Of a stretch of 64,000 bases of DNA, positions 1-64,000 are shown piece after piece. The translations under genes and the position numbers were made by a program. The DNA is from Vicinamibacteria bacterium. GTDB taxonomy: Bacteria; Acidobacteriota; Vicinamibacteria; Marinacidobacterales; Marinacidobacteraceae. The stretch lies in NCBI GenBank assembly GCA_963422395.1, contig OY729431.1:2208001-2272000 (forward strand), given 5' to 3'. Under the pieces are notes generated by a model, which saw only the letters and a list, made by a program, of their open reading frames with translations, was not told the origin of the DNA and made no database searches. Position 1 is the first letter of the stretch. Every line of letters starts with the position of its first letter.

Positions 1-2820
1 TGCCTCGTTTTCGGCGTTGCCGCCAGCCTCCATCGCGGCTTCGAGCCGGGCGGCCGCCATGCGCGCCTCGCCGAGAGCATCCCGCGCCGCGAGCGCCAGC
101 GCCACCTGCTCCCGGATCTGTTCCGCAGTGACCCAACCTTCACGAACCACCCGCGGGTCCATCCGCAGACGGAAATCCCGAACCTGGGTGACGCCCCCTG
201 CGGTCAGCTCGACGGTGTATCGGCCCGGCGCAGCGAGCACCCCGCGCCCGGAGACCTGGCCCTCGCCGTCGAGGGCGCCCTCGTGGCGCATGTCCCAGGA
301 GAATCGATGAACGCCGGCGCTCGTCGGCACCGCGGGGCTCCCGCTGGTACGGAAACCGGGCGCGCGCATCCCCTGGGTCCGCTCGCTCGCGGCGCCGGGT
401 CCGGCGCTCTGGAAACTCTTCACCAGCGCACCCTGCTCGTCGCGCACTTCGAGCCGTGCTTCTTCCACATCCTCGGGCAAACTCCAGGTGAAGCGGGGGC
501 CGGGGGTGGGGTACTCGGGGTCGGCAGGCCCGCGAGCGCTGAAGGGGGAGCCGCTGAAGCGGAACCTCACCTCATCCCGGGGATCGAAGAGATACATCCC
601 CTCGGCCGGCGGTGTCTCGTGAAGCGGGGAAATATCGTCGAGGATCCAAAAACCCCTACCCATCGTGGAGAGGACGAGATCCTTTCCGATGACCTTGATG
701 TCGGTGATCGGCGTTACCGGGAGGTTTTGCTGGAAGGAAGTCCAGCTCGCACCGTCGTCGAAGGAAAGGAACATCCCCCATTCCGTCCCCAGGTAGAGCA
801 GCCCTTCGCGATCCGGATCCTCGCGAACGACACGCACCGGATGGTCGTTCGGGACGCCGTTCGAGCCGTCGGTGATTCGGGTCCAGGTCTCGCCGTAATC
901 GTTGGTGCGGTAGGCATGCGGGGTGAAGTCGCCGAGTTGGTATCGAAGGATCGCCGCATACGCCCGGGACGGTCGATGGGGAGAAACCTCGATGTTCTGG
1001 ACGCGGCCGTAAGGGCCGATTCCCGGCGGAGTGACTTCTTTCCAGGTGTGTCCGCCGTCGCGAGTCACATGGATGGGTCCGTCGTTCGCACCGGCCCAGA
1101 TCACTCCTTCTTCATGAGGGGATTCCTGGACATCGTAGAGCACTGCGAAGTGCTCTTCGCCGGTCACATCCAGAGTGATCGGATCTCCGGAAACCACCTG
1201 CGTTTCGGGAGTGAATGCCGTCAGGTCGGGGGAAATCGTGCGCCAGGTGCGCCCACCGTTCTCCGTTACATGGACATACTGGGATGCGTGATAGACGCGC
1301 GTCGGATCATGCGGCGACACATGGATGGGAACCGTCCGCTGAAAACGGTAACGAAGATCTTTCGGATTGTGCCCGTAGATGTTCCAGAAGCCGACATAGT
1401 ACTGCTCTTCCTGCCCGGTGCGCCGGTTGTAGAGTCCGAAACGGCCCTTGCAGTTCGCATACACGACATCCGGGTCCCCTGGTTTCGGAACTGCCGGTCC
1501 GGTTTCGCAACCGCCGATCGCTTCCCAGTGCGCAGTGTGGCCGCCCGGACGGTAGTGCGTGGGATAACTGGGAACCGAGATCGTGGAGTTGTCCTGCTGT
1601 CCCGCGTAGAGCCGATACGGAAAGTCGTCGCTCACATCCACCTGATATAGCTCCGCGGTCGGCTGGTTCTCCTGCGTGGACCAGGTTTCGCCGCCGTCGA
1701 TGGTGATGTTCGCGCCCCCGTCGTTGGACTGGATCTGGATGTCGGGGTCGTTCGGATCGACCCAGAGGTCGTGGTTGTCGCCGTGGGGAGTGAACTTCCG
1801 CTCCCAGGTTACGCCGCCGTCGGTGGACTCGAAGTACCCCTCGGCCATTCCCCAGAGCGTGTCGGCATCCGTCGGGTGGGCGTGGAGATTCGTGTAGTAG
1901 AAGGGCCGGTTGCGGATCGGCTGAAAGTCGCTCACCTGCCGCCAGCTGTCTCCTTCGTCGTCCGAGCGGTACACCCCGCCCTCGCTGCCCGGCGCCTCGA
2001 TGAGTACATAGACCCGTGACGGATCAGCAGCAGAAACCGCGAGGTCCGACTTGCCGCGAAGGCCCTGCGGCAGACCGTTTTCGAGCTTCTCCCAGGTATC
2101 GCCGCCGTCTCTCGACCGCTGCACGCCGCCTTCCATCCCGCCGGAGCGGATGGTCCAGGGCTTCCTCTCCGCTTCCCACATCGAGGCGTAGATGGTGTTC
2201 GGGTCCCCGGGCCGAAACTCGAGATCGGTCGCACCCGTCCGTTCGGAGACGAAGAGCACCAGCTCCCAGCTTTCGCCGCCGTCCCGCGTCCGATAGACGC
2301 CGCGTTCCGGATTCGCCGCGAAGGGGTTACCGATCGCCGCGACCCAGGCGGTATCGGGGTCCTCCGGATGGATGAGGACAGCGCCGGTGTTGCCCGTGTT
2401 CTCGAGACCGATACCGCGCCAGGTCTCTCCCGCGTCGTCCGAGCGGTAGGCCCCCTTCCCGAGGATCACATTGCTCCTGAGACCATCGGATCCCGTGGTC
2501 ACATAGACGATATTCGGATCGCTCTCGGCGACCGCGATGGCGCCGATCGAGGGACTGCGGAAGACGCCGTCGGAGATCGGGCGCCAGTTGTGGCCGTAAT
2601 CGGTGGTCTTCCAGACCCCGCCGCCGGTTGCGCCCATATAGAAGGTGCCGGGATGCGCTCGGTGCCCGGCCACCGCGGTGACCCGGCCGCCTCGGGAGGG
2701 ACCGACCGTGCGGTAGCGCATGGCAGCCAGCAGATCGGGGTCCGGCTGGGCGAAGAGCGGCGCCGCGGCCAGCACCGCGGGGAACACCGCGAACGGAAAG
2801 GAGAACGAACGCTTGCGCAT
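1..2820 (-). CDS. Secreted BNR/Asp-box repeat (VPS10/sortilin-like beta-propeller) glycosyl hydrolase-like protein, partial (3' end runs off the window)
   Basis: Read manually from ATG at 2820: MRKRSFSFPFAVFPAVLAAAPLFAQPDPDLLAAMRYRTVGPSRGGRVTAVAG...FYMGATGGGVWKTTDYGHNW, with repeated S/TxDxGxxW Asp-boxes. Probably missing from the ORF track because it has no stop inside the window. Confidence 0.85.
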   Translation of the reverse strand, partial: MRKRSFSFPFAVFPAVLAAAPLFAQPDPDLLAAMRYRTVGPSRGGRVTAVAGHRAHPGTFYMGATGGGVWKTTDYGHNWRPISDGVFRSPSIGAIAVAESDPNIVYVTTGSDGLRSNVILGKGAYRSDDAGETWRGIGLENTGNTGAVLIHPEDPDTAWVAAIGNPFAANPERGVYRTRDGGESWELVLFVSERTGATDLEFRPGDPNTIYASMWEAERKPWTIRSGGMEGGVQRSRDGGDTWEKLENGLPQGLRGKSDLAVSAADPSRVYVLIEAPGSEGGVYRSDDEGDSWRQVSDFQPIRNRPFYYTNLHAHPTDADTLWGMAEGYFESTDGGVTWERKFTPHGDNHDLWVDPNDPDIQIQSNDGGANITIDGGETWSTQENQPTAELYQVDVSDDFPYRLYAGQQDNSTISVPSYPTHYRPGGHTAHWEAIGGCETGPAVPKPGDPDVVYANCKGRFGLYNRRTGQEEQYYVGFWNIYGHNPKDLRYRFQRTVPIHVSPHDPTRVYHASQYVHVTENGGRTWRTISPDLTAFTPETQVVSGDPITLDVTGEEHFAVLYDVQESPHEEGVIWAGANDGPIHVTRDGGHTWKEVTPPGIGPYGRVQNIEVSPHRPSRAYAAILRYQLGDFTPHAYRTNDYGETWTRITDGSNGVPNDHPVRVVREDPDREGLLYLGTEWGMFLSFDDGASWTSFQQNLPVTPITDIKVIGKDLVLSTMGRGFWILDDISPLHETPPAEGMYLFDPRDEVRFRFSGSPFSARGPADPEYPTPGPRFTWSLPEDVEEARLEVRDEQGALVKSFQSAGPGAASERTQGMRAPGFRTSGSPAVPTSAGVHRFSWDMRHEGALDGEGQVSGRGVLAAPGRYTVELTAGGVTQVRDFRLRMDPRVVREGWVTAEQIREQVALALAARDALGEARMAAARLEAAMEAGGNAENEA

Positions 2821-2923
2821 CGGAATGATGCCTCCGAAAATTTTCAGGACCGGACCCAGAACCCGGTGAGAGCCCGAGGGGGCCCGGCCGCCTCGAAACC
2901 GCCTATCGCGGAAGCGGGCGATT

Positions 2924-3574
2924 CTATCGGCGGGATCGCGGAGAACGGCTCCTGCCGGCTCCCCGGGGTGCGAAGGGTGGCCCCTCCTTTCCTCCCGCCG
3001 GCCCTCCCCGAGCCGGTGCGCGGCCCGGAAGCGGCAGAGCATCGGCGGCGCGAGGCGGAAGCGCGGGCCGTCCCGCACGCACCGGCCCGGAAGCGGATTC
3101 CGACCCGGCGGCCGAAAGGCCGGGAGCTCGCCGACGGGGAGTGCCGCCCCTCTCCGCACGCTGGCCCGAGCCTCTCTCGAAGTGCCGACGGCGGGCAGCC
3201 GAGAGTGGCGATCGCGAGGCCTCGGCAGCGAGGATGCCCACCAGGACATCGGGCCGACGGGGCCGCGGTTCGAAGAGCGCGGCGCCCCCCTCGAACCACG
3301 GCTGCCGGTTCGGGGCGAGAGGCAGAAGCGCGAAACGGGCAGCACCGCGCGAGGCGACCTCGAGCAGCTCCTGTTTCTCGCGCTCCCAGCCGACCCGGAA
3401 GTCCAGGTGATCCTCGTCGAGGTCGGCCACCGTGATCGCGAGAACCGACGCTGCTGCCCCCCCAGGCTCCTGCGCTCCGATGCTGCCGGCGAGCGCGACC
3501 GGGGACACGAGCAAGAACCCGATCAGCAATTCGCCAGCGAGGACGATCGCTCCTCGGGATGCCGAGCTCCGCAT
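2924..3574 (-). CDS. Hypothetical protein with signal-peptide-like N-terminus
   Basis: C-terminal part of ORF 2924..5569; MRSSASRGAIVLAGELLIGFLLVSPVALAGSIGAQE looks like a signal peptide. The C-terminus is low-complexity, so the gene may be degenerate. Confidence 0.35.
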   Translation of the reverse strand: MRSSASRGAIVLAGELLIGFLLVSPVALAGSIGAQEPGGAAASVLAITVADLDEDHLDFRVGWEREKQELLEVASRGAARFALLPLAPNRQPWFEGGAALFEPRPRRPDVLVGILAAEASRSPLSAARRRHFERGSGQRAERGGTPRRRAPGLSAAGSESASGPVRAGRPALPPRAADALPLPGRAPARGGPAGGKEGPPFAPRGAGRSRSPRSRR

Positions 3575-3739
3575 TCCCGAACCGCGTGCCGCCGAACTGT
3601 GCATCACCTCAGCAGGCAAGCAAGCGATATGCCCGAAAGCGGCTCCCGCTGTCCTTCGACGCCGCGCCTTCCCGCCCTTCCCTTCCGAACCCTCGGGCTT
3701 GGTACCCTGCCCGCTCCCGAAAAGAGAGGCTCGACCACC

Positions 3740-4777
3740 ATGCAGCACCGGATTTCGATCCCGCCGCCGAAGGCGGTTCTGGAGCGCGCAGCGGCGATGG
3801 CCGCACTGCTGCTGGGTGCGCTGTTCGCCGCGCCCGCCGCGTTCGCCCAGACCGGCAGCGAACCCCTTCTGGAAGAGGAGTGGAGGCGCCTCGAACCCCT
3901 CTCGGGAGGACGACTCGGACTGGCCGCCGTCCATCTCGAGACCGGGCGCACCGCATACCTCCACCCGGACGAGCGGTTTCCCATGGCCAGCACCTACAAG
4001 GTGCCGATCGCGGTGGAGCTCCTCCGCCGGGTGGACGAGGGAGAGTTCGGCCTCGACCGGATGGTGGACATCGAGCCTTCCGATCTTTCCCCGGGCAGCG
4101 GGGTGATCAGCCGGTTGCTGGACGACCCCGGCGTTTCGCTCTCGATCCGCAACCTGCTCGAGCTGATGCTGCTCGTCAGCGACAACTCCGCGACCGACAT
4201 CTGCCTGCGGACCGCCGGGGGCAGCGAGCGAGTCACCGAGCGGATGGCCGAGCTGGGGGTCGAGGGAATCCAGGTGGGGCGCTCCACCGCCGACCTGATC
4301 ACCAACTATGTCGGGGCCGAAAATCTGCCGCCGCGCGGCGAGCGGGTCCGCGCCACCTACACGGAGCACTACGAGCAGGTTCCCGACGAAGACCGGGAGC
4401 GGGCCCGCGCCGCCTTCGAAGCTGACCGCCGCGATACCGCCACTCCTCGGGGAATGGCCGAACTGCTGGTCCGCATCTGGAAGGGCGAGGGTCTTGCGGC
4501 GGAAAGCCGCGGCCTGTTGCTCGACATCATGGAGCGCTGCGAGACCGGTGCCGGCCGGCTCAAGGGAAGGCTGCCCCAGGGGACGGTAGTGGCCCACAAG
4601 ACCGGAACCATCGGACGCACCACGAACGATGTGGGGATCATCACGCTTCCGTCGGGAGCGGGCCATCTGGTGGTGGCTGCCTTCGTCGAGGAATCGGACG
4701 AACCGGTGCCGGTCCGGGAAAAAGCCATCGCCGAGGCGGCGCGCGCCGCGCACGACTACTTCCTCTTCGTGCGCTGA
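3740..4777 (+). CDS. Class A beta-lactamase-like serine hydrolase (atypical omega loop)
   Basis: Signal peptide; motifs FPMASTYK (SxxK), SDN, DTATP and HKTG; ATG at 3740 preceded by AGAGG. Confidence 0.85.
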   Translation: MQHRISIPPPKAVLERAAAMAALLLGALFAAPAAFAQTGSEPLLEEEWRRLEPLSGGRLGLAAVHLETGRTAYLHPDERFPMASTYKVPIAVELLRRVDEGEFGLDRMVDIEPSDLSPGSGVISRLLDDPGVSLSIRNLLELMLLVSDNSATDICLRTAGGSERVTERMAELGVEGIQVGRSTADLITNYVGAENLPPRGERVRATYTEHYEQVPDEDRERARAAFEADRRDTATPRGMAELLVRIWKGEGLAAESRGLLLDIMERCETGAGRLKGRLPQGTVVAHKTGTIGRTTNDVGIITLPSGAGHLVVAAFVEESDEPVPVREKAIAEAARAAHDYFLFVR

Positions 4778-4836
4778 AACTTCGAGGATCCGATCGAGGA
4801 GCCCGCTTCGGAAGAGCGCCCGGCGGCCTGGAGGCC

Positions 4837-5541
4837 TCAGCGCTCCTTCTTCGCTTCGAGCTTGCGTTCGAGTTCCCGGAGGCGGTCTTCCGCCTCGGCG
4901 AGCCGCTCGGCGAGAGCGCTGAAATCGAATTCGCTCATCCGTTCGCGGGCTTCCTCGAAGGCGCGCTGCATCGCCTCCCGCGCTTCCTCGCCTGCGGCCA
5001 GAGCGCGGGGCAGTTCGGCCTCCAGCACCTGGAGTCCCTCGAGGTCCGGAAGATCGAAGTCGCCGGCGAACCAGGCGCCCCGCTCGCGCTCGGCGAGCGT
5101 CGCAGTCAGGGTCAGCGGTGCTCCGGAGCGGATGACCTCGATCCCCACCGACTCTTCCGGATCGAGCCGCGCCACGGCCCGCGCCAATTCTCGGGCGTGG
5201 TCCACCGCCTCTCCGCCGATCCGGAGGATCACATCGCCCACCTCGAATCCGGCGGCCGCCGCCGGACTGTCCTCCACGACCCGGGAGACCAGCACTCCGG
5301 CATCCGCGGGCGCGCCGTAGAATTCGCGCAGCTCTTCGGTGATGTTCACCAGCTGGACTCCGAGATAGCCCCGGCCGGACCAGCGCACCACCACTCGCGG
5401 TTTCGCCGGCGAAAGCGATGCGCGCACCCGGACCTGCTCTTTCAGGACCGGCTCGACTCGGTGGTTCTGCGCGGCGGCGAACACCGGAACGGCGAGGGCC
5501 AGTACGGTGCAGTTCCTTACTCTGGTGGTGAGGGTCTTCAT
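4837..5541 (-). CDS. Secreted PDZ-domain protein with C-terminal coiled coil
   Basis: Signal peptide; GYLGVQL...GVLVSRVVEDSPAAAAGFEVGDVILRIGG PDZ signature. Confidence 0.85.
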   Translation of the reverse strand: MKTLTTRVRNCTVLALAVPVFAAAQNHRVEPVLKEQVRVRASLSPAKPRVVVRWSGRGYLGVQLVNITEELREFYGAPADAGVLVSRVVEDSPAAAAGFEVGDVILRIGGEAVDHARELARAVARLDPEESVGIEVIRSGAPLTLTATLAERERGAWFAGDFDLPDLEGLQVLEAELPRALAAGEEAREAMQRAFEEARERMSEFDFSALAERLAEAEDRLRELERKLEAKKER

Positions 5542-5579
5542 CGGAGTTCTCCTCGATACGGATCGTCAACTACGAATCG

Positions 5580-6101
5580 TCAACGGCGCTGGTCCGAGGC
5601 GGGGACCACCGCAGGGGTTCGTGATAGGGCCGGAGGGTTCAGGTAGCTCTGGACATCGAGGAACAGGTCCAGCTGGTCGGTTCCCCCGATTCGAATCAGC
5701 GGGCCGAACGGCGGTTCCCCGGAGAACCGCCGCATCGTCTCGATCTCCTCGGCGAGCAGCCGGTATTCCTCGAGAATCGCTTCGAACTCCTGCCGGGCCG
5801 GGTCGGAGAACTCCGGCCCCGATGCGGACGCCATCGAACGCCCACCGGGCGGCTCCTCTGCTCCCGACCGGGAAGACCCAATCGAAGAACCCGTCGAAGG
5901 CTCCATCCAGGGGCGGAAGAGCAGTCCGGAGGCGGCGAGTGCCGCCGCTGCCGCTCCGAGCAGCCAGGGTCGGAAGCGGCGGCGGTCGTGCTCGGACCGC
6001 ACCCGGGTCATGACGGCCTCGGCGAAGCCGGGCGGCGGCGCCGGAAGCGGGAGCTCCCGCAACATTCGGCGCAGCTCGCCGTCTTCGGGGCTCTCGGTCA
6101 T
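5580..6101 (-). CDS. Putative membrane-anchored anti-sigma factor
   Basis: ATG at 6101 overlaps the sigma factor stop (ATGA); LRRMLRELPLPAPPPGFAEAVM followed by one TM helix. Confidence 0.7.
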   Translation of the reverse strand: MTESPEDGELRRMLRELPLPAPPPGFAEAVMTRVRSEHDRRRFRPWLLGAAAAALAASGLLFRPWMEPSTGSSIGSSRSGAEEPPGGRSMASASGPEFSDPARQEFEAILEEYRLLAEEIETMRRFSGEPPFGPLIRIGGTDQLDLFLDVQSYLNPPALSRTPAVVPASDQRR

Positions 6102-6778
6102 CCGGGGACTCCTTCCAGGCAGGCCTTCTCGCCAGACCCGTCGGCAGCGGCGCTTTCGACGAGCGGGGCGAGAAGCCTCCGAAGGTGCTTCCTGCCCCGA
6201 TGGGCGCGGGACTTCACGGTTCCTTCCTCCACTCCTAGCATCTCGGCGATCTCCCGATAGGACCAGCCTTCGAGATCGCGCAGCAACACGGCTTCCCGGA
6301 ACACGAGCGGCACCCGGGGCAACGCGCGCCGGAGTGCTTCCCGAACCTCCGACCGCCATGCCGCCTCTTCGGGACGGCTCTCCGGACCGCGGCCCGGCAA
6401 CTCTCCGGTGTCCGCCGGCGCCGCATCGAGGGAAAGGTGGAGCGCGCGCTGATCCGATCGGCGAAAGCGGCTTCGAACCAGGTTCGCGGCGATCTGGAAC
6501 ACCCACGCTTCGAAGCGCCCGGACTCCCGATAGCGAGAGGCGGAACGGTAGATCCGGAGGAAGGTCTCCTGCGCCAGGTCGGCGGCGACCGCCGGGTCCT
6601 CGACGAGGCTTGCAAAGTAGCCGAAGAGGCGCTTCTCGTAGCGGCGCACGAGCGGCTCGAAGGCCTCGGGATTCCCCTTCCGGACCCGGGCCATCAGCGC
6701 CGCATCGGAAATCTCCGCGTTCGGCACCGCTTCGGCGGCAGGGAACGGAATCGCGGGACTCAGGGCGTCGGCGGCCAT
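6098..6778 (-). CDS. ECF sigma-70 family RNA polymerase sigma factor
   Basis: Region 2 ADLAQETFLRIY...FEAWVFQIAAN; region 4 REAVLLRDLEGWSYREIAEMLGVEEGTVKSRAHRGR. Confidence 0.92.
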   Translation of the reverse strand: MAADALSPAIPFPAAEAVPNAEISDAALMARVRKGNPEAFEPLVRRYEKRLFGYFASLVEDPAVAADLAQETFLRIYRSASRYRESGRFEAWVFQIAANLVRSRFRRSDQRALHLSLDAAPADTGELPGRGPESRPEEAAWRSEVREALRRALPRVPLVFREAVLLRDLEGWSYREIAEMLGVEEGTVKSRAHRGRKHLRRLLAPLVESAAADGSGEKACLEGVPG

Positions 6779-7074
6779 CGGCTCTGCGGGGAAAGAACGC
6801 CCGGGAGGGCTCTCCGTTCCCGAAGACCTCTTCCGCCTGTGGGCGCAGCGGGCCGCCGGTGCTCCCGCAGGCCCCGGCGGGCTCGCTCAGCAGCTCATTT
6901 CCGAAGCCGCCCGGCCACGGCATCCCGGTGGAACTCTCATCCGGAGAACGGACAGCCAGCTGTCTGCGCCGCAGAAAAGAACGACGCCCTTTTATGGATT
7001 AGGTCGATTCGTCGATCGACCACTACATGACAGTAGGGTCGATCGTGTCTGGAATCGTTCTGCGGCGCAGGCTG

Positions 7075-7668
7075 CTAAGGAGAACTGAGGCTGGTCTGGT
7101 AGGCGGTTCCGCCCCAGGCGAAGCGGAGCTGGCCGTCCTCGATCGTGATCTCGAAGACATCGCCAGCCTCGGCGCCGTCAGCCCGTTCGAGCGGGACCCG
7201 TGCCGCTTCCTGATCTTCGATCGCCGCATATCCCGAAAGCATCGGCCAGGGTTCGGCCCGCATCGCCTCGGGAGCGCGAGACGAGAGTTCGCCGAGCGGA
7301 ATGCCCAGGTGCCGGTTCACGAGCAGCGACCACGCGCCCGATTCCGGAATGTGGAGGTAGAGGCTGTACCGGCCCGCAGGAACGGAATGAGCACCGATCG
7401 TCAGCTCGGCCGAAGTCTCGAGCGTCGTCACCTGATTCTCGCCGGCCCTCCAGATGCGCTCCTCGGGAAGCATGTCGAGCAGATCGGAGAGCATTCGGTC
7501 GCCCAGGGCGGGGCGGCCGTAGTCGATCGCTACCGCCGCACCGCCGACCTCACCGCTCGCCGCGCCGCGCGGGTTGGGAGATTGGGAAGCCGCTTCGGCG
7601 GCCGGGAGAGCGAGCAAGAGAGCGGTCGAGAGGAATCGGGTCATCGAGCGAGAAAGATGGCGAGACAT
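7075..7668 (-). CDS. DUF2911-like secreted protein
   Basis: Signal peptide; IDYGRP...IWRAGEN..TTLETS..LTIG..VPAGRYSLY pattern. Confidence 0.75.
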   Translation of the reverse strand: MSRHLSRSMTRFLSTALLLALPAAEAASQSPNPRGAASGEVGGAAVAIDYGRPALGDRMLSDLLDMLPEERIWRAGENQVTTLETSAELTIGAHSVPAGRYSLYLHIPESGAWSLLVNRHLGIPLGELSSRAPEAMRAEPWPMLSGYAAIEDQEAARVPLERADGAEAGDVFEITIEDGQLRFAWGGTAYQTSLSSP

Positions 7669-7711
7669 CGGGCGGGAAACCTCCGTTTCGGAATATTCAG
7701 CGTGGGCGGCT

Positions 7712-8254
7712 TCAGGAGTAGAGCATCGCGTACACGACGAGACCGGTCAGCGACGCACAGAGCCATACCGGAACGGTAACCCGCGCCCAGCGGCGGTGGA
7801 AGGGAAACCGGCGGGCGGCAGCGAGCAGGGCGGTGGTGAGGACGAGCGGAAGAGCGGCCGCGGAAGCGAGGATGTGGGTGATCAGGGTGAAGAAATACAC
7901 CGGACGCAGGAGTCCGGTCCCGGGGTACGGCGTATCTCCCCGGTAATAGTGGTAGATCCCATACCCGGCCAGAAACCCGGCGCCGCAAACGAGAGCGGCG
8001 ATCAGCAAGCCCGCGTGCAGGCGGCGGCGGCCGGCGCGGATCGCGAGCACCCCGAGGCAAACGAGCGTGGCGGCGGCGGCATTGAAGGCGGCATTGAGCG
8101 ACGGGAGCCCCGCCGTCCACTCGGGAACCGAGGCCGCCGCAGGGCGGAAGTACAGCGAGTACAGGAGAAACGCGAACACCGCACCGCTGGCCAGGAAAGC
8201 GGCGCGTACGAGGCGGCGCACCTCGACCGGAAGAGGAACGGACTTCGCACTCAC
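7712..8254 (-). CDS. DUF420 family integral membrane protein
   Basis: LPSLNAAFNAAA...YFFTLITHILAS...HRRWARVTVPVWL pattern; several TM helices. Confidence 0.8.
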   Translation of the reverse strand: MSAKSVPLPVEVRRLVRAAFLASGAVFAFLLYSLYFRPAAASVPEWTAGLPSLNAAFNAAAATLVCLGVLAIRAGRRRLHAGLLIAALVCGAGFLAGYGIYHYYRGDTPYPGTGLLRPVYFFTLITHILASAAALPLVLTTALLAAARRFPFHRRWARVTVPVWLCASLTGLVVYAMLYS

Positions 8255-8258
8255 GACT

Positions 8259-8612
8259 TCACCTCCTGGGGAACAGATAGTTGGCGACGATGACGAAGAG
8301 CCCGAGAACCGAGGCCGTCGTCGCGCCGATCAGCGTGCTGAGAACGAGGTCGGAGAGCTGGAACGAGAAAACGGCGAACCCGGAAAACAGCACCATCGCA
8401 CCGATCACGGCCAGCCAGCAGGCGACGAGCCAGAACAGACGGTCGGCGTACTTCTTCCGTTCGCCGCGAGCCTGAAGGAGATCGGCGAGCTCCGCCTGAG
8501 CCTTCTGGTCCTCCAGGGACAGCTTCTCTTCGTCGTACAGATCGGCTGTTCCATCATCGCGATCCGAGGAGGGCGCGGCCGCCTGGACGCGGCCCAGGTC
8601 AGGTTCCGGCAC
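8259..8612 (-). CDS. Small two-TM membrane protein, putative toxin partner of the Panacea antitoxin
   Basis: GTG at 8612 overlaps the end of the upstream Panacea gene; acidic N-terminus then RKKYADRLFWLVACWL...LSDLVLSTLIGATTASVLGLFVIVANYLF. Confidence 0.6.
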   Translation of the reverse strand: MPEPDLGRVQAAAPSSDRDDGTADLYDEEKLSLEDQKAQAELADLLQARGERKKYADRLFWLVACWLAVIGAMVLFSGFAVFSFQLSDLVLSTLIGATTASVLGLFVIVANYLFPRR

Positions 8613-9150
8613 TCGTCCGGATCTTCTGCTCGAAGTGTTCGCGGATGATGCGGTTCGGAATCTCCAGGCGGCGCGCCCCCGGATTCCGGGTCCGGACCTC
8701 ATGCCACGGGCCGCCGGGCTCATGGCTGAGCTGCGACAGTTCCGGCCCCGACATCGGTCCATAGACCTCCCAGACGCGCCCGATGAGTTTCCTGGCGAAC
8801 GCTGCCTCGGGAGGGACGCGCGGCGTCGTCCGACAGAACTCGCCGCCTTCGTACTCCACGGCGATCAAGGGCTTCATGATCGGGCCGCTCCCCCAGACCT
8901 TCACCGCTCGGTAGAGCCCCGGGAAGACCGGGCCCCATCTCCAAGCCTGGACGCACTCGGCGCTCAAAGCGCCCCGCCCGTAACCGAGGTGCCAACCATG
9001 GCCGAAGTACACGAGCTTTTGGAGCTTCATCGGATCGGGCGCCTCTCCGTCCGACTTCGCGATATCCAGGAAGCTGTTGGCGACTGCTTCGGCCAAGTGC
9101 GGCAACTTTTCGACTCCTCCCGGTTCCGAGGGGCGATTCACGCTGCGCAT
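8599..9150 (-). CDS. Panacea domain (DUF4065/SocA-like) antitoxin
   Basis: VANSFL...PMKLQKLVYFGHGW...AWRWGPVFPGLY...LSQLSHEPGGPW...IPNRIIREHF matches the DUF4065 pattern. Confidence 0.85.
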   Translation of the reverse strand: MRSVNRPSEPGGVEKLPHLAEAVANSFLDIAKSDGEAPDPMKLQKLVYFGHGWHLGYGRGALSAECVQAWRWGPVFPGLYRAVKVWGSGPIMKPLIAVEYEGGEFCRTTPRVPPEAAFARKLIGRVWEVYGPMSGPELSQLSHEPGGPWHEVRTRNPGARRLEIPNRIIREHFEQKIRTSAGT

Positions 9151-9213
9151 CTTGACACACCAACCGCCCTCGGGCGCCGAAGGAGCCGGCCGCCCGACTG
9201 CCAGTGTCGGTCG

Positions 9214-9248
9214 TGCGAGTTACAGTATAGTATGTTCATATTATGAAA
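9214..9248 (+). promoter_or_regulatory. AT-rich promoter/operator of the arg operon (possible ArgR operator)
   Basis: TATAGT -10-like hexamer at 9226-9231 and palindrome TTCATA-T-TATGAA (9235-9247) overlapping the argR start codon, in an otherwise very GC-rich context. Confidence 0.45.
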
Positions 9249-9701
9249 TCATCGGGTTTCCGTTCGCGAGAGGCCGCCGGCCGGCGGGCCCTGGTGCTGA
9301 CGGCGCTCCGCGAGGGCCGGATCGGCACCCAGACCGAGCTCGCCGCCTGGCTCGGGACGCGGGGGCACGCGGTGACGCAGTCCTGCGTCAGCCACGACCT
9401 CCGGAAGATCGGCGCGCGGAAGATCGGCGGCCGTTACCGGATCGCACCGGAGCGGCCGTCCGATCTCGCAGGATTCGCCGGACTCATCGAACGCTTCGCT
9501 CCGGCGGGTCCGCACCTGGTGGTGGTCCGCACCCTCCCCGGCGCCGCGCAGCGCGTCGGCCACGCGATCGATACTGCCGAGTGGCCGGAAGCAGCCGGGT
9601 CGGTAGCCGGCGACGACACGATCTTCGTGGCGAGCGCCACCCCTTCCGGGCAACGCCGGATCCTCGAGCGGCTGAGCGGCGCCCTCGGAGCGGGGCGATG
9701 A
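9243..9701 (+). CDS. argR: Arginine repressor
   Basis: TQTELAAWL...VTQSCVSHDL winged HTH; RTLPGAAQ and GSVAGDDTIFV C-terminal motifs. Confidence 0.92.
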   Translation: MKSSGFRSREAAGRRALVLTALREGRIGTQTELAAWLGTRGHAVTQSCVSHDLRKIGARKIGGRYRIAPERPSDLAGFAGLIERFAPAGPHLVVVRTLPGAAQRVGHAIDTAEWPEAAGSVAGDDTIFVASATPSGQRRILERLSGALGAGR

Positions 9702-10795
9702 CTGCGGCCGGATCCGTCGGAGCGCTGGTCCTCGGCGCTTCCGGATATGTGGGCGGTGAGCTGCTCCGCTGGATCGCCGGACATCCCCGGATACATCTCG
9801 CCGGCGCGGTGTCCGAAAGCCGCAGCGGCTCCGCCATCGCCGCTTCGTTCCCGAACCTCGCTGCCGCCTTCGGCGAGGAGACCTTCGTCGGGCCGGAAGA
9901 GCTCGCCGCCCTCCTGCGGCGCGCTTCCGGCGAAGGGACTCGGCTCGCCGCGTTCTCCGCCGCGCCGCACAAGACCTCGGCACCGCAGGTCATGGCACTC
10001 CTCGAAGCCGCCGGAGCGGCCGCCTCCTCTCTGCCGGTGGTGGACCTTTCCGCCGACTTCCGCCACTCCGACCCCGAGCGGTACCGCGAGATCTACGGCG
10101 TGCCCCACCCCTCGCCCGAGCTGCTGCGGGAGTTCCACTGCGGGCTGCCCGAGCTTTCGAACGATCCGACTCTGGAATCGCTGCCGGGACCTCCGGGGCG
10201 GATCGCCCACCCCGGTTGCTTCGCCACCGCAGTCGCTCTCGCCGCCGCCCCGCTGGTGCGCGGCCGCCTCGTCGAAGCGGAGCTCCACGCCGCCGCGGTC
10301 ACCGGAAGCACCGGATCCGGAAGAAGGCCGAGGGAGACCACCCATCACCCCCTGCGGCACGCGAACCTGTTCGCCTACCAGCCGCTCGCCCACCGGCACG
10401 CGCCCGAAATGGAGGATCTGCTCCGTCCGCCCACGGGTCCGGCGGTGCGGGTGCGATTCGTACCCCACTCGGGGCCCTTCTCGCGGGGAATCCACGCCAC
10501 CGTGTTCGCCAAAAGCCGGTCCACCCTCAGCGACGACGAGCTGGAGGAGCGCTACCGCACCTTCTACGGCGAAGCCCCGCTGGTGCGGACGGTGCCGGTT
10601 CCGCGGCTCAAGGAAGCGGTGGGATCGGCCGCCGCGGTCGTCGGCGCCCGCACCGACGGGGAGACGGTGGCCGCCTTCGCCGCGCTGGACAACCTCGGCA
10701 AGGGAGCGGCGAGCGGCGGCGTCCAGTGGATGAACCGGATGCTCGGCCTCCCCGAGGAAACCGGACTCACCGCCCCGGCCCCGGGCTGGCTCTGA
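9698..10795 (+). CDS. argC: N-acetyl-gamma-glutamyl-phosphate reductase
   Basis: GASGYVGGEL, VDLSADFR, IAHPGCFATA, LDNLGKGAASG; ATGA overlap with argR. Confidence 0.93.
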   Translation: MTAAGSVGALVLGASGYVGGELLRWIAGHPRIHLAGAVSESRSGSAIAASFPNLAAAFGEETFVGPEELAALLRRASGEGTRLAAFSAAPHKTSAPQVMALLEAAGAAASSLPVVDLSADFRHSDPERYREIYGVPHPSPELLREFHCGLPELSNDPTLESLPGPPGRIAHPGCFATAVALAAAPLVRGRLVEAELHAAAVTGSTGSGRRPRETTHHPLRHANLFAYQPLAHRHAPEMEDLLRPPTGPAVRVRFVPHSGPFSRGIHATVFAKSRSTLSDDELEERYRTFYGEAPLVRTVPVPRLKEAVGSAAAVVGARTDGETVAAFAALDNLGKGAASGGVQWMNRMLGLPEETGLTAPAPGWL

Positions 10796-10809
10796 GCGGC
10801 TTCTGCTCC

Positions 10810-11985
10810 ATGCCCAACGAATCCATGCCCAACGAACCGCCGTCCGCCGAATCGCCGTATCTGTTTCCGGTATATGCCCAGCTCCCGCTGGAGATCGCCT
10901 CGGGGGAAGGCGTCACCCTGCGGACCACCGACGGCCGCGAGCTGCTGGATTTCTACGGGGGCCACGCGGTCGCCGGCCTCGGCTATCGGCACCCCGCGAT
11001 CCTCGAACGACTCCAGGCCGCTTCCTCCCGTCTGTTCTTCCAGACGAACGCGGCCCCGAGCGCCGACCGGCGCGAGGCCGCCGCCGCCCTCGTCGGCTTC
11101 GCACCCGACGGCCTCGACCGGGCCTTCTTCGTGAACAGCGGAGCCGAAGCCAACGAAAACGCCCTCCGACTGGCTTTTCGCGCCCGTCCCGGGCGAGACA
11201 CCGTGGTCGCCCTCGCGGGCGGCTTCCACGGCCGGACGGCAGCCGCCGCCGCAGTGACCGACGGGTCGGGGCCGTGGTACGGTTTTCCCGAGCTGCCTTT
11301 CCGGGTCCGAACGGTTTCCCGCGAGGATCCGGCGGCGCTCGCCGCGGCGGTGGATTCGCGGGTGGCGGCGGTCATCATCGAGCCGATCCAGGGAATGGCG
11401 GGAGCGGTGGCGCTCCCGGACGCTTTCCTCCGGACGGCGCGAGCCGCTGCGGACGCTGCCGGTGCGCTGCTGATCTTCGACGAAGTGCAGTGCGGCATGG
11501 GGCGCAGCGGAAAGCCTTTCGCCTGCGAGTGGTCTGGCGTTCGACCCGACCTGCTGACCACCGCCAAGGCGCTCGCCGCCGGCTTCCCCGCGGGCGCCCT
11601 GCTCGCGGGGGAGGAGGTCGCCGGCACGCTCCCGAAAGGCGCGCTCGGGACCACCTTCGGCGGCGCGCCGGTCGCCTGCGCGCTGATCGCGACCGTCATC
11701 CGGGTGATCCGGGAGGACGGCCTCCTCGCGCGCGTCCGCCGACTTTCCCAGCGAATTCGGACCGAAGCCCTCGTCGGGCCGGTCACCGCGGTGCAGGGCC
11801 GCGGATTCCTGATCGGCCTCGTCTGTTCCCGCCCGGCGCGGGAGGTGCGCGACGAACTGCTCCGCCGCGGGATCTTCTCCGGGATCTCGAACGACCCGCA
11901 GGTGTTGCGGCTCATGCCGCCCTTGATCCTCGAAGCCGTCCAGGTGGACGCGCTGGTCGGCGCGCTCTCGCAGATTCCCGGCTGA
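10810..11985 (+). CDS. argD: Acetyl/succinylornithine aminotransferase (class III PLP)
   Basis: NSGAEANE, FHGRT, IEPIQG, FDEVQCGMGRSG, TTAKALAAG; start is 10810 or 10825. Confidence 0.9.
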   Translation: MPNESMPNEPPSAESPYLFPVYAQLPLEIASGEGVTLRTTDGRELLDFYGGHAVAGLGYRHPAILERLQAASSRLFFQTNAAPSADRREAAAALVGFAPDGLDRAFFVNSGAEANENALRLAFRARPGRDTVVALAGGFHGRTAAAAAVTDGSGPWYGFPELPFRVRTVSREDPAALAAAVDSRVAAVIIEPIQGMAGAVALPDAFLRTARAAADAAGALLIFDEVQCGMGRSGKPFACEWSGVRPDLLTTAKALAAGFPAGALLAGEEVAGTLPKGALGTTFGGAPVACALIATVIRVIREDGLLARVRRLSQRIRTEALVGPVTAVQGRGFLIGLVCSRPAREVRDELLRRGIFSGISNDPQVLRLMPPLILEAVQVDALVGALSQIPG

Positions 11986-11988
11986 ACG

Positions 11989-12999
11989 GTGCGTCCGATG
12001 CGGGAATTCCACCGGTTGGAAGCGCTCGGCCCCGACGGAGCCGGTGAGATCGTGGATCTCGCGGCCCGGCTCCGGGTTCACCCGGAGCCCGAGGCGCTCA
12101 CCGGGAGAGTGCTGGCGCTCTTCTTCCTCTCTCCTTCGCTCCGCACCCAGGCCTCGTTCCAGGCAGCGATGGCCCGGCTCGGCGGCGCCAGCTTCGTCAT
12201 CGCTCCCGACCGATCCATCCACCGGCTCGAGTTCGACCCCGCCGCGGTCATGGAGGGCGACGCCGCAGAAAACATCGCCGAAGCCGTCCCGGTCCTCGCG
12301 TCCTACGGCGACGCGTTCGGGGTGCGTGCCTTCGCCGCCGGACGGAATCTCGCCGAGGACCTCGACGACGGGCGCTTCGAGCGGATTCGCGCCCTCTGCC
12401 CCAAGCCGTTCCTCAACCTGGAATCGGCGGCCCGCCACCCCTGCCAGGCGATTTCCGACTGGCGCACCCTGGACGACCTCGAAATCCCTCGCCGCGGCGG
12501 GCGCTTCACCCTTTCCTGGGCCCGGCATCCCCGGCCCCTGCCGCTCGCAGTGCCGGCGGACACGCTGCGAATGGCAGCGATGCGCGGTATGGAAGTCACC
12601 GTACTCCGCCCCGAGGGATTCGGCCTCCCGAACCGCGTGATGGAAGAGGCCCGCCGGCTGGCCGCCGCCTCCGGCGGATCCGTCCGGGAGAGCGAGGACT
12701 TCGGCGAAGCGATGGAAGGCGCCTCCGTGCTCTACGCCAAGTCCTGGGCCTCGACGAAGTACTACGGAGACGCGGAGCGGGAGCTCGCACGGCGCGCCGA
12801 ACTCGCCCACTGGACGGTGGACGAGAGCTGGTTCCGCACTGCCCGCGAGGATTGCCGCTTCCTCCACTGCCTCCCGGTGCGGCGCGGGGTGGTGGTCCAC
12901 CGCGAAGTGCTGGAAGGGCCGCGGAGCGCCGTCGTCCACCAAGCCGAAAACCGCATGTGGACCCAGATGGCGGTGCTCCATCGGATGCTGGCGGCATGA
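11989..12999 (+). CDS. argF: N-acylornithine (acetyl/succinyl) carbamoyltransferase, ArgF' type
   Basis: SLRT, HPCQ, HPRPLPLAV and HCLPVRR (ArgF'-type rather than canonical OTC), QAENRMW. Confidence 0.88.
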   Translation: MRPMREFHRLEALGPDGAGEIVDLAARLRVHPEPEALTGRVLALFFLSPSLRTQASFQAAMARLGGASFVIAPDRSIHRLEFDPAAVMEGDAAENIAEAVPVLASYGDAFGVRAFAAGRNLAEDLDDGRFERIRALCPKPFLNLESAARHPCQAISDWRTLDDLEIPRRGGRFTLSWARHPRPLPLAVPADTLRMAAMRGMEVTVLRPEGFGLPNRVMEEARRLAAASGGSVRESEDFGEAMEGASVLYAKSWASTKYYGDAERELARRAELAHWTVDESWFRTAREDCRFLHCLPVRRGVVVHREVLEGPRSAVVHQAENRMWTQMAVLHRMLAA

Positions 13000-14006
13000 G
13001 CTCCGCCGAAACCGCCGCGGCGGGGTGCGCGCCCGCGAAGGCGCCGGATTCCCCCGAAGAACGGCGAATCCGGATCCGGGCGCTGCGGCATGCCGTCCCC
13101 TATCTGAAGCGATTCCGCGGCAAGGTCTTCGTCATCAAGGTCGGAGGAGCGGTGCTCGCCGCCGGAGAGGGAACCCGCGAGCTCCTCGGCCAGCTGGCCC
13201 TCCTCTTCGAGCTCGGCATCCGGGTTGTCCTCGTCCACGGCGGCGGCCCGCAGTCCACCGAACTGTCCCGAGCCCTCGGGATGCGCGCCCGATTCGTGAG
13301 CGGCCGGCGGGTCACCGACTCGGACGCACTGCGGGTCACCACGATGGTGTTGAACGGGGAGATCAACACCCGCATCCTCGCCGCCTGCCGCGATCTCGAA
13401 GTGCCGGCGGTCGGGATCTCCGGGGTGGACGCGGGGCTCATCCGCGCCCACCGCCGCCCGCCGGTCGAGGTGCGCGAAGGCGCGGCCTCGGAGACCGTGG
13501 ACTACGGCTATGTCGGGGACATCGAAGGAGTGGACAGCGGACTCCTCGAGAAGCTGCTCGGCATCGGCGTGCTGCCGGTGGTGAGCCCGATCTCCGCCGA
13601 CGCCGCGGGGACGCTCCTGAACATCAACGCCGACACCGTGGCTTCCGCCCTCTCCGTGGCGCTCTCGGCGGAGAAGCTGATCCTTCTCGGCGAGGCTCCC
13701 GGACTGCTCTCCGATCCAGACGATCCGGCGAGCGTGGTGTCGTTCCTCGATCTCGCCGAGCTCGAGCGAATGCGCGCCGGCGGGGCGATCCGCGAGGGGA
13801 TGCTCCCGAAGGCAGCCTGTATCCGGAACGCTCTCGAAGGGGGTGTCGCCCGGGCCCATCTGCTGGCCGCGGGAGTCCGGGACAGCCTGCTGCTGGAGAT
13901 CTTCACCCCCGAAGGCTCCGGAACCCTGGTGGTGCCGGACCTGGCGCGGCTCTCGAAAGCCGAGCGGGTCCGGCGCGGCGAAGCCGCTACCGCGAACGGG
14001 TGCTGA
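12996..14006 (+). CDS. argB: Acetylglutamate kinase
   Basis: VIKVGG, VHGGGPQ, GRRVTD, NINADTVA, GMLPK, LLLEIFT. Confidence 0.93.
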   Translation: MSSAETAAAGCAPAKAPDSPEERRIRIRALRHAVPYLKRFRGKVFVIKVGGAVLAAGEGTRELLGQLALLFELGIRVVLVHGGGPQSTELSRALGMRARFVSGRRVTDSDALRVTTMVLNGEINTRILAACRDLEVPAVGISGVDAGLIRAHRRPPVEVREGAASETVDYGYVGDIEGVDSGLLEKLLGIGVLPVVSPISADAAGTLLNINADTVASALSVALSAEKLILLGEAPGLLSDPDDPASVVSFLDLAELERMRAGGAIREGMLPKAACIRNALEGGVARAHLLAAGVRDSLLLEIFTPEGSGTLVVPDLARLSKAERVRRGEAATANGC

Positions 14007-14553
14007 ACTCCGCCTTCGCGGCAGCGATGAAGCGAGGCCACTGGGAGGTCTCCGGATCCTGCCCGGGATCCCAGACTTCGAGGACATCGTCCCACGCTTC
14101 TGCCTCGGGAACCCCCTTCACCAGGGTCCGGTAGAGGTACACGAAGACCGAAACCCGCATGTTGGCGAAACAGTGGACATAGACCCGCCGGTCCTCGTTC
14201 GCCTCCATCACCTCGAAGAACAACGCCAGATCGCGCAGCGACGGCTCCTGCCAGTTCACCGGGATCTGGATGTAGGTCATTCCGGCCTCGGTGACCCGGA
14301 ATCCCTCCTCGAAGTTACGCTCACGGCGCGCCGGGGCGAGATTCACCACCACCTCGAAACCCGCCGCATCCACCGAAGCGATCTCTCGAGTGGTGATCTG
14401 CCCGGAGGTGGCGATCCGGTCCGAGATCTCGACGAAGTTGTGCGCGTCGGACAGGTCCTGCGCCGCCGCCGCCGCTCCGGAGAACGCGAGCGCCGCGGCG
14501 AAGGCCGCCGAGACGGGGAAACGGGACGGGGACCGGAGAGGGAATGAAAACAT
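13987..14553 (-). CDS. Secreted protein-tyrosine-phosphatase-like (DUF442/Blh-type) protein
   Basis: Signal peptide; ATSGQ, VVNLAP, YIQIPV and VHCFANMR (CX5R-like loop). Confidence 0.75.
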   Translation of the reverse strand: MFSFPLRSPSRFPVSAAFAAALAFSGAAAAAQDLSDAHNFVEISDRIATSGQITTREIASVDAAGFEVVVNLAPARRERNFEEGFRVTEAGMTYIQIPVNWQEPSLRDLALFFEVMEANEDRRVYVHCFANMRVSVFVYLYRTLVKGVPEAEAWDDVLEVWDPGQDPETSQWPRFIAAAKAEFSTRSR

Positions 14554-14570
14554 GGCGTCCTCCAGGGGTG

Positions 14571-16313
14571 TCAGCGTTTCCGGGACTCCCCGTCGTGGAC
14601 CGCCGCGCCGCCGTCCGGAGCGCGCCGATCCACTCCCCCCTCGAGGACGCCTTCCTCGGCGAGATGAACGATCACTTCGGCGGCACCCTGCCCCGCGATC
14701 TCGTTCAACCGATGGCCGTATGCCTCGAGGAGGGCGAGGGTGTCCGGGGAGAACTGCTGGCGCTCGTAGTTGATGCGGTCGGGAAGCCACTGGTGGTGGA
14801 CGCGCCCGGCGTCCACCGCTTCCTGGGCGTTCATCCCGTGGTCCACGACATTCAGGATCGTCTGCAGCACCGTGTTGATGATCGTGCGCCCTCCCGGCGT
14901 CCCGGTCACCATGAAGAGCTCGCCGTCCTTCGCGAGGATCGTCGGGCTCATGCTCGACAGCATTCGCTTGCCGCCCTCGGCGAGGTTCGGGTCGGTGCCG
15001 ATCAGGCCTCGCTCGTCGGTGAGTCCGGGGGCGCCGTTGAAATCCCCCATCTCGTTGTTGAGCAGGAACCCGGCTCCCGGCACCACGATCCCCGATCCGT
15101 AGCCGAATTCGAGCGTGTAGGTCAGCGACACCGCATTCCGGTCTTCGTCCACCACCGAGAAATGGGTGGTCTCGCTGCTCTCCGCGGCCCAGTCGAAGCT
15201 CGCAGGCGAGGACACCGAGGCCTGTTCTTCGAGGATCGTGGTGCGGAGTTCGGCCGCGTAGTCCTTCGAGATGAGCCGCCCGATGGGGATGTCTGGGTTG
15301 AAGTCGGGATCTCCCAGGTGCAGCGCGCGGTCCGAATAGGCGCGGCGCATGGCCTCGGCCATCCGGTGGATGTTGGCCGCCGATCCGAACCCGTTCCCGG
15401 TGATGTCGTACCCCTCGAGAATGTTCAGCATCTGCACGAGTACCGTTCCGCCGGAACTCGGCGGCGGCATCGAAAGGATCTCGAAGCCCCGGTACTCGCC
15501 GCGAATCGGTTCCCGCACCACGGCGCGGTACGCCTTCAGATCCTCGAGGGTGATGAGCCCGTCTCCAGCTTCCATCTCCCGGACCAGCAGTTCGGCGGTC
15601 TTCCCTTCGTAGAAGCCGGCGGCGCCGTTTTCGAGAATCCGCTCGAGAGTGGCCGCCAGGTCCGGTTGGCGGAGGATCTCGCCCCCTTCGTAGGGGGTCC
15701 CGTCCTTCGAGAACTGAGCCACCGACGCCGGGTACTCGCTCATCCGGTCGAGCACCCGGGCGAGCGAGGCGGCGAGCCCGTGGGACACCACGAATCCATC
15801 CCGGGCGAGAGCGACCGCCGGACGCACGAGGCGCTCCCATGGCAGACTGCCCTGCTGTTCCCAGGCGAGCAGCAGGCCGGCGACCGTCCCCGGCACCCCG
15901 ACCGCCCGGTGGCTCAGGTGGTGCAGCTCGAAGCTGTACTCGCCGTCCCGGAGCCACATCTCCGGGGTGGCGGCGGCCGGCGCCCGCTCGCGGAAGTCGT
16001 AGGCCAGCGGCTCTCCCCGGCTCGGCCGCCAGACGAGGAAACCGCCGCCGCCGATGTTCCCGGCGGTGGGATGGGTCACTGCCAGCGCGAACGCGGTGGC
16101 GACCGCAGCATCCATCGCATTGCCGCCTTCCCGCAGCACCGCGGCGCCGACCTCGGAAGCGATCCGGTTCTGCGACACCACCATCCCGCGGCGGGCGCGG
16201 ACGGAAACGCTCCTGGCCTCGGCGAGACTCCCGATCCCGGCTGCGAGCAACAGCAGCACGGGGGTCAGCAGCACCAGCAGGCGCTGGATTTCTTTCCTGA
16301 ACGGCAGATGCAT
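14571..16313 (-). CDS. ggt: Gamma-glutamyltransferase
   Basis: GGNAMDAAVAT, DFRERAP, PPPSSGG, ETTHFSVVD cleavage site, LLNNEMGDF, SSMSPT, GTPGG. Confidence 0.95.
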   Translation of the reverse strand: MHLPFRKEIQRLLVLLTPVLLLLAAGIGSLAEARSVSVRARRGMVVSQNRIASEVGAAVLREGGNAMDAAVATAFALAVTHPTAGNIGGGGFLVWRPSRGEPLAYDFRERAPAAATPEMWLRDGEYSFELHHLSHRAVGVPGTVAGLLLAWEQQGSLPWERLVRPAVALARDGFVVSHGLAASLARVLDRMSEYPASVAQFSKDGTPYEGGEILRQPDLAATLERILENGAAGFYEGKTAELLVREMEAGDGLITLEDLKAYRAVVREPIRGEYRGFEILSMPPPSSGGTVLVQMLNILEGYDITGNGFGSAANIHRMAEAMRRAYSDRALHLGDPDFNPDIPIGRLISKDYAAELRTTILEEQASVSSPASFDWAAESSETTHFSVVDEDRNAVSLTYTLEFGYGSGIVVPGAGFLLNNEMGDFNGAPGLTDERGLIGTDPNLAEGGKRMLSSMSPTILAKDGELFMVTGTPGGRTIINTVLQTILNVVDHGMNAQEAVDAGRVHHQWLPDRINYERQQFSPDTLALLEAYGHRLNEIAGQGAAEVIVHLAEEGVLEGGVDRRAPDGGAAVHDGESRKR

Positions 16314-16425
16314 CGGCGACCACCTCGTCCCGGGAACCGGGTCGGTCTCGGTATCGTAACAGTAGGAAATTCCGCCTTCCGACGCCTCCAAGATCATCGA
16401 GACCGCCCGGCTACGATACCTGGCC

Positions 16426-18207
16426 ATGGATCTGAACAGCCCCTTCGGAGCGGGCACCGGAGCGCGTACGGGCGTTCTGGCAGCGCTTTCGCTGGCCCTT
16501 TCCGCCCCGCTCTTCGGACAGGCGGCGGTCCCGGTCGAGGAGTTCCGCCTCGACAACGGCATGCGGTTCCTCGCCGTGGTGCGACCGGAGATGACCACCG
16601 TGTCCGCCGGCTGGGCGGCCCGGGTGGGGTCGGCGAACGAGCACCCGGGCATCACCGGGATGAGCCATTTCTTCGAGCACATGATGTTCAAAGGGACGCC
16701 CACCGTCGGAACCACCGACGCCGAACGCGACCAGGCCATCATCGAAGAGCAGGAGGCGGTCCAGGAGAAGATCCGGGCGATCTACCGGGAGCGGCGGAGC
16801 CAAAGCCGCCTCGGGCTGATCGGCGACCCCTTCGGACAGGAGGACCTTCCGGAAGAACTGCGGGCGCTCCTGGAAGAGTTCGACGGCCTGGTGGAGGAGC
16901 AGCGCGCCCTGATGGTCAAGGACGAGTTCGACCGGATCTACACCGAGGCGGGCTCGACCGGCATGAACGCCTTCACCTCGTACGACCAGACGGTGTACTT
17001 CATCACCGTGCCGCAGAACCGGCTGGAGTTGTGGTTCTGGATGGAATCCGAACGCCTCCGGCGGCCGGTGTTCCGGGAGTTCTATTCGGAGCGCGATGTG
17101 GTGCACGAGGAACGGCGTCTGCGCACCGAATCCACCCCCACCGGTGAATTCGACGAGGCGTTCGACGCCATGTTCTGGCAGTCGCATCCGTATTCCTGGC
17201 CGGTCGTGGGCTGGCCCTCGGACCTTCGCGTCTTCACCCTCGCCGAAGCGCAGGAGTACTACGACACCTACTACGCGCCCGGAAACCTCACCGGTGCTCT
17301 AGTCGGGAACTTCGATCTCGACGAGGCGCGGGCGCTCGCCGAGCGCTATTTCGGGCGCCTCGAGCCCGGACCGGAAGCACCGGATGTGGTCACCCTCGAG
17401 ATGGAGCAGAACGCGGCGAAGCGGCTCGACGCTTCCTGCGACTGCCAGCCCCAGGTAGCGGTCCGCTACCACACCGTGCCCTTCCGACACCGGGATCAAC
17501 ACGCACTCGATGTTCTGGTAGGCCTCCTGAACGGGCGCACCGGCAGGCTCTACCAGAGCATGGTGCTCGGCAGCGAGATCGCGAGTGCGGCGTCGGCCTT
17601 CCAGGACAACCGCAAGTGGGCGGGACTCCTCGAAATCACCGCCGAAGCGAAGGGAGAGACCACCCCCGCCGAACTCGAAGCCGCGATCGAGCGCGAAGTC
17701 CGGCGCCTCGTCGAAGAGCCGATCCCGGCGGAAGAGATCCAGAAGGTCAAGAACCAGGCCTCGGCGGCAGCCTGGGAGCGGCTCGACAGCGGCTTCTTCC
17801 TGCTGCTCCAGCTGCTGGTGTACGACTCGCTCGGAGACTGGAAATACATCAACGAGTGGGCGGAGGCGACGCTCGCAGTGACCGAGGCGGACGTCCAGCG
17901 GGTCGCGGAGAGGTATCTGACACCGAACAACCGCTCCGTCGCGCGGTACACCCGGGTGGAGGGCTCGACCGTCGAGGAAGTCCCCGCCGCGCTGGCCTCG
18001 CTTCCGGCGCCGCTCCAGCGCCAGCTCCTGGCCCAGATCCGCGAGATCCGATCCGCAACAGACCGCGAACAGCTCCAGCAGGCGCTCGCGCAGTTCACGG
18101 ACGCGCGCGGTCAGGCGCCGCCGGAGATGGCAGGCGCATTCGATCACCTGGAGCAGGTGATCCGCGAACGACTCGCAGAACTCGAACCCCCGGAGGACCC
18201 GCGATGA
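16426..18207 (+). CDS. M16 (pitrilysin) family zinc peptidase, catalytic subunit
   Basis: HFFEHMMFKGT (HxxEH), NAFTSYDQTVY, ERDVVHEERR; signal peptide. Confidence 0.92.
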   Translation: MDLNSPFGAGTGARTGVLAALSLALSAPLFGQAAVPVEEFRLDNGMRFLAVVRPEMTTVSAGWAARVGSANEHPGITGMSHFFEHMMFKGTPTVGTTDAERDQAIIEEQEAVQEKIRAIYRERRSQSRLGLIGDPFGQEDLPEELRALLEEFDGLVEEQRALMVKDEFDRIYTEAGSTGMNAFTSYDQTVYFITVPQNRLELWFWMESERLRRPVFREFYSERDVVHEERRLRTESTPTGEFDEAFDAMFWQSHPYSWPVVGWPSDLRVFTLAEAQEYYDTYYAPGNLTGALVGNFDLDEARALAERYFGRLEPGPEAPDVVTLEMEQNAAKRLDASCDCQPQVAVRYHTVPFRHRDQHALDVLVGLLNGRTGRLYQSMVLGSEIASAASAFQDNRKWAGLLEITAEAKGETTPAELEAAIEREVRRLVEEPIPAEEIQKVKNQASAAAWERLDSGFFLLLQLLVYDSLGDWKYINEWAEATLAVTEADVQRVAERYLTPNNRSVARYTRVEGSTVEEVPAALASLPAPLQRQLLAQIREIRSATDREQLQQALAQFTDARGQAPPEMAGAFDHLEQVIRERLAELEPPEDPR

Positions 18208-19727
18208 CCCGCCGCCCGATCCTGCCGGCCCTTTCCTTCGCCGCCTTCGCCGCCCTGTCCTTCGGAGTCTGCCGTCCTGCCGCGGCGCAGGACATCCCCG
18301 ACCGCCCCGAAGAGCTGGTCTTTCCCGACTTCGTCTTCGAGACGCCGCAGGGAGCCGACTACCGCCACGAACTGCCCGGAGGGATCCCGATCATCGTGGT
18401 CGAGGACCACACCCTGCCGCTGATTCGGATCGGGGTGACCCTCCGCATCGGAAACTTCCTCGATCCCCAAGACGGCATCGGACTCTCCTCGATGACGGCG
18501 ACGATGATGCGCGAGGGAGGCGCGGGGGAGCGCAGGCCGAAGGAGCTGGACGAGCGGATCGAATTCCTGGCGGCGCGAATCGGCGTTTCCGCAAGCGACA
18601 CCGAATCCCGCGCTTCGCTCCGCACGATCACTCCGATCTTCGAGGAGAGCCTGGACATCTTCTTCGATGTCCTGCGGCGACCGCAGTTCGACGCCGGGCG
18701 CTTCGAAGTGCGCAGGGAGAACATCCGGGAAATCCTCAAGCAGCGAAACGACGACGCCGACGACCTGCTCGGCCGCGAATGGGACCTGCTCCTCTACGGC
18801 GAGGACCACTACCTCGGCCGCCGGATGACCAGCGCGCACCTCGACCGACTCACCCCCGACGACCTCAGGGAGTTTCACCGACGCTACTGGCGGCCGGAAC
18901 ACATGGTCTGGTCGGTTTCAGGGAATATCGAGACTGCGGAGATCCTGGAGCTGCTTTCGGCGAAACTCGCGGACTGGCCCGGAGCCGGGGAGGACGCGCC
19001 GGCGTTCGCCTGGCCGCCCGAAGGGGTGCCGGCCGGCCCGGCACCGGGCATCTACCACCTGGAAAAGGACATCCCGCAGGGCAAGGTGCGGATCGGCCAC
19101 CTGGCGCCTCGCTGGTCCGACTGGGAAAACCCGGAACGAGCTGCGATCCAGGTGATGGACCACATCCTCGGTGCGAGCGGCTTCACCTCGCGGATCATGC
19201 GGCGGGTGCGCTCCGACGAGGGACTCGCATACGGCGCCGGCGGCCGCTTCGCGTTCAACCCGCTGGGACCGAGCGCCTACTCGATGGGATATCAATCGAA
19301 GAGCCCCACCGTGGCGCTGGCCGCTGCCATCGCGCTCGAAGAAATCCACCGGATGCGCGACGAACCGGTCAGCGCAGAGGAGCTCGCCCTGGCGAAACGG
19401 TCCCTGACCGACAGCTTCCCGCGCCGCTTCGAAAGCGCCGAAGCCCGCGCGAGCATCTTCGCGGGAGACGCATTCCTGGACCGGGACCACGGCTACTGGA
19501 CTCGCTGGCGCGAACAGGTGGAAGCGGTGACCGTCGAGGATGTGACCGCCGCCGCCCGGAAATACCTCCGGCCCGCCGAGATGGTGATGCTGGTGGTAGG
19601 CGTCTTCGCGGACATCGCCCCCGGCGACCCGGAGGGCCGCGCCGCCCTGGCCGACCTGCTGAACGGTGAAATCACCCAGCTCCCCGCCCGCGACCCGCTG
19701 ACCCTCGAACGGGTCCCCGGGCAGTAA
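18204..19727 (+). CDS. M16 family peptidase, non-catalytic partner subunit
   Basis: ATGA overlap with upstream gene; lacks HxxEH; SRIMRRVRSDEGLAYG motif. Confidence 0.88.
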   Translation: MTRRPILPALSFAAFAALSFGVCRPAAAQDIPDRPEELVFPDFVFETPQGADYRHELPGGIPIIVVEDHTLPLIRIGVTLRIGNFLDPQDGIGLSSMTATMMREGGAGERRPKELDERIEFLAARIGVSASDTESRASLRTITPIFEESLDIFFDVLRRPQFDAGRFEVRRENIREILKQRNDDADDLLGREWDLLLYGEDHYLGRRMTSAHLDRLTPDDLREFHRRYWRPEHMVWSVSGNIETAEILELLSAKLADWPGAGEDAPAFAWPPEGVPAGPAPGIYHLEKDIPQGKVRIGHLAPRWSDWENPERAAIQVMDHILGASGFTSRIMRRVRSDEGLAYGAGGRFAFNPLGPSAYSMGYQSKSPTVALAAAIALEEIHRMRDEPVSAEELALAKRSLTDSFPRRFESAEARASIFAGDAFLDRDHGYWTRWREQVEAVTVEDVTAAARKYLRPAEMVMLVVGVFADIAPGDPEGRAALADLLNGEITQLPARDPLTLERVPGQ

Positions 19728-19812
19728 GCAGCCATTGCCTCGCCCAGCCACCGATTTCCTCCTCCGACCTCTGCGCGGTCGCGCTTCGCCGCTGGAAGGT
19801 CGTGTCCCGAAA

Positions 19813-20298
19813 ATGCAGAAGTTGCCTCTCTACTTCCGAATCTGGCAGCTCGTCTTCGGGAACGGCTTCGTGGCGAGCGTGGAGATCGTGGGCCGCGCCA
19901 CCGCCGCCGAAGACTTCGGCATCCTCTGGATCTACGGAGTGAACCCCGGAGGGATCGCCCAGAGCGGAGCCGATCTGGCTTCCGCTTACTCGAACTTCCG
20001 GCGCTGGTTCACCGAGGTCCTCTTCGATCTCGCGGAGATGGCGGGCGAATTCGAGGAATTTCGCCGAACCGCAGAAGGCTTCCTCCGCGCCACTGACGAC
20101 GACCGCGTGAGGGAGTGGCGAGCGGCTCGTCAGGCGATCCGGGAGGGAAATCGACCGGATCTGGAGGTGGTGATGAGAATCGAGCCGGACGACCTCGACA
20201 TCGAGTTCACCGCCGAAGACCTGACGGAGGCCATGCAGTCGCCGTCTCCGGAACTCAACCGGCTGCCTGACCTCACTCCAGCAGAGCTCGCGGCTTAG
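19813..20298 (+). CDS. Hypothetical protein, possibly HicB-like
   Basis: WIYGVNPGGIAQSGADLASAYSNFRRWFTEVL resembles the HicB beta-hairpin/helix pattern; ATG at 19813. Confidence 0.5.
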   Translation: MQKLPLYFRIWQLVFGNGFVASVEIVGRATAAEDFGILWIYGVNPGGIAQSGADLASAYSNFRRWFTEVLFDLAEMAGEFEEFRRTAEGFLRATDDDRVREWRAARQAIREGNRPDLEVVMRIEPDDLDIEFTAEDLTEAMQSPSPELNRLPDLTPAELAA

Positions 20299-20350
20299 CA
20301 GCAGCCCGTGCCGGCTCGGCGCGGGGCGGGACGGCGGGTGCGAAGCCCGC

Positions 20351-21010
20351 TCAGCGGCTGAGCAGGATTCCGAACACCCCGGTCAACGCCGCCAACAGCA
20401 CGAACAAGAACGCCCAGATCGCCCGGAGCTGGTTCGTCAACGAATCGAACTTGCCGCCCAGCGCCGCCACGCTGACCGCCAGCTCCTGAACCTGGGAAGT
20501 CAGCGTCGCAATCGCCGCGTCCGTCCGTTCAGCCTGCTTCGCAAGCGACGACTCCGTCCACTCGACATGCTTCGCAAGCGCCGCGTCCGCCCGTTCAGCT
20601 TGCTTCGCAAGCGCGGCGTCCGTCCGCTCGACATGTCTCCTGAGCAACGACTCCATTCGCTCGGCGTGTTCCGCGAGCGCTGTATCCATCCGCTTCGAAA
20701 TACGGGACTCCAGACCGGCGATCGCCGTGTCGGTGTACGCCTTCATCTGCGCGACCGCATTCTCCCCCGCCATGGCCCTGATCTCCTCGACCGCAGTATA
20801 GGCTGCCCCTGGTTCCCATCCCCGGACTAGCAGCGCGCGGAACAGCGCGCTCCGTTCCTTCCCCGAGGGAAGGGAGCCTCCGGAAGAAGTAGCGGCACGC
20901 GCTGCCGGCGAGACCGACTCCCGCGGCCCGGCAACGGGAGCCGCGGCGCCGAGTGCGACTGGCTTCGGTTTCAGTTCCGGTTTCGGCTGGTTCGGATCGA
21001 GGTGGGGCAT
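20351..21010 (-). CDS. C-terminally membrane-anchored coiled-coil protein with 11-residue repeats (DUF1640/CCDC90-like)
   Basis: Repeats ERTDAALAKQA/ERADAALAKHV/EWTESSLAKQA, followed by a C-terminal TM helix. Confidence 0.7.
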   Translation of the reverse strand: MPHLDPNQPKPELKPKPVALGAAAPVAGPRESVSPAARAATSSGGSLPSGKERSALFRALLVRGWEPGAAYTAVEEIRAMAGENAVAQMKAYTDTAIAGLESRISKRMDTALAEHAERMESLLRRHVERTDAALAKQAERADAALAKHVEWTESSLAKQAERTDAAIATLTSQVQELAVSVAALGGKFDSLTNQLRAIWAFLFVLLAALTGVFGILLSR

Positions 21011-21260
21011 GGGGGGTTCCTCCGCTGGGGTGAGAAAGCGTTCACGCTTCCACTACATACAGACGGAATTCCTGAGAATTTCTGCTCACCGAATCCATGC
21101 CCTTTTCCAGGAAATCGGAGCAAAACGGCCCGAAAGGGGCTCGAAAAAGAGCCGCGCCGCATCGTTCGGAGCCGGTTCGGAGACCTCCTCCCTCACTCCC
21201 TCCCCGAATTCCCCGGCGGCCGAGCCGTAAAGGCGCCCCGCCCCCGGCGCTGCCGCCGCT

Positions 21261-21668
21261 CTATCCGCCGGGCTGTCCGCAGACGGCGATGGCGTCTATC
21301 TCCACGAGGAAGCCGCTGCCGGGGAGCCGCTCGGGCTGGATCGTGGAACGGGCGGGGCGGTGGTCTCCGAACATGCGTTCGTACACCTCGTTCATCGCCT
21401 GGAACTCGTCCATGTCAGCGACGAAGACGCCGCAGCGGACGACCCGGTCGAGGCCGGAGCCGGCAGTTTCGAGGATCCGCGCCACATTCCGGAGCACCTG
21501 TTCGGTCTGGGCGGCGACTCCGCGCGGGGCGGCACCGGTGGCCGGGTCCACGCCGACCTGACCGGAGACGAAGACCAGGTTTCCGACCCGGACTCCGGGG
21601 CTGTACGGCCCGGCGGGCTTCGGGAGTCCGGGGCCGGCGATGAGGGTCATGCCATTTTCTATCGTCAT
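21261..21668 (-). CDS. RidA family reactive intermediate deaminase
   Basis: PAGPYSPG, VFVSGQVG, FQAMNEVY, RPARSTI, VEIDAIA. Confidence 0.9.
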   Translation of the reverse strand: MTIENGMTLIAGPGLPKPAGPYSPGVRVGNLVFVSGQVGVDPATGAAPRGVAAQTEQVLRNVARILETAGSGLDRVVRCGVFVADMDEFQAMNEVYERMFGDHRPARSTIQPERLPGSGFLVEIDAIAVCGQPGG

Positions 21669-22201
21669 TTTTCTCTTCTTTCGCGCCGGAGGTAGCGGCG
21701 CCGCACGACGCCCGGTTCGTCGGGGTCGGGAAGCGGAGGGCCCGCCTGCCAGCGGGTCTCGTCGATCGGGGGGAAGCGGACCGCGGTCTGCCCCGGAAGA
21801 AGGGCGATGCGGTCGGGAACGAAAGTGAGGTCGAGGAAGTCGGCGCAGCACATCGCGTCCTCGTAGATACGGGTTCCGCCGAGGAACCAGACCGCACCCT
21901 CGCAGACTGCGAGCGCTTCCGACAGCGAGCGGAAGGATTCGGCGCCCGCGACCGGGCCGCGGCTGATCACGATGTTCCGCCGCCGCGGCATCGGCCGCCG
22001 CGGAAGCGACTCCCAGGTGAGCCGCCCCACGATGATCGCCGCATCCCGGGTGAGCCGCCAGAGCCGGCGCCGGTCGCCGGGATGGTCCCAGGGGATCTCG
22101 CCGTCCACCCCGAGGATCCCCTCGGGCGAGACCGCCGCCATGCTAGCCCGGAAGGGGGGCGGCGGCAGCGCCTCGGAGTCGTCCATCCAGTCGGGGGTCA
22201 T
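21665..22201 (-). CDS. folA: Dihydrofolate reductase
   Basis: GVDGEIPWDHPGD, IVGRLTWESLP, RRNIVISR, FLGGTRIY; coupled to thyA. Confidence 0.88.
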   Translation of the reverse strand: MTPDWMDDSEALPPPPFRASMAAVSPEGILGVDGEIPWDHPGDRRRLWRLTRDAAIIVGRLTWESLPRRPMPRRRNIVISRGPVAGAESFRSLSEALAVCEGAVWFLGGTRIYEDAMCCADFLDLTFVPDRIALLPGQTAVRFPPIDETRWQAGPPLPDPDEPGVVRRRYLRRERREK

Positions 22202-23064
22202 ACGGCGACCGCGAAGGGGATGGCTGGATGCGGGTCGTAGCCGTCGAGCCGGAAGTGCGAAAGGATCTCGTCGGTGCCCCGGTCGAGCAGGGACATCACC
22301 CCGTCGAGCGAACGGACCGTCTCGGAGAGCTGCAGCCGTGGCAGCAGACGCGGCTCACGCTCGAGCTGTCGTTCGAGGCCGGGCACATGATCGAACTCGG
22401 CCATCGAGCCGTCGGCCTTTTTCGTATAGGCGTGGGCGTCCACCAGGGTATGGGCCATCACTCCCGGCCGGAATCCCGACCAGGCGGCGAACAGGTGCAG
22501 CAGCAGCGCATATCCGGCGATGTTGTAGGGCAGACCGATCGCGATGTCGCAGCTTCGCTGGGTGACATGGAGGTTCAGCCGCGGCTCGCCGCTCGGGTCG
22601 GGCAGCACCTGCAGCACGAACGCGAAGTGGCAGGGCGGCAGGGCGCTCCGGTGCGCGTTCTCCGGCGACCAGGCACTCACCACCAGCCGGCGCGACATCG
22701 GATCGCGGCGCAGTTCGTCGAGGACCCAGCGGATCTGGTCCGTCTCTCCACCGGGCCCCGGATGCCGCCGCCAGAGAGCGCCGTAAGCGCTGGGCACCGA
22801 GCCGTCTTCGCGCACCCACGGGTCCCAGAATCGGCATCGGTGCCTCCGCAGCAGGGCGGGCTTCGGCTCTCCGGACAGGAACCAGAGGTTCTCGATCACG
22901 ATGTTCTTCCAGTGGATCTTCTTCGTGGTCAGCAGCGGAAACCCGTCTTCGAGTGCGACCTGGTAGTCCACATGGAAGGCGGCGATGGTGTCCACCCCGG
23001 TGCGGTTCGGACGCCGGACGCCGGTTGTGAGCACCCGCCGCACGGTCTCGAGATAGGCCTTCAC
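22198..23064 (-). CDS. thyA: Thymidylate synthase
   Basis: NRTGVDT, FPLLTTKK, SRRLVVSAW, LPPCH, QRSCDIAIGLPYN. Confidence 0.95.
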   Translation of the reverse strand: MKAYLETVRRVLTTGVRRPNRTGVDTIAAFHVDYQVALEDGFPLLTTKKIHWKNIVIENLWFLSGEPKPALLRRHRCRFWDPWVREDGSVPSAYGALWRRHPGPGGETDQIRWVLDELRRDPMSRRLVVSAWSPENAHRSALPPCHFAFVLQVLPDPSGEPRLNLHVTQRSCDIAIGLPYNIAGYALLLHLFAAWSGFRPGVMAHTLVDAHAYTKKADGSMAEFDHVPGLERQLEREPRLLPRLQLSETVRSLDGVMSLLDRGTDEILSHFRLDGYDPHPAIPFAVAV

Positions 23065-23076
23065 TGCTCGCCTTCC

Positions 23077-24249
23077 TCAGAACGCCTCCCCGAGCGCGCC
23101 GCGGAGCGCCTCGACCAACGCTTCGAGGAATGCCTCGAGGTCCTGCTCGTCGTTGTAGAGGTGCGGAGTGACCCGGATGGTGCCGCCGCGGATGCTCACG
23201 AAGACCTGCCGCCCGGAGAGCACCGCGCGCACCCGGGAGAGATCTTCAGGGCCGCTCCCGGACGGAAGGCCGAGCGCCAGATAGTGCGGCGCGCGCCGCT
23301 CCGGCGCCGCTGCGGTACAGCCGAGCCGAGCAGCCCCCTCGGCGAGACGGGCGGTCTTCGGGGCCAGGGTCGCGGCGATGTTCGCGGGCCCCCAGGCGAG
23401 CACTTGCCGGGCGGCGGCGAGCGCCGCCGGAACGAGGGCGAAATTGGACCGTCCCCCGCAGTCGAAGCGGCGGGCGCCCGGCTGCCGCTCCTCGGTGTAG
23501 TCCACCAGACGCGCGAACTTCCGCGCGTTCGCCCGCTGGATCCAGTTGTGCTCGAGGGGTTCCGCCTCGAGGTGCCCGGGCGCCGCCCGAAGGTAGCCGA
23601 GCGAATAGGGCGCCATGAGCCACTTGTAGGCCGCCCCGGCCACGAAGTCGGGGCGGATCGCCTCGCAATCGAACGGCAGCGCCCCGAGCGACTGGGTGGC
23701 GTCCACCACCAGGGCCGCGCCGGCGGCGCGCGCCGCCGCGCCGATCCGAACCAGGTCGAAGATCCCCCCGTCGGTCCAGTGCACCTGCGGCAGCGCCACG
23801 ATCGCGGTTCGCTCGCCGATCCGGTCGAGCACCGCCCGTGTCCAGTCGCCGTCCTCCGGACGCGGCACGAAACGGACCTCTCCGCCGGTGCGGCGCGCTT
23901 TCGCGGTCCACGGATAGACATTCGAGGGGAACTGTTCGGAAGCGAGCAGCACTTCCTCGCCGGTTTCGAGCGGCAGCGCATTCGCCGCGAGCGAGATCCC
24001 GTAGCTCGCCGAGGGGGTGAGGGCCACGGTTTCGGGAGAAGCCCCGAGGATCTGCGCCCACGCGGAACGGAGCGCCTCGCAGTCGTCGAAGAAGTCGTCG
24101 GAGGCGATCTTCCACGGCCGCGCCTTCTGCCGGAGGCCCGCGCTCCCTGCCTCGGCCACCCGGTGCATCAGCGGCGACATGTAGGCGCAGTTGAGCCAGG
24201 CGACCTCGCGCGGGATGTCGAAGAGGCCGCGCTGCGAAGGAAGGATCAC
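23077..24249 (-). CDS. Class V PLP-dependent aminotransferase (cysteine desulfurase/kynureninase-like)
   Basis: WLNCAYMSP, QFPSNVYPW, VVDATQSLG, AAYKWLMAP, IRVTPHLYN. Confidence 0.85.
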   Translation of the reverse strand: MILPSQRGLFDIPREVAWLNCAYMSPLMHRVAEAGSAGLRQKARPWKIASDDFFDDCEALRSAWAQILGASPETVALTPSASYGISLAANALPLETGEEVLLASEQFPSNVYPWTAKARRTGGEVRFVPRPEDGDWTRAVLDRIGERTAIVALPQVHWTDGGIFDLVRIGAAARAAGAALVVDATQSLGALPFDCEAIRPDFVAGAAYKWLMAPYSLGYLRAAPGHLEAEPLEHNWIQRANARKFARLVDYTEERQPGARRFDCGGRSNFALVPAALAAARQVLAWGPANIAATLAPKTARLAEGAARLGCTAAAPERRAPHYLALGLPSGSGPEDLSRVRAVLSGRQVFVSIRGGTIRVTPHLYNDEQDLEAFLEALVEALRGALGEAF

Positions 24250-24254
24250 GGAGC

Positions 24255-24441
24255 TTAACAGCCTGTGGACAAAGTCACACGGCCGTCGACCGGCGATGCA
24301 TCCCGGCTGAACCGCCCCGTTTCACGGGGCTCATCGTTGCGTTTCGCTCGAAATACACCCGGTATTCCTCCCTCACGCGCCTTGCCAGCCGGGCGCCTCA
24401 CCGCTCTTTGAGCTCGCGCCACTTTATCCACAGGCTGTTAA
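24255..24441. mobile_element. MITE-like non-autonomous element (187 bp) with terminal inverted repeats and TTAA flanks
   Basis: Left end TTAACAGCCTGTGGACAAAGT and right end ACTTTATCCACAGGCTGTTAA (21 bp IR including TTAA, 1 mismatch); related ends at 30916, 46141-46175, 59378 and 60681-60729. Confidence 0.75.
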
Positions 24442-24490
24442 CGAACTCCCGCTCTCCCGCGCATCACTCTCGCCCGCATCTCCCTCTGCG

Positions 24491-25363
24491 TCAGCGGCTG
24501 CCGGAGCGCTCGACCGCGAGTTCGGCTAGGAGCTCGCGGACCCGGCGAACGGTCGTATCGACCTTGAAGGCGATGCCCCGTTCGCCGAACGCGCGCGAAG
24601 CGAGCGTCGGGTCGCCCCGGACGCCGCTTCCGGGAAAGCCGCCGTCCTTCACCCGCGCCTCGGGCCGGATCTGTTCCGGGGCGACGAACCAGAGCTGGGA
24701 GGTGTCGGTCACCCCGGCATGGCGGCCGATGGCTTCCTCGTCGAGGCCCGGTCGTTCCAGGAGCCACTCCCGGAAGCCGTTGGAGCGGTAGTACTCGGGG
24801 ATGTAGAGCACCCGCGCCGGCTCCCCGGCAGCCCGCCATTCCTCGTTCAGCGCCGAAGCGGCCGTTTCCATGCCGCGCTGGTTGCCGCCGCTGTCGCCGA
24901 TGAAGATCACATTCTCGAAGCCGTGGACCTGGAAGCTGCGGGCGGCGTATTCGAGAACCGCCATGAAGTGCTCCTCGGGCAGCGTGATCGCTCCGGCATA
25001 GCGCATGTGGCCGGAGGGCGGCGACAGGTTCCCTTCGGGCACATACGCCATCACCGGCGCCACCAGCGCGCCGCCGAGTTCGCGGGCGATCCGTTCGGCG
25101 GTTGCCCGGATGATGAAGTTGTGCTTTCCGAGCACCATGTGCGGTCCGTTCTGCTCGGTGCCGCCAGTGGGAACGATCACCGAACGGGTCCCGGCCCGCA
25201 CCCGAGCGGCGACCTCCGTCCAGGTCAGCTCCTCGACGAACACGGTGTCGGGGCCCGGGCCCGCGTCCGGCGGCGCCGGAACCGTCTGCGAGGCGGCCGC
25301 GGCGGAAACGGCGAGGGCCGCTGCCAGACAGGCGGGGAGAAGAGAGGAAGAAGAACGGGGCAT
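24491..25363 (-). CDS. Creatininase family protein with signal peptide
   Basis: EELTWTEV, PTGGTEQNGPHM, GDSGGNQ, HAGVTDTSQL. Confidence 0.85.
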   Translation of the reverse strand: MPRSSSSLLPACLAAALAVSAAAASQTVPAPPDAGPGPDTVFVEELTWTEVAARVRAGTRSVIVPTGGTEQNGPHMVLGKHNFIIRATAERIARELGGALVAPVMAYVPEGNLSPPSGHMRYAGAITLPEEHFMAVLEYAARSFQVHGFENVIFIGDSGGNQRGMETAASALNEEWRAAGEPARVLYIPEYYRSNGFREWLLERPGLDEEAIGRHAGVTDTSQLWFVAPEQIRPEARVKDGGFPGSGVRGDPTLASRAFGERGIAFKVDTTVRRVRELLAELAVERSGSR

Positions 25364-25467
25364 AACGGGAATGTACTACCCTCTCAGAGGAGGGTGCGCC
25401 GCCGCGTTCAAGCCCCGAGCCGCGCGCCGATGAAGCCGCGAAAACCCGCGGAAGGAATGAAATGAGG

Positions 25468-26001
25468 TCAGGCGGGAAGCGGTTCGGGCGGGGGCTTCCC
25501 GCCGGCGGGGGGGGTCTCGGTAGCTCGCTGGAAGGCTTCGACGATCCGGTTCTGGCGGAGGAGGGCGAGGCCGACCACCACCAGGGCCGCCAGGGTGAAG
25601 GCGAGCACCAGATACGCAGCCCCGGAGTGGATGCCCGGCGGGAAAGCCCGCGTGTGCGCCCCGCCGCCGAGGATGAAGGCCACCATCGGCAGCGCCATCC
25701 CGCCGAGCCCCCAAGGGGCGGCGCCCGCCTTGAGGCGGCGGCTGCGGGCGAGCAGCGCCGCGCCCCGGGGGTCTCCCGAGAGCGCGGGCGGCCCGCTCTC
25801 CCCCGCCAGCGCCTTCCGGAGCATGCTGGTCATCGCCGCCAGATAGAAATAGCTCATGGTGTGGGCGAACACCACCAGCAGCACCGAGAGCAGGCCGGAC
25901 CAGATGTGGGTCGCCAGCGAGCCCGAACCGAAGCCGCCGAAACAGGTGAAGGCGAAGGCCGCGAGGCCCAGCGCGTGGACGGTCAGCAGTCCGAGGACCA
26001 T
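25468..26001 (-). CDS. Hypothetical 4-TM membrane protein
   Basis: Four hydrophobic segments with spaced His residues; co-directional with neighbours. Confidence 0.65.
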   Translation of the reverse strand: MVLGLLTVHALGLAAFAFTCFGGFGSGSLATHIWSGLLSVLLVVFAHTMSYFYLAAMTSMLRKALAGESGPPALSGDPRGAALLARSRRLKAGAAPWGLGGMALPMVAFILGGGAHTRAFPPGIHSGAAYLVLAFTLAALVVVGLALLRQNRIVEAFQRATETPPAGGKPPPEPLPA

Positions 26002-26115
26002 GCCGAAAACCCTGTCGGAAATGCCGCCGGGGCCCGCAACGGGAACGAGGTCGGGAACGCCGTCGAAAACTGCAACAGAAAACCGGCCGCCCCGGGCACC
26101 GACCCCATCGGAACC

Positions 26116-27546
26116 TCACGCATCGGTAGGCTCTTCTTCGGTGTCGAAATCGGGCACGACGAGTTCGCTGCGGCGGCGGATGAGATCGATGAAGTCGTGG
26201 AGGAACGAGACCACCTCGTCGTTCGAGAGGCCGTGAGAACGGGCCAGCTCTTCGATGTCGCCCGCACCCAGTTCCGCCTGATACGCCGATACCGCCTCGG
26301 GGCCGAACTTCTCGACCAGCGCGCCGAGCAGGGGCTTCGCCAAGGCTGGCGGAAGCGCGCCGACGATAGTTTTCGGTGGGGCCTTCGGAAGGACCTTCGG
26401 CGGCCGACTCCCGGAGCCCGCCGCCTCCCTGTTCGTCGGCGCTCTACCCATCGGCGCTCTGCCCATCGGCTCCCTGCCCGCCGCTCCCGCCATCCCCGCC
26501 ATCGGGGCGATGGGCGGCAGCTTCGCCAGCGGGTCTTCCCCGCGCCCCACCTCGGGACCCGTCGGCTCCCGGTCGAGCTGCAGCCGGACGACATCCCAGC
26601 GGCTGTAGTGGCCCATGCAGTCGAAGACATTCTTGGCGACGATCCGGTCGGCGAGGTCGAGGTCGGCGATCACCAGGCCTTCCTCGCCGAAGAGCGGCTC
26701 CGCCGCGTAGGTCCCGAAGGGAGTGGCGATCGCACTGCCACCCATCGCCCACTTCCAGTTCGTGGTCTTCTTGTAGGGAAAGTCGTCCGGCACCTGATCC
26801 TCGGACAGATACATCGAGGCCGAAACCACGAAGGTCTGGGTCTCGAAGGCGTATTCGCGCACCGCGGCGTCCTGGTCGGAGTGGTGGAGCGGATAACGGG
26901 TCCCGGTCATGTCCCGGACGGTGTTCCCCATTCCTCCGTAAGCCCAGTACCCCGGCCAGCAGGCGGCGTGGACCTCCTCGCCCTTCGTCGCCATCGCCGC
27001 CTTCAGCAGCGTCATGTGGTTCTCGAAGCAGATCAGCCCGCCGAGCACCCCGAACGGGGTGTCGAAGACCCGCAGGTCGCTCGCGTCGCCGCGGCCCCAG
27101 AAGATGCGCTCCTGGTGGGTCGGCATCAGCTTTCGGTGCCGGCCCATGATCTGCCCGTCCGGCCCCAGGAAGAGCATCGTGTTGTAGAGAGTCCGCGACC
27201 CCGGCCGATCGTCCTGCTCGTTCAGACCGATCACCGCGGTGAGGCCCGCCGAGCGGACGGCCCGGCCGAGCGCCTCGGTCTCCGGCCCCGGGATCCGCAC
27301 CGCGCCTTCGTAGAAGGCGAGCACGGTCTCCTTCCACTGGCGCGCCGATTCGGGATCGGTATAGCCGAAATTGTTGCGCCAGTAGGGATAAGCGGGGATC
27401 CCGGTCTCCGGGGTCACGATGAGTTCCACCCCCTGCTTCCCGGCCGCGGCGATGGTCTCCGCATACTTCTCGACGCTCGCCTTGCGGTCCATGAAGACGG
27501 GGCTGATCTGGGCGGCGCAGGCGCGCAGAGTTCGCTTTTCGGTCAT
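26116..27546 (-). CDS. Nitrilase-type carbon-nitrogen hydrolase with C-terminal extension
   Basis: Catalytic triad in PETG (E), HRKLMPT (K) and LICFENH (C); DCMGHYSRWDV tail, then a linker and an extra helical region. Confidence 0.88.
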   Translation of the reverse strand: MTEKRTLRACAAQISPVFMDRKASVEKYAETIAAAGKQGVELIVTPETGIPAYPYWRNNFGYTDPESARQWKETVLAFYEGAVRIPGPETEALGRAVRSAGLTAVIGLNEQDDRPGSRTLYNTMLFLGPDGQIMGRHRKLMPTHQERIFWGRGDASDLRVFDTPFGVLGGLICFENHMTLLKAAMATKGEEVHAACWPGYWAYGGMGNTVRDMTGTRYPLHHSDQDAAVREYAFETQTFVVSASMYLSEDQVPDDFPYKKTTNWKWAMGGSAIATPFGTYAAEPLFGEEGLVIADLDLADRIVAKNVFDCMGHYSRWDVVRLQLDREPTGPEVGRGEDPLAKLPPIAPMAGMAGAAGREPMGRAPMGRAPTNREAAGSGSRPPKVLPKAPPKTIVGALPPALAKPLLGALVEKFGPEAVSAYQAELGAGDIEELARSHGLSNDEVVSFLHDFIDLIRRRSELVVPDFDTEEEPTDA

Positions 27547-27556
27547 GGCTTTCCCG

Positions 27557-30886
<3,330 letters not shown>

Positions 30887-30915
30887 CTCCCCACCCGGCG
30901 AACGGGTGCAGAATT

Positions 30916-31205
30916 CTAGCAGCCCGTGGATGGAGCAGCCGACTGCGGCTCAAAAAACATGCTGCGACCGAGGCTGTGCCTCGGGCGCGTCGCAGCGGGG
31001 GAATGTGTGAAAGGGGGGGAATCCCCCCTTTCACAAAACAGCAACTCCGAAGACGGACTCGCTGCCGGAGGCAGCGAGTCCGTCTTCACGGCGCGGAGCG
31101 CCGGGCGGTTCGGGAGCGGGGCATTCCCCCCCCTCTCTTCCCACGAGAGTGCGAGACACGACCCGAAACCCCCGCCCCGTTCCCGGACCGCACAGCCCGG
31201 GAACG
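30916..31205 (-). repeat. Structured interspersed repeat, copy A, with a MITE-type end (CTAG)
   Basis: Hairpins CCGAGGC-tgt-GCCTCGG, TGTGAAAGGGGGG..CCCCCCTTTCACA and GAAGACGGACTCGCTGCC-gga-GGCAGCGAGTCCGTCTTC; reverse orientation relative to copies at 45.8 and 58.8 kb. Confidence 0.8.
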
Positions 31206-31224
31206 GCGTCCACCTCTCAGCCTC

Positions 31225-31614
31225 TCAGCCGCCTTCGGAGGCGAGATACTCCGCGTAATCTGCCGCGGAGAGGAGCGGCGCGAGCGCGCTCTCGTCTTCG
31301 AAGCGGATCCGGAACAGCCAGCCGTCCCCGTAGGGGTCGGCGTTGATCCGTTCCGGAGAGGCTTCGAGCGCCTGGTTCCCTTCGGTCACCACCCCGGCGA
31401 CCGGGCAGAAGATCTCGGAGACGGCCTTCACCGACTCGACGGTTCCCACCGCTTCTCCGGCGCCCACGGCAGAGTCGGGAGCGGGGAGCTCGACATAGAC
31501 GATGTCTCCCAGCTCTTCTTGGGCATGGTCGGTGATTCCGATGGCGGCGGTGCCGCCGCCTTCGAGACGGAGCCACTCGTGCTCCTTGCTGTAATAGAGG
31601 CCGCTTTCGATCAT
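31225..31614 (-). CDS. gcvH: Glycine cleavage system H protein
   Basis: YSKEHEW, GITDHAQEELGDIVYV, VESVKA (lipoyl-Lys), DPYGDGW. Confidence 0.95.
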   Translation of the reverse strand: MIESGLYYSKEHEWLRLEGGGTAAIGITDHAQEELGDIVYVELPAPDSAVGAGEAVGTVESVKAVSEIFCPVAGVVTEGNQALEASPERINADPYGDGWLFRIRFEDESALAPLLSAADYAEYLASEGG

Positions 31615-31637
31615 TCGGGCTCTCCGAGGGAGATTCT

Positions 31638-32780
31638 TCAGGTCTTCGCCGGCCCGGCGAGTTTCTTCCGGGTCGCCGCCGCCGGCCGCTCGGGCCGACG
31701 ATAGAACGGGGTGGGCACGACCTCGGCCGGAACCGGGCGGCCGCGGATCTCCACATCGAACCGCTGTCCCGGCTCGGCGACGGCAACCGGAAGATACCCG
31801 AGACCGATGCTCTTTTCCAGGAATGGGGCGTAGCCGCCGCTCGTGACCGATCCGAACCGCTCGCCGTCCACTCGGATGGGATAGCCGCGGCGGGGGATCC
31901 CTCGGCCCCGCAGTTCGAAGCCGACCAGCTTGCGCCGGATCCCTTGCTCTCGCTGGGCGAGGAGCGCGGCGCGCCCGGTGAAGCCGCCCTTCCCGAACTT
32001 CACCATCCAGCCGAGATCGGCTTCGAAGACGGTGTGTTCCTCGTCGATGTCCTGCCCGTGGAGCGCCATCTTCGCCTCGAGCCGCAGCGTGTCGCGGGCG
32101 CCGAGCCCGGCCGGAATCAGCCCCTCGCCCTCCCCGGCGTCGAGCAGGTGGTGGGCTGCCGACTCCGCCTCGCCGGCCGGGAGCAGGATCTCGAAGCCGT
32201 CCTCGCCGGTGTACCCCATCCGCGCAACGGTGGCGGGCACCCCGGCCACCCGCCCTTCGGCGAAGCGGTAGTAGCGGATCCGGGGCAGATCCAGATCGGT
32301 CAGCGGCGCCAGGATCGCTTCGGCGCGCGGCCCCTGCAGCGCGAGGAGCGCGAAATCGCCGCTGCCGTCGCGGACCGCCGGGTCCGCCGCCCGCCGCCCG
32401 CCGCGCTCGCGAACCCACTCGAGGTCGCGGGCGGTGTTCGCCGCGTTCGTGACCACCAGGAACGACTGCGCACCGCGCCGGTACACCACGATGTCGTCGA
32501 GGAAGCCGCCGGATTCGGTGGTGAGTGCCGAGTACTGCGCCCTGCCGACCGCGAGGCGGGAGACATCGTTGGGAGTGAGCGACTGCAGCAGAGGGAGCGC
32601 GTCCGGCCCTTCGAAAAGCAGCTCGCCCATGTGGCTGACATCGAAGAGTCCGGCCCGCTGCCGCACCGCCCGGTGTTCTGCCGCTACCCCGGAGAACTGG
32701 ACCGGCATCTCCCAGCCGGCGAACGGAACGAAACGACCCCCGAGCTCCCGATGGAGGCGGTGGAGCGGGGTGCGGCGCAA
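31638..32780 (-). CDS. gcvT: Glycine cleavage system aminomethyltransferase T
   Basis: FAGWEMPVQF, GLFDVSHMGE, GYTGEDGFE, GLGARDTLRLEA. Confidence 0.95.
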   Translation of the reverse strand: MRRTPLHRLHRELGGRFVPFAGWEMPVQFSGVAAEHRAVRQRAGLFDVSHMGELLFEGPDALPLLQSLTPNDVSRLAVGRAQYSALTTESGGFLDDIVVYRRGAQSFLVVTNAANTARDLEWVRERGGRRAADPAVRDGSGDFALLALQGPRAEAILAPLTDLDLPRIRYYRFAEGRVAGVPATVARMGYTGEDGFEILLPAGEAESAAHHLLDAGEGEGLIPAGLGARDTLRLEAKMALHGQDIDEEHTVFEADLGWMVKFGKGGFTGRAALLAQREQGIRRKLVGFELRGRGIPRRGYPIRVDGERFGSVTSGGYAPFLEKSIGLGYLPVAVAEPGQRFDVEIRGRPVPAEVVPTPFYRRPERPAAATRKKLAGPAKT

Positions 32781-32846
32781 CGGGCTGATCTGGGGTGTGG
32801 GATGGATGTAGCTGAGGGAGAGCGGGCTGCGGGTCAGGGCTGCGGG

Positions 32847-33338
32847 TCAGGGCGACGGCTGGTTCTGATCGGGCGGCCCGCTCTTCTTTCCCGGCTCCAT
32901 CGCTCCCGGCGTCCTTTCCGCTTCGGAGGCGGCGTCCTCGCCCCGGGGAAGCGTTCCGAAGTGGACTTCCACGATCGTTTCCAGCCGCGTCATCCGGGAA
33001 GAGAGGCCCGCGAGGTCTGCCCGCAGGCCGCCGATCTGTCCTTCGAGGTCCGTTCGCAGACCGCCGATCTGCCCACCGAGGTCCGCCCGCAAGCCGCCGA
33101 TCTCCTGATGGACTTCCGTGCGGAGATCACCGACCTGCCGCTGCAAATCCAGCAGGCCGCCGTGCAAGGAGAGGAAGGCGCCGGCGGCGCCCGCGATCAT
33201 GGCGAGGAGCAGGCCGAGCATGATCCGCTCCGCCGTCGTCAGCTGCCCCTGGGGTCCCTGGGGCCGTCCCTGGGAGACAGCCGGTGCCGAGGAATTTTCG
33301 CTCACTGCGGTTCCATGTCTCACTTTTCCGCCGTCCAT
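32847..33338 (-). CDS. TM + 11-residue-repeat coiled-coil hypothetical protein
   Basis: Single TM, then GDLRTEVHQEI/GGLRADLGGQI/GGLRTDLEGQI/GGLRADL repeats ending in RMTRLET. Confidence 0.65.
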   Translation of the reverse strand: MDGGKVRHGTAVSENSSAPAVSQGRPQGPQGQLTTAERIMLGLLLAMIAGAAGAFLSLHGGLLDLQRQVGDLRTEVHQEIGGLRADLGGQIGGLRTDLEGQIGGLRADLAGLSSRMTRLETIVEVHFGTLPRGEDAASEAERTPGAMEPGKKSGPPDQNQPSP

Positions 33339-33525
33339 CGATCTCTCGGCGATCTCCCGGTGACTCCCTGTTTTCAGGAATAGGGGGAGGCCGCTTCCAC
33401 GCCCCCGGCACGAGGGGCGAAACCGCCGCCGCCCCCGACCGGAAGAGATCTTCTTCCGATCGGGTGGGCCTTAGCGCGGCTTTTCGTGCAGGTCGCGCCG
33501 GGGCGGGGAAGTGCGGTATCGAGGC

Positions 33526-33876
33526 CTATTCGGAGCCAGCCGCCGCCGCGATCGAGTGGACGGTGATCGTGTTCGTCTCCTCGTCGAGCGTGCCCATCAC
33601 CGTGACCTCCGCACCGAGGTGCTCCAGCGCCGTTTCCGCGGTGAGGTCCAGCAGGTGGAAGCCGTCCGGGCTGGCGAGCGCCACCCCGCCGCCCCGGTTC
33701 AAGCAGCCGGTGGCGCAGGCCTCGTGTTCGGCGTTCCCGGCCTTCGCGTAGTCCTTGGCGCACGCCTCGTCGGCGACCCAGCCGGTGAAGGCCGTGTCGT
33801 CGCTGGCAACCGCCAGCGCGGCGGCACCGAAGGCGAGGGCGAAGACGGAGAGAGCGATCAGCAGTTTTTCGGTCAT
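33526..33876 (-). CDS. Small secreted protein with Cys/His motif (OB-fold-like)
   Basis: Signal peptide; TGWVADEAC...HEACATGC...VTVMGTLD. Confidence 0.7.
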   Translation of the reverse strand: MTEKLLIALSVFALAFGAAALAVASDDTAFTGWVADEACAKDYAKAGNAEHEACATGCLNRGGGVALASPDGFHLLDLTAETALEHLGAEVTVMGTLDEETNTITVHSIAAAAGSE

Positions 33877-34020
33877 GAGAGGAATCTCCTTGTTCGAGTG
33901 GAATTCTCTGGAAGAGCTACTACCGGGGCGGGAATGCCACGGACGGCAACGGATTGTAGCAGAGGGCGTTCGAGACCCCGATCCAGCCCGAGACCGGAAC
34001 ATCGCGGGACATGAGGAAAG

Positions 34021-34054
34021 AAAAGGGCCGGGGCGGCTTCCGCCGCCCCGGCCC
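34021..34054 (-). terminator. Rho-independent terminator of the FN3 lipoprotein gene
   Basis: GGGCCGGGGCGGC-ttcc-GCCGCCCCGGCCC stem with an A-run on the + strand (U tail on the - strand). Confidence 0.75.
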
Positions 34055-34089
34055 GGAAACGCGCTCGCGCGCTACTGCCTACTAGCCTT

Positions 34090-36294
34090 TCATTGCTTCC
34101 CTGCTTTTGCTGCCTTCTGCCGTGGAATTTCATGGTATCTGCTCAGTCTCCAAGGCCCATTCCCGACTTCAGACACTGCCTGAACGCAAATGTGGACTCG
34201 GCGATACCCTAAATCACCCTCCTTCTTCTTCGCTTCCGGCTTTTCGAAATCGGCCTCCAAGTAGATTCCATCAAAGGAATTGGTGATCTTTACGTTATCC
34301 GCAATATTCCATTTTCCCCCATTTGAATCCGAACATACGGCCACCTTCGGAGCAGTGGTGCGAACTCTTTTACCCCCCTCATCCAAATACTGGCGGTATT
34401 TGATGGTCCTCGCTTTAAAACCAGTGTGGTCATCAGGCACAGTGAGGTCACTTTCGGGGATATCGACTTGCCACACAACGCTCATCATGGTGGGCGTCGA
34501 TGATGAAGAACTGAAGACGCTAGGAGATCTTGGCTTCCCTGGACGGGTTTGTATTTCCTCGTTGTCTTTCGGAACAGACCAATCACTCTCACCGGAGTCG
34601 TTCTCATAGCGCAGACAAAGCAGATACCCAGTGTAGGGCTTGAGGTTGCGATCCATCGTGATTCGAATGTTGTCAACTTGCCTGCTGGTCGGATTCTGGT
34701 CCTTCAACAGCGGACCGGAATCACAGCGATCCTGTATCTCTTTGGTCGAGTCGCCGTTCCTGACTGGATTGGCAACCACCCTGGCCTCATATCCGAAACC
34801 TTTCTTGAGGCTGAATCCACTCCAAGTGATCGCCTTCGTAATCTCATCCTCGATTGTAGGGTCTCCAACTGTCGAGGGGCTAGGAGATGTGATCCCCCAA
34901 GCGAACGACAGGTTCTCGCGGAGATTTTCCGAATTTTTGGTTCGGACGCATAGAAGTTTCTTAACTACCTCACTCTCGCTGATTGTGTACGAGGTCCGGG
35001 TAGGCTTATCACTTTCCCAATCACCACTGACGTCGCAAGTCTCCTTGGAGGGGCGTTGGATCTCGTATTCGGCACCAGGGAGCCGGTCCCAGATCCAGGT
35101 GATGCTGTCCGCTGTGCTCGTCCAGCGGACATTCAGACTCCCCGCACCTTCATCAGGGGTCCGATTCGATCCGCCGCCACCGGAGGGGGCGGTGCCCGTC
35201 GTCGTGCTCGAGACCGTGCTGCTCCAGGCACCCGTCTTCTTCGCGGCGTTGCTGCTGGCCGGGATGGCGCGGATACGGAAACCGTAGTCGGTGCCGCTAT
35301 CCAGGTCGCTCGCCACGCAGCTGGCATCGTCCACTTCGTTGTCCTCGTCTGCACCGCCGCAGCTGGACTCCGCCCAAGAGCTCGTCCCGTCGACTTGCTG
35401 CTCCACTTCGTAGTGATCGGCGCCATCTACTGCTTTCCAAGCGATGGAGATCGAGGTATCGGTCTCGTCACCGGTCAAGAGGCTTTTCGGAGCGGCGAGC
35501 GCCGTGGGCGCGGCGGGCTTCTTCGTCGTCCCCTCGGAGGGTTCCTCCACCCACTCGCCGAAGAGCGGCTCGGTGACCGTCCCCGCCCAGGCGCGAACCC
35601 GCAGGTAGCCGGTGCTGGACCCGGTGAGGTTCGGCACCCGATGCTTCGTATTCTGGGCGCCCGTCAGGATGAATAGCGGGTCGCCGTCTCCGAAGGTCTT
35701 GTCATCGCTGAACTGGACCTGGTAGCCGGCGGCGCCTTCCACTGCTTTCCAGGTCCACTCGATGAAGTCCGAGCCCGTTGCAGAGACCTCGAGCCCGATC
35801 GGCGCCGCCGGCGCGGTGGGCGCAGCAGCGGTCGTCGTGCCCGTCACATGCGTGGACCAAGAGCTGTACACCCGGTCGTCCCCCTCCCCCACGAATGCGC
35901 GCACCCGGAGGTAAGCCTTCGTCTCGGCGGCGATGCCTTCCTTGCGGTACGAAATCTGCTCTGCCGTCCTGGCGACGATTTCGTCTTCGCTGGTGAACGC
36001 TTCGTTGGCGCTGAACTGGACCTGGTAGCCGGCGGCGCCTTCCACCGCTTTCCAGGACCACTCGATGAAGTCGGCTCCGGCGGCGGAGGCCGCGAGCCCG
36101 GTCGGCGCAGCAGGTGCTTCGGGCGCCGGCGGCGTCGGAGTCGGCGGTGCCGGCAGTGTCGGAGTCGTCGGCGTCGGAGTGCTGTCTTCCCCGCAAGCGG
36201 CGATCGAGAAGCCCGCACCGAGGAACAGAACGAGCAGCAGAGCCCAAGAACCCATCCGTCGGGCGGAGAAAAAACCTGCTTCGAGCAACTTCAT
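34090..36294 (-). CDS. Multi-fibronectin type III domain lipoprotein
   Basis: GGAGG upstream; lipobox IAAC; Pro/Thr linker; repeated WxWKAVEGAAGYQVQFS FN3 units; Cys-containing, lower-GC C-terminal region. Confidence 0.85.
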   Translation of the reverse strand: MKLLEAGFFSARRMGSWALLLVLFLGAGFSIAACGEDSTPTPTTPTLPAPPTPTPPAPEAPAAPTGLAASAAGADFIEWSWKAVEGAAGYQVQFSANEAFTSEDEIVARTAEQISYRKEGIAAETKAYLRVRAFVGEGDDRVYSSWSTHVTGTTTAAAPTAPAAPIGLEVSATGSDFIEWTWKAVEGAAGYQVQFSDDKTFGDGDPLFILTGAQNTKHRVPNLTGSSTGYLRVRAWAGTVTEPLFGEWVEEPSEGTTKKPAAPTALAAPKSLLTGDETDTSISIAWKAVDGADHYEVEQQVDGTSSWAESSCGGADEDNEVDDASCVASDLDSGTDYGFRIRAIPASSNAAKKTGAWSSTVSSTTTGTAPSGGGGSNRTPDEGAGSLNVRWTSTADSITWIWDRLPGAEYEIQRPSKETCDVSGDWESDKPTRTSYTISESEVVKKLLCVRTKNSENLRENLSFAWGITSPSPSTVGDPTIEDEITKAITWSGFSLKKGFGYEARVVANPVRNGDSTKEIQDRCDSGPLLKDQNPTSRQVDNIRITMDRNLKPYTGYLLCLRYENDSGESDWSVPKDNEEIQTRPGKPRSPSVFSSSSSTPTMMSVVWQVDIPESDLTVPDDHTGFKARTIKYRQYLDEGGKRVRTTAPKVAVCSDSNGGKWNIADNVKITNSFDGIYLEADFEKPEAKKKEGDLGYRRVHICVQAVSEVGNGPWRLSRYHEIPRQKAAKAGKQ

Positions 36295-36480
36295 GTCACC
36301 TGACCTCCCAGTCGGCACACACGACGCGGGGAGAGCCCCGCGCCTGTCGAGACGCATATCCATATCCAAATCTACCACAGATTCTCGCCGATCGCTACCG
36401 AATATACCCGACACCCGGCACACGATCCGGCACGGTTCCCCGAACGGGAAACACCGCGCAGGCATCAGGCGGGCGTCGAA

Positions 36481-37746
36481 TCAACCCCCTGTCAACACCG
36501 CGGCAATCCGGCCGACGCCCGCGTTCATCAGCGCGTCGATCCGGTCGGCGATGCGCTGCGCGGGTTCGCGGAGCTGCTCGATGGTCCAGTCGGCGGCGTA
36601 GCCCTCGGTCACATCACCAGGCCGGGCGTGGTTCACCAGCCGCTTGGTCAGGGAGCGCGGCAGCAGCAGCTCGCGCTCGGCCACGGTGATGAAGCAGTTG
36701 CGCAGGCCGTGGAACCAGAACCTCGCGCCGCCCGCGCGCCCGATGCGGTCGTAGAGATGGTGCAGCTCTTCGATGTGGCCCGAAGTGCTGGCGGGCGACG
36801 GGAACACCCAGCCGCTCGGCCGTCCCGGGTCCTGCGCCCCCGCCCGGCGCCGCTCGAGGAGATCGGCCAGTTGCCGGGTGATCGGCAGCTCCAGCGGCTC
36901 GCCGGTCTTGGTCTCCTCCACCCGGAAGAGGCGCTCTGCCAGGAACACTCGCTCCCAGCGGAGCGTGAGGATCTCGCCCCGGCGCATCCCCGTGTACAGG
37001 CCGAACAGGAAGATGTCGCGGGTCGCCGGGACGGTCACCTCGGCATCGATCCCCGACCGCCACCGGGGCAGCACCTCGGCCGGGGTGGGGATTCGCCGCC
37101 GCCTCTTGTTGTGGAAACGGCCGCCCCCGGCCAGCCAGAGCTCGACCGGATTGCGCAGACCGTCGTGGTCCACGCACGGCCGGCGGTAGATGGAACGCAA
37201 CAGGGAGATCGTCTGGTTGGCCGCCGCCCATCCGTTCCGCTCGGTGATGCGGTGGAAGCGCGCTTCCACCTCCCGGCGGGTGATCGTGTTCAGAGGCCGC
37301 GCCAGCCAGTCGCCGAGGCAACGGCTCCCATGGCTTCGATCGAGCGCATCGGTGCCCGCCGCGCGGTTGGGGTGGACCGCGAGGTACTCCTCGAACGCTT
37401 CTCCGAGCCTCGGCATCTTCCGCTGCTCGCCGCGCTCGCCCGCCGGATCCTCGCCGGCAGCGGCCCGGCCCAGCAGCTGCCGGGCCATCCGCCTCGCCCG
37501 GTCGGGGGCGAGATGCCCGTAGCGTCCGATGACGATGCGCCGGTTGGGCGCCTTCCGGCCGCCGTCTCCGACGCGGTAGTTGACGAGAAAGGACTTGGCG
37601 CCCGACGGGTGGACCCGCACCCCGAATCCGGTGAGCCGGTCGTCCCAGGCGATCCACGGCTTGGAGGCAGGTTCGAGGGCCTCGACGGCGCGCTTGGTGA
37701 GCGTGATCCGGAGCCGGGCGACTCGTTTCCCGGAGTCCGTGGTCAT
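36481..37746 (-). CDS. Tyrosine recombinase/integrase with N-terminal arm-binding (DUF4102-like) domain
   Basis: LTKRAVEAL...WDDRLTGFGVRVHPSGAKSF arm domain; catalytic R (TGMRRGE), K (TKTG), HGLR, NH and Y (TEGY) all present. Confidence 0.92.
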   Translation of the reverse strand: MTTDSGKRVARLRITLTKRAVEALEPASKPWIAWDDRLTGFGVRVHPSGAKSFLVNYRVGDGGRKAPNRRIVIGRYGHLAPDRARRMARQLLGRAAAGEDPAGERGEQRKMPRLGEAFEEYLAVHPNRAAGTDALDRSHGSRCLGDWLARPLNTITRREVEARFHRITERNGWAAANQTISLLRSIYRRPCVDHDGLRNPVELWLAGGGRFHNKRRRRIPTPAEVLPRWRSGIDAEVTVPATRDIFLFGLYTGMRRGEILTLRWERVFLAERLFRVEETKTGEPLELPITRQLADLLERRRAGAQDPGRPSGWVFPSPASTSGHIEELHHLYDRIGRAGGARFWFHGLRNCFITVAERELLLPRSLTKRLVNHARPGDVTEGYAADWTIEQLREPAQRIADRIDALMNAGVGRIAAVLTGG

Positions 37747-37935
37747 GACGGCCAGCGTACCGACGGACGCCTTCAGGTCAACACGAAACGCAACACGGGC
37801 GAAGACGGCCGGACTTTCAGAGCCCCGCCCGATCGAGAGGATCGCGGCAGAACATCTTCCCAACCGGTTGAAAATACATATATTTTGCGATCCGATCCGA
37901 ATCGCGCCGAGACGAGCCGCCCCTACACGGCGAGG

Positions 37936-38392
37936 TTCTCCTTCTTGCCATGTTCCTGGGCGCGGGACTCGTGCTTTCGGGATGCGGCGATGACGATGCG
38001 CCGGCGACCCCGGCACCGGCTCCGGCCCCGGCCCCAGCTCCGGCACCTGAACCGGAACCGGAGGTTCCGTCGGCGCCGGCGACTCCGAGCGGGCTGATGG
38101 TTTCGGCGACGACGGAGACTTCGGTGACCTACAGCTGGACTGCGGTCGAGGGCGCGGTCGGCTATGCGGTACAGGTGAGCACCGACGAGATTTTCACCGA
38201 TGAGGATGCGGTCGTTGCGACGGTAGAGCCGACCTATACGGTGGCGGATATCGAGCCGGGAGCGACGGTGTATGCGCGGGTAGCGGCAGCAGCGACGGCG
38301 CCGCCGGATGCGGTGCTGAGTGCGTGGTCCACGCATGTGACGGGGACCTCGGACGAGCCGCCGCCGCCGAAGCCGCCGGCCCCGGACCCGGT
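37936..38392 (+). repeat. Left arm of a long inverted repeat (pairs with 42086-42542)
   Basis: Starts TTCTCCTTCTTGCCATGTTCCTGG; ~457 bp colinear with the reverse complement of 42086-42542, about 2 mismatches seen by eye; lower but still high similarity continues to ~38765. Confidence 0.93.
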
Positions 38393-39992
38393 GTCCGTGA
38401 CCTTCTCGCTGGCCGACAGCGCGAAGAACAGGCACCCGATGATTCCGGACGACGGCAAGGACGAGGAGACGGCGATGGCATCGGTGAACCCGGAGCTTTC
38501 GGTGGAGTCGAAGACGGATGTGGTGATCACGCCGATGTTCGTCGAGGGCGCGAGCGGGGTTCAGGTTGCGAAGGGGAGCAACGAGATGCCGTTCGAGAAT
38601 GTGAGCTGGGAGGCGCTGCAGAGCGATGTGGTATCGAAGGGAGTGACCTTCAAGGTGGTTCGGGTCACCCTGGGTGCGAACCAGGAGATGGAGCCGACGG
38701 GAGATGTGGCGTATGTGACCTGCGGTCCGTTCGATTGCGTTGCCGGCGAGGAAGCCCCGGAGATCACGATCGCCGATTCCTCCGCCTGCGAAGGCTGGGA
38801 GCCGACGCTGGAGCTTCAAGTCGGCAAAGTGGACAACGACGGAGTGGGCAAAGACGATGAAGCTGACAAGATGAACGGCTACGACATGGGCTGGCGGTAC
38901 ACCTCGAGCGATACGTTCGATGCGACCCACGAATTCGGATCTTTGATCACAGGAAAGAGCAGCGGAGTCAAGAAGAGCGCTAGCCTGAAGGGACTCCCGA
39001 TGCCGGACAAGATTGGGGCTGCCGTGACTTACGACGCCGACGTCGTCGACGGTGACGACAACTTCGAAAAGCAACAGACGGCGTGTTCCGATCCTTATAA
39101 TGCGACGAAGGCTTCCGGGGTCTTTGAGCCGGAGGAATGTTTCCGTCTCCATACCGCCAGCGATTACCTGTCGGTTTACGAAGTGTCTCTGTCATCGAAG
39201 AGTGCTGGGTTGAGCTACGGCTCGATCGTTTGGGACGAGATCAAAGATCTCTCTTGTGAACCCAAGGTGTTCGCCGCCGCCGATCAGGTGGATGTCTGTG
39301 AACTCTTCGAGGCGGAAGTCGATCAGGCCCACCCTTCGAAGATCAATGTCCAAGGGGTCTTGGATAGCGATAAGACCAAGCTCATGGGCCTCAATCTCGA
39401 CTTCACTGAATCTGGAGTACCTACTTCCGAACGCTACGCGGCCCTTTGGTACCACGATGGTTCGAAGCCCATGAAAGCCGCCCCCAAGAACCTATACAAG
39501 ACCAAAGCTGAAAAATGGACCGAGGGGTTCGTCAACAGGAAAGGCGCGTCGACGTCTCCTGGAGGACGCGATGATGTCTGGATCCGACTGCTCGACAAGG
39601 GCGATGACCCGCTGCCGGAGTATGGCGACCTCGGCAAGGTGGATACGGTTGCCACCAAGGAGGGTGAAGACGACAGAAACAAATCGGATAACCACTCTGG
39701 CTACAGCTGCTCTAGCAAAGATGGCGGTGTTGCTGCGTCGGCAACGTCAACATCGGCAACCTTGGTGGCCGGTGCCTCCCTCTGCGACGCCGAAGATGTC
39801 GAGATCTCAACCAAGGTCGTCTTCACCGACAACTTCGGCAAGCATGCCTGCTCGGTGGAGAAGTCCTACGCCATCACCTGCCAGTGGGACGCGACTGGGC
39901 AATTGGGTAGAAGCAGAGAGGAAGCCCCGAGCGATCTGAGCAAGGATGGTGCCATTGACAGATTCCTTTCTTGCAAGGTGGCAGTTGAGTAA
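37950..39992 (+). CDS. FN3/Cys-rich surface lipoprotein variant B, 5'-truncated (likely silent cassette)
   Basis: N-terminus identical to the 40549..42585 product from LLLAMFLGAG onward but lacks MKQITRKSVPVRGLI; in-frame TGA at 37869 with no ATG/GTG/TTG between it and 37950; ORF otherwise intact. Confidence 0.8.
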   Translation: MFLGAGLVLSGCGDDDAPATPAPAPAPAPAPAPEPEPEVPSAPATPSGLMVSATTETSVTYSWTAVEGAVGYAVQVSTDEIFTDEDAVVATVEPTYTVADIEPGATVYARVAAAATAPPDAVLSAWSTHVTGTSDEPPPPKPPAPDPVSVTFSLADSAKNRHPMIPDDGKDEETAMASVNPELSVESKTDVVITPMFVEGASGVQVAKGSNEMPFENVSWEALQSDVVSKGVTFKVVRVTLGANQEMEPTGDVAYVTCGPFDCVAGEEAPEITIADSSACEGWEPTLELQVGKVDNDGVGKDDEADKMNGYDMGWRYTSSDTFDATHEFGSLITGKSSGVKKSASLKGLPMPDKIGAAVTYDADVVDGDDNFEKQQTACSDPYNATKASGVFEPEECFRLHTASDYLSVYEVSLSSKSAGLSYGSIVWDEIKDLSCEPKVFAAADQVDVCELFEAEVDQAHPSKINVQGVLDSDKTKLMGLNLDFTESGVPTSERYAALWYHDGSKPMKAAPKNLYKTKAEKWTEGFVNRKGASTSPGGRDDVWIRLLDKGDDPLPEYGDLGKVDTVATKEGEDDRNKSDNHSGYSCSSKDGGVAASATSTSATLVAGASLCDAEDVEISTKVVFTDNFGKHACSVEKSYAITCQWDATGQLGRSREEAPSDLSKDGAIDRFLSCKVAVE

Positions 39993-40059
39993 CGACTAGC
40001 AACCTTTGTTCAGGATCCGCAAAGGATGATGTGATCTGCGCCTAGCGGATCCAACGGAG

Positions 40060-40087
40060 CCCCGGGGCCTTCGGGCCCCGGGGTTTT
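40060..40087 (+). terminator. Rho-independent terminator of variant B
   Basis: CCCCGGGGCC-TTCG-GGCCCCGGGG-TTTT. Confidence 0.85.
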
Positions 40088-40460
40088 CGTCTGTACGAAC
40101 TCCAGAGTTCGGTCCCGTCTTCGTCGAATACCCCCGGGATTCGATCTCGGGCGGCAGGAAGGCTGCTGGACACTGGCAATCGAAGCGCTCCAAGCCGCAC
40201 ACCCTGCGCGTCCCCAGATCCCGTTGTGGTGGGCAGTTGCCCAGGGCGTTCGCCAACCCCTCCTGTCCTGCTACTCATCGCTACTCATCGCGCCGCCCGG
40301 TGCGCCGAACAGCGCGGCCCTCAGATCTCCGGCGGGAGAGAAAAGTAGAAGGCCGCCCCAGCAGTGCGCGGCGCAGACCGCACTGCATTGACGCTCGACA
40401 TCCCCTCGGGGAACACCTGCCTCCCGAGGCGGAGTCCGCAGACTCGGGTTCGTACAAAAG

Positions 40461-40489
40461 AAAAACCCCGGGGCCCGAAGGCCCCGGGG
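40461..40489 (-). terminator. Rho-independent terminator of variant A
   Basis: Same stem-loop as 40060-40087, on the opposite strand, followed by a U-run. Confidence 0.85.
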
Positions 40490-40548
40490 CTCCGTTGGAT
40501 CCGCTAGGCGCAGATCACATCATCCTTCGCGGATCCGAAAACGAGGGT

Positions 40549-42585
40549 CTAGTTACTCACCTTGCAAGTGAGGAATTTGCTGATGTCGTCGGAGGACAGC
40601 TTATCGGCAGGATCTTTTCCTCTTCCAATGCCCGTCTCGCCGCTGGCATCCCAGTCGCAGGTGATGGTGTACGACTTCTCGACCGAGCAGGCTTTCTTGA
40701 AGTTGTCGGTGAAAGTGATCTTGGTCTCGATCTCGACATCCTCGGCGTCGCAGAGAGTGCCGTCGGTCTTGTCTTTCCCGGATTTGGCCTCGCCGCCATC
40801 GTCAGCGCTGCAAACCCGTGCGTCGTCGCCTTCTTCAAAATTCTCCGCCGTGTCGTCTCCACTGGGATCGGCATCTACCTTTCCGAGATCGCCGTAGAGC
40901 GGGTCGCCGTCCTTGTCCAGCAACGGGACCCAGACGGTGCCGCGGTCGCGTGCTTCATCTCCGGTTCTCTTGGCAACCATGCCTTGGTTGTCACCGTCCG
41001 CATAGAGATCCATGGGAGCTTTCTTCATATCATTCGATCCATCGTGGTACCAAAGGGCGGTATAGCGTTCCCCGGAAGCATCACCGAAATCGAGATCGAG
41101 GCCTACAAGCCTCGACGAGGTCGAGTTGGTGCCTACGAATCCCTTGACTTCGATCTTCGATGGATGGGCCTGATCGACTTCCGCCTCGAAGAGTTCGCAG
41201 ACATCCACCTGGTCGGCGGCCGCGAACGACACGGGCTCACAGTCGATACTCTTGAACTCATCCCACGCGATATTGCCGTATTTCACTCCGGCGCCGCTCG
41301 GCGACAGGGACACCTGGTAGGCCGACAGGTAATCCATGTCGGTGTGGAGACGGAAACAGGTTTCCGGCTCACGGAGGTCGGAAGCCTTCGCGCCGGTGTA
41401 AGTCGCACACGCCGACTCGTGCTCGTCGTTGGTGTCGTTATCCTCGGTGGCGTCGTAAGTCACGGCTTTCCCGATCGTGTCCGGCATCGGGAATCCCTTG
41501 GCACTCTTGCTCTTTCCGACCTTGCTGCTCTTTCCGTTGACGAACGGCCCGAAGTCATGGGTCGCGTCGAACTGGACATTTGCCGTGTAGGTCCAACCCA
41601 TGTCGTAGCCGTCCTTTACTCCATTCGAGTCGTCTTTGCCGTCGTTGTCCACCATGCCGACTTGGAGCGTCAGCGTCGGGTCCCAGGCTTCGCAAGCCGC
41701 CGAGTTGGAGATTCCGATCTCCGGGGCATCCTCGCCGGCAACACACTCGAACGGACCGCAGGTCACATACGACATATCGCCCGTCGGCTCTGCCTCCTGG
41801 TTTGCACCCACGGTGACCCGTACCACCTTGAAGGTCACTCCCTTCGATACCACATCGCTCTGCAGCGCCTCCCAGCTCACATTCTCGAACGGCATGTTGC
41901 TCCCCTTCGAAACCTGAACCCCGCTCGCGCCCTCGACGAACATCGGCGTGATCAACGCATCCGTCTTCGACTCCACCGAAAGCTCCGGGTTCACCGATGC
42001 CATCGCCGTCGCCTTGCTCTTGCCGTCGTCCGGCACCATCGGATGCGCGTTCTTCGCTCCGTCAGCCAGCGAGAAGGTCACGGATACCGGGTCCGGGGCC
42101 GGCGGCTTCGGCGGCGGCGGCTCGTCCGATGTCCCCGTCACATGCGTGGACCACGCACTCAGCACCGCATCCGGCGGCGCCGTCGCTGCTGCCGCTACCC
42201 GCGCATACACCGTCGCTCCCGGCTCGATATCCGCCACCGTATAGGTCGGCTCTACCGTCGCAACGACCGCATCCTCATCGGTGAAAATCTCGTCGGTGCT
42301 CACCTGTACCGCATAGCCGACCGCGCCCTCGACCGCAGTCCAGCTGTAGGTCACCGAAGTCTCCGTCGTCGCCGAAACCATCAGCCCGCTCGGAGTGGCC
42401 GGCGCCGACGGAACCTCCGGTTCCGGTTCAGGTGCCGGAGCTGGGGCCGGGGCCGGAGCCGGTGCCGGGGTCGCCGGCGCATCGTCATCGCCGCATCCCG
42501 AAAGCACGAGTCCCGCGCCCAGGAACATGGCAAGAAGGAGAATCAGTCCCCGTACAGGGACCGATTTCCTTGTGATCTGCTTCAT
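40549..42585 (-). CDS. FN3/Cys-rich surface lipoprotein variant A, complete (likely expressed copy)
   Basis: AGGAGG RBS, ATG at 42585, signal MKQITRKSVPVRGLILLLAMFLGAGLVLSGC (lipobox), PA-rich linker, FN3 domain, acidic Cys-rich body. Confidence 0.88.
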   Translation of the reverse strand: MKQITRKSVPVRGLILLLAMFLGAGLVLSGCGDDDAPATPAPAPAPAPAPAPEPEPEVPSAPATPSGLMVSATTETSVTYSWTAVEGAVGYAVQVSTDEIFTDEDAVVATVEPTYTVADIEPGATVYARVAAAATAPPDAVLSAWSTHVTGTSDEPPPPKPPAPDPVSVTFSLADGAKNAHPMVPDDGKSKATAMASVNPELSVESKTDALITPMFVEGASGVQVSKGSNMPFENVSWEALQSDVVSKGVTFKVVRVTVGANQEAEPTGDMSYVTCGPFECVAGEDAPEIGISNSAACEAWDPTLTLQVGMVDNDGKDDSNGVKDGYDMGWTYTANVQFDATHDFGPFVNGKSSKVGKSKSAKGFPMPDTIGKAVTYDATEDNDTNDEHESACATYTGAKASDLREPETCFRLHTDMDYLSAYQVSLSPSGAGVKYGNIAWDEFKSIDCEPVSFAAADQVDVCELFEAEVDQAHPSKIEVKGFVGTNSTSSRLVGLDLDFGDASGERYTALWYHDGSNDMKKAPMDLYADGDNQGMVAKRTGDEARDRGTVWVPLLDKDGDPLYGDLGKVDADPSGDDTAENFEEGDDARVCSADDGGEAKSGKDKTDGTLCDAEDVEIETKITFTDNFKKACSVEKSYTITCDWDASGETGIGRGKDPADKLSSDDISKFLTCKVSN
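42086..42542 (-). repeat. Right arm of a long inverted repeat (pairs with 37936-38392)
   Basis: Reverse complement matches the left arm; the outer boundary falls within the signal-peptide coding sequence. Confidence 0.93.
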
Positions 42586-43056
42586 TTCGCCTACCTCCTG
42601 TAGGGCGTGTTGGGACAGGACAAAGGCCCGATGGGGGCCCAGCACCGTCTCATGTATTTCATTCCTACCTCCGGTAGGACAGGGTGGCGTCGCTACGATT
42701 TCGCACCGGGCCGACCGTGCGGAGAGTATAGGCACGGCGGCTTGGAGAGGCAATATGCCAAACATGCGGAATCCCGAAGCCAGCACCTCCCGCACAGCGG
42801 GTGGGGGAGCTCGGGGCGAACATTCCCGTGAACTCCATCACATCGGAACGGCGATTGTCAAGGTGCCGTCCGGCCCGTGGGGAGGGCATGGAAGCCGGGC
42901 ATGAGGGGTGGGAGCGGATCTGCGGGGGCGGCCGACCACCGCGAGCCGGTCATCACCCCCGGTCCTGCCTTCGACTCATGCCAGCCGAACGCACGCACGA
43001 GAGCTGGACTCGAAGACCCGTCGAAGACCCCGTTCTCCGGGAGAACCGGAGCCGCC

Positions 43057-43130
43057 TCGGGGCGGCAGGATTTGAACCTGCGACCCCCTGATCCCGAACC
43101 AGGTGCTCTGCCAGACTGAGCCACGCCCCG
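43057..43130 (-). tRNA. tRNA-Pro (CGG)
   Basis: CGGGGCGTGGCTCAGTCTGGCAGAGC...CCTGG-TTCGGGA-TCAGG...GGTTCAAATCC; CCA not encoded. Confidence 0.95.
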
Positions 43131-43224
43131 GCGGCGGAAGAGATTGTAGCGACGGGGATTCGACGGTCCCGAAGCGAGCGCCCCGCCCGGACCGCGCTCG
43201 TCGGAATCGGCTGCCCGGGGCGGT

Positions 43225-43301
43225 TGGTCGGGACGGCCGGATTTGAACCGACGACCACTTGCACCCCAAGCAAGTGCGCTACCAGACTGCGCCACGTCCC
43301 G
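43225..43301 (-). tRNA. tRNA-Pro (GGG)
   Basis: CGGGACGTGGCGCAGTCTGGTAGCGC...CTTGC-TTGGGGT-GCAAG...GGTTCAAATCC...CCA. Confidence 0.95.
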
Positions 43302-43366
43302 ACGGGTCCCGGCCGACCCGGCCGGCGTGTTCCCCTGTGGGGCCTTCGAGATTCTAATCGGGCGGT

Positions 43367-43879
43367 CTAATCGGGGCGGTCGTCCAGGAGCCGGGCCAAC
43401 GTACGGTCGTTCTCTTCCATCAGGTCGAGCGCCTCGCGGAGGCGGCGGCGGTCCTCCGAAGACAGCCTCGGGACCGCCGGCGCCGCGTCCGGCATCGGCG
43501 CCGGGTTTCGAGAAGCTTCCGGGGATGGGCGCGCAGGGACCGCGGGATTCCGCAGCGAAGGCGAAGGAGCGGGCGATTGGGAACCGGCGCGCCGCTGGCG
43601 GCCCTTCCGCGCCTCCCGCCGCTTCTCCGACAGCAGCCGGCGCGCTCCGGCGGTGGTGTACCCGTCGCGGTGCAGGAGGCGCTGGATTTCCTGCACCATC
43701 TCGATGTCTTCCCGGCGATAGAGGCGTTGGCCGGCGTCGTTCTTCTTCGGGCTCAGCGTCGGGAACTCCATCTCCCAGTGCCGAAGGGTGTACGGCTGGA
43801 CTCCGGTGAGCTCGCTGACCTCGCCGATGCGGAAATAGAGCTTGTCGGGGATGGCGGGGCGGGCTGCTTCACCGGTCAT
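43367..43879 (-). CDS. MerR family transcriptional regulator
   Basis: IPDKLYFRIGEVSELTGVQPYTLRHWE...GQRLYRREDI; the type commonly found upstream of tRNA-Pro(GGG). Confidence 0.9.
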   Translation of the reverse strand: MTGEAARPAIPDKLYFRIGEVSELTGVQPYTLRHWEMEFPTLSPKKNDAGQRLYRREDIEMVQEIQRLLHRDGYTTAGARRLLSEKRREARKGRQRRAGSQSPAPSPSLRNPAVPARPSPEASRNPAPMPDAAPAVPRLSSEDRRRLREALDLMEENDRTLARLLDDRPD

Positions 43880-44107
43880 CGCCAGGACCCGCACTCGATG
43901 CTTTCGGGCAGGGGCTGCGACGAACGGAAGAAGGGGGCGAGGCACAGCATGGAAACGAGAGCGCGCCCGGTGCGCCGATCGCCAGCGGGGAAACCGGGGA
44001 CCACTGCGAGATCCGCCTCGTTCAAGGTTTCGTCCGTTTCGCTCTTCCCCCGGCCGATTCGGGGATGGAGACAGCCTGATTCTACGGCAGATTCTGCGGC
44101 GGGCAGA

Positions 44108-45484
44108 TCAGGCCGAGGTGTGCCGCCGCGGCTCTCTGGTTTCGAGAGTGAGGCGGAGCGGAACTCCGGCGAAGCCGTAGCGGCGCCGGAGCGCCCCGAT
44201 CAGAAAGCGCGGGTAGGAAGGAAGGATGTCCGCCCGGCGGCAGTTCGTGAAGACGCGAAAACGCGGGGGCGCCACCCCCGACTGGTAGCCGTAGAGCAGC
44301 TTGACCTCCCGGCCCCGGCGCGAGCGCGGAGCGAATCGGGAGGAAGTCTCGGCGAGGAACCGGTTCACCTCCGGGGTGGGAAGCCGCCTCCGCGTTTGGG
44401 CATGCACCCGGAACGCCGCCTTCCACACCGCCTCGAGACCCTGGCCCGTCTTCGCCGAGACCCGCAATACCGGAGCGTGGCCGATATGCCGCAACCGCTC
44501 CGCCGCTTCGAGGCGCAGTTCGGCCCAACGGACGGCCCGCGAAGTCACCAGGTCCCAGCGGTTCGCCAGCACCACCACTCCCGGACCCGCCTGCTCGATC
44601 AGTCGGGCGATCTGGGCGTCCCGGGTGGTCAAACCATCCGAGGCATCCGTGATCAGAAGAGCCAGGTCGGCGCGGCGGATCGACTTCTGGGCGAGCAGGA
44701 CTGCCAGAGAGTCCGCTTCCTCGAAGCCCTCCCCCGAGCGGCGGCCCCTCCGCCGGATGCCGGCGGTGTCCACGAGCAGCACCGGCCGGCCGCCGATTTC
44801 GATGCGGGTGTCCACGGGATCGCGGGTGGTTCCGGCCACCGGGGAGACGAGCGCGCGTTCGAAGCCGGCGAAGCGGTTGAGGAGGGTGGATTTGCCCATG
44901 TTCGCGCGCCCGACGATGGCGACCCGGATGGCGTCGTCCGCCGCCGCCCCTTCCGGCGGGGAAACCCCGCAGCCGACGGAAACCGGCGCCCGATGCAGGG
45001 TTTCGACGAGTCGATCGAGCAGCTCGGCGACACCGAGGCCGTGCTCCGCGGAAACCGGGAGGGGATCGCCGAGCCCCAGGGCGTGGAATTCGACAGCCGC
45101 CGCCTCGTGGATCCCCTCCGCCTTGTTGGCGGCGAGCAGGACCGGAGGCCGACGCGGGTCTCGGCGCAGCACCTCGGCCAGTTCCTGGTCGGCGGGCGTG
45201 AGTCCGGTGCGCGCGTCCACCACCAGGACCACGGCGTCGCTCGCCGAAGCCGCCCTCTCCGCAAAGACACGGATTTCGCGGGCGAAGGGCGAGGCGTCAG
45301 GCGCCCCTGCCCCGCCGGTGTCGTGGAGGCGGAACGAGACTCCGCGCCAGACGACCGGCTCGAAGCGGCCGTCGCGGGTCGAACCGGAGCGGGCGTGGAC
45401 GATGGCCGGGCGGCCGCCGACGATCCGGTTGAAGAGGGTGGATTTCCCCACATTCGGGCGCCCGAAGAGAGTCGCCTGCTTCAC
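44108..45484 (-). CDS. der: Ribosome biogenesis GTPase Der
   Basis: Two G domains: GRPNVGKS/TRD/DTGG and GRANMGKS/GTTRD/DTAGIRR. Confidence 0.93.
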   Translation of the reverse strand: MKQATLFGRPNVGKSTLFNRIVGGRPAIVHARSGSTRDGRFEPVVWRGVSFRLHDTGGAGAPDASPFAREIRVFAERAASASDAVVLVVDARTGLTPADQELAEVLRRDPRRPPVLLAANKAEGIHEAAAVEFHALGLGDPLPVSAEHGLGVAELLDRLVETLHRAPVSVGCGVSPPEGAAADDAIRVAIVGRANMGKSTLLNRFAGFERALVSPVAGTTRDPVDTRIEIGGRPVLLVDTAGIRRRGRRSGEGFEEADSLAVLLAQKSIRRADLALLITDASDGLTTRDAQIARLIEQAGPGVVVLANRWDLVTSRAVRWAELRLEAAERLRHIGHAPVLRVSAKTGQGLEAVWKAAFRVHAQTRRRLPTPEVNRFLAETSSRFAPRSRRGREVKLLYGYQSGVAPPRFRVFTNCRRADILPSYPRFLIGALRRRYGFAGVPLRLTLETREPRRHTSA

Positions 45485-45541
45485 GGGGCGGCTCCTGGCA
45501 GCCTGGGGAACAGCGGCGACGGAACCCCGGGTGAGGAAAAG

Positions 45542-45811
45542 TCAGCGGATGTCGCGAAGCCCTCGTCCGGTGCGGAACCGCACCATCCGCCCCGGCGGGA
45601 TCGGCACCTCCTCGCCGGTGCGGGGGTTTCTGGCCATTCCGGTCTTGCGGGGGGAGGTGTGGAGGATTCCGAATCGGCGGACCACGACCCGCTCGCCGCG
45701 CACCAGCGCCGCGCTCACCTGCTCGAACAGCGCCTCCACCGAGGCGCGGCAATCCTTGCGCCGCAGGCCGGTTGCGGCCGCACTCCGTTCGATCAGATCC
45801 GCCTTGACCAT
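45542..45811 (-). CDS. HU/IHF family DNA-binding protein
   Basis: MVKADLI...GERVVVRRFG...ARNPRTGEEVPIP...VRFR. Confidence 0.92.
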   Translation of the reverse strand: MVKADLIERSAAATGLRRKDCRASVEALFEQVSAALVRGERVVVRRFGILHTSPRKTGMARNPRTGEEVPIPPGRMVRFRTGRGLRDIR

Positions 45812-45840
45812 GGGCCGGATGTTAGCAGCCCGGTGCGCGA

Positions 45841-46180
45841 TCCGGGAACGGGACGGGGTGTTCAGGTCGTGTCTCGCGGTCTCGTGGGAAGGGAGGAAAT
45901 GCCCCGTTCCCGGACCGCCCGGCGCTTCGCGCCGTGAATCCGAACTCCTGCCGGAGGCAGCGAGTCCGGATTCCGAATTACCGTCTTGTGAAAGGGGACA
46001 CCCCTTTCACACTTGCCCCGGCTGCGACGCGTCCGAGGCAAAGCCTCGGCCGCAGCATGTTTTTGGACCACGGGCGGCCAGACCGGCGATGCCCAGTCCT
46101 CCCGGTGGGGACCCGGCGAAGCCCTCACCGGGAGCACTGGACCGCTCTTGGGGATCGCGCCGCTTCATCCACAGATCGTT
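45841..46180 (+). repeat. Structured interspersed repeat, copy B, ending in a degenerate MITE right end
   Basis: Same hairpin modules as copies A and C; ends ACCGCTCTTGGGGATCGCGCCGCTTCATCCACAG. Confidence 0.8.
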
Positions 46181-46191
46181 GGGAACGGCAT

Positions 46192-48513
46192 CTACGGATC
46201 GTCGGCGATCGTCAGACGGCGCGCCAGGGAAGAGACCCCGAGCAGGCGGTGGAGGCGGCGGCGAAGGGACAGGTGGACCCCGGGGTCGGCCTTGAGCAGG
46301 ACCTGCCAGCGCGCCAGGCCCTGGGCCGAGGGGCCGGGCGCGGGAGCAGGCCCGAGAACCTCGACGCCCCGCCCGGCGGAATCGGCCGCGAGGCACTCGG
46401 CGAGCCGGGCAGCGGCGGCTTCCGCCTCGCGGGAGCGGCGGTCGGCGACCGTCAGGGTGGTGAGGCGAACGAACGGCGGATAGCGGAAACGCCGGCGCAT
46501 CTCCTGTTCGGCCTCGCGGAACGCCTCGTAGTCCTGGCGCGCGGCAGCGGCTACCGCATAGTGGTCGGGCTTCATCGTCTGGATGAGCACCCGGCCGGGA
46601 ACCTCGCCCCGGCCCGCCCGGCCCGCCGCCTGGGTGAGGAGCTGGAAGGTCCGCTCCGCAGCGCGGAAGTCCGGCGCCCCGAGGCCGCCGTCAGCGCCGA
46701 TCACTCCAACGAGCGTCACCTCGGGGAAGTCGTGCCCCTTGGCGATCATCTGGGTCCCCACGAGGATGCGGATCTCGCCGCGGCGGAAGCCGTCGAGGAC
46801 GCGGGCGTGGCTGCCGCGGGCGCGGGTGGTATCGCGATCGAAGCGCTCCACGCGGACCGCCGGCAGGAGGCGCGCCACCTCCTCCTCGACCCTCTCGGTA
46901 CCGAACCCGTCGGAGCGGAGCACTTCGCCGGTGCAGGCGGGGCAGGCCTCGGGCGGTGCGATCCCGAGGCCGCAAGAGTGGCAGACGGCGAGATGCCCGC
47001 GCTGGTGGAGGGTGAAGGCGATCTGGCAGCGGTCGCAGGCGACGATCTCCCCGCAGCGCAGGCACATGAGACGCCCGCCGTAACCTCGCCGGTTCAGGAG
47101 TACCAGCGCCTGCCGGCCTTCGCGCACCGTCGCGGCCAGCGCCGCGGCGAGCGGCGGCGAGAGAACGAGCGAGCCGCGGCGATCCGGATCTGCCCGATGG
47201 GCGCGGAAGACGGGGCGCATGTCCACGAACTCCACCTCGGGAAGCCGGCGGCCGCCGATCCGCCGGGGGAGCCGAAGCCGGGTCAGCTGGCCCGAGGCCG
47301 CGGCGTGGGCGGCTTCGAGCGATGGGGTCGCCGAGCCGAGGACGAGAACGGCGCCTTCGGCGCGGGCCCGGAACCAGGCGGCCTGACGGGCGTGGTAGCG
47401 GGGCGCCTCTCCCTGCTGGTAGGCGGCGTCGTGCTCTTCGTCGAGGACCACGAGGCCGAGGCCGGCCAGCGGGGCGAAGACGGCAGAGCGTGCGCCGAGG
47501 ACGATGCGCGCCTCTCCGGTGCGGACGCGCCAGAACGCCTCGCGGCGCTCTCTCGCCGTGAGTCCGCTGTGGAAGACCGCGAGCCCCGCGCCGAAGCGGT
47601 GCCGCAGCAACTCTTCGGCGCGAGCGGCGAGCGCGATCTCGGGGACGAGCAGGAGCGCACTGCGTCCGCCAGCGAGGCAGTCGGCGATCCCCCGGAAATA
47701 CACCTCGGTCTTGCCGCTGCCGGTGATCCCGTGGAGGAGGAACGGAGCGAAGCGGCGGGTGGCGAGGGCGTCGGCGATCTGACCGGCCGCGGCTTGCTGG
47801 TCCGCAGTGAGGAGAGGCGGTGCCGGGAACGGCGGCGGAGGCTCCGGCGCTTCGCCAGGGGACGGTGCGGCGGGCGGGGTATGCGGGATGACCGCCGCAT
47901 CCGCTTTCGAGGAGAGCCGCTCGGCGGCGAGGGTCAGGAGGCCCTCGCGTTCGAGACGGGCGAAGCTGCGCCCCCGAGGGAGGTCGAGTTCCCTGCGGAT
48001 CCGGACCAGGGGGACCGGGCCGCCGGAGACGGCGAGGAGGGTGAGGATCCGGCGGTCGTCCCGTCGGAGGACCGGGAGCCCCTTCGCCGGGCCGCCGTCG
48101 CCTTCGCCGAGCCGGGCCGCCCCCTCCGGGGTGATGCGGGCGGCGAGCAGGCGCCGGGCCGCGCCCGCCGCAGACGGCGGCGGCGGGAGCATGGCGCGGA
48201 GGACGAGGCCGAGCGGGCAGACGGTGCTCTCCGAGAGCCGGCGGGCGAGGTCGAGAAGGCTTTCGGGAAGGGCGGGGAGAGGGTCGTCGAGGCGGGCGGC
48301 AACCGGCTTTCGCGCGCGGCCCGGCAGCGAGCGGCCCGCGGGTTCGAGGGCGGGGCCGAGGACGACGCCGACGAGCTCCCGCGGACCGAAGGGGACGCGG
48401 ACGCGGGCTCCCGGAGGGAGGCTGGTCTCTCCGGGGTGGAGGAGGGCTTCGGGAAGCTCGTAGGAGAAGCTGGTCGGCAGCGGGCGCGGAACCGCGACCT
48501 CGACGCCGCGCAA
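46192..48513 (-). CDS. priA: Primosomal protein N' (replication restart helicase)
   Basis: [32 protein letters not shown], Cys zinc clusters, [19 protein letters not shown]. Confidence 0.95.
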
Positions 48514-48517
48514 CTAG

Positions 48518-49261
48518 TCAGCCGGGATCGAGCCCGCGAGTCCGCGAACCGACCGCGCCGGCACCGGAGGGGCCCGCGAGAACCTCGAGAGCGAGCCGGG
48601 CGTCCGCGAGCACTTCGCGCTTGAGGTCGAAGAGGCGGTCTCCCTCGGCGCGCAGCAGGTACGCCGGGTGGAAAGTCGCCACCGTCGGGATGCCGTCGAA
48701 GTCGCGGACCGATCCGCGCGCCGCGCCGATGCCGCGCAGCTCGGGAAAGAGCGCCCGCACCGCGACGCTTCCGAGGATGCAGAGGACACGGGGGCGGATC
48801 GATGCGATCTGGCGCTTCAGGAAGGGCAGGCAGGCCGCCACCTCGTCGGGTTTCGGGTTGCGGTTCTGCGGGGGGCGGCATTTCACGATGTTCGCGATGT
48901 ACACCTGGCGGCGCTGTCGTCCGAAGCATTTCTGGATCATTTCGGTGAGCAGCCGTCCCGCGGCGCCCACGAAAGGCTCGCCCCGGCGGTCCTCCTCCGC
49001 TCCCGGCCCCTCGCCGATGAACATGAGCTCGGCGTTCGGGTCACCGATCCCGAAGACGATGGTGCGGCGCTGTTCGGCGAGGCGGCAGCGCTGGCAGTCG
49101 CCGAGATCGGCGCGGACGGCTCCGAGCGATTCGGCGGATCCAAGAGATGCGGGGGGGGCGGGTTCGAGTTCGGGAACGAAGTCGGTGAAGGCGCGCAGCA
49201 GCCGAAGCCGGGCGGCGGCCTGGGCCCGGAGAGAGTCCGCCGGGGGCGGCGCGAGAGTCAT
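48518..49261 (-). CDS. Uracil-DNA glycosylase family 4
   Basis: [35 protein letters not shown]. Confidence 0.92.
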
Positions 49262-50667
49262 GCGGACGGGAGGGATGGGGACTCTGCTGCGCGGGCCGGA
49301 TCAAGGGCGAGGCGGCGGGCGGCGGCCGACCAGATCGCGTCCGCGAGCTCCCGCTTCGACTCGGGCGCCCGGCGGCTGACGACCGGGGGCGCCTCCGGAC
49401 GGCGCTCAACCAGCACCGCTTCGGTCCGACTGCTGCCGAAGACCCTGCCATCGCCGAAGCTGCCCTCGCCGAACCGGTCCTGGCCGACGCGGTTGCCCAC
49501 GATCAGGTCGCACCGCTTCTCGTCCAGCTTGCGGAGGGCCTCGGCTTCGGGATCGGCGGTCTCGGCAGCGAAGCCGATCAGCACCGGCGGACCTGCGGCC
49601 GGATTCTCCGCGCGGGCGGCGCCCAGCCCGGCGAGGATGTCCGGGTTCGGCGCGAGACGGATGGAGGCCGGCCCGGCGAAAGCGCGCCGCGAGGCGGCAG
49701 CCTTGCGCTTCTGTCCGGAGAGGTCCTCGGGTCGGAAATCCGCGACGGCCGCGGCCATCACCACCGCGTCCGCGCCGACGGCGCCGGCCCGCACCGCATC
49801 GCGCATCTCGATGGCGGTCTCCACCCGGACCAGTGCGGCTCCGCCGGGGGGAACGAGGGCAGTGGGGCCGAGGACGAGGGTGACCGCCGCGCCGCGGTCG
49901 AGAGCGGCACGGGCCAGCTCGATGCCCATCCGACCCGAGGAGCGGTTCGAGAGGTAACGCACCGGGTCGAGCGGTTCGCGGGTCGGGCCGGCCGAGATCA
50001 CCACCCGGCGGCCAGCGAGATCGCGGGGCGGCGGGGGGGCGCCGGAGAGAGCTTTCCCCGGGCCGGCGGCGGTTGCTGCGGAAGGGGAAGCAGCCAGCAC
50101 GGATTCGACGGCGGCCGCCAGGTCCGGGAGCTCCGCGAGCCGGCCCGGCCCCATCCAGCCGCAGGCGAGCTCCCCTGCCCCTGGCTCGATGATCCGGGCG
50201 CCGCGGGCGCGGAGGGTCTCCAGATGGGTGCGAACCGCCGGATGGTCCAGCATGTTCGTGTTCATCGCGGGGGCGATGAGGGTGGGAGCGCGAACCGCGA
50301 GGTGGAAGGTGGTGAGGAAATCGTCGGCGAGACCGAGCGCGAGACGGGCGATCGCGTGGGCGCCGGCAGGGGCGACGAGAAAGATGTCGGTCTCCTCGGT
50401 GAGCGAGATGTGGCGAATGCCGCCGGTGCCGGTGTCTGCGGCGAAGCCCTCGGAGGGAAAGAGGGGTCCCAGCACCGGTTCCCCGGAGACGGTCTCCAGG
50501 GAAAGCGGGGAGACGAACTCGCGGGCGGCGCGGGTGAGGATCACCTGCACCCGGAGACCTCGTTTGCGGAGCAGGCGGACGAGATCGGGGGTCTTGTAGG
50601 CGCCGATGCAGCCGGTCACCCCGAGGACGACCTTCCTGGACACAGGTCTGGACACCTGCCCGGACAT
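49258..50667 (-). CDS. coaBC: Phosphopantothenoylcysteine decarboxylase/ligase
   Basis: [53 protein letters not shown]; exact start uncertain (50667-50727). Confidence 0.93.
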
Positions 50668-50881
50668 GGACCTGGGAGCAGCCTCGGGCACCGGCATCGG
50701 AAAGGAGTCCGGAACTACGGCAGTCATGGAAAGCGGTCGGCCATTCTCGCACCGCTTGCTCGGGGACGCCCCCGCCGCAAGGAGCGGGTGCGGCCCGGCA
50801 ACCGAAGAAAGATCCGGTAGGGGTGGCTGGTTGCGATGATGCGCCGGATTCCATCCACCGAAGCGAAATAGGATGGTCCCG

Positions 50882-51409
50882 ATGAATCGCTCCTTGGAGG
50901 GTCGCTGGCGAGATCTCCGATTCGGCGTACGGAAGTCGTCCCGGTACCACGAACGCCGGAAGCGATTCTTCCTCAGGTGTAACCGTGGGGCATCGTTCGT
51001 CTCCGCGTTCTTCGGCACGGCGGCGGCAGTGTCCTTGCTGGCTGCTTGGGGGGATGCGCCGATCGTCATTTCGGCGGTGGTCGTGGCGGTGGCGGGGCTC
51101 CTGGATCTGGTCGTGGGCACCGCGCATCGGGCCTGGGAGCACGGGAACCTGTGCCGCGACTTCATCCTCCTGGAGCGCCGCATGGTCCTCGCGAAGATTT
51201 CGGAAGCAGAACTCGCAGAGTGCATCGCGGAGAGACTCGAGATCGAGGCGAAAGAACCGCCGACACTCCGGGTCCTCTCGGTCCTGGCGCACAACGATGT
51301 GATGCGCGCGGATGGGTACCCGCCGGAGGAGTGGGCGCGGGTGACCTCTTTACAGCGGCGCTTGGCGCCGCTGATGGACTTTCGAGCGGATCGCCTGGAG
51401 GCGGGCTGA
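50882..51409 (+). CDS. SLATT-like two-TM effector-type membrane protein
   Basis: RKSSRYHERR...two TM helices...AHRAWEH...FILLE, then a helical C-terminus; opposite strand to the flanking genes. Confidence 0.6.
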   Translation: MNRSLEGRWRDLRFGVRKSSRYHERRKRFFLRCNRGASFVSAFFGTAAAVSLLAAWGDAPIVISAVVVAVAGLLDLVVGTAHRAWEHGNLCRDFILLERRMVLAKISEAELAECIAERLEIEAKEPPTLRVLSVLAHNDVMRADGYPPEEWARVTSLQRRLAPLMDFRADRLEAG

Positions 51410-51460
51410 TTCCTCCCCGGGCGAGCCGAGCGCAGCGGCGCCGGTCATGCCGGCGCCGGT

Positions 51461-52003
51461 TCAGCTGCGGGCCGAGGTGATGAGCGAGGCGAGTTCGCGG
51501 ACGGTGCGGACGAGATCGTCGTTGACGATCCGGTGGTCGTAGCTGGCGGCGCGGGAGATCTCGGCGCGGGCGGTGCGGAGGCGTTTTTCGATCTGGTCCC
51601 GAGCTTCGCGGCCGCGGCCGGCGATACGAGTCGCGAGCTCCGCGAAGCGAGGAGGTTCGATGAAGATCGAAACCGCGTCGGGGATCTCTTTTCGAAGCGC
51701 TGCCGCACCCTGGATATCCACTTCGATCAACAGATCGCCCGAGCTGCCGGGGCGGACCGCCGCGCGGCTCGTTCCGTAGCGGTGTCCATGGACGAAGGCC
51801 CACTCGACGAAGGCGCCCTCGCCGGCGAGCCGGGCGAACTCGGCGTCCGGGACGAAGTGGTAGTCGCGGCCGTCCACCTCGCCCGCGCGCGGTGGGCGGG
51901 TGGTGTGGGAGACGGCGAAGGAGAGGTTCGGGACCTCGTCGATCAACCGGCGGAGGACGGTGGACTTTCCGACCCCGGAAGGGCCCGAGATCACGAAGAG
52001 CAC
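51461..52003 (-). CDS. gmk: Guanylate kinase
   Basis: VISGPSGVGKST, SHTTRPPRAGEVDGRDYHF, YGTS, EVDIQGA. Confidence 0.95.
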   Translation of the reverse strand: MLFVISGPSGVGKSTVLRRLIDEVPNLSFAVSHTTRPPRAGEVDGRDYHFVPDAEFARLAGEGAFVEWAFVHGHRYGTSRAAVRPGSSGDLLIEVDIQGAAALRKEIPDAVSIFIEPPRFAELATRIAGRGREARDQIEKRLRTARAEISRAASYDHRIVNDDLVRTVRELASLITSARS

Positions 52004-52170
52004 GCGAAGACGGTCTCCCCGGCAAACTCCCGGACGGCCTCCCCGACGGCATCTCGGAGACGGCCCACCGCCTCGGGAATGCGGTCCTCCGCGAGGTAAC
52101 TGAAAGAGACCCGGAGGGTGCGGCGGGCCAACCTCGCCGCGGCCCCGGAAAAACGAGACTCCCGGTTCAT
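51991..52170 (-). other. 59-aa ORF resembling the C-terminal end of a PLP-dependent aminotransferase (possible remnant)
   Basis: TLRVSFSYLAEDRIPEAVGRLRDAV; overlaps the ileS stop and the gmk start. Confidence 0.4.
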
Positions 52171-55100
52171 GGACGGGCGTTCGGCAGTTCCGCCGGGACC
52201 ACCTCCAGGAACAGGGTGGCGCGCTCTCCCTCGATCTCGATCTCGCAGCGGTTTCCTCGGGGAAGGGGACCGGGAAGGATCGCCACTGCGAGCGCCTCCC
52301 GGCAGAAGTGCGCTTCGCGCTCGCGCACGATCGCGAGCAGCGAATCTTCGCCGCTCTCCCCAGCGAGCCCGATCCGGATGCGCGCCTCGTACGGAAGGTC
52401 GAGGTCCTTGCGGAAACCCTGCACCCGGTGGAGCAGCTCGCGGTAGCGGCCCGCGCGGCGGAGCTCGGGAGTGACGCGGGTGTCCAGCGCCAGGGTCGCG
52501 AGCGGGGAGCCGGCGATCGCGCGGCCGGAGCCGGGGCGGCTCTCGATCCGGAGTTCGCCGGCGGCGATTCGCAGCGGCGAAGCATCGGCGCCGGGAAGAT
52601 CGAGGAGCAGCTCGCCGTCGGCATCGAGACGGGCTTTCAGCTCGCGGCCCGGGAGGGCTGCGATCGCCCTCCGCACTTCCTCCATCCGGCGTCCGAGGCG
52701 GGGGCCGAGGCGTCGGAAATCGGGCTTGACCACGAATTCGAGATCGGCCTCGGGGTCTTCCCGAAACCGGATGCCGCGGACATTCAGCTCGTCGGCGAGA
52801 AGATCGCGGTGGCGGTCGAGCCGGGTCCGGAGCGCTTCGTCGGCCACCGCGACGCTCGCTCCGGCGAGGGGCTGGCGGACGCGGATCTCGTGCTCCTGCC
52901 GCACCCGGAGGCCGAGCGAAGCGATCTCCCGCACCGCCGCCATCTCCTCGTTGAGCCCGGCATCGAGGGGAAACCGCGGCGCCGGCCAATCGGCGAGGTG
53001 GACGCTCTCCGGAGCTTCCTCGGGGAAGGGGCCGGCGGCCAGGTTGCGATGGATTTCCTCGGCCAGGAAAGGAGTGAAGGGAGCCATCAGCCGGGAGAGG
53101 CGCACCAAGGTGTCGTAGAGAGTGCGGTGGGCGTCGAGCTTCTCCGCACTCCGGCCCGCTTCCCAAAAGCGGCTGCGGCTGCGGCGGAGCCACCAGTTGG
53201 AGAGCGATTCGGCGAAGGCGGCGAGCTGGCGGGAAGCGTCGAAGGCGCGGAACGCCTCGAGATGATCCCCTACCGCGGCGGAGGTCTCTTCGAGGTGGGA
53301 GAGGATCCAGCGGTCGAGCGCGGATCGCGCGGCGACGGGGCGCCCGTGGTCCGTGCGGGGGTCGAATCCGTCGATCCGCGCGTAGATGGTGAAGAAGGAA
53401 TAGACATTCCGGATCTTCAGGGGGAACTCGCGGGCGGCGGCGCGGACCGCGTCGAGCGAGTGGCGCTTGTTCGCCCACGGTGCGGAGGAAGCCGCGAAGA
53501 ACCAGCGGAAACCGTCGGCTCCAACTGCGGCGAGGGTCTTTTCGGGGGGGGTGTAGTTGCCGCGCGACTTGGACTCCTTGCGGCCCTCGGGGTCCCTGAC
53601 ATGACCGAGGACGAGGCAGGAGCGGTACGGGTGGGGACGCGCCGGCGGGGAGATCCCGAGGCGCGCACAGGTGTCTTCGTCGAAGAGGAGCGTCGAGATC
53701 ATCAGGAGCGAATAGAACCAGCCGCGGGTCTGGTCGATCGCCTCGGTGATGTAGTCGGCGGGGAAGGAGGCGAGGAACCGCTCGCGATTCCGATGGGGGA
53801 AGCCCCACTGGGCGAACGGCATGGCGCCGGAGTCGAACCAGCAGTCGATGACTTCGGGGACCCGCCGGTACACCCCCGGCTCCCCGGGCCGGGTCCAGCG
53901 GACCTCGTCCACCCACGGTTTGTGGACCATGAGGTCCGGAGCGAGGTCGGGCCGGCGCCCGCGGGCCCGGTGGAAGGCGGCGAAGGCTTCCGGGTTCTTC
54001 GCTTCGATCTCCGCGACGGAAGCGGGGGCCTCGATGCGGCCGGTCTCGTCGTTGATCCAGAGGTTCAGCGGAGTGCCCCAGAAGCGCTCGCGGGAAAGCG
54101 CCCAATCCACATTGTTGCGGAGGAAGTCGCCGAATCGGCCTTCGCGGATGTGGTCGGGCATCCACTGGACCCGGTCGCTGTTGGCGAGCGCCGCGTCCTT
54201 GCGGGCGGTAGTGCGGAGGAACCAGGCCGGGCGCGCGTACTGGATCAGCGGATCCCGGTCGGCGCGCCAGCAGAAGGGGTACTCGTGACGGATGGTTCCC
54301 GCGTGGAGCAAGCGGCCGGCGTCCCGGAGGCGGCGGACGATCTCCCGATCGGCCTCCTTGACCCAGCGGCCCTCGAGCCACGGGATGTCCTTCGTGAAGC
54401 GGCCGTCGGGCCCCACTGCGCAGAGGAGCGGGATGTCCTCGGGGTTTTCGTAGGCAGAGACGGTCTTCCGATGGAGATCGTGGTCCACTTCGCCGAACGC
54501 GGGAGCTTCGTGGACGAGGCCGGTGCCCTGGTCGAGCTCCACGAAGTCGGCGGCGAGGACGCGCCAGAACGCCGGAACCGAGCCGCCGCCGCGGAGTCGG
54601 CCCTCGAGGGCGTGGTGTTTCTTCCAGAAGTCGTCGAAGGGCGGGCGATAGCGGCGGCCGACGAGAGCCTCCCCCCGGAAGGCGCGGCGCACCGGAAGCT
54701 CCCGGCCCAACCGGGAGGCGAGCGCACCGCGGAGCGCACGGGCCACCACCAGCCGGCGGGGCGCCCCGTCGGGAGAGGTGTCTTCGACCTCCTCGTAGTC
54801 GCAGTCCGGGCGGACCGCCGCATAGAGATTCGAGGGGAGAGTCCAGGGAGTCGTCGTCCAGACGACGAGCGAGAGGCCGGGGTCGTCCTCGAGCGGGAGC
54901 GTCACATGGACGGAAGGGTCTTCGACCTCGCGGTAGCCGAGACCGACCTCCGCCGAGGAGAGCGCGGTGCCGCCGGCAGCCCACCACCAGACCACCTTCT
55001 CGCCGCGGTAGAGGAGGCCCTTCCGGTGCATCTCGGAGAGCGCCCACCAAACGCTCTCGATGTAGGTGCGGCGATAGGTCACATAGGCGGCGTCGAGGTC

Positions 55101-55532
55101 CACCCAGTGGCCGATCCGGGCCGTCATCTCCTCCCAGTCGCGGATGTAGCGGAAGACGCTCGCCATGCACTTCTCGACGAAGCGGCCGACGCCGAACTCC
55201 TCGATCCCGGCGCGGCCGTGGATGCCGAGCTCCTTCTCGACCTCCACTTCGACGGGCAGGCCGTGGGTGTCCCAGCCGGCGATCCGCTCGACGCGGCGGC
55301 CCTTCATCGAGTGGTAGCGCGGGAAGATGTCCTTGAACACCCGGGTGAGCACATGGCCGTTGTGAGGGCGGCCGTTCGCGGTCGGCGGACCGTCGTGCCA
55401 CACCCAGGGGGCTCCCGCGGCCCGCCTTTCGACGCTTTTCGGGAAGACCGAGCGATCCTCCCAGAACCGGCGGATCTCCGCTTCGACGGCGGGGATCTCC
55501 GCGGCGGGGCGGGCCGGCCGAAAGAGGGACAC
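52167..55532 (-). CDS. ileS: Isoleucine--tRNA ligase, type 2
   Basis: DGPPTANGRPHNGH, GWDTHGLPVE, WTTTPWTL, DWALSRERFWGTP, DQTRGWFYSL, KESKS; GTG start at 55532, downstream of tRNA-Glu. Confidence 0.95.
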   Translation of the reverse strand: MSLFRPARPAAEIPAVEAEIRRFWEDRSVFPKSVERRAAGAPWVWHDGPPTANGRPHNGHVLTRVFKDIFPRYHSMKGRRVERIAGWDTHGLPVEVEVEKELGIHGRAGIEEFGVGRFVEKCMASVFRYIRDWEEMTARIGHWVDLDAAYVTYRRTYIESVWWALSEMHRKGLLYRGEKVVWWWAAGGTALSSAEVGLGYREVEDPSVHVTLPLEDDPGLSLVVWTTTPWTLPSNLYAAVRPDCDYEEVEDTSPDGAPRRLVVARALRGALASRLGRELPVRRAFRGEALVGRRYRPPFDDFWKKHHALEGRLRGGGSVPAFWRVLAADFVELDQGTGLVHEAPAFGEVDHDLHRKTVSAYENPEDIPLLCAVGPDGRFTKDIPWLEGRWVKEADREIVRRLRDAGRLLHAGTIRHEYPFCWRADRDPLIQYARPAWFLRTTARKDAALANSDRVQWMPDHIREGRFGDFLRNNVDWALSRERFWGTPLNLWINDETGRIEAPASVAEIEAKNPEAFAAFHRARGRRPDLAPDLMVHKPWVDEVRWTRPGEPGVYRRVPEVIDCWFDSGAMPFAQWGFPHRNRERFLASFPADYITEAIDQTRGWFYSLLMISTLLFDEDTCARLGISPPARPHPYRSCLVLGHVRDPEGRKESKSRGNYTPPEKTLAAVGADGFRWFFAASSAPWANKRHSLDAVRAAAREFPLKIRNVYSFFTIYARIDGFDPRTDHGRPVAARSALDRWILSHLEETSAAVGDHLEAFRAFDASRQLAAFAESLSNWWLRRSRSRFWEAGRSAEKLDAHRTLYDTLVRLSRLMAPFTPFLAEEIHRNLAAGPFPEEAPESVHLADWPAPRFPLDAGLNEEMAAVREIASLGLRVRQEHEIRVRQPLAGASVAVADEALRTRLDRHRDLLADELNVRGIRFREDPEADLEFVVKPDFRRLGPRLGRRMEEVRRAIAALPGRELKARLDADGELLLDLPGADASPLRIAAGELRIESRPGSGRAIAGSPLATLALDTRVTPELRRAGRYRELLHRVQGFRKDLDLPYEARIRIGLAGESGEDSLLAIVREREAHFCREALAVAILPGPLPRGNRCEIEIEGERATLFLEVVPAELPNARP

Positions 55533-55583
55533 GACGCTCAGCAGCCTGTCGCGGAACCGGACCTGCAGCGAAGAGGGCAGAGG

Positions 55584-55659
55584 TGGCGTCCCCAACGGGA
55601 CTCGAACCCGTGTTTTCGCCGTGAAAGGGCGACGTCCTGGGCCACTAGACGATGGGGAC
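55584..55659 (-). tRNA. tRNA-Glu (TTC)
   Basis: GTCCCCATCGTCTAGTGGCCCAGGAC...TCGCC-CTTTCAC-GGCGA...GGTTCGAGTCC...CCA. Confidence 0.95.
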
Positions 55660-55668
55660 CCGAAGAGG

Positions 55669-55741
55669 TAGGCCGTGCAGGCATCGAACCTGCGACATCT
55701 CGCTTAAAAGGCGAGCGCTCTGCCAACTGAGCTAACGGCCC
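55669..55741 (-). tRNA. tRNA-Lys (TTT)
   Basis: GGGCCGTTAGCTCAGTTGGCAGAGC...CTCGC-CTTTTAA-GCGAG...GGTTCGATGCC. Confidence 0.95.
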
Positions 55742-55818
55742 GGCGAGGCGGCGGAGAATCGTAGCAGGAGAGCGGACGGAAGCGGTTGCGCATCACCTCG
55801 GGCGGCTCGACCGACCGA

Positions 55819-57117
55819 TTACCCGGAGGGGAGGACCGTAGCGCGGCGGGGGAGCCAGGCGGTGCGCTCCGGCCCGGTGGAGACGAGGCTGATGGGGACG
55901 CCGCAGAGTTCCTCGAGGGTGTCCAGGTAGTTGCGGGCCTCCTTCGGAAGCGCCTCGAGTCGGGTCATGCCCTCGGTGCAGCCGCTCCAGCCGGGGAGGA
56001 TGCGGTATTCGGGTTCGCACCGGGCGAGATCTCCGAGATCGCCCGGAAACTTCTCCACCGGCTCGCCGTCCAGGCGGTAGCGAACCCCGACCTTCAGCTC
56101 GGGAAGCCCGTCGAGGACATCCAGCTTGGTGATCGCGAGCTCGTCGAGCCCGTTGACCCGGCGGGCGTAGCGCAGCACCACGCTGTCGAACCAGCCGCAG
56201 CGGCGGGGCCGGCCCGTCGAGGCCCCGAACTCGCGGCCCTTCCGCTGGATCGCCCCGCCGGTCTCCCGGAGCATCTCGGTCGGGAGCGGCCCCTCCCCCA
56301 CCCGGGTCTGGTACGCCTTCGCCACGCCGAGCACCCGACCGACGGCGCGGGGACCGACGCCGGCACCCACCGCGGCGCCCGCGGCCACCGCGGTGGAGGA
56401 AGTGACGAAAGGATAGGTGCCGTGATCCACATCGAGAAGGGTGGCTTGAGCGCCTTCGAAGAGCACCGGCCGGCCGGCTTCGAGGGCCTCGTGGACCACC
56501 AGGGAAGTGTCGGCGATCAGCGGGCGGATCCGCACGGCGAAGCGGTCGAGCAGCTCGCGGGAAGCGGCGATCTCGGCGGCGATCCGCTCCGGGTCCCAGC
56601 CGAGCGCTTCGGCATGCCCGCGGACCAGGTGGTCGAGCCGTTCGTCGCGGTAGCGCGGATGGCGGAGGTCGCCGAGGCGGAGACCGCGGCGGGCGGCCTT
56701 GTCCGCGTAGGCGGGGCCGATCCCGCGGCGGGTGGTCCCGATCCGGCGCTTTCCGAGGCGGGTCTCCTCGCGCGCTTCGACCTCGCGGTGGATGGGGAGG
56801 ATGAGCTGGGCCCGGTCGGAGAGGAGCAGGTTGCCGGCAGGGTCGTACCCCGCTTCCTCGAGCACCTGCAGCTCCTCGAAGAGAGCGAGCGGGTCCACCA
56901 CGCAGCCGTTGCCGATGATCGAACGGACGCCCGGATGGAGGACCGCGGAGGGGAGGATGTGGAGGACGACGGTGCGGCCGTCCACCACCACGGTATGTCC
57001 GGCGTTGTGCCCGCCGCCGAAACGCACCACGGTGTCGAAGCGGGGGGCGAGAAGGTCCACGAACTTCCCCTTCCCCTCGTCGCCCCACTGGGTGCCGACG
57101 ACCGCAAGACCGGACAT
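55819..57117 (-). CDS. purA: Adenylosuccinate synthetase
   Basis: GTQWGDEGKGK, GGHNAGHT, GTTRRGIGPAY, EGAQA, GTYPFVTSS, TGRPRRCGWFD. Confidence 0.96.
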   Translation of the reverse strand: MSGLAVVGTQWGDEGKGKFVDLLAPRFDTVVRFGGGHNAGHTVVVDGRTVVLHILPSAVLHPGVRSIIGNGCVVDPLALFEELQVLEEAGYDPAGNLLLSDRAQLILPIHREVEAREETRLGKRRIGTTRRGIGPAYADKAARRGLRLGDLRHPRYRDERLDHLVRGHAEALGWDPERIAAEIAASRELLDRFAVRIRPLIADTSLVVHEALEAGRPVLFEGAQATLLDVDHGTYPFVTSSTAVAAGAAVGAGVGPRAVGRVLGVAKAYQTRVGEGPLPTEMLRETGGAIQRKGREFGASTGRPRRCGWFDSVVLRYARRVNGLDELAITKLDVLDGLPELKVGVRYRLDGEPVEKFPGDLGDLARCEPEYRILPGWSGCTEGMTRLEALPKEARNYLDTLEELCGVPISLVSTGPERTAWLPRRATVLPSG

Positions 57118-57169
57118 CGGGGCCGGGCGGCGGCGATCGGACGCGGCGGAGCGGGGAGGTGCCGGCGCG

Positions 57170-57763
57170 CTATTCGAGGCCGAGGAGATCCCGGACTTCC
57201 CTTTCGAGCCGCGCGGGGGTGCGGGCCGGATTGAATCCGATGTGGCGCGTACGGACGATGCCGTCGCGGTCGGCGATATAGGTGGTCGGCATCGCGAAGA
57301 TGCGGAACGCTTCGTCCGCTTCGACGGTGGAGAGCAGGTTTCGGTAGCGAACGCCCCGGTCTTCCACCCAGGCGCGCACCTCGTCGGGGGACGGCATCCC
57401 GTCGTCCACATGGAGGCCGAGGACCACCAGGCCCGCATCCCCGTAGCGGTCTTCCAGCTCCTGGAAGAACGGCAAGGACTCCTGGCAGGGGCCGCACCAG
57501 ACCGCCCAGAAATCGTAGATCACGATCTTGCCCGGAAAACCGCGGAGCGAGATCAGGTTGCCTTCCAGGTCGGGAAGTTCCACATCGGGGGGAGGCTCGT
57601 CGATGACTCCACGCCGCTGGGCGAGCGCCCCGGCGGGTTCGGTTCCGCAAGCGGCAGCGGCGACGGGGACAGGCGTGATCAGCAGGACCGCGAGAAGGCC
57701 GGCGCCGACGGTCACCGCCGTTGCCAGCCGGGCGGGACGCAGGCGCCGGAGGACACGGATCAC
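57170..57763 (-). CDS. TlpA-like thiol-disulfide oxidoreductase
   Basis: DFWAVWCGPC, MPTTYIADRDG; N-terminal membrane anchor. Confidence 0.88.
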   Translation of the reverse strand: MIRVLRRLRPARLATAVTVGAGLLAVLLITPVPVAAAACGTEPAGALAQRRGVIDEPPPDVELPDLEGNLISLRGFPGKIVIYDFWAVWCGPCQESLPFFQELEDRYGDAGLVVLGLHVDDGMPSPDEVRAWVEDRGVRYRNLLSTVEADEAFRIFAMPTTYIADRDGIVRTRHIGFNPARTPARLEREVRDLLGLE

Positions 57764-57782
57764 GCTTGTTCTTCCGGACTGC

Positions 57783-58766
57783 TCACTGCGCCGGCACGAG
57801 GGTCAGCGCCGGAGATTCCTGCCCGGCGAGCCAGCGTTCGCAGGCGATGGCGGCCATGCAGCCGGTGCCGGCGGCGGTCACCGCCTGCCGGTAGATAGCG
57901 TCCATGACATCGCCGCAGGCGAAAACCCCCTCTACCGAGGTATTCGTGGTGCCGGGTTCGACGATCACATAACCGCGCGGATCGAGGGCGAGGGCGCCAG
58001 CGAAGATGTCGGTGTTCGGCGTATGGCCGATGGCGATGAAGAGGGCGCCGATCGGAAGGCGGGACGCGGCGCCGGTGCGGCGGTTCAGCAGGCGAAGCCC
58101 GGTCACTCCGTCTTCGTCCCCGAACACCTCCTCGACCACGGTGTTCCAGACGAAGCGAATCTTCGAGTTCTCCCGCGCCCGCTGGGCCATGATCTTCGAG
58201 GCGCGGAGCTCCTCCCGTCGATGGATCACATGGACCGTGGAGGCGAAACGGGTCAGGAACAGGGCCTCTTCCATCGCGGTGTCGCCGCCGCCGACGACAG
58301 CCATTTCCCTGCCCCGGTAGAGGGCGCCGTCGCAGGTGGCGCAAGCCGAGACGCCGCGATTCAGGAACTCCTGCTCGGAAGGAAGGCCGAGCCAGCGGGC
58401 GCGGGCACCGGTGGCCACGATGACCGAATCGGCCTCGAAGGTCCGGTCCTCCGAGACGACCGAAAACGGCCGCGCCGAGAAGTCCACGGCGGTCGCGTCG
58501 AGGTGGTGTACCTCGGTTCCGAAGCGTTCTGCCTGGCGGCGGAAGAGGTCCATCATTTCGTGGCCGGTGACGCCTTCGGGGAATCCGGGGTAGTTCTCGA
58601 CTTCGGTGGTGAGCATGAGCTGACCGCCGGGAATGCCGACCGCCGGGTCCATTCCGGCACCTGCCAGCAGGAGCGGTTCGAGCTCGGCGCGCGCCGTGTA
58701 GAGCGCAGCGGTGTAACCGGCGGGGCCGCTGCCGATGACGACGACGCGACGGGAGCGGGGCGACAC
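57783..58766 (-). CDS. trxB: Thioredoxin reductase
   Basis: GSGPAGYTAA, VENYPGF, GVSACATCDG, GGGDTAMEEA, YRQAVTAAG. Confidence 0.96.
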   Translation of the reverse strand: MSPRSRRVVVIGSGPAGYTAALYTARAELEPLLLAGAGMDPAVGIPGGQLMLTTEVENYPGFPEGVTGHEMMDLFRRQAERFGTEVHHLDATAVDFSARPFSVVSEDRTFEADSVIVATGARARWLGLPSEQEFLNRGVSACATCDGALYRGREMAVVGGGDTAMEEALFLTRFASTVHVIHRREELRASKIMAQRARENSKIRFVWNTVVEEVFGDEDGVTGLRLLNRRTGAASRLPIGALFIAIGHTPNTDIFAGALALDPRGYVIVEPGTTNTSVEGVFACGDVMDAIYRQAVTAAGTGCMAAIACERWLAGQESPALTLVPAQ

Positions 58767-58795
58767 TTCGGCAGCGTACCACGCTCGGGCTGAGC

Positions 58796-59035
58796 GTTTC
58801 GGGAACGGGGCGGGATGTGGTGCAGCGTCTCGCGCCCTCGTGGAATGTACGGGACGCCCCGTTCCCGAAACGCCCGGCGCTCCGCGCCGGGAATCCGAAC
58901 TCCTGCCGCACGCAGCGAGTTCGGATTCGTGTCACCATCTTGTGAAAGGGGACACCCCTTTCACACATTCCCCGGCTGTGCCGCGCCCGAAGCACCGCTT
59001 CGGGCGCAACATGTGTTTCCTCGGCCACGGGCGAG
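58796..59035 (+). repeat. Structured interspersed repeat, copy C
   Basis: GGGAACGGGGC...GCCCCGTTCCC, GAATCCGAACTC..GAGTTCGGATTC, TGTGAAAGGGG-aca-CCCCTTTCACA, CCGAAGC-acc-GCTTCGG. Confidence 0.82.
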
Positions 59036-59139
59036 CATCGCAGCTCTCGGGCGATACGGGATGCCGGGTTGTGTCTGGCGCCCTCGTGGGACGAACAGGA
59101 CGCCCGTTCCCGAATCGCCCGCACCGGCGGATACGGAAT

Positions 59140-59367
59140 CTATGCGGGGCGCTTCCCTTCCGGCTCAGACTGCCGGCGGGCAGAGATGAAAGGAAAAGCC
59201 CCTTCGAGGCGGGCTACCCGCTCCCCCAGAACATGGAGGTCTGCCCGGATCGCAGCCAGTTCCGACCGGATAGAGCGTTGCCCCCCTACGATGAGAGCGG
59301 CGAGGGATGCCCCGACTCCGAGAACGGCGATTCCGACCCCGAGAACGGCGATGAGTTCCGGATTCAT
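59140..59367 (-). CDS. Small TM + coiled-coil hypothetical protein
   Basis: IAVLGVG duplicated, then IRSELAAIRADLHVLGERVARLEG. Confidence 0.6.
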   Translation of the reverse strand: MNPELIAVLGVGIAVLGVGASLAALIVGGQRSIRSELAAIRADLHVLGERVARLEGAFPFISARRQSEPEGKRPA

Positions 59368-59377
59368 GTTGCGGACT

Positions 59378-59743
59378 CTAGCAGCCTGTGGACGAGGTCA
59401 CACGGCCGGCGGCCGGCGATGTCCAGTTCTCCCGTGGGGGCCACGGCGGAAGCACCCACCGGAGATATCCGACCTGCCGCAGACAGCGAGTCGGACTCTT
59501 GTGTCACCTCTTTCGTGAACGGGGACAACACTTTCCCACTTCCCCCCGCTGCGCCGCAGCCCAAACACGACTTCGAGCGCAAAACATGTTTGCTCGGCCA
59601 CGGACGAGACCCGCAGACAGCGAGTCGGACTCTGTGTCACCTCTTTCGTGAACGGGGACAACACTTTCCCACTTCCCCCCGCTGCGCCGCGACCCAAACA
59701 CGACTTCGAGCGCAACACATGTTTGCTCGATCACGGACGAGGC
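59378..59743 (+). repeat. MITE left end (CTAG) followed by a tandem ~134 bp duplication of the repeat core
   Basis: CTAGCAGCCTGTGGACGAGGTCACACGGCCG matches the 24255 left end; units 59477-59610 and 59611-59743 are nearly identical. Confidence 0.85.
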
Positions 59744-59847
59744 CCGCGGCTCATCTGCTGGAGGGACCATTCGGGGTTCTCGAAGTCGAGTTCGCCGAAG
59801 AGAGCGGCGTTCCGGGACATCGGTGACGAGGGCAGAATCCCGGCCTC

Positions 59848-60729
59848 ATGCCCTTCTTCCCGACTCGCGCCCGGGGGCAGAACTTCCTCCACGACCGCTC
59901 GGTCGCCGAGCGGTTCGCCAGCGTTGCCCTCGAATCCGCGCGCGGCGCTTCGCCTCCGCACGAGATCGTCGAAATCGGCCCTGGAAAGGGCGCTCTCACC
60001 TTTCCGCTGCTGGCTGCCGGGGCCCGGGTGCTGGCGGTCGAGCTGGATCCCCGTCTGGTTGCGATCCTCGAGGACCGGGCGCGGCGGCTCGGCGCCGCGG
60101 AGAGACTGCGGGTCATCACCGGGGACGCGCTCCGGTTCGATCTCGCCGCAGCGATCCGCTCGTTCGGCGCCGCTCCGCCCCTGCCCGTCTGCGGCAACCT
60201 GCCGTTCTCGGCCGCCTCTCCCCTGCTGCTCCGGCTCATCGAAGGCTGTTCCGACCCCGCCGGACCGCCGCGGCTGTTCGACGCTCTGACCCTCACCCTG
60301 CAGCGCGAAGTGGCGAACCGAGTCGTTGCGCCCTGCGGCGACCCCGACTACGGGACATTGAGTGTGGTCGTGCAGCAAGCGCTCCGCGCCGAAATCCGGT
60401 TCCTGATCCACCCGGGGGCTTTCCGGCCCCGCCCCCGGGTGGTGTCCGCAGTGCTGCGTCTGACCCCCCGCACCGACCCGCCGGAAATCGGTGCCGAGAA
60501 CCACTTCCGCTCGCTGGTGCGAGAGCTCTTCAGACATCGCCGGAAGACGCTCCGGAACGGAATCGCCCGGCTCGGGGACCGAACGCTCGCCGGAAGGATG
60601 ACGGTAGCGATCGAAACGCTCGGGATCGATCCCGGACTTCGGCCCGAGCGCCTCACGATTCCCGATTTCGCCGCGCTGTCGCGCCTCACCGCTCTTGGGG
60701 CTCGCGCCACTTCATCCACAGGCTGCTAA
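59848..60729 (+). CDS. rsmA: 16S rRNA m6,2A dimethyltransferase
   Basis: GQNFL, VEIGPGKGALT, VELD, GNLPF, LQREVA, FRPRPRVVS, RRKTLRN. Confidence 0.94.
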   Translation: MPFFPTRARGQNFLHDRSVAERFASVALESARGASPPHEIVEIGPGKGALTFPLLAAGARVLAVELDPRLVAILEDRARRLGAAERLRVITGDALRFDLAAAIRSFGAAPPLPVCGNLPFSAASPLLLRLIEGCSDPAGPPRLFDALTLTLQREVANRVVAPCGDPDYGTLSVVVQQALRAEIRFLIHPGAFRPRPRVVSAVLRLTPRTDPPEIGAENHFRSLVRELFRHRRKTLRNGIARLGDRTLAGRMTVAIETLGIDPGLRPERLTIPDFAALSRLTALGARATSSTGC

Positions 60730-60815
60730 CGAGTCGCCGGCGGCGGATCCGGCTCCTTGCGGGAGTGCTTGAGGTTTGATAGCGTAAAGTCTGCCTGTAC
60801 TTAGGTATTCTGACG

Positions 60816-61676
60816 ATGGAAACGGGCGCCGCACTGCTACTGGGAGTGGTGCAGGGGCTGACCGAATTCCTGCCGGTGTCCAGTTCGGGACACCTGGTAC
60901 TGAGCCGGGCGCTGCTGCCGGAGGGCGCGCTTTCGAGCCCTGGAGTGCTTTTCGAAGCTGTGGTGCACCTGGGGACGCTGGCCGCCGCCATGATCTTCCT
61001 GCGCCGCGAGGTCGGTTGCCTGCTGCGCGCCCTCCTGCCCGCAGGGGCGGAGACCCCCGAGTCGGTCCGCGCCGGGCGGCGGCTGATCGGGCTGCTGCTG
61101 TTGGCCACGATTCCCGCCGCAGCCTTGGGGGCGGCCTTCGCCGGCCCGATCCGGGCCGCGTTCAGCGGAACCGAATCCGCCGCGGCCGGGCTGGTACTGA
61201 CGGGAGGAGCGCTCCTCGGGCTTCGGCCTCGCGCCGGAACGAAAGCCGAAGCCCGCGGCACCCGCGGTTCGATTCCGCCCCCCCCGAAGAGGGCCCGCGA
61301 CGCGCTCGTCATCGGCTTCGCGCAAGCGCTCGCCCTCCTGCCAGGGGTCTCTCGCTCCGGTCTCACCATTCTCGCTGCCCAGGCGCGCGGTCTGACCGGG
61401 GGCGACGCGGCGCGGTTCAGTTTCCTGCTGTCGGGGCCGGTGATCGCAGGCGCGGCGGCGCTCGAAACCGTGACCGCGCTTTCCGGAGAAGGACTCGGGG
61501 CGTCCGCGAGCGGAATCGTCGCCATCGAGCTCGCCGTCGGATTCGTCGCCGCGTTCGGTTCCGGAACGCTCGCGCTTCGCTGGGTGTTCGGCTGGCTCGC
61601 CCGGAAGCGCTTTCACCAATTCGGCTGGTACTGCCTCTGCGCAGGGGGAATCGGGCTTGGTCTTTCGAGCGCTTAG
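60816..61676 (+). CDS. uppP: Undecaprenyl-diphosphate phosphatase
   Basis: GVVQGLTEFLPVSSSGHL, HLGT, PGVSRSG, RFSFLL. Confidence 0.94.
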   Translation: METGAALLLGVVQGLTEFLPVSSSGHLVLSRALLPEGALSSPGVLFEAVVHLGTLAAAMIFLRREVGCLLRALLPAGAETPESVRAGRRLIGLLLLATIPAAALGAAFAGPIRAAFSGTESAAAGLVLTGGALLGLRPRAGTKAEARGTRGSIPPPPKRARDALVIGFAQALALLPGVSRSGLTILAAQARGLTGGDAARFSFLLSGPVIAGAAALETVTALSGEGLGASASGIVAIELAVGFVAAFGSGTLALRWVFGWLARKRFHQFGWYCLCAGGIGLGLSSA

Positions 61677-63993
61677 GGCGGTCTTCGGCCACCGGTCGGT
61701 GTTCGGCATCGCCTGGATCGCCGCCGCCGTCTTCCTGTCGGCCGCGCTCGTCTCCCATTCGCCGGAGGACCCGGTGCCGCTGCTGACTGCCGGTCGGAAC
61801 ACAGCTCCCTCGAATTGGCTGGGGCCGATGGGAGCATTCCTCTCCGAGGTAACCCTCCAGCTCGTGGGGTGGATCGGTTTCGCGATCCCGGTACTGCTGT
61901 TCGAGGCTGGGCGGAAGCGGCTTTGGCCAGCGGCTCCGGAGGAGCGAACCCTCCCGCTGGTGCGGGGCCTCATCTTCTCCGGTCTGGCGGTCAGCGTCAC
62001 CGGGCTCGCCGCGCTGGCCCAGGCAGCCCTGGGCAGCACCGGAGAAGGCGAATCCGGTTGGGGCGGACTCTTGGGCGAGCTCGTCGCTTCGGGCCTCTCG
62101 AACGCCATGAATCCGCTGGGGGCGGGGCTGGTGCTCGGAGCGCTGGGCCTCATCATCGGCTGCACTTCGCTGCGGGAGTGGGGCCCCGGGTCGAAGCCCG
62201 CGCGGGAACGGCGCAAGACGAAGCTGGCGAAGGTGATGGCGAGCATTCGAAGCCGCCTGCGGTCGAGGCCCGAGGCCAGGAGCGCACCGCGCCGCTTCGT
62301 CTTCCGCATCGTGCGCAAACGCGCTGCCCCTCCTCCGCCTCCGGAATCCGAAGAATCCGGCGAACCCGAAGAAGAAGCAGCGCCTGCAGCCGCAGCGAGT
62401 GGAGGAATCGAGAGAAGAGGCAAGCGCGTTCGCGCACGAAGCGCAGCCCCTCCCGACCTCCTGCGGGCCCCCAACGCCGCGAAGAACGGGGCCCGGGAGT
62501 CCCGTCCCTGGAAGCTCCCCTCCCTCCAGCTGCTGACCCGCCGCGCACACCAGCCCGCGCCCGGGCGCAAGGCCCTCGAAGAACGCCGCAAGGCGCTCGA
62601 AGCCGCCTGCCTCGAACACGGCGTCCGCGGACAAGTGGACCGCATCCAACCCGGGCCGGTGGTGACCACCTTCGAGTTCCGGCTGGGCGAAGGCGAGACG
62701 CTGAACAAACTCAAGAACCGGCACGAAGAGATCTGCATGGCGCTGCGGGCACCGGCGATCCGGGTGGAACGGATTCGGGGAAAGGGGGTGGTGGGGATCG
62801 AGGTCCCCAACGAAACCCCCTCCATCGTCGGACTTCGGGAAATCCTCGAGGCGCCGGAATTCCAAACGGACAAAGGAGCGCTGCCGGTCGCCGTCGGGCG
62901 GCTCGTGGACGGAAGGCCGCTGGTCAAGAACCTCGCCGACATGCCCCACCTGCTGATCGCGGGCGCGACCGGCGCCGGCAAGTCGGTACAGATCAACACC
63001 CTGCTTTGCTCGCTGCTCATCCGCTGCGCCCCGGACGAGCTGCGGCTGATCCTCATCGACCCCAAACGGGTGGAGCTCCGTCCCTATCGCAACATCCCGC
63101 ATCTCCTCACTCCGCTCATCCTGGAGCCGGACAAGGCGAAAACGGTGCTGCAGCATGCCTGCCGCGAGCTGGACCGCCGCACCCGGATCCTCGAGGAGCA
63201 TGGCGTGCGCAACATCGACGGCTACAACCGCCAGGTGGAACGGCTCGATGCGGAACGCACCGGAAAGCGGCGGCGGAAGAATCCGGAGGAAGCGATCCCG
63301 AAGCCGATGCCGCGGCTCGTGATCGTGGTGGACGAACTCGCCGATCTGTTCATCCACGCGAAGGCGGAGGTCACTCCGGCGATCCAGCGGCTGCTCAGCC
63401 TCGGGCGCGCCGAGGGGATCCATCTGGTACTCGCGACCCAGCGGCCCTCGACCGACATCGTGAGCGGCACGCTCAAGGCGAACTTGCCCACCCGGATCGC
63501 CTTTCGGGTGGCCAGCTATGTGGATTCGCGGACGATCCTCGATCGAGTGGGCGCCGAGGGACTTCTCGGAAAGGGCGACATGCTCATGATGCGTCCGGGC
63601 GCCGACCTGCCGCGGGCGCAGGGCGGGTTCGTGGACGAGAAGGAAGTGGGTCGGCTCGTCGCGTTCTGGGAAAGCGCAGCCGAACCGGCGTTCGACGAGA
63701 CCATGCTGGAGGAAGAAGTGCCGGGAGAGACGGCGGCGCAGGGGGCGGAGATGCTGACCTCGCTGACGCGCTCCCCCGGCCCGGGGGCCTCGGCCCGGGG
63801 GGGCGGGGATTCGCTCCTGCCACAGGCCCGCGAGCTGATCGTCCGGGAGCAGAAGGCATCGACTTCGATGCTGCAAACGGAGCTGGGCCTCGGGTATCAG
63901 CGGGCGCGCCGGATCGTCGCCGAACTGGAACGGCAGGGGATCGTGGGACCGTCGCGGGGTGCGCAGCCGCGCGAAGTCCTGGTGCAGCAGTGA
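61657..63993 (+). CDS. ftsK: DNA translocase FtsK
   Basis: N-terminal TMs; MPHLLIAGATGAGKSV, IDPKRVEL, VVDELADL, ATQRPS, DSRTILD; gamma domain LGYQRARRI. Confidence 0.95.
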   Translation: MVFRALRAVFGHRSVFGIAWIAAAVFLSAALVSHSPEDPVPLLTAGRNTAPSNWLGPMGAFLSEVTLQLVGWIGFAIPVLLFEAGRKRLWPAAPEERTLPLVRGLIFSGLAVSVTGLAALAQAALGSTGEGESGWGGLLGELVASGLSNAMNPLGAGLVLGALGLIIGCTSLREWGPGSKPARERRKTKLAKVMASIRSRLRSRPEARSAPRRFVFRIVRKRAAPPPPPESEESGEPEEEAAPAAAASGGIERRGKRVRARSAAPPDLLRAPNAAKNGARESRPWKLPSLQLLTRRAHQPAPGRKALEERRKALEAACLEHGVRGQVDRIQPGPVVTTFEFRLGEGETLNKLKNRHEEICMALRAPAIRVERIRGKGVVGIEVPNETPSIVGLREILEAPEFQTDKGALPVAVGRLVDGRPLVKNLADMPHLLIAGATGAGKSVQINTLLCSLLIRCAPDELRLILIDPKRVELRPYRNIPHLLTPLILEPDKAKTVLQHACRELDRRTRILEEHGVRNIDGYNRQVERLDAERTGKRRRKNPEEAIPKPMPRLVIVVDELADLFIHAKAEVTPAIQRLLSLGRAEGIHLVLATQRPSTDIVSGTLKANLPTRIAFRVASYVDSRTILDRVGAEGLLGKGDMLMMRPGADLPRAQGGFVDEKEVGRLVAFWESAAEPAFDETMLEEEVPGETAAQGAEMLTSLTRSPGPGASARGGGDSLLPQARELIVREQKASTSMLQTELGLGYQRARRIVAELERQGIVGPSRGAQPREVLVQQ

Positions 63994-64000
63994 TGCGCAT

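Follow-up and report, generated by a model that had tools for sequence, protein, structure and literature searches.

A candidate invertible two-cassette lipoprotein switch beside a tyrosine recombinase gene in a Vicinamibacteria bacterium

Why do two versions of a lipoprotein gene face each other between inverted repeats, when only one of them is joined to a start? The question is raised by a locus in the window, a 64,000-nucleotide stretch of contig OY729431.1 from a Vicinamibacteria bacterium. The sequence makes it probable that the locus is an invertible two-cassette switch, in which a single expression site serves a surface lipoprotein and the integrase acts at a short site, S. The features are listed in Table 1.

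Table 1. Features of the lipoprotein locus and its surroundings (positions in the window).
Feature	Position	Strand	Remarks
Paralogous FN3-repeat lipoprotein gene	34090..36465	-	downstream of integrase; own signal peptide; context only
Tyrosine recombinase, lambda/P4-like integrase, N-terminal arm-binding domain; putative invertase	36481..37746	-	421 aa
Integrase-proximal unique flank	37747..37935	.	AT-rich; promoter-like match 37857-37884 (+)
Left inverted-repeat arm	37936..38582	+	repeat and identity analysis
Site S, left copy (TTCTCCTTCTTGCCATGTTCCTGGG...TCGGG), proposed crossover region	37936..37980	+	~45-nt column conservation
Leaderless (silent) cassette L	37950..39992	+	680 aa; intact; start equivalent to Met20 of R
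3' conserved block of cassette L	40013..40087	+	75-nt repeat; terminator-like hairpin site 40069-40083
3' conserved block of cassette R	40462..40536	-	hairpin 40493..40462, 14 pairs then T run
Lipoprotein gene R, presumed expressed copy	40549..42588	-	679 aa; signal peptide, LSGC lipobox, PA/PE linker, FN3-like domain, variable part
Right inverted-repeat arm	41896..42542	-	contains site S
Site S, right copy	42498..42542	-	outer edge of right arm
Fixed expression unit outside the repeat	42543..42655	-	conserved leader, RBS AGGAGG, ATG, codons 1-15
Promoter-like site upstream of leader	42725..42753	-	TTGCCT-17-TATACT; consensus match only
tRNA-Pro(CGG)	43057..43130	-	conserved neighbour marking the expression site

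The two cassette genes are convergent and lie between arms of 647 nt that are 97% complementary. The outer 457 nt (37936-38392) contain just two mismatches, at 38081/42397 and 38348/42130, corresponding to 99.6% identity, in agreement with the ~457-bp near-identical arms of the 4.6-kb segment described in the initial annotation. Further inward the identity falls from ~92–98% to 78–94% and then to 60–75%. The similarity of the arms is far above chance level. A second inverted repeat of 75 nt (99%) directly follows both stop codons, and terminator-like hairpins lie 3' of both intact ORFs, as had been annotated. The expression-site flank and the integrase-proximal flank share no 9-mers. Both the leader/arm and the integrase-flank/arm junctions were found again in contigs of three public runs. 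The inverted repeat is thus not an artefact of this single assembly, a possibility that the initial annotation had raised.

Of the two copies, only R is joined to an RBS (AGGAGG, 42597-42602), a start codon (ATG, 42588) and the first 15 codons (MKQITRKSVPVRGLI), and the right arm begins within codon 16. The left copy starts partway through the signal peptide and lacks both an RBS and an n-region. Upstream of it an in-frame TGA is located at 37869, and no in-frame ATG, GTG or TTG occurs between this stop and the first ATG at 37950. This agrees with the annotated lack of an upstream start. Promoter-like consensus matches number 2, with 0.8 expected; the promoter of the integrase presumably also lies within its AT-rich flank.

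The variable part of R comprises ~520 residues and is β-rich. An AlphaFold model of R (pLDDT 82.4) is mostly β, and no match to it was found among solved folds (TM ≤0.23). The FN3 domain previously assigned to both cassettes does not hold at the Pfam level: the matches score 21.9–22.3 bits, under the cut-off of 25, and we refer to the region as FN3-like. The neighbouring paralogue has a Pfam fn3 score of 54.8 bits and an N-terminal part 43% identical to that of R, and is outside the switch.

Between the variable parts of L and R, dS is 0.64 and dN/dS is 0.42, and all 13 internal indels are in frame, indicating that the start-less copy has been under selection at the protein level. By these estimates both cassettes are under purifying selection. 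The 99.6% identity of the arms beside a cassette dS of 0.64 points to recent exchange.

The integrase gene is intact and starts 189 nt from the left arm. Its product matches Arm-DNA-bind_3 (PF13356, E 1.6e-15) and Phage_integrase (PF00589, E 1.2e-12). Residues R255, H346, R349, H373 and Y383 are invariant among 22 relatives and K280 is nearly so, which corroborates the annotation of an adjacent recombinase with its catalytic residues. A profile built from the 22 relatives matches lambda Int (1z1b, E 1.9e-7) as well as the CP4-like arm domain (3jtz, E 0.0054). Integrases from family f1 group in a single clade (27 rows, SH-like support 99), and that of the window branches just outside it. Relatives sharing 63–73% identity come from MAGs labelled as Alphaproteobacteria, Binatia, Thermodesulfobacteriota and Gammaproteobacteria. 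These lack both site S and the cassette, so the integrase family is not specific to a switch role.

At the outer edge of each arm, site S falls within the h-region/lipobox codons of the signal peptide. Across 31 distinct copies from several genera, column conservation rises from 0.32–0.45 at positions −5 to −1 to 0.81–1.00 at 0 to +45. The step falls exactly on the arm boundary, and upstream homology ends at one nucleotide. Third codon positions are equally conserved (0.81–1.0) up to +43 and then drop to 0.48–0.74; the conserved codons include CTT and GGT, against the trend of a genome with 68% GC. At least six unrelated classes of upstream flank meet S at the identical nucleotide, and each flank class has both of the two S alleles. 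In the window's genome S occurs in two copies only, mutually inverted. No dyad-symmetric core was recognised in S. The conservation of ~45 nt at the DNA level, together with the homology break, favours a site-specific switch.

Genomes of relatives usually contain one leader-bearing copy, invariably beside tRNA-Pro(CGG), and additional leaderless copies. Exactly one leader-bearing copy per genome, with a leader 79–84% identical, is present in 13 of the 16 genus g2 genomes. At all 10 loci examined the tRNA gene lies upstream of the leader match, at a distance of ~350–550 nt. Of 70 match rows, 27 begin precisely where the arm does, at query base 119. Integrase orthologues are present in 18 of 28 family genomes, although such counts overstate significance, the relatives being non-independent samples. 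A leaderless copy was matched in 16 of these 18; for G004 one was seen in other comparisons, and G041 (66% complete) shows none. The 10 family genomes without an integrase match yield leaderless matches in only two cases, both weak. Among 34 leaderless copies, 18 lie 140–330 nt from the start of a divergent orthologous integrase gene. All nine integrase-adjacent copies on large contigs (G000, G042, G014, G005, two each in G007 and G018, and G024) are inverted relative to the expression site of their own genome. Convergent pairs with long arms are found in G004 (299 nt at 100% and 828 nt at 96%) and G018 (1238 nt at 100%); in G007 the arms of a convergent pair are only 85–88% identical and S is kept.

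Site S has a further context. In relatives it bounds, in direct repeat, a unit of ~8.4 kb that carries a cassette, two integrases, one of them of the window's type, and a MobA/VirD2-like relaxase (E 1.3e-7). Direct-repeat units are present in G024, G023, G017, G016 and G020, and a sister integrase lineage within family f1 is part of this element. G022 contains a frameshifted integrase and relaxase remnants behind the expressed cassette. Leaderless S copies adjoin two different integrase types, and cassettes 84–86% identical stand beside different types in different genomes. As S is also the attachment point of this element, inversion is not its sole use.

In the proposed mechanism, a fixed unit beside tRNA-Pro(CGG) would contribute promoter, leader and RBS together with the ATG and codons 1-15. 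These codons would make up the signal peptide's charged n-region, to which each cassette would add the h-region, lipobox, linker, FN3-like domain, a β-rich variable part of ~520 residues and its own terminator. The adjacent arm-domain recombinase may join the two inverted ~45-nt copies of S, and recombination between them would turn ~4.6 kb and bring the other cassette into an in-frame fusion with the fixed unit. Because recombination would leave identical sites, the reaction would be reversible. Inversion would proceed at a useful rate and only the fused copy would be exported. The near-identity of the arms, fading with distance from S, may reflect gene conversion that starts at S.

The flipped orientation was not seen, as public contigs break at the arms and raw reads gave no match. 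Logan contigs end at the arm boundary, and one raw-read run had no reads on the window. An exact search for the flipped junction in metagenome contigs returned no matches, and protein collections contained no near-identical flipped protein (best identity 57%). Other runs contain strains that retain leader, arm and terminator but in which the variable part of R is missing or varied.

The absence of orientation heterogeneity from these contigs is one reason to consider a static relic, in which the left copy and the integrase remain from an integrated cassette element or a rearranged duplication and meaningful switching no longer occurs. The use of S as the junction of the relaxase unit and the decayed genes in G022 fit such an origin, and high GC content keeps spurious ORFs open. 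We nevertheless consider a relic unlikely. Simple integration yields direct rather than inverted repeats, and the window's genome has neither a detected relaxase homologue nor an att-like duplicate of the tRNA end, only the two inverted S copies. The intact integrase, the constraint on the cassettes, the recent exchange and the inversion of all nine integrase-adjacent sites also speak against it. An inversion could instead come about through general homologous (RecA-type) recombination at any point along the 457–647-nt arms, as in Campylobacter fetus sap, with the integrase a bystander. The long arms are good substrates, their gradual inward decay fits conversion tracts, and S shows no recognised recombinase core. 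This leaves unexplained the third-position conservation of ~45 nt across genera, the single-nucleotide break in 31 copies, the retention of S in the diverged G007 pair, the co-occurrence and adjacency of the integrase and the two persisting mismatches within the arms, and we regard it as improbable. The initial annotation had placed the crossover within the arms. The comparisons among relatives give strong support to site-specific recombination at this locus, and point to the ~45-nt site at the outer edge rather than to any position in the 457 nt.

It is quite improbable that S serves mainly for cassette exchange through circular units, integron-like or as a mobilizable element, and that the window holds a frozen outcome. 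The direct-repeat units, the two integrase types at leaderless copies, the similar cassettes beside differing integrases and the altered variable parts in other strains would all suit this reading. However, with two inverted sites, inversion is the only intramolecular outcome in this genome. No relaxase is present there, and neither a circular form nor an empty site was seen. We give very little weight to independent expression of both copies, with L read from the promoter-like match in the integrase flank and translated from ATG 37950, which would give it a short signal peptide, MFLGAGLVLSGC. The match is on the correct strand, the ATG (Met20) is in frame with an intact lipobox, and the cassette is under apparent purifying selection. 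But this ATG is preceded by a pyrimidine run, TTCTCCTTCTTGCC, instead of a Shine-Dalgarno sequence, and the short peptide lacks a charged n-region. Many relatives have GTG at the equivalent codon, within ACCGTGACC. Of the 31 distinct copies, 23 have upstream sequence other than the conserved leader, with flanks of several unrelated classes, and promoter matches hardly exceed chance.

The concept of an antigenic-variation switch of the proposed kind is already known. In Campylobacter fetus, sap inversion is largely RecA-dependent and flips a promoter segment; in the R64 shufflon, Rci permutes C-terminal pilV segments at 19-bp sites. As proposed here, inversion places C-terminal or whole-protein variants behind a single promoter, with the exchange between conserved 5' regions, but to our knowledge neither system has its site in the signal peptide. 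In integrative mobilizable elements and integrons the integrase gene diverges from the attachment site, and incoming cassettes rely on a resident promoter for expression. The flanking of a relaxase unit by S in relatives resembles the mobilizable elements. In the window, by contrast, the sites are inverted, no relaxase is present and the in-ORF site would create a protein fusion; no attC-like element was identified.

The slp, sap and shufflon analogues named in the initial annotation capture the concept, but are looser than the Mycoplasma vsa and vpma systems and the 5'-swapping susC shufflon of Bacteroides. As described in PMC2268961, the nearby tyrosine recombinase HvsR of Mycoplasma pulmonis inverts vsa site-specifically and joins a fixed 5' part to other gene bodies. 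As at our locus, the products are variable surface lipoproteins, and one expression site carries promoter, RBS and the 5' part of the coding sequence, which the silent genes lack. The fixed vsa part is 714 nt of coding sequence serving many cassettes, compared with 15 codons and two cassettes here. The proposed crossover in h-region codons and the lambda/P4-type arm-binding domain also differ, as do the unrelated proteins and phylum. The same paper describes M. agalactiae vpma (Xer1) and M. bovis vsp, which similarly have one promoter, several lipoprotein genes and a terminator behind each, and need an adjacent tyrosine recombinase for switching. Recombination there takes place in the 5' untranslated region (−1 to −72) and moves whole ORFs, in contrast to the in-ORF site and translational fusion proposed here. 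The BT1040/BT1042/BT1046 susC-like shufflon of the didermic Bacteroides thetaiotaomicron has, according to bioRxiv 10.1101/521070, one full 5' end, 5'-truncated partners, a tyrosine recombinase in the locus (BT1041) and a crossover in the 5' coding region, narrowed to 7 bp, an arrangement like that in the window. It carries operons for TonB-dependent transporters, controlled by an ECF sigma factor, rather than a lipoprotein with the site in its signal peptide, and it was confirmed by PCR and a recombinase mutant. In Ureaplasma parvum, inversion at inverted repeats of mba generates chimeric surface-lipoprotein genes and switches the expressed paralogue, with other proteins and repeats than here (PMC3047005).

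If the proposed switch operates, the cell could exchange which version of the lipoprotein is displayed.

The locus is organized around two long inverted arms. The repeat finder delimits arms of 647 nt with 97% complementarity, and a MAFFT alignment places only two mismatches (38081/42397 and 38348/42130) in their first 457 nt, after which identity decays inwards. This confirms the near-identical arms of ~457 bp described in the initial annotation. The same annotation had considered that the repeat might be an assembly artefact. The leader/arm and integrase flank/arm junctions are both found again in contigs of three public runs, so the inverted repeat is real. The genome is a single contig of 2.9 Mb and contains exactly two copies of S, the ~45-nt site at the outer edge of each arm. 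They are mutually inverted and located at the 5' ends of the cassettes.

Features of the locus and of the related unit in other genomes (window coordinates unless a locus is named)
Feature	Position	Strand	Remarks
Paralogous lipoprotein gene	34090-36465		behind the integrase
Tyrosine recombinase (integrase) gene	36481-37746	-	Arm-DNA-bind_3 and Phage_integrase domains; start 189 nt from left arm
Left arm	37936-38582
Left S	37936-37980
Cassette L ORF	37950-39992	+	680 aa; in-frame TGA at 37869; no ATG, GTG or TTG before 37950
Cassette R gene	40549-42588	-	679 aa; AGGAGG upstream; N-terminus MKQITRKSVPVRGLI; convergent with L
Right arm	41896-42542
Right S	42498-42542
Leader	42543-42655		RBS, ATG, codons 1-15
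~8.4-kb unit	L030:7639-16128 (relative G024)		also at L036, L037, L039, L045, L048, L130; bounded by direct copies of S

The arm repeat starts within codon 16 of the R gene. As had been annotated, only the right copy is joined to an RBS, an ATG and the first ~15 codons, and the left copy starts in the middle of the signal peptide without an upstream in-frame start. Of the intact copies in the window, one alone carries promoter, RBS and start, and the other is 5'-truncated. The ATG of the L ORF corresponds to the Met20 codon of R and is preceded by a pyrimidine run, TTCTCCTTCTTGCC, not by a ribosome-binding site. A second inverted repeat of 75 nt (99%) holds a terminator-like hairpin at the end of each gene, in agreement with the earlier description of convergent variants with their own terminators.

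The two cassettes and the FN3 lipoprotein gene nearby have a GC content of 60-61%, the integrase gene one of 71% and the genome one of 68.4%. An Rfam search of 36000-44000 returned nothing but the two tRNAs. A hairpin beside S (42541-42566) was considered as a component of the site and rejected, since by eye it is not kept in the leaders of relatives. An origin of the window locus as a tRNA-integrated island was also discarded, as its own genome contains no att-like duplicate of either tRNA-Pro end. Elsewhere in the window, ARAGORN calls a tRNA-Cys at 3960-4036; its anticodon, ACA, is unusual for such a tRNA. Some real genes are overlapped on the opposite strand by very long open frames, for example 40237-42603 (+, 788 aa). 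High GC gives rise to such frames, and the length of an ORF is therefore weak evidence by itself at this locus.

In bacterial lipoproteins, the signal peptide has a charged n-region followed by an h-region, and its lipobox ends in Cys. By inspection, R has such a signal peptide and lipobox, MKQITRKSVPVRGLILLLAMFLGAGLVLSG/C, and L keeps only MFLGAGLVLSG/C. Residues of L and R are identical over the first 147 aligned codons. Beyond this point dS is 0.64 and dN/dS 0.42, and all 13 internal indels are in frame, so the start-less copy has been under selection as a protein. Such selection fits periodic expression of the copy. The FN3 domain that had been assigned to the cassettes does not hold at the Pfam threshold: the fn3 matches score 21.9 and 22.3 bits against a cut-off of 25 (E ~2e-4), and the region is FN3-like only. 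The variable part gives nothing beyond this weak match in Pfam and NCBIfam. Its AlphaFold model, confident at pLDDT 82.4, is mostly beta and has no convincing PDB neighbour, and an Atlas search with the variable part returned no usable match. Cysteines are conserved across 35 homologues. The cassette product is probably an exposed, disulfide-bonded, beta-rich lipoprotein. The paralogue behind the integrase scores above the fn3 cut-off (54.8 bits). It contains direct repeats (35706-35834 and 36009-36137, 82%) with a spacing of 303 nt, which match tandem FN3 units.

We searched 28 genomes of the window's family with a query of 118 nt of leader and 73 nt of arm. In the resulting 70 rows, 27 have their first base at query position 119, precisely where the arm starts, and seven more begin within 17 nt of it. 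Leader and arm together are covered by exactly one row in 13 of the 16 genomes of genus g2, alongside leaderless copies. Among 31 distinct copies, the commonest base accounts for a fraction of 0.32-0.45 at positions -5 to -1 and of 0.81-1.00 at 0 to +45. Conservation of third codon positions in these copies holds up to +43 and drops to 0.48-0.74 beyond it. CTT and GGT are among the codons conserved; the GC content of the genome is 68%. At least six unrelated classes of upstream flank meet S at the same nucleotide, and each of its two alleles is found with every flank class. Coding constraint or simple duplication would not give rise to this boundary pattern, which bears the signature of site-specific recombination. 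In 10 of 10 loci, tRNA-Pro(CGG) adjoins the expression site on its upstream side.

The gene next to the left arm encodes an integrase with an N-terminal arm-type DNA-binding domain (PF13356, E 1.6e-15) and a catalytic domain (PF00589, E 1.2e-12, 48.4 bits against a cut-off of 27.1). The family profile matches the N-domain of a CP4-like integrase (3jtz, E 0.0054) and lambda Int (1z1b, E 1.9e-7). Tyrosine recombinases share the catalytic pattern R-K-H-R-H/W-Y. In 22 sequences, R255, H346, R349, H373 and Y383 are invariant and K280 is nearly so. Alignment with lambda Int pairs the R, K and HxxR motifs with its TGQRVGD, SKTG and FHELR, and the tyrosine, which lies outside this alignment, was assigned from a conserved EGY motif. 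The adjacent recombinase with all catalytic residues, as first annotated, is thereby borne out by its relatives.

Both the lipoproteins and the integrase recur in the family. The lipoprotein family is expanded within it, and integrase orthologues (64-73% identity) are present in 18 of 28 genomes, often in several copies. The unpublished genome G033 was counted solely in the tally of lipoproteins, and none of the claims depends on it. Maps of 27 fetched loci show that they adjoin cassettes. The site search detects a leaderless copy in 16 of the 18 integrase-positive genomes, and another comparison adds G004; the integrase-positive G041, 66% complete, has none. Among the 10 genomes without an integrase match at E 1e-40, only G006 and G010 show weak leaderless-like matches. 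G022 contains a frameshifted integrase remnant. Of 34 leaderless copies, 18 have a divergently transcribed integrase orthologue whose start is 140-330 nt away, and four further copies adjoin a second, distantly related integrase. Orientation in related genomes, a comparison proposed in the initial annotation, is consistent: all nine copies beside a window-type integrase on large contigs are inverted relative to the expression site of their own genome (G000, G042, G014, G005, G024, and two each in G007 and G018). The spacing is between 4.6 kb and 1.6 Mb, and two of the integrases look damaged. Convergent pairs with long arms, like that of the window, occur in G004, G018 and G007. The arms of the G007 pair are only 85-88% identical, but S is retained. 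Because the genomes are related and hence not independent samples, the counts should be taken as a pattern, not as a statistical test. Genomes without integrase show other arrangements: G012 has five tandem cassette genes with leader-bearing copies (L026:6284-16213), and G003 and G008 have two to three leader matches. Several independently expressed paralogues would be an alternative strategy.

Integrase relatives with 63-73% identity are also found in MAGs titled Alphaproteobacteria, Rhodospirillales, Binatia, Thermodesulfobacteriota and Gammaproteobacteria (L049-L128), which suggests transfer of the family across phyla. Often there are several per genome, including tandem pairs of ~80% identity (L084, L089, L091, L116), and none of these loci contains S or the cassette. 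In a FastTree phylogeny of 103 sequences, from which matches below 380 residues, matches with stops and duplicates were left out, the integrases of the window's family (f1) group in a single clade (27 rows, support 99), and the window's integrase falls just outside it. At four alphaproteobacterial loci (L116, L121, L122, L128), a complete lipoprotein gene (MKFHKNKFLTT...AVGAC) lies ~120 nt upstream of an integrase pair and is divergent from it; this may represent a parallel association of the integrase family with lipoprotein genes. Inverted repeats at L059 and L101 were assessed as similar switches and rejected, having no lipoprotein cassette at their arms. The L059 arms are copies of one ORF, transposase-like by inspection, and at L101 a large ORF of an unnamed family lies between the arms.

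In relatives within the family, S bounds a unit of ~8.4 kb. Besides a lipoprotein cassette and a window-type integrase, it encodes a MobA/VirD2-like relaxase (Pfam E 1.3e-7) and, adjoining S, a second arm-domain integrase. One end is a leader/S junction and the other a junction of the second-integrase flank with S. A sublineage of the f1 clade (11 rows) is never adjacent to the site; its members lie downstream of the cassette inside this unit. A decayed copy is present in G022. The unit resembles a mobilizable element that inserts at S, within the signal-peptide codons, and displaces the expressed cassette. The window locus itself does not have the features of such an integrated element: its genome has no relaxase homologue, only two inverted copies of S and no duplicate of the tRNA-Pro end. 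We tentatively propose, as a possibility that we hold to be rather less than even, that S, embedded in the signal-peptide codons of a conserved lipoprotein gene next to tRNA-Pro, is a shared attachment site for horizontally spreading arm-domain integrases. Resident modules of an integrase and an always-inverted leaderless cassette would flip surface variants; relaxase-carrying mobilizable elements would insert at S with a cassette of their own, capture the host's promoter along with the first 15 codons, and shut off the resident cassette. If this were true, the identity of the surface antigen would be both phase-variable and transferable from cell to cell through a translational-fusion attachment site.

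At the window locus, the two inverted S sites are best read as substrates that the integrase recombines with each other. The leader and integrase flanks would stay fixed and the 4.6-kb interior would invert. As S has the same codon phase in both copies, the reading frame would be preserved, and as the products again carry leader/S and flank/S junctions, the switch would be reversible without a directionality factor. The arms are 0.4% divergent, against a dS of 0.64 between the cassettes, and identity falls with distance from S in three genomes; near-identical arms are most simply explained as conversion tracts starting at S. Inversion driven by RecA alone, for which arms of this length and identity could serve, is a weaker alternative, set against the sharp boundary of S and the integrase beside it. 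Independent expression of the left copy is likewise weaker: protein-level selection on L is compatible with it, and the missing ribosome-binding site and the pyrimidine run speak against it. The ~8.4-kb units make it conceivable that S serves cassette exchange rather than inversion. In the window genome, which has no relaxase homologue and two inverted sites only, inversion is the only intramolecular outcome, and we consider exchange in place of inversion improbable.

Switching by integrase-mediated inversion is partly supported: comparative anatomy argues strongly for the interpretation offered in the initial annotation, and no flipped molecule has been found so far. Nine sequencing runs are on record, none of them a long-read library. 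Seven are available as Logan contigs, six of which contain the stretch or part of it, and two are Hi-C raw-read runs linked by sample or study. The contigs end at 42513/42542, the arm edge, and the 457-nt arm contig stands alone, so that linkage of flank to cassette, and thus orientation, is unreadable in them. The Hi-C run X7 has 0 reads on 40100-43400 and hence no bearing on orientation. A fusion of leader and L was absent among homologous proteins retrieved with cassette L (best identity 57%), and a search for leader/S junctions in metagenome contigs gave 0 matches. Across genomes, the best pairs of cassettes in leaderless and leader contexts are 72-73% identical, too distant for proof of switching. 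Another reading of the locus is a static relic that no longer switches at a meaningful rate. Considering the selection on the start-less copy, we regard such a relic as unlikely. Runs X1, X2, X6 and X7 were compared over the right half only (40100-43400). X1 and X6 keep the leader, arm and terminator block; the variable part of R is absent from X1 and mosaic in X6. In X2, the leader flank has a word depth of ~22 and the variable part of R one of 9-12. These differences between runs suggest strain-level heterogeneity or turnover of the cassettes.

Mycoplasma provides the best-known cases of surface lipoproteins switched by programme at one expression site, and a related 5'-swap occurs in Bacteroides transporters. 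In the parts of the literature consulted, the closest functional analogue is the vsa locus of M. pulmonis, where inversion fuses an expression site (promoter, RBS and 5' coding part) to silent gene bodies (PMC2268961). Other close analogues are the vpma/Xer1 system of M. agalactiae, whose recombination sites are in the 5' UTR (PMC2268961), and the susC 5'-swap shufflon of B. thetaiotaomicron with BT1041 (bioRxiv 10.1101/521070). The main text of a systematic survey of gene-altering inversions lists no Acidobacteria, and lipoproteins only as SusD/RagB (PMC9881135). In the literature searched, nothing pertinent came up on phase variation or DNA inversion in Acidobacteria or Acidobacteriota. The logic is thus already known; the phylum, the cargo, the type of recombinase and the site in signal-peptide codons are new, as is, probably, the link to a mobilizable element. 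The sharp, strongly conserved S and the compact locus make the switch directly testable in a plasmid assay. If confirmed, a lambda/P4-type integrase with an arm-binding domain would be able to act as an invertase, and a recombination site could sit in signal-peptide codons, with a promoter and 15 codons common to interchangeable gene bodies and the same S used by a mobilizable element. It would also mean that uncultured, small-genome bacteria of the Acidobacteria type vary their surface by programme, which suggests pressure from phages, grazers or hosts.
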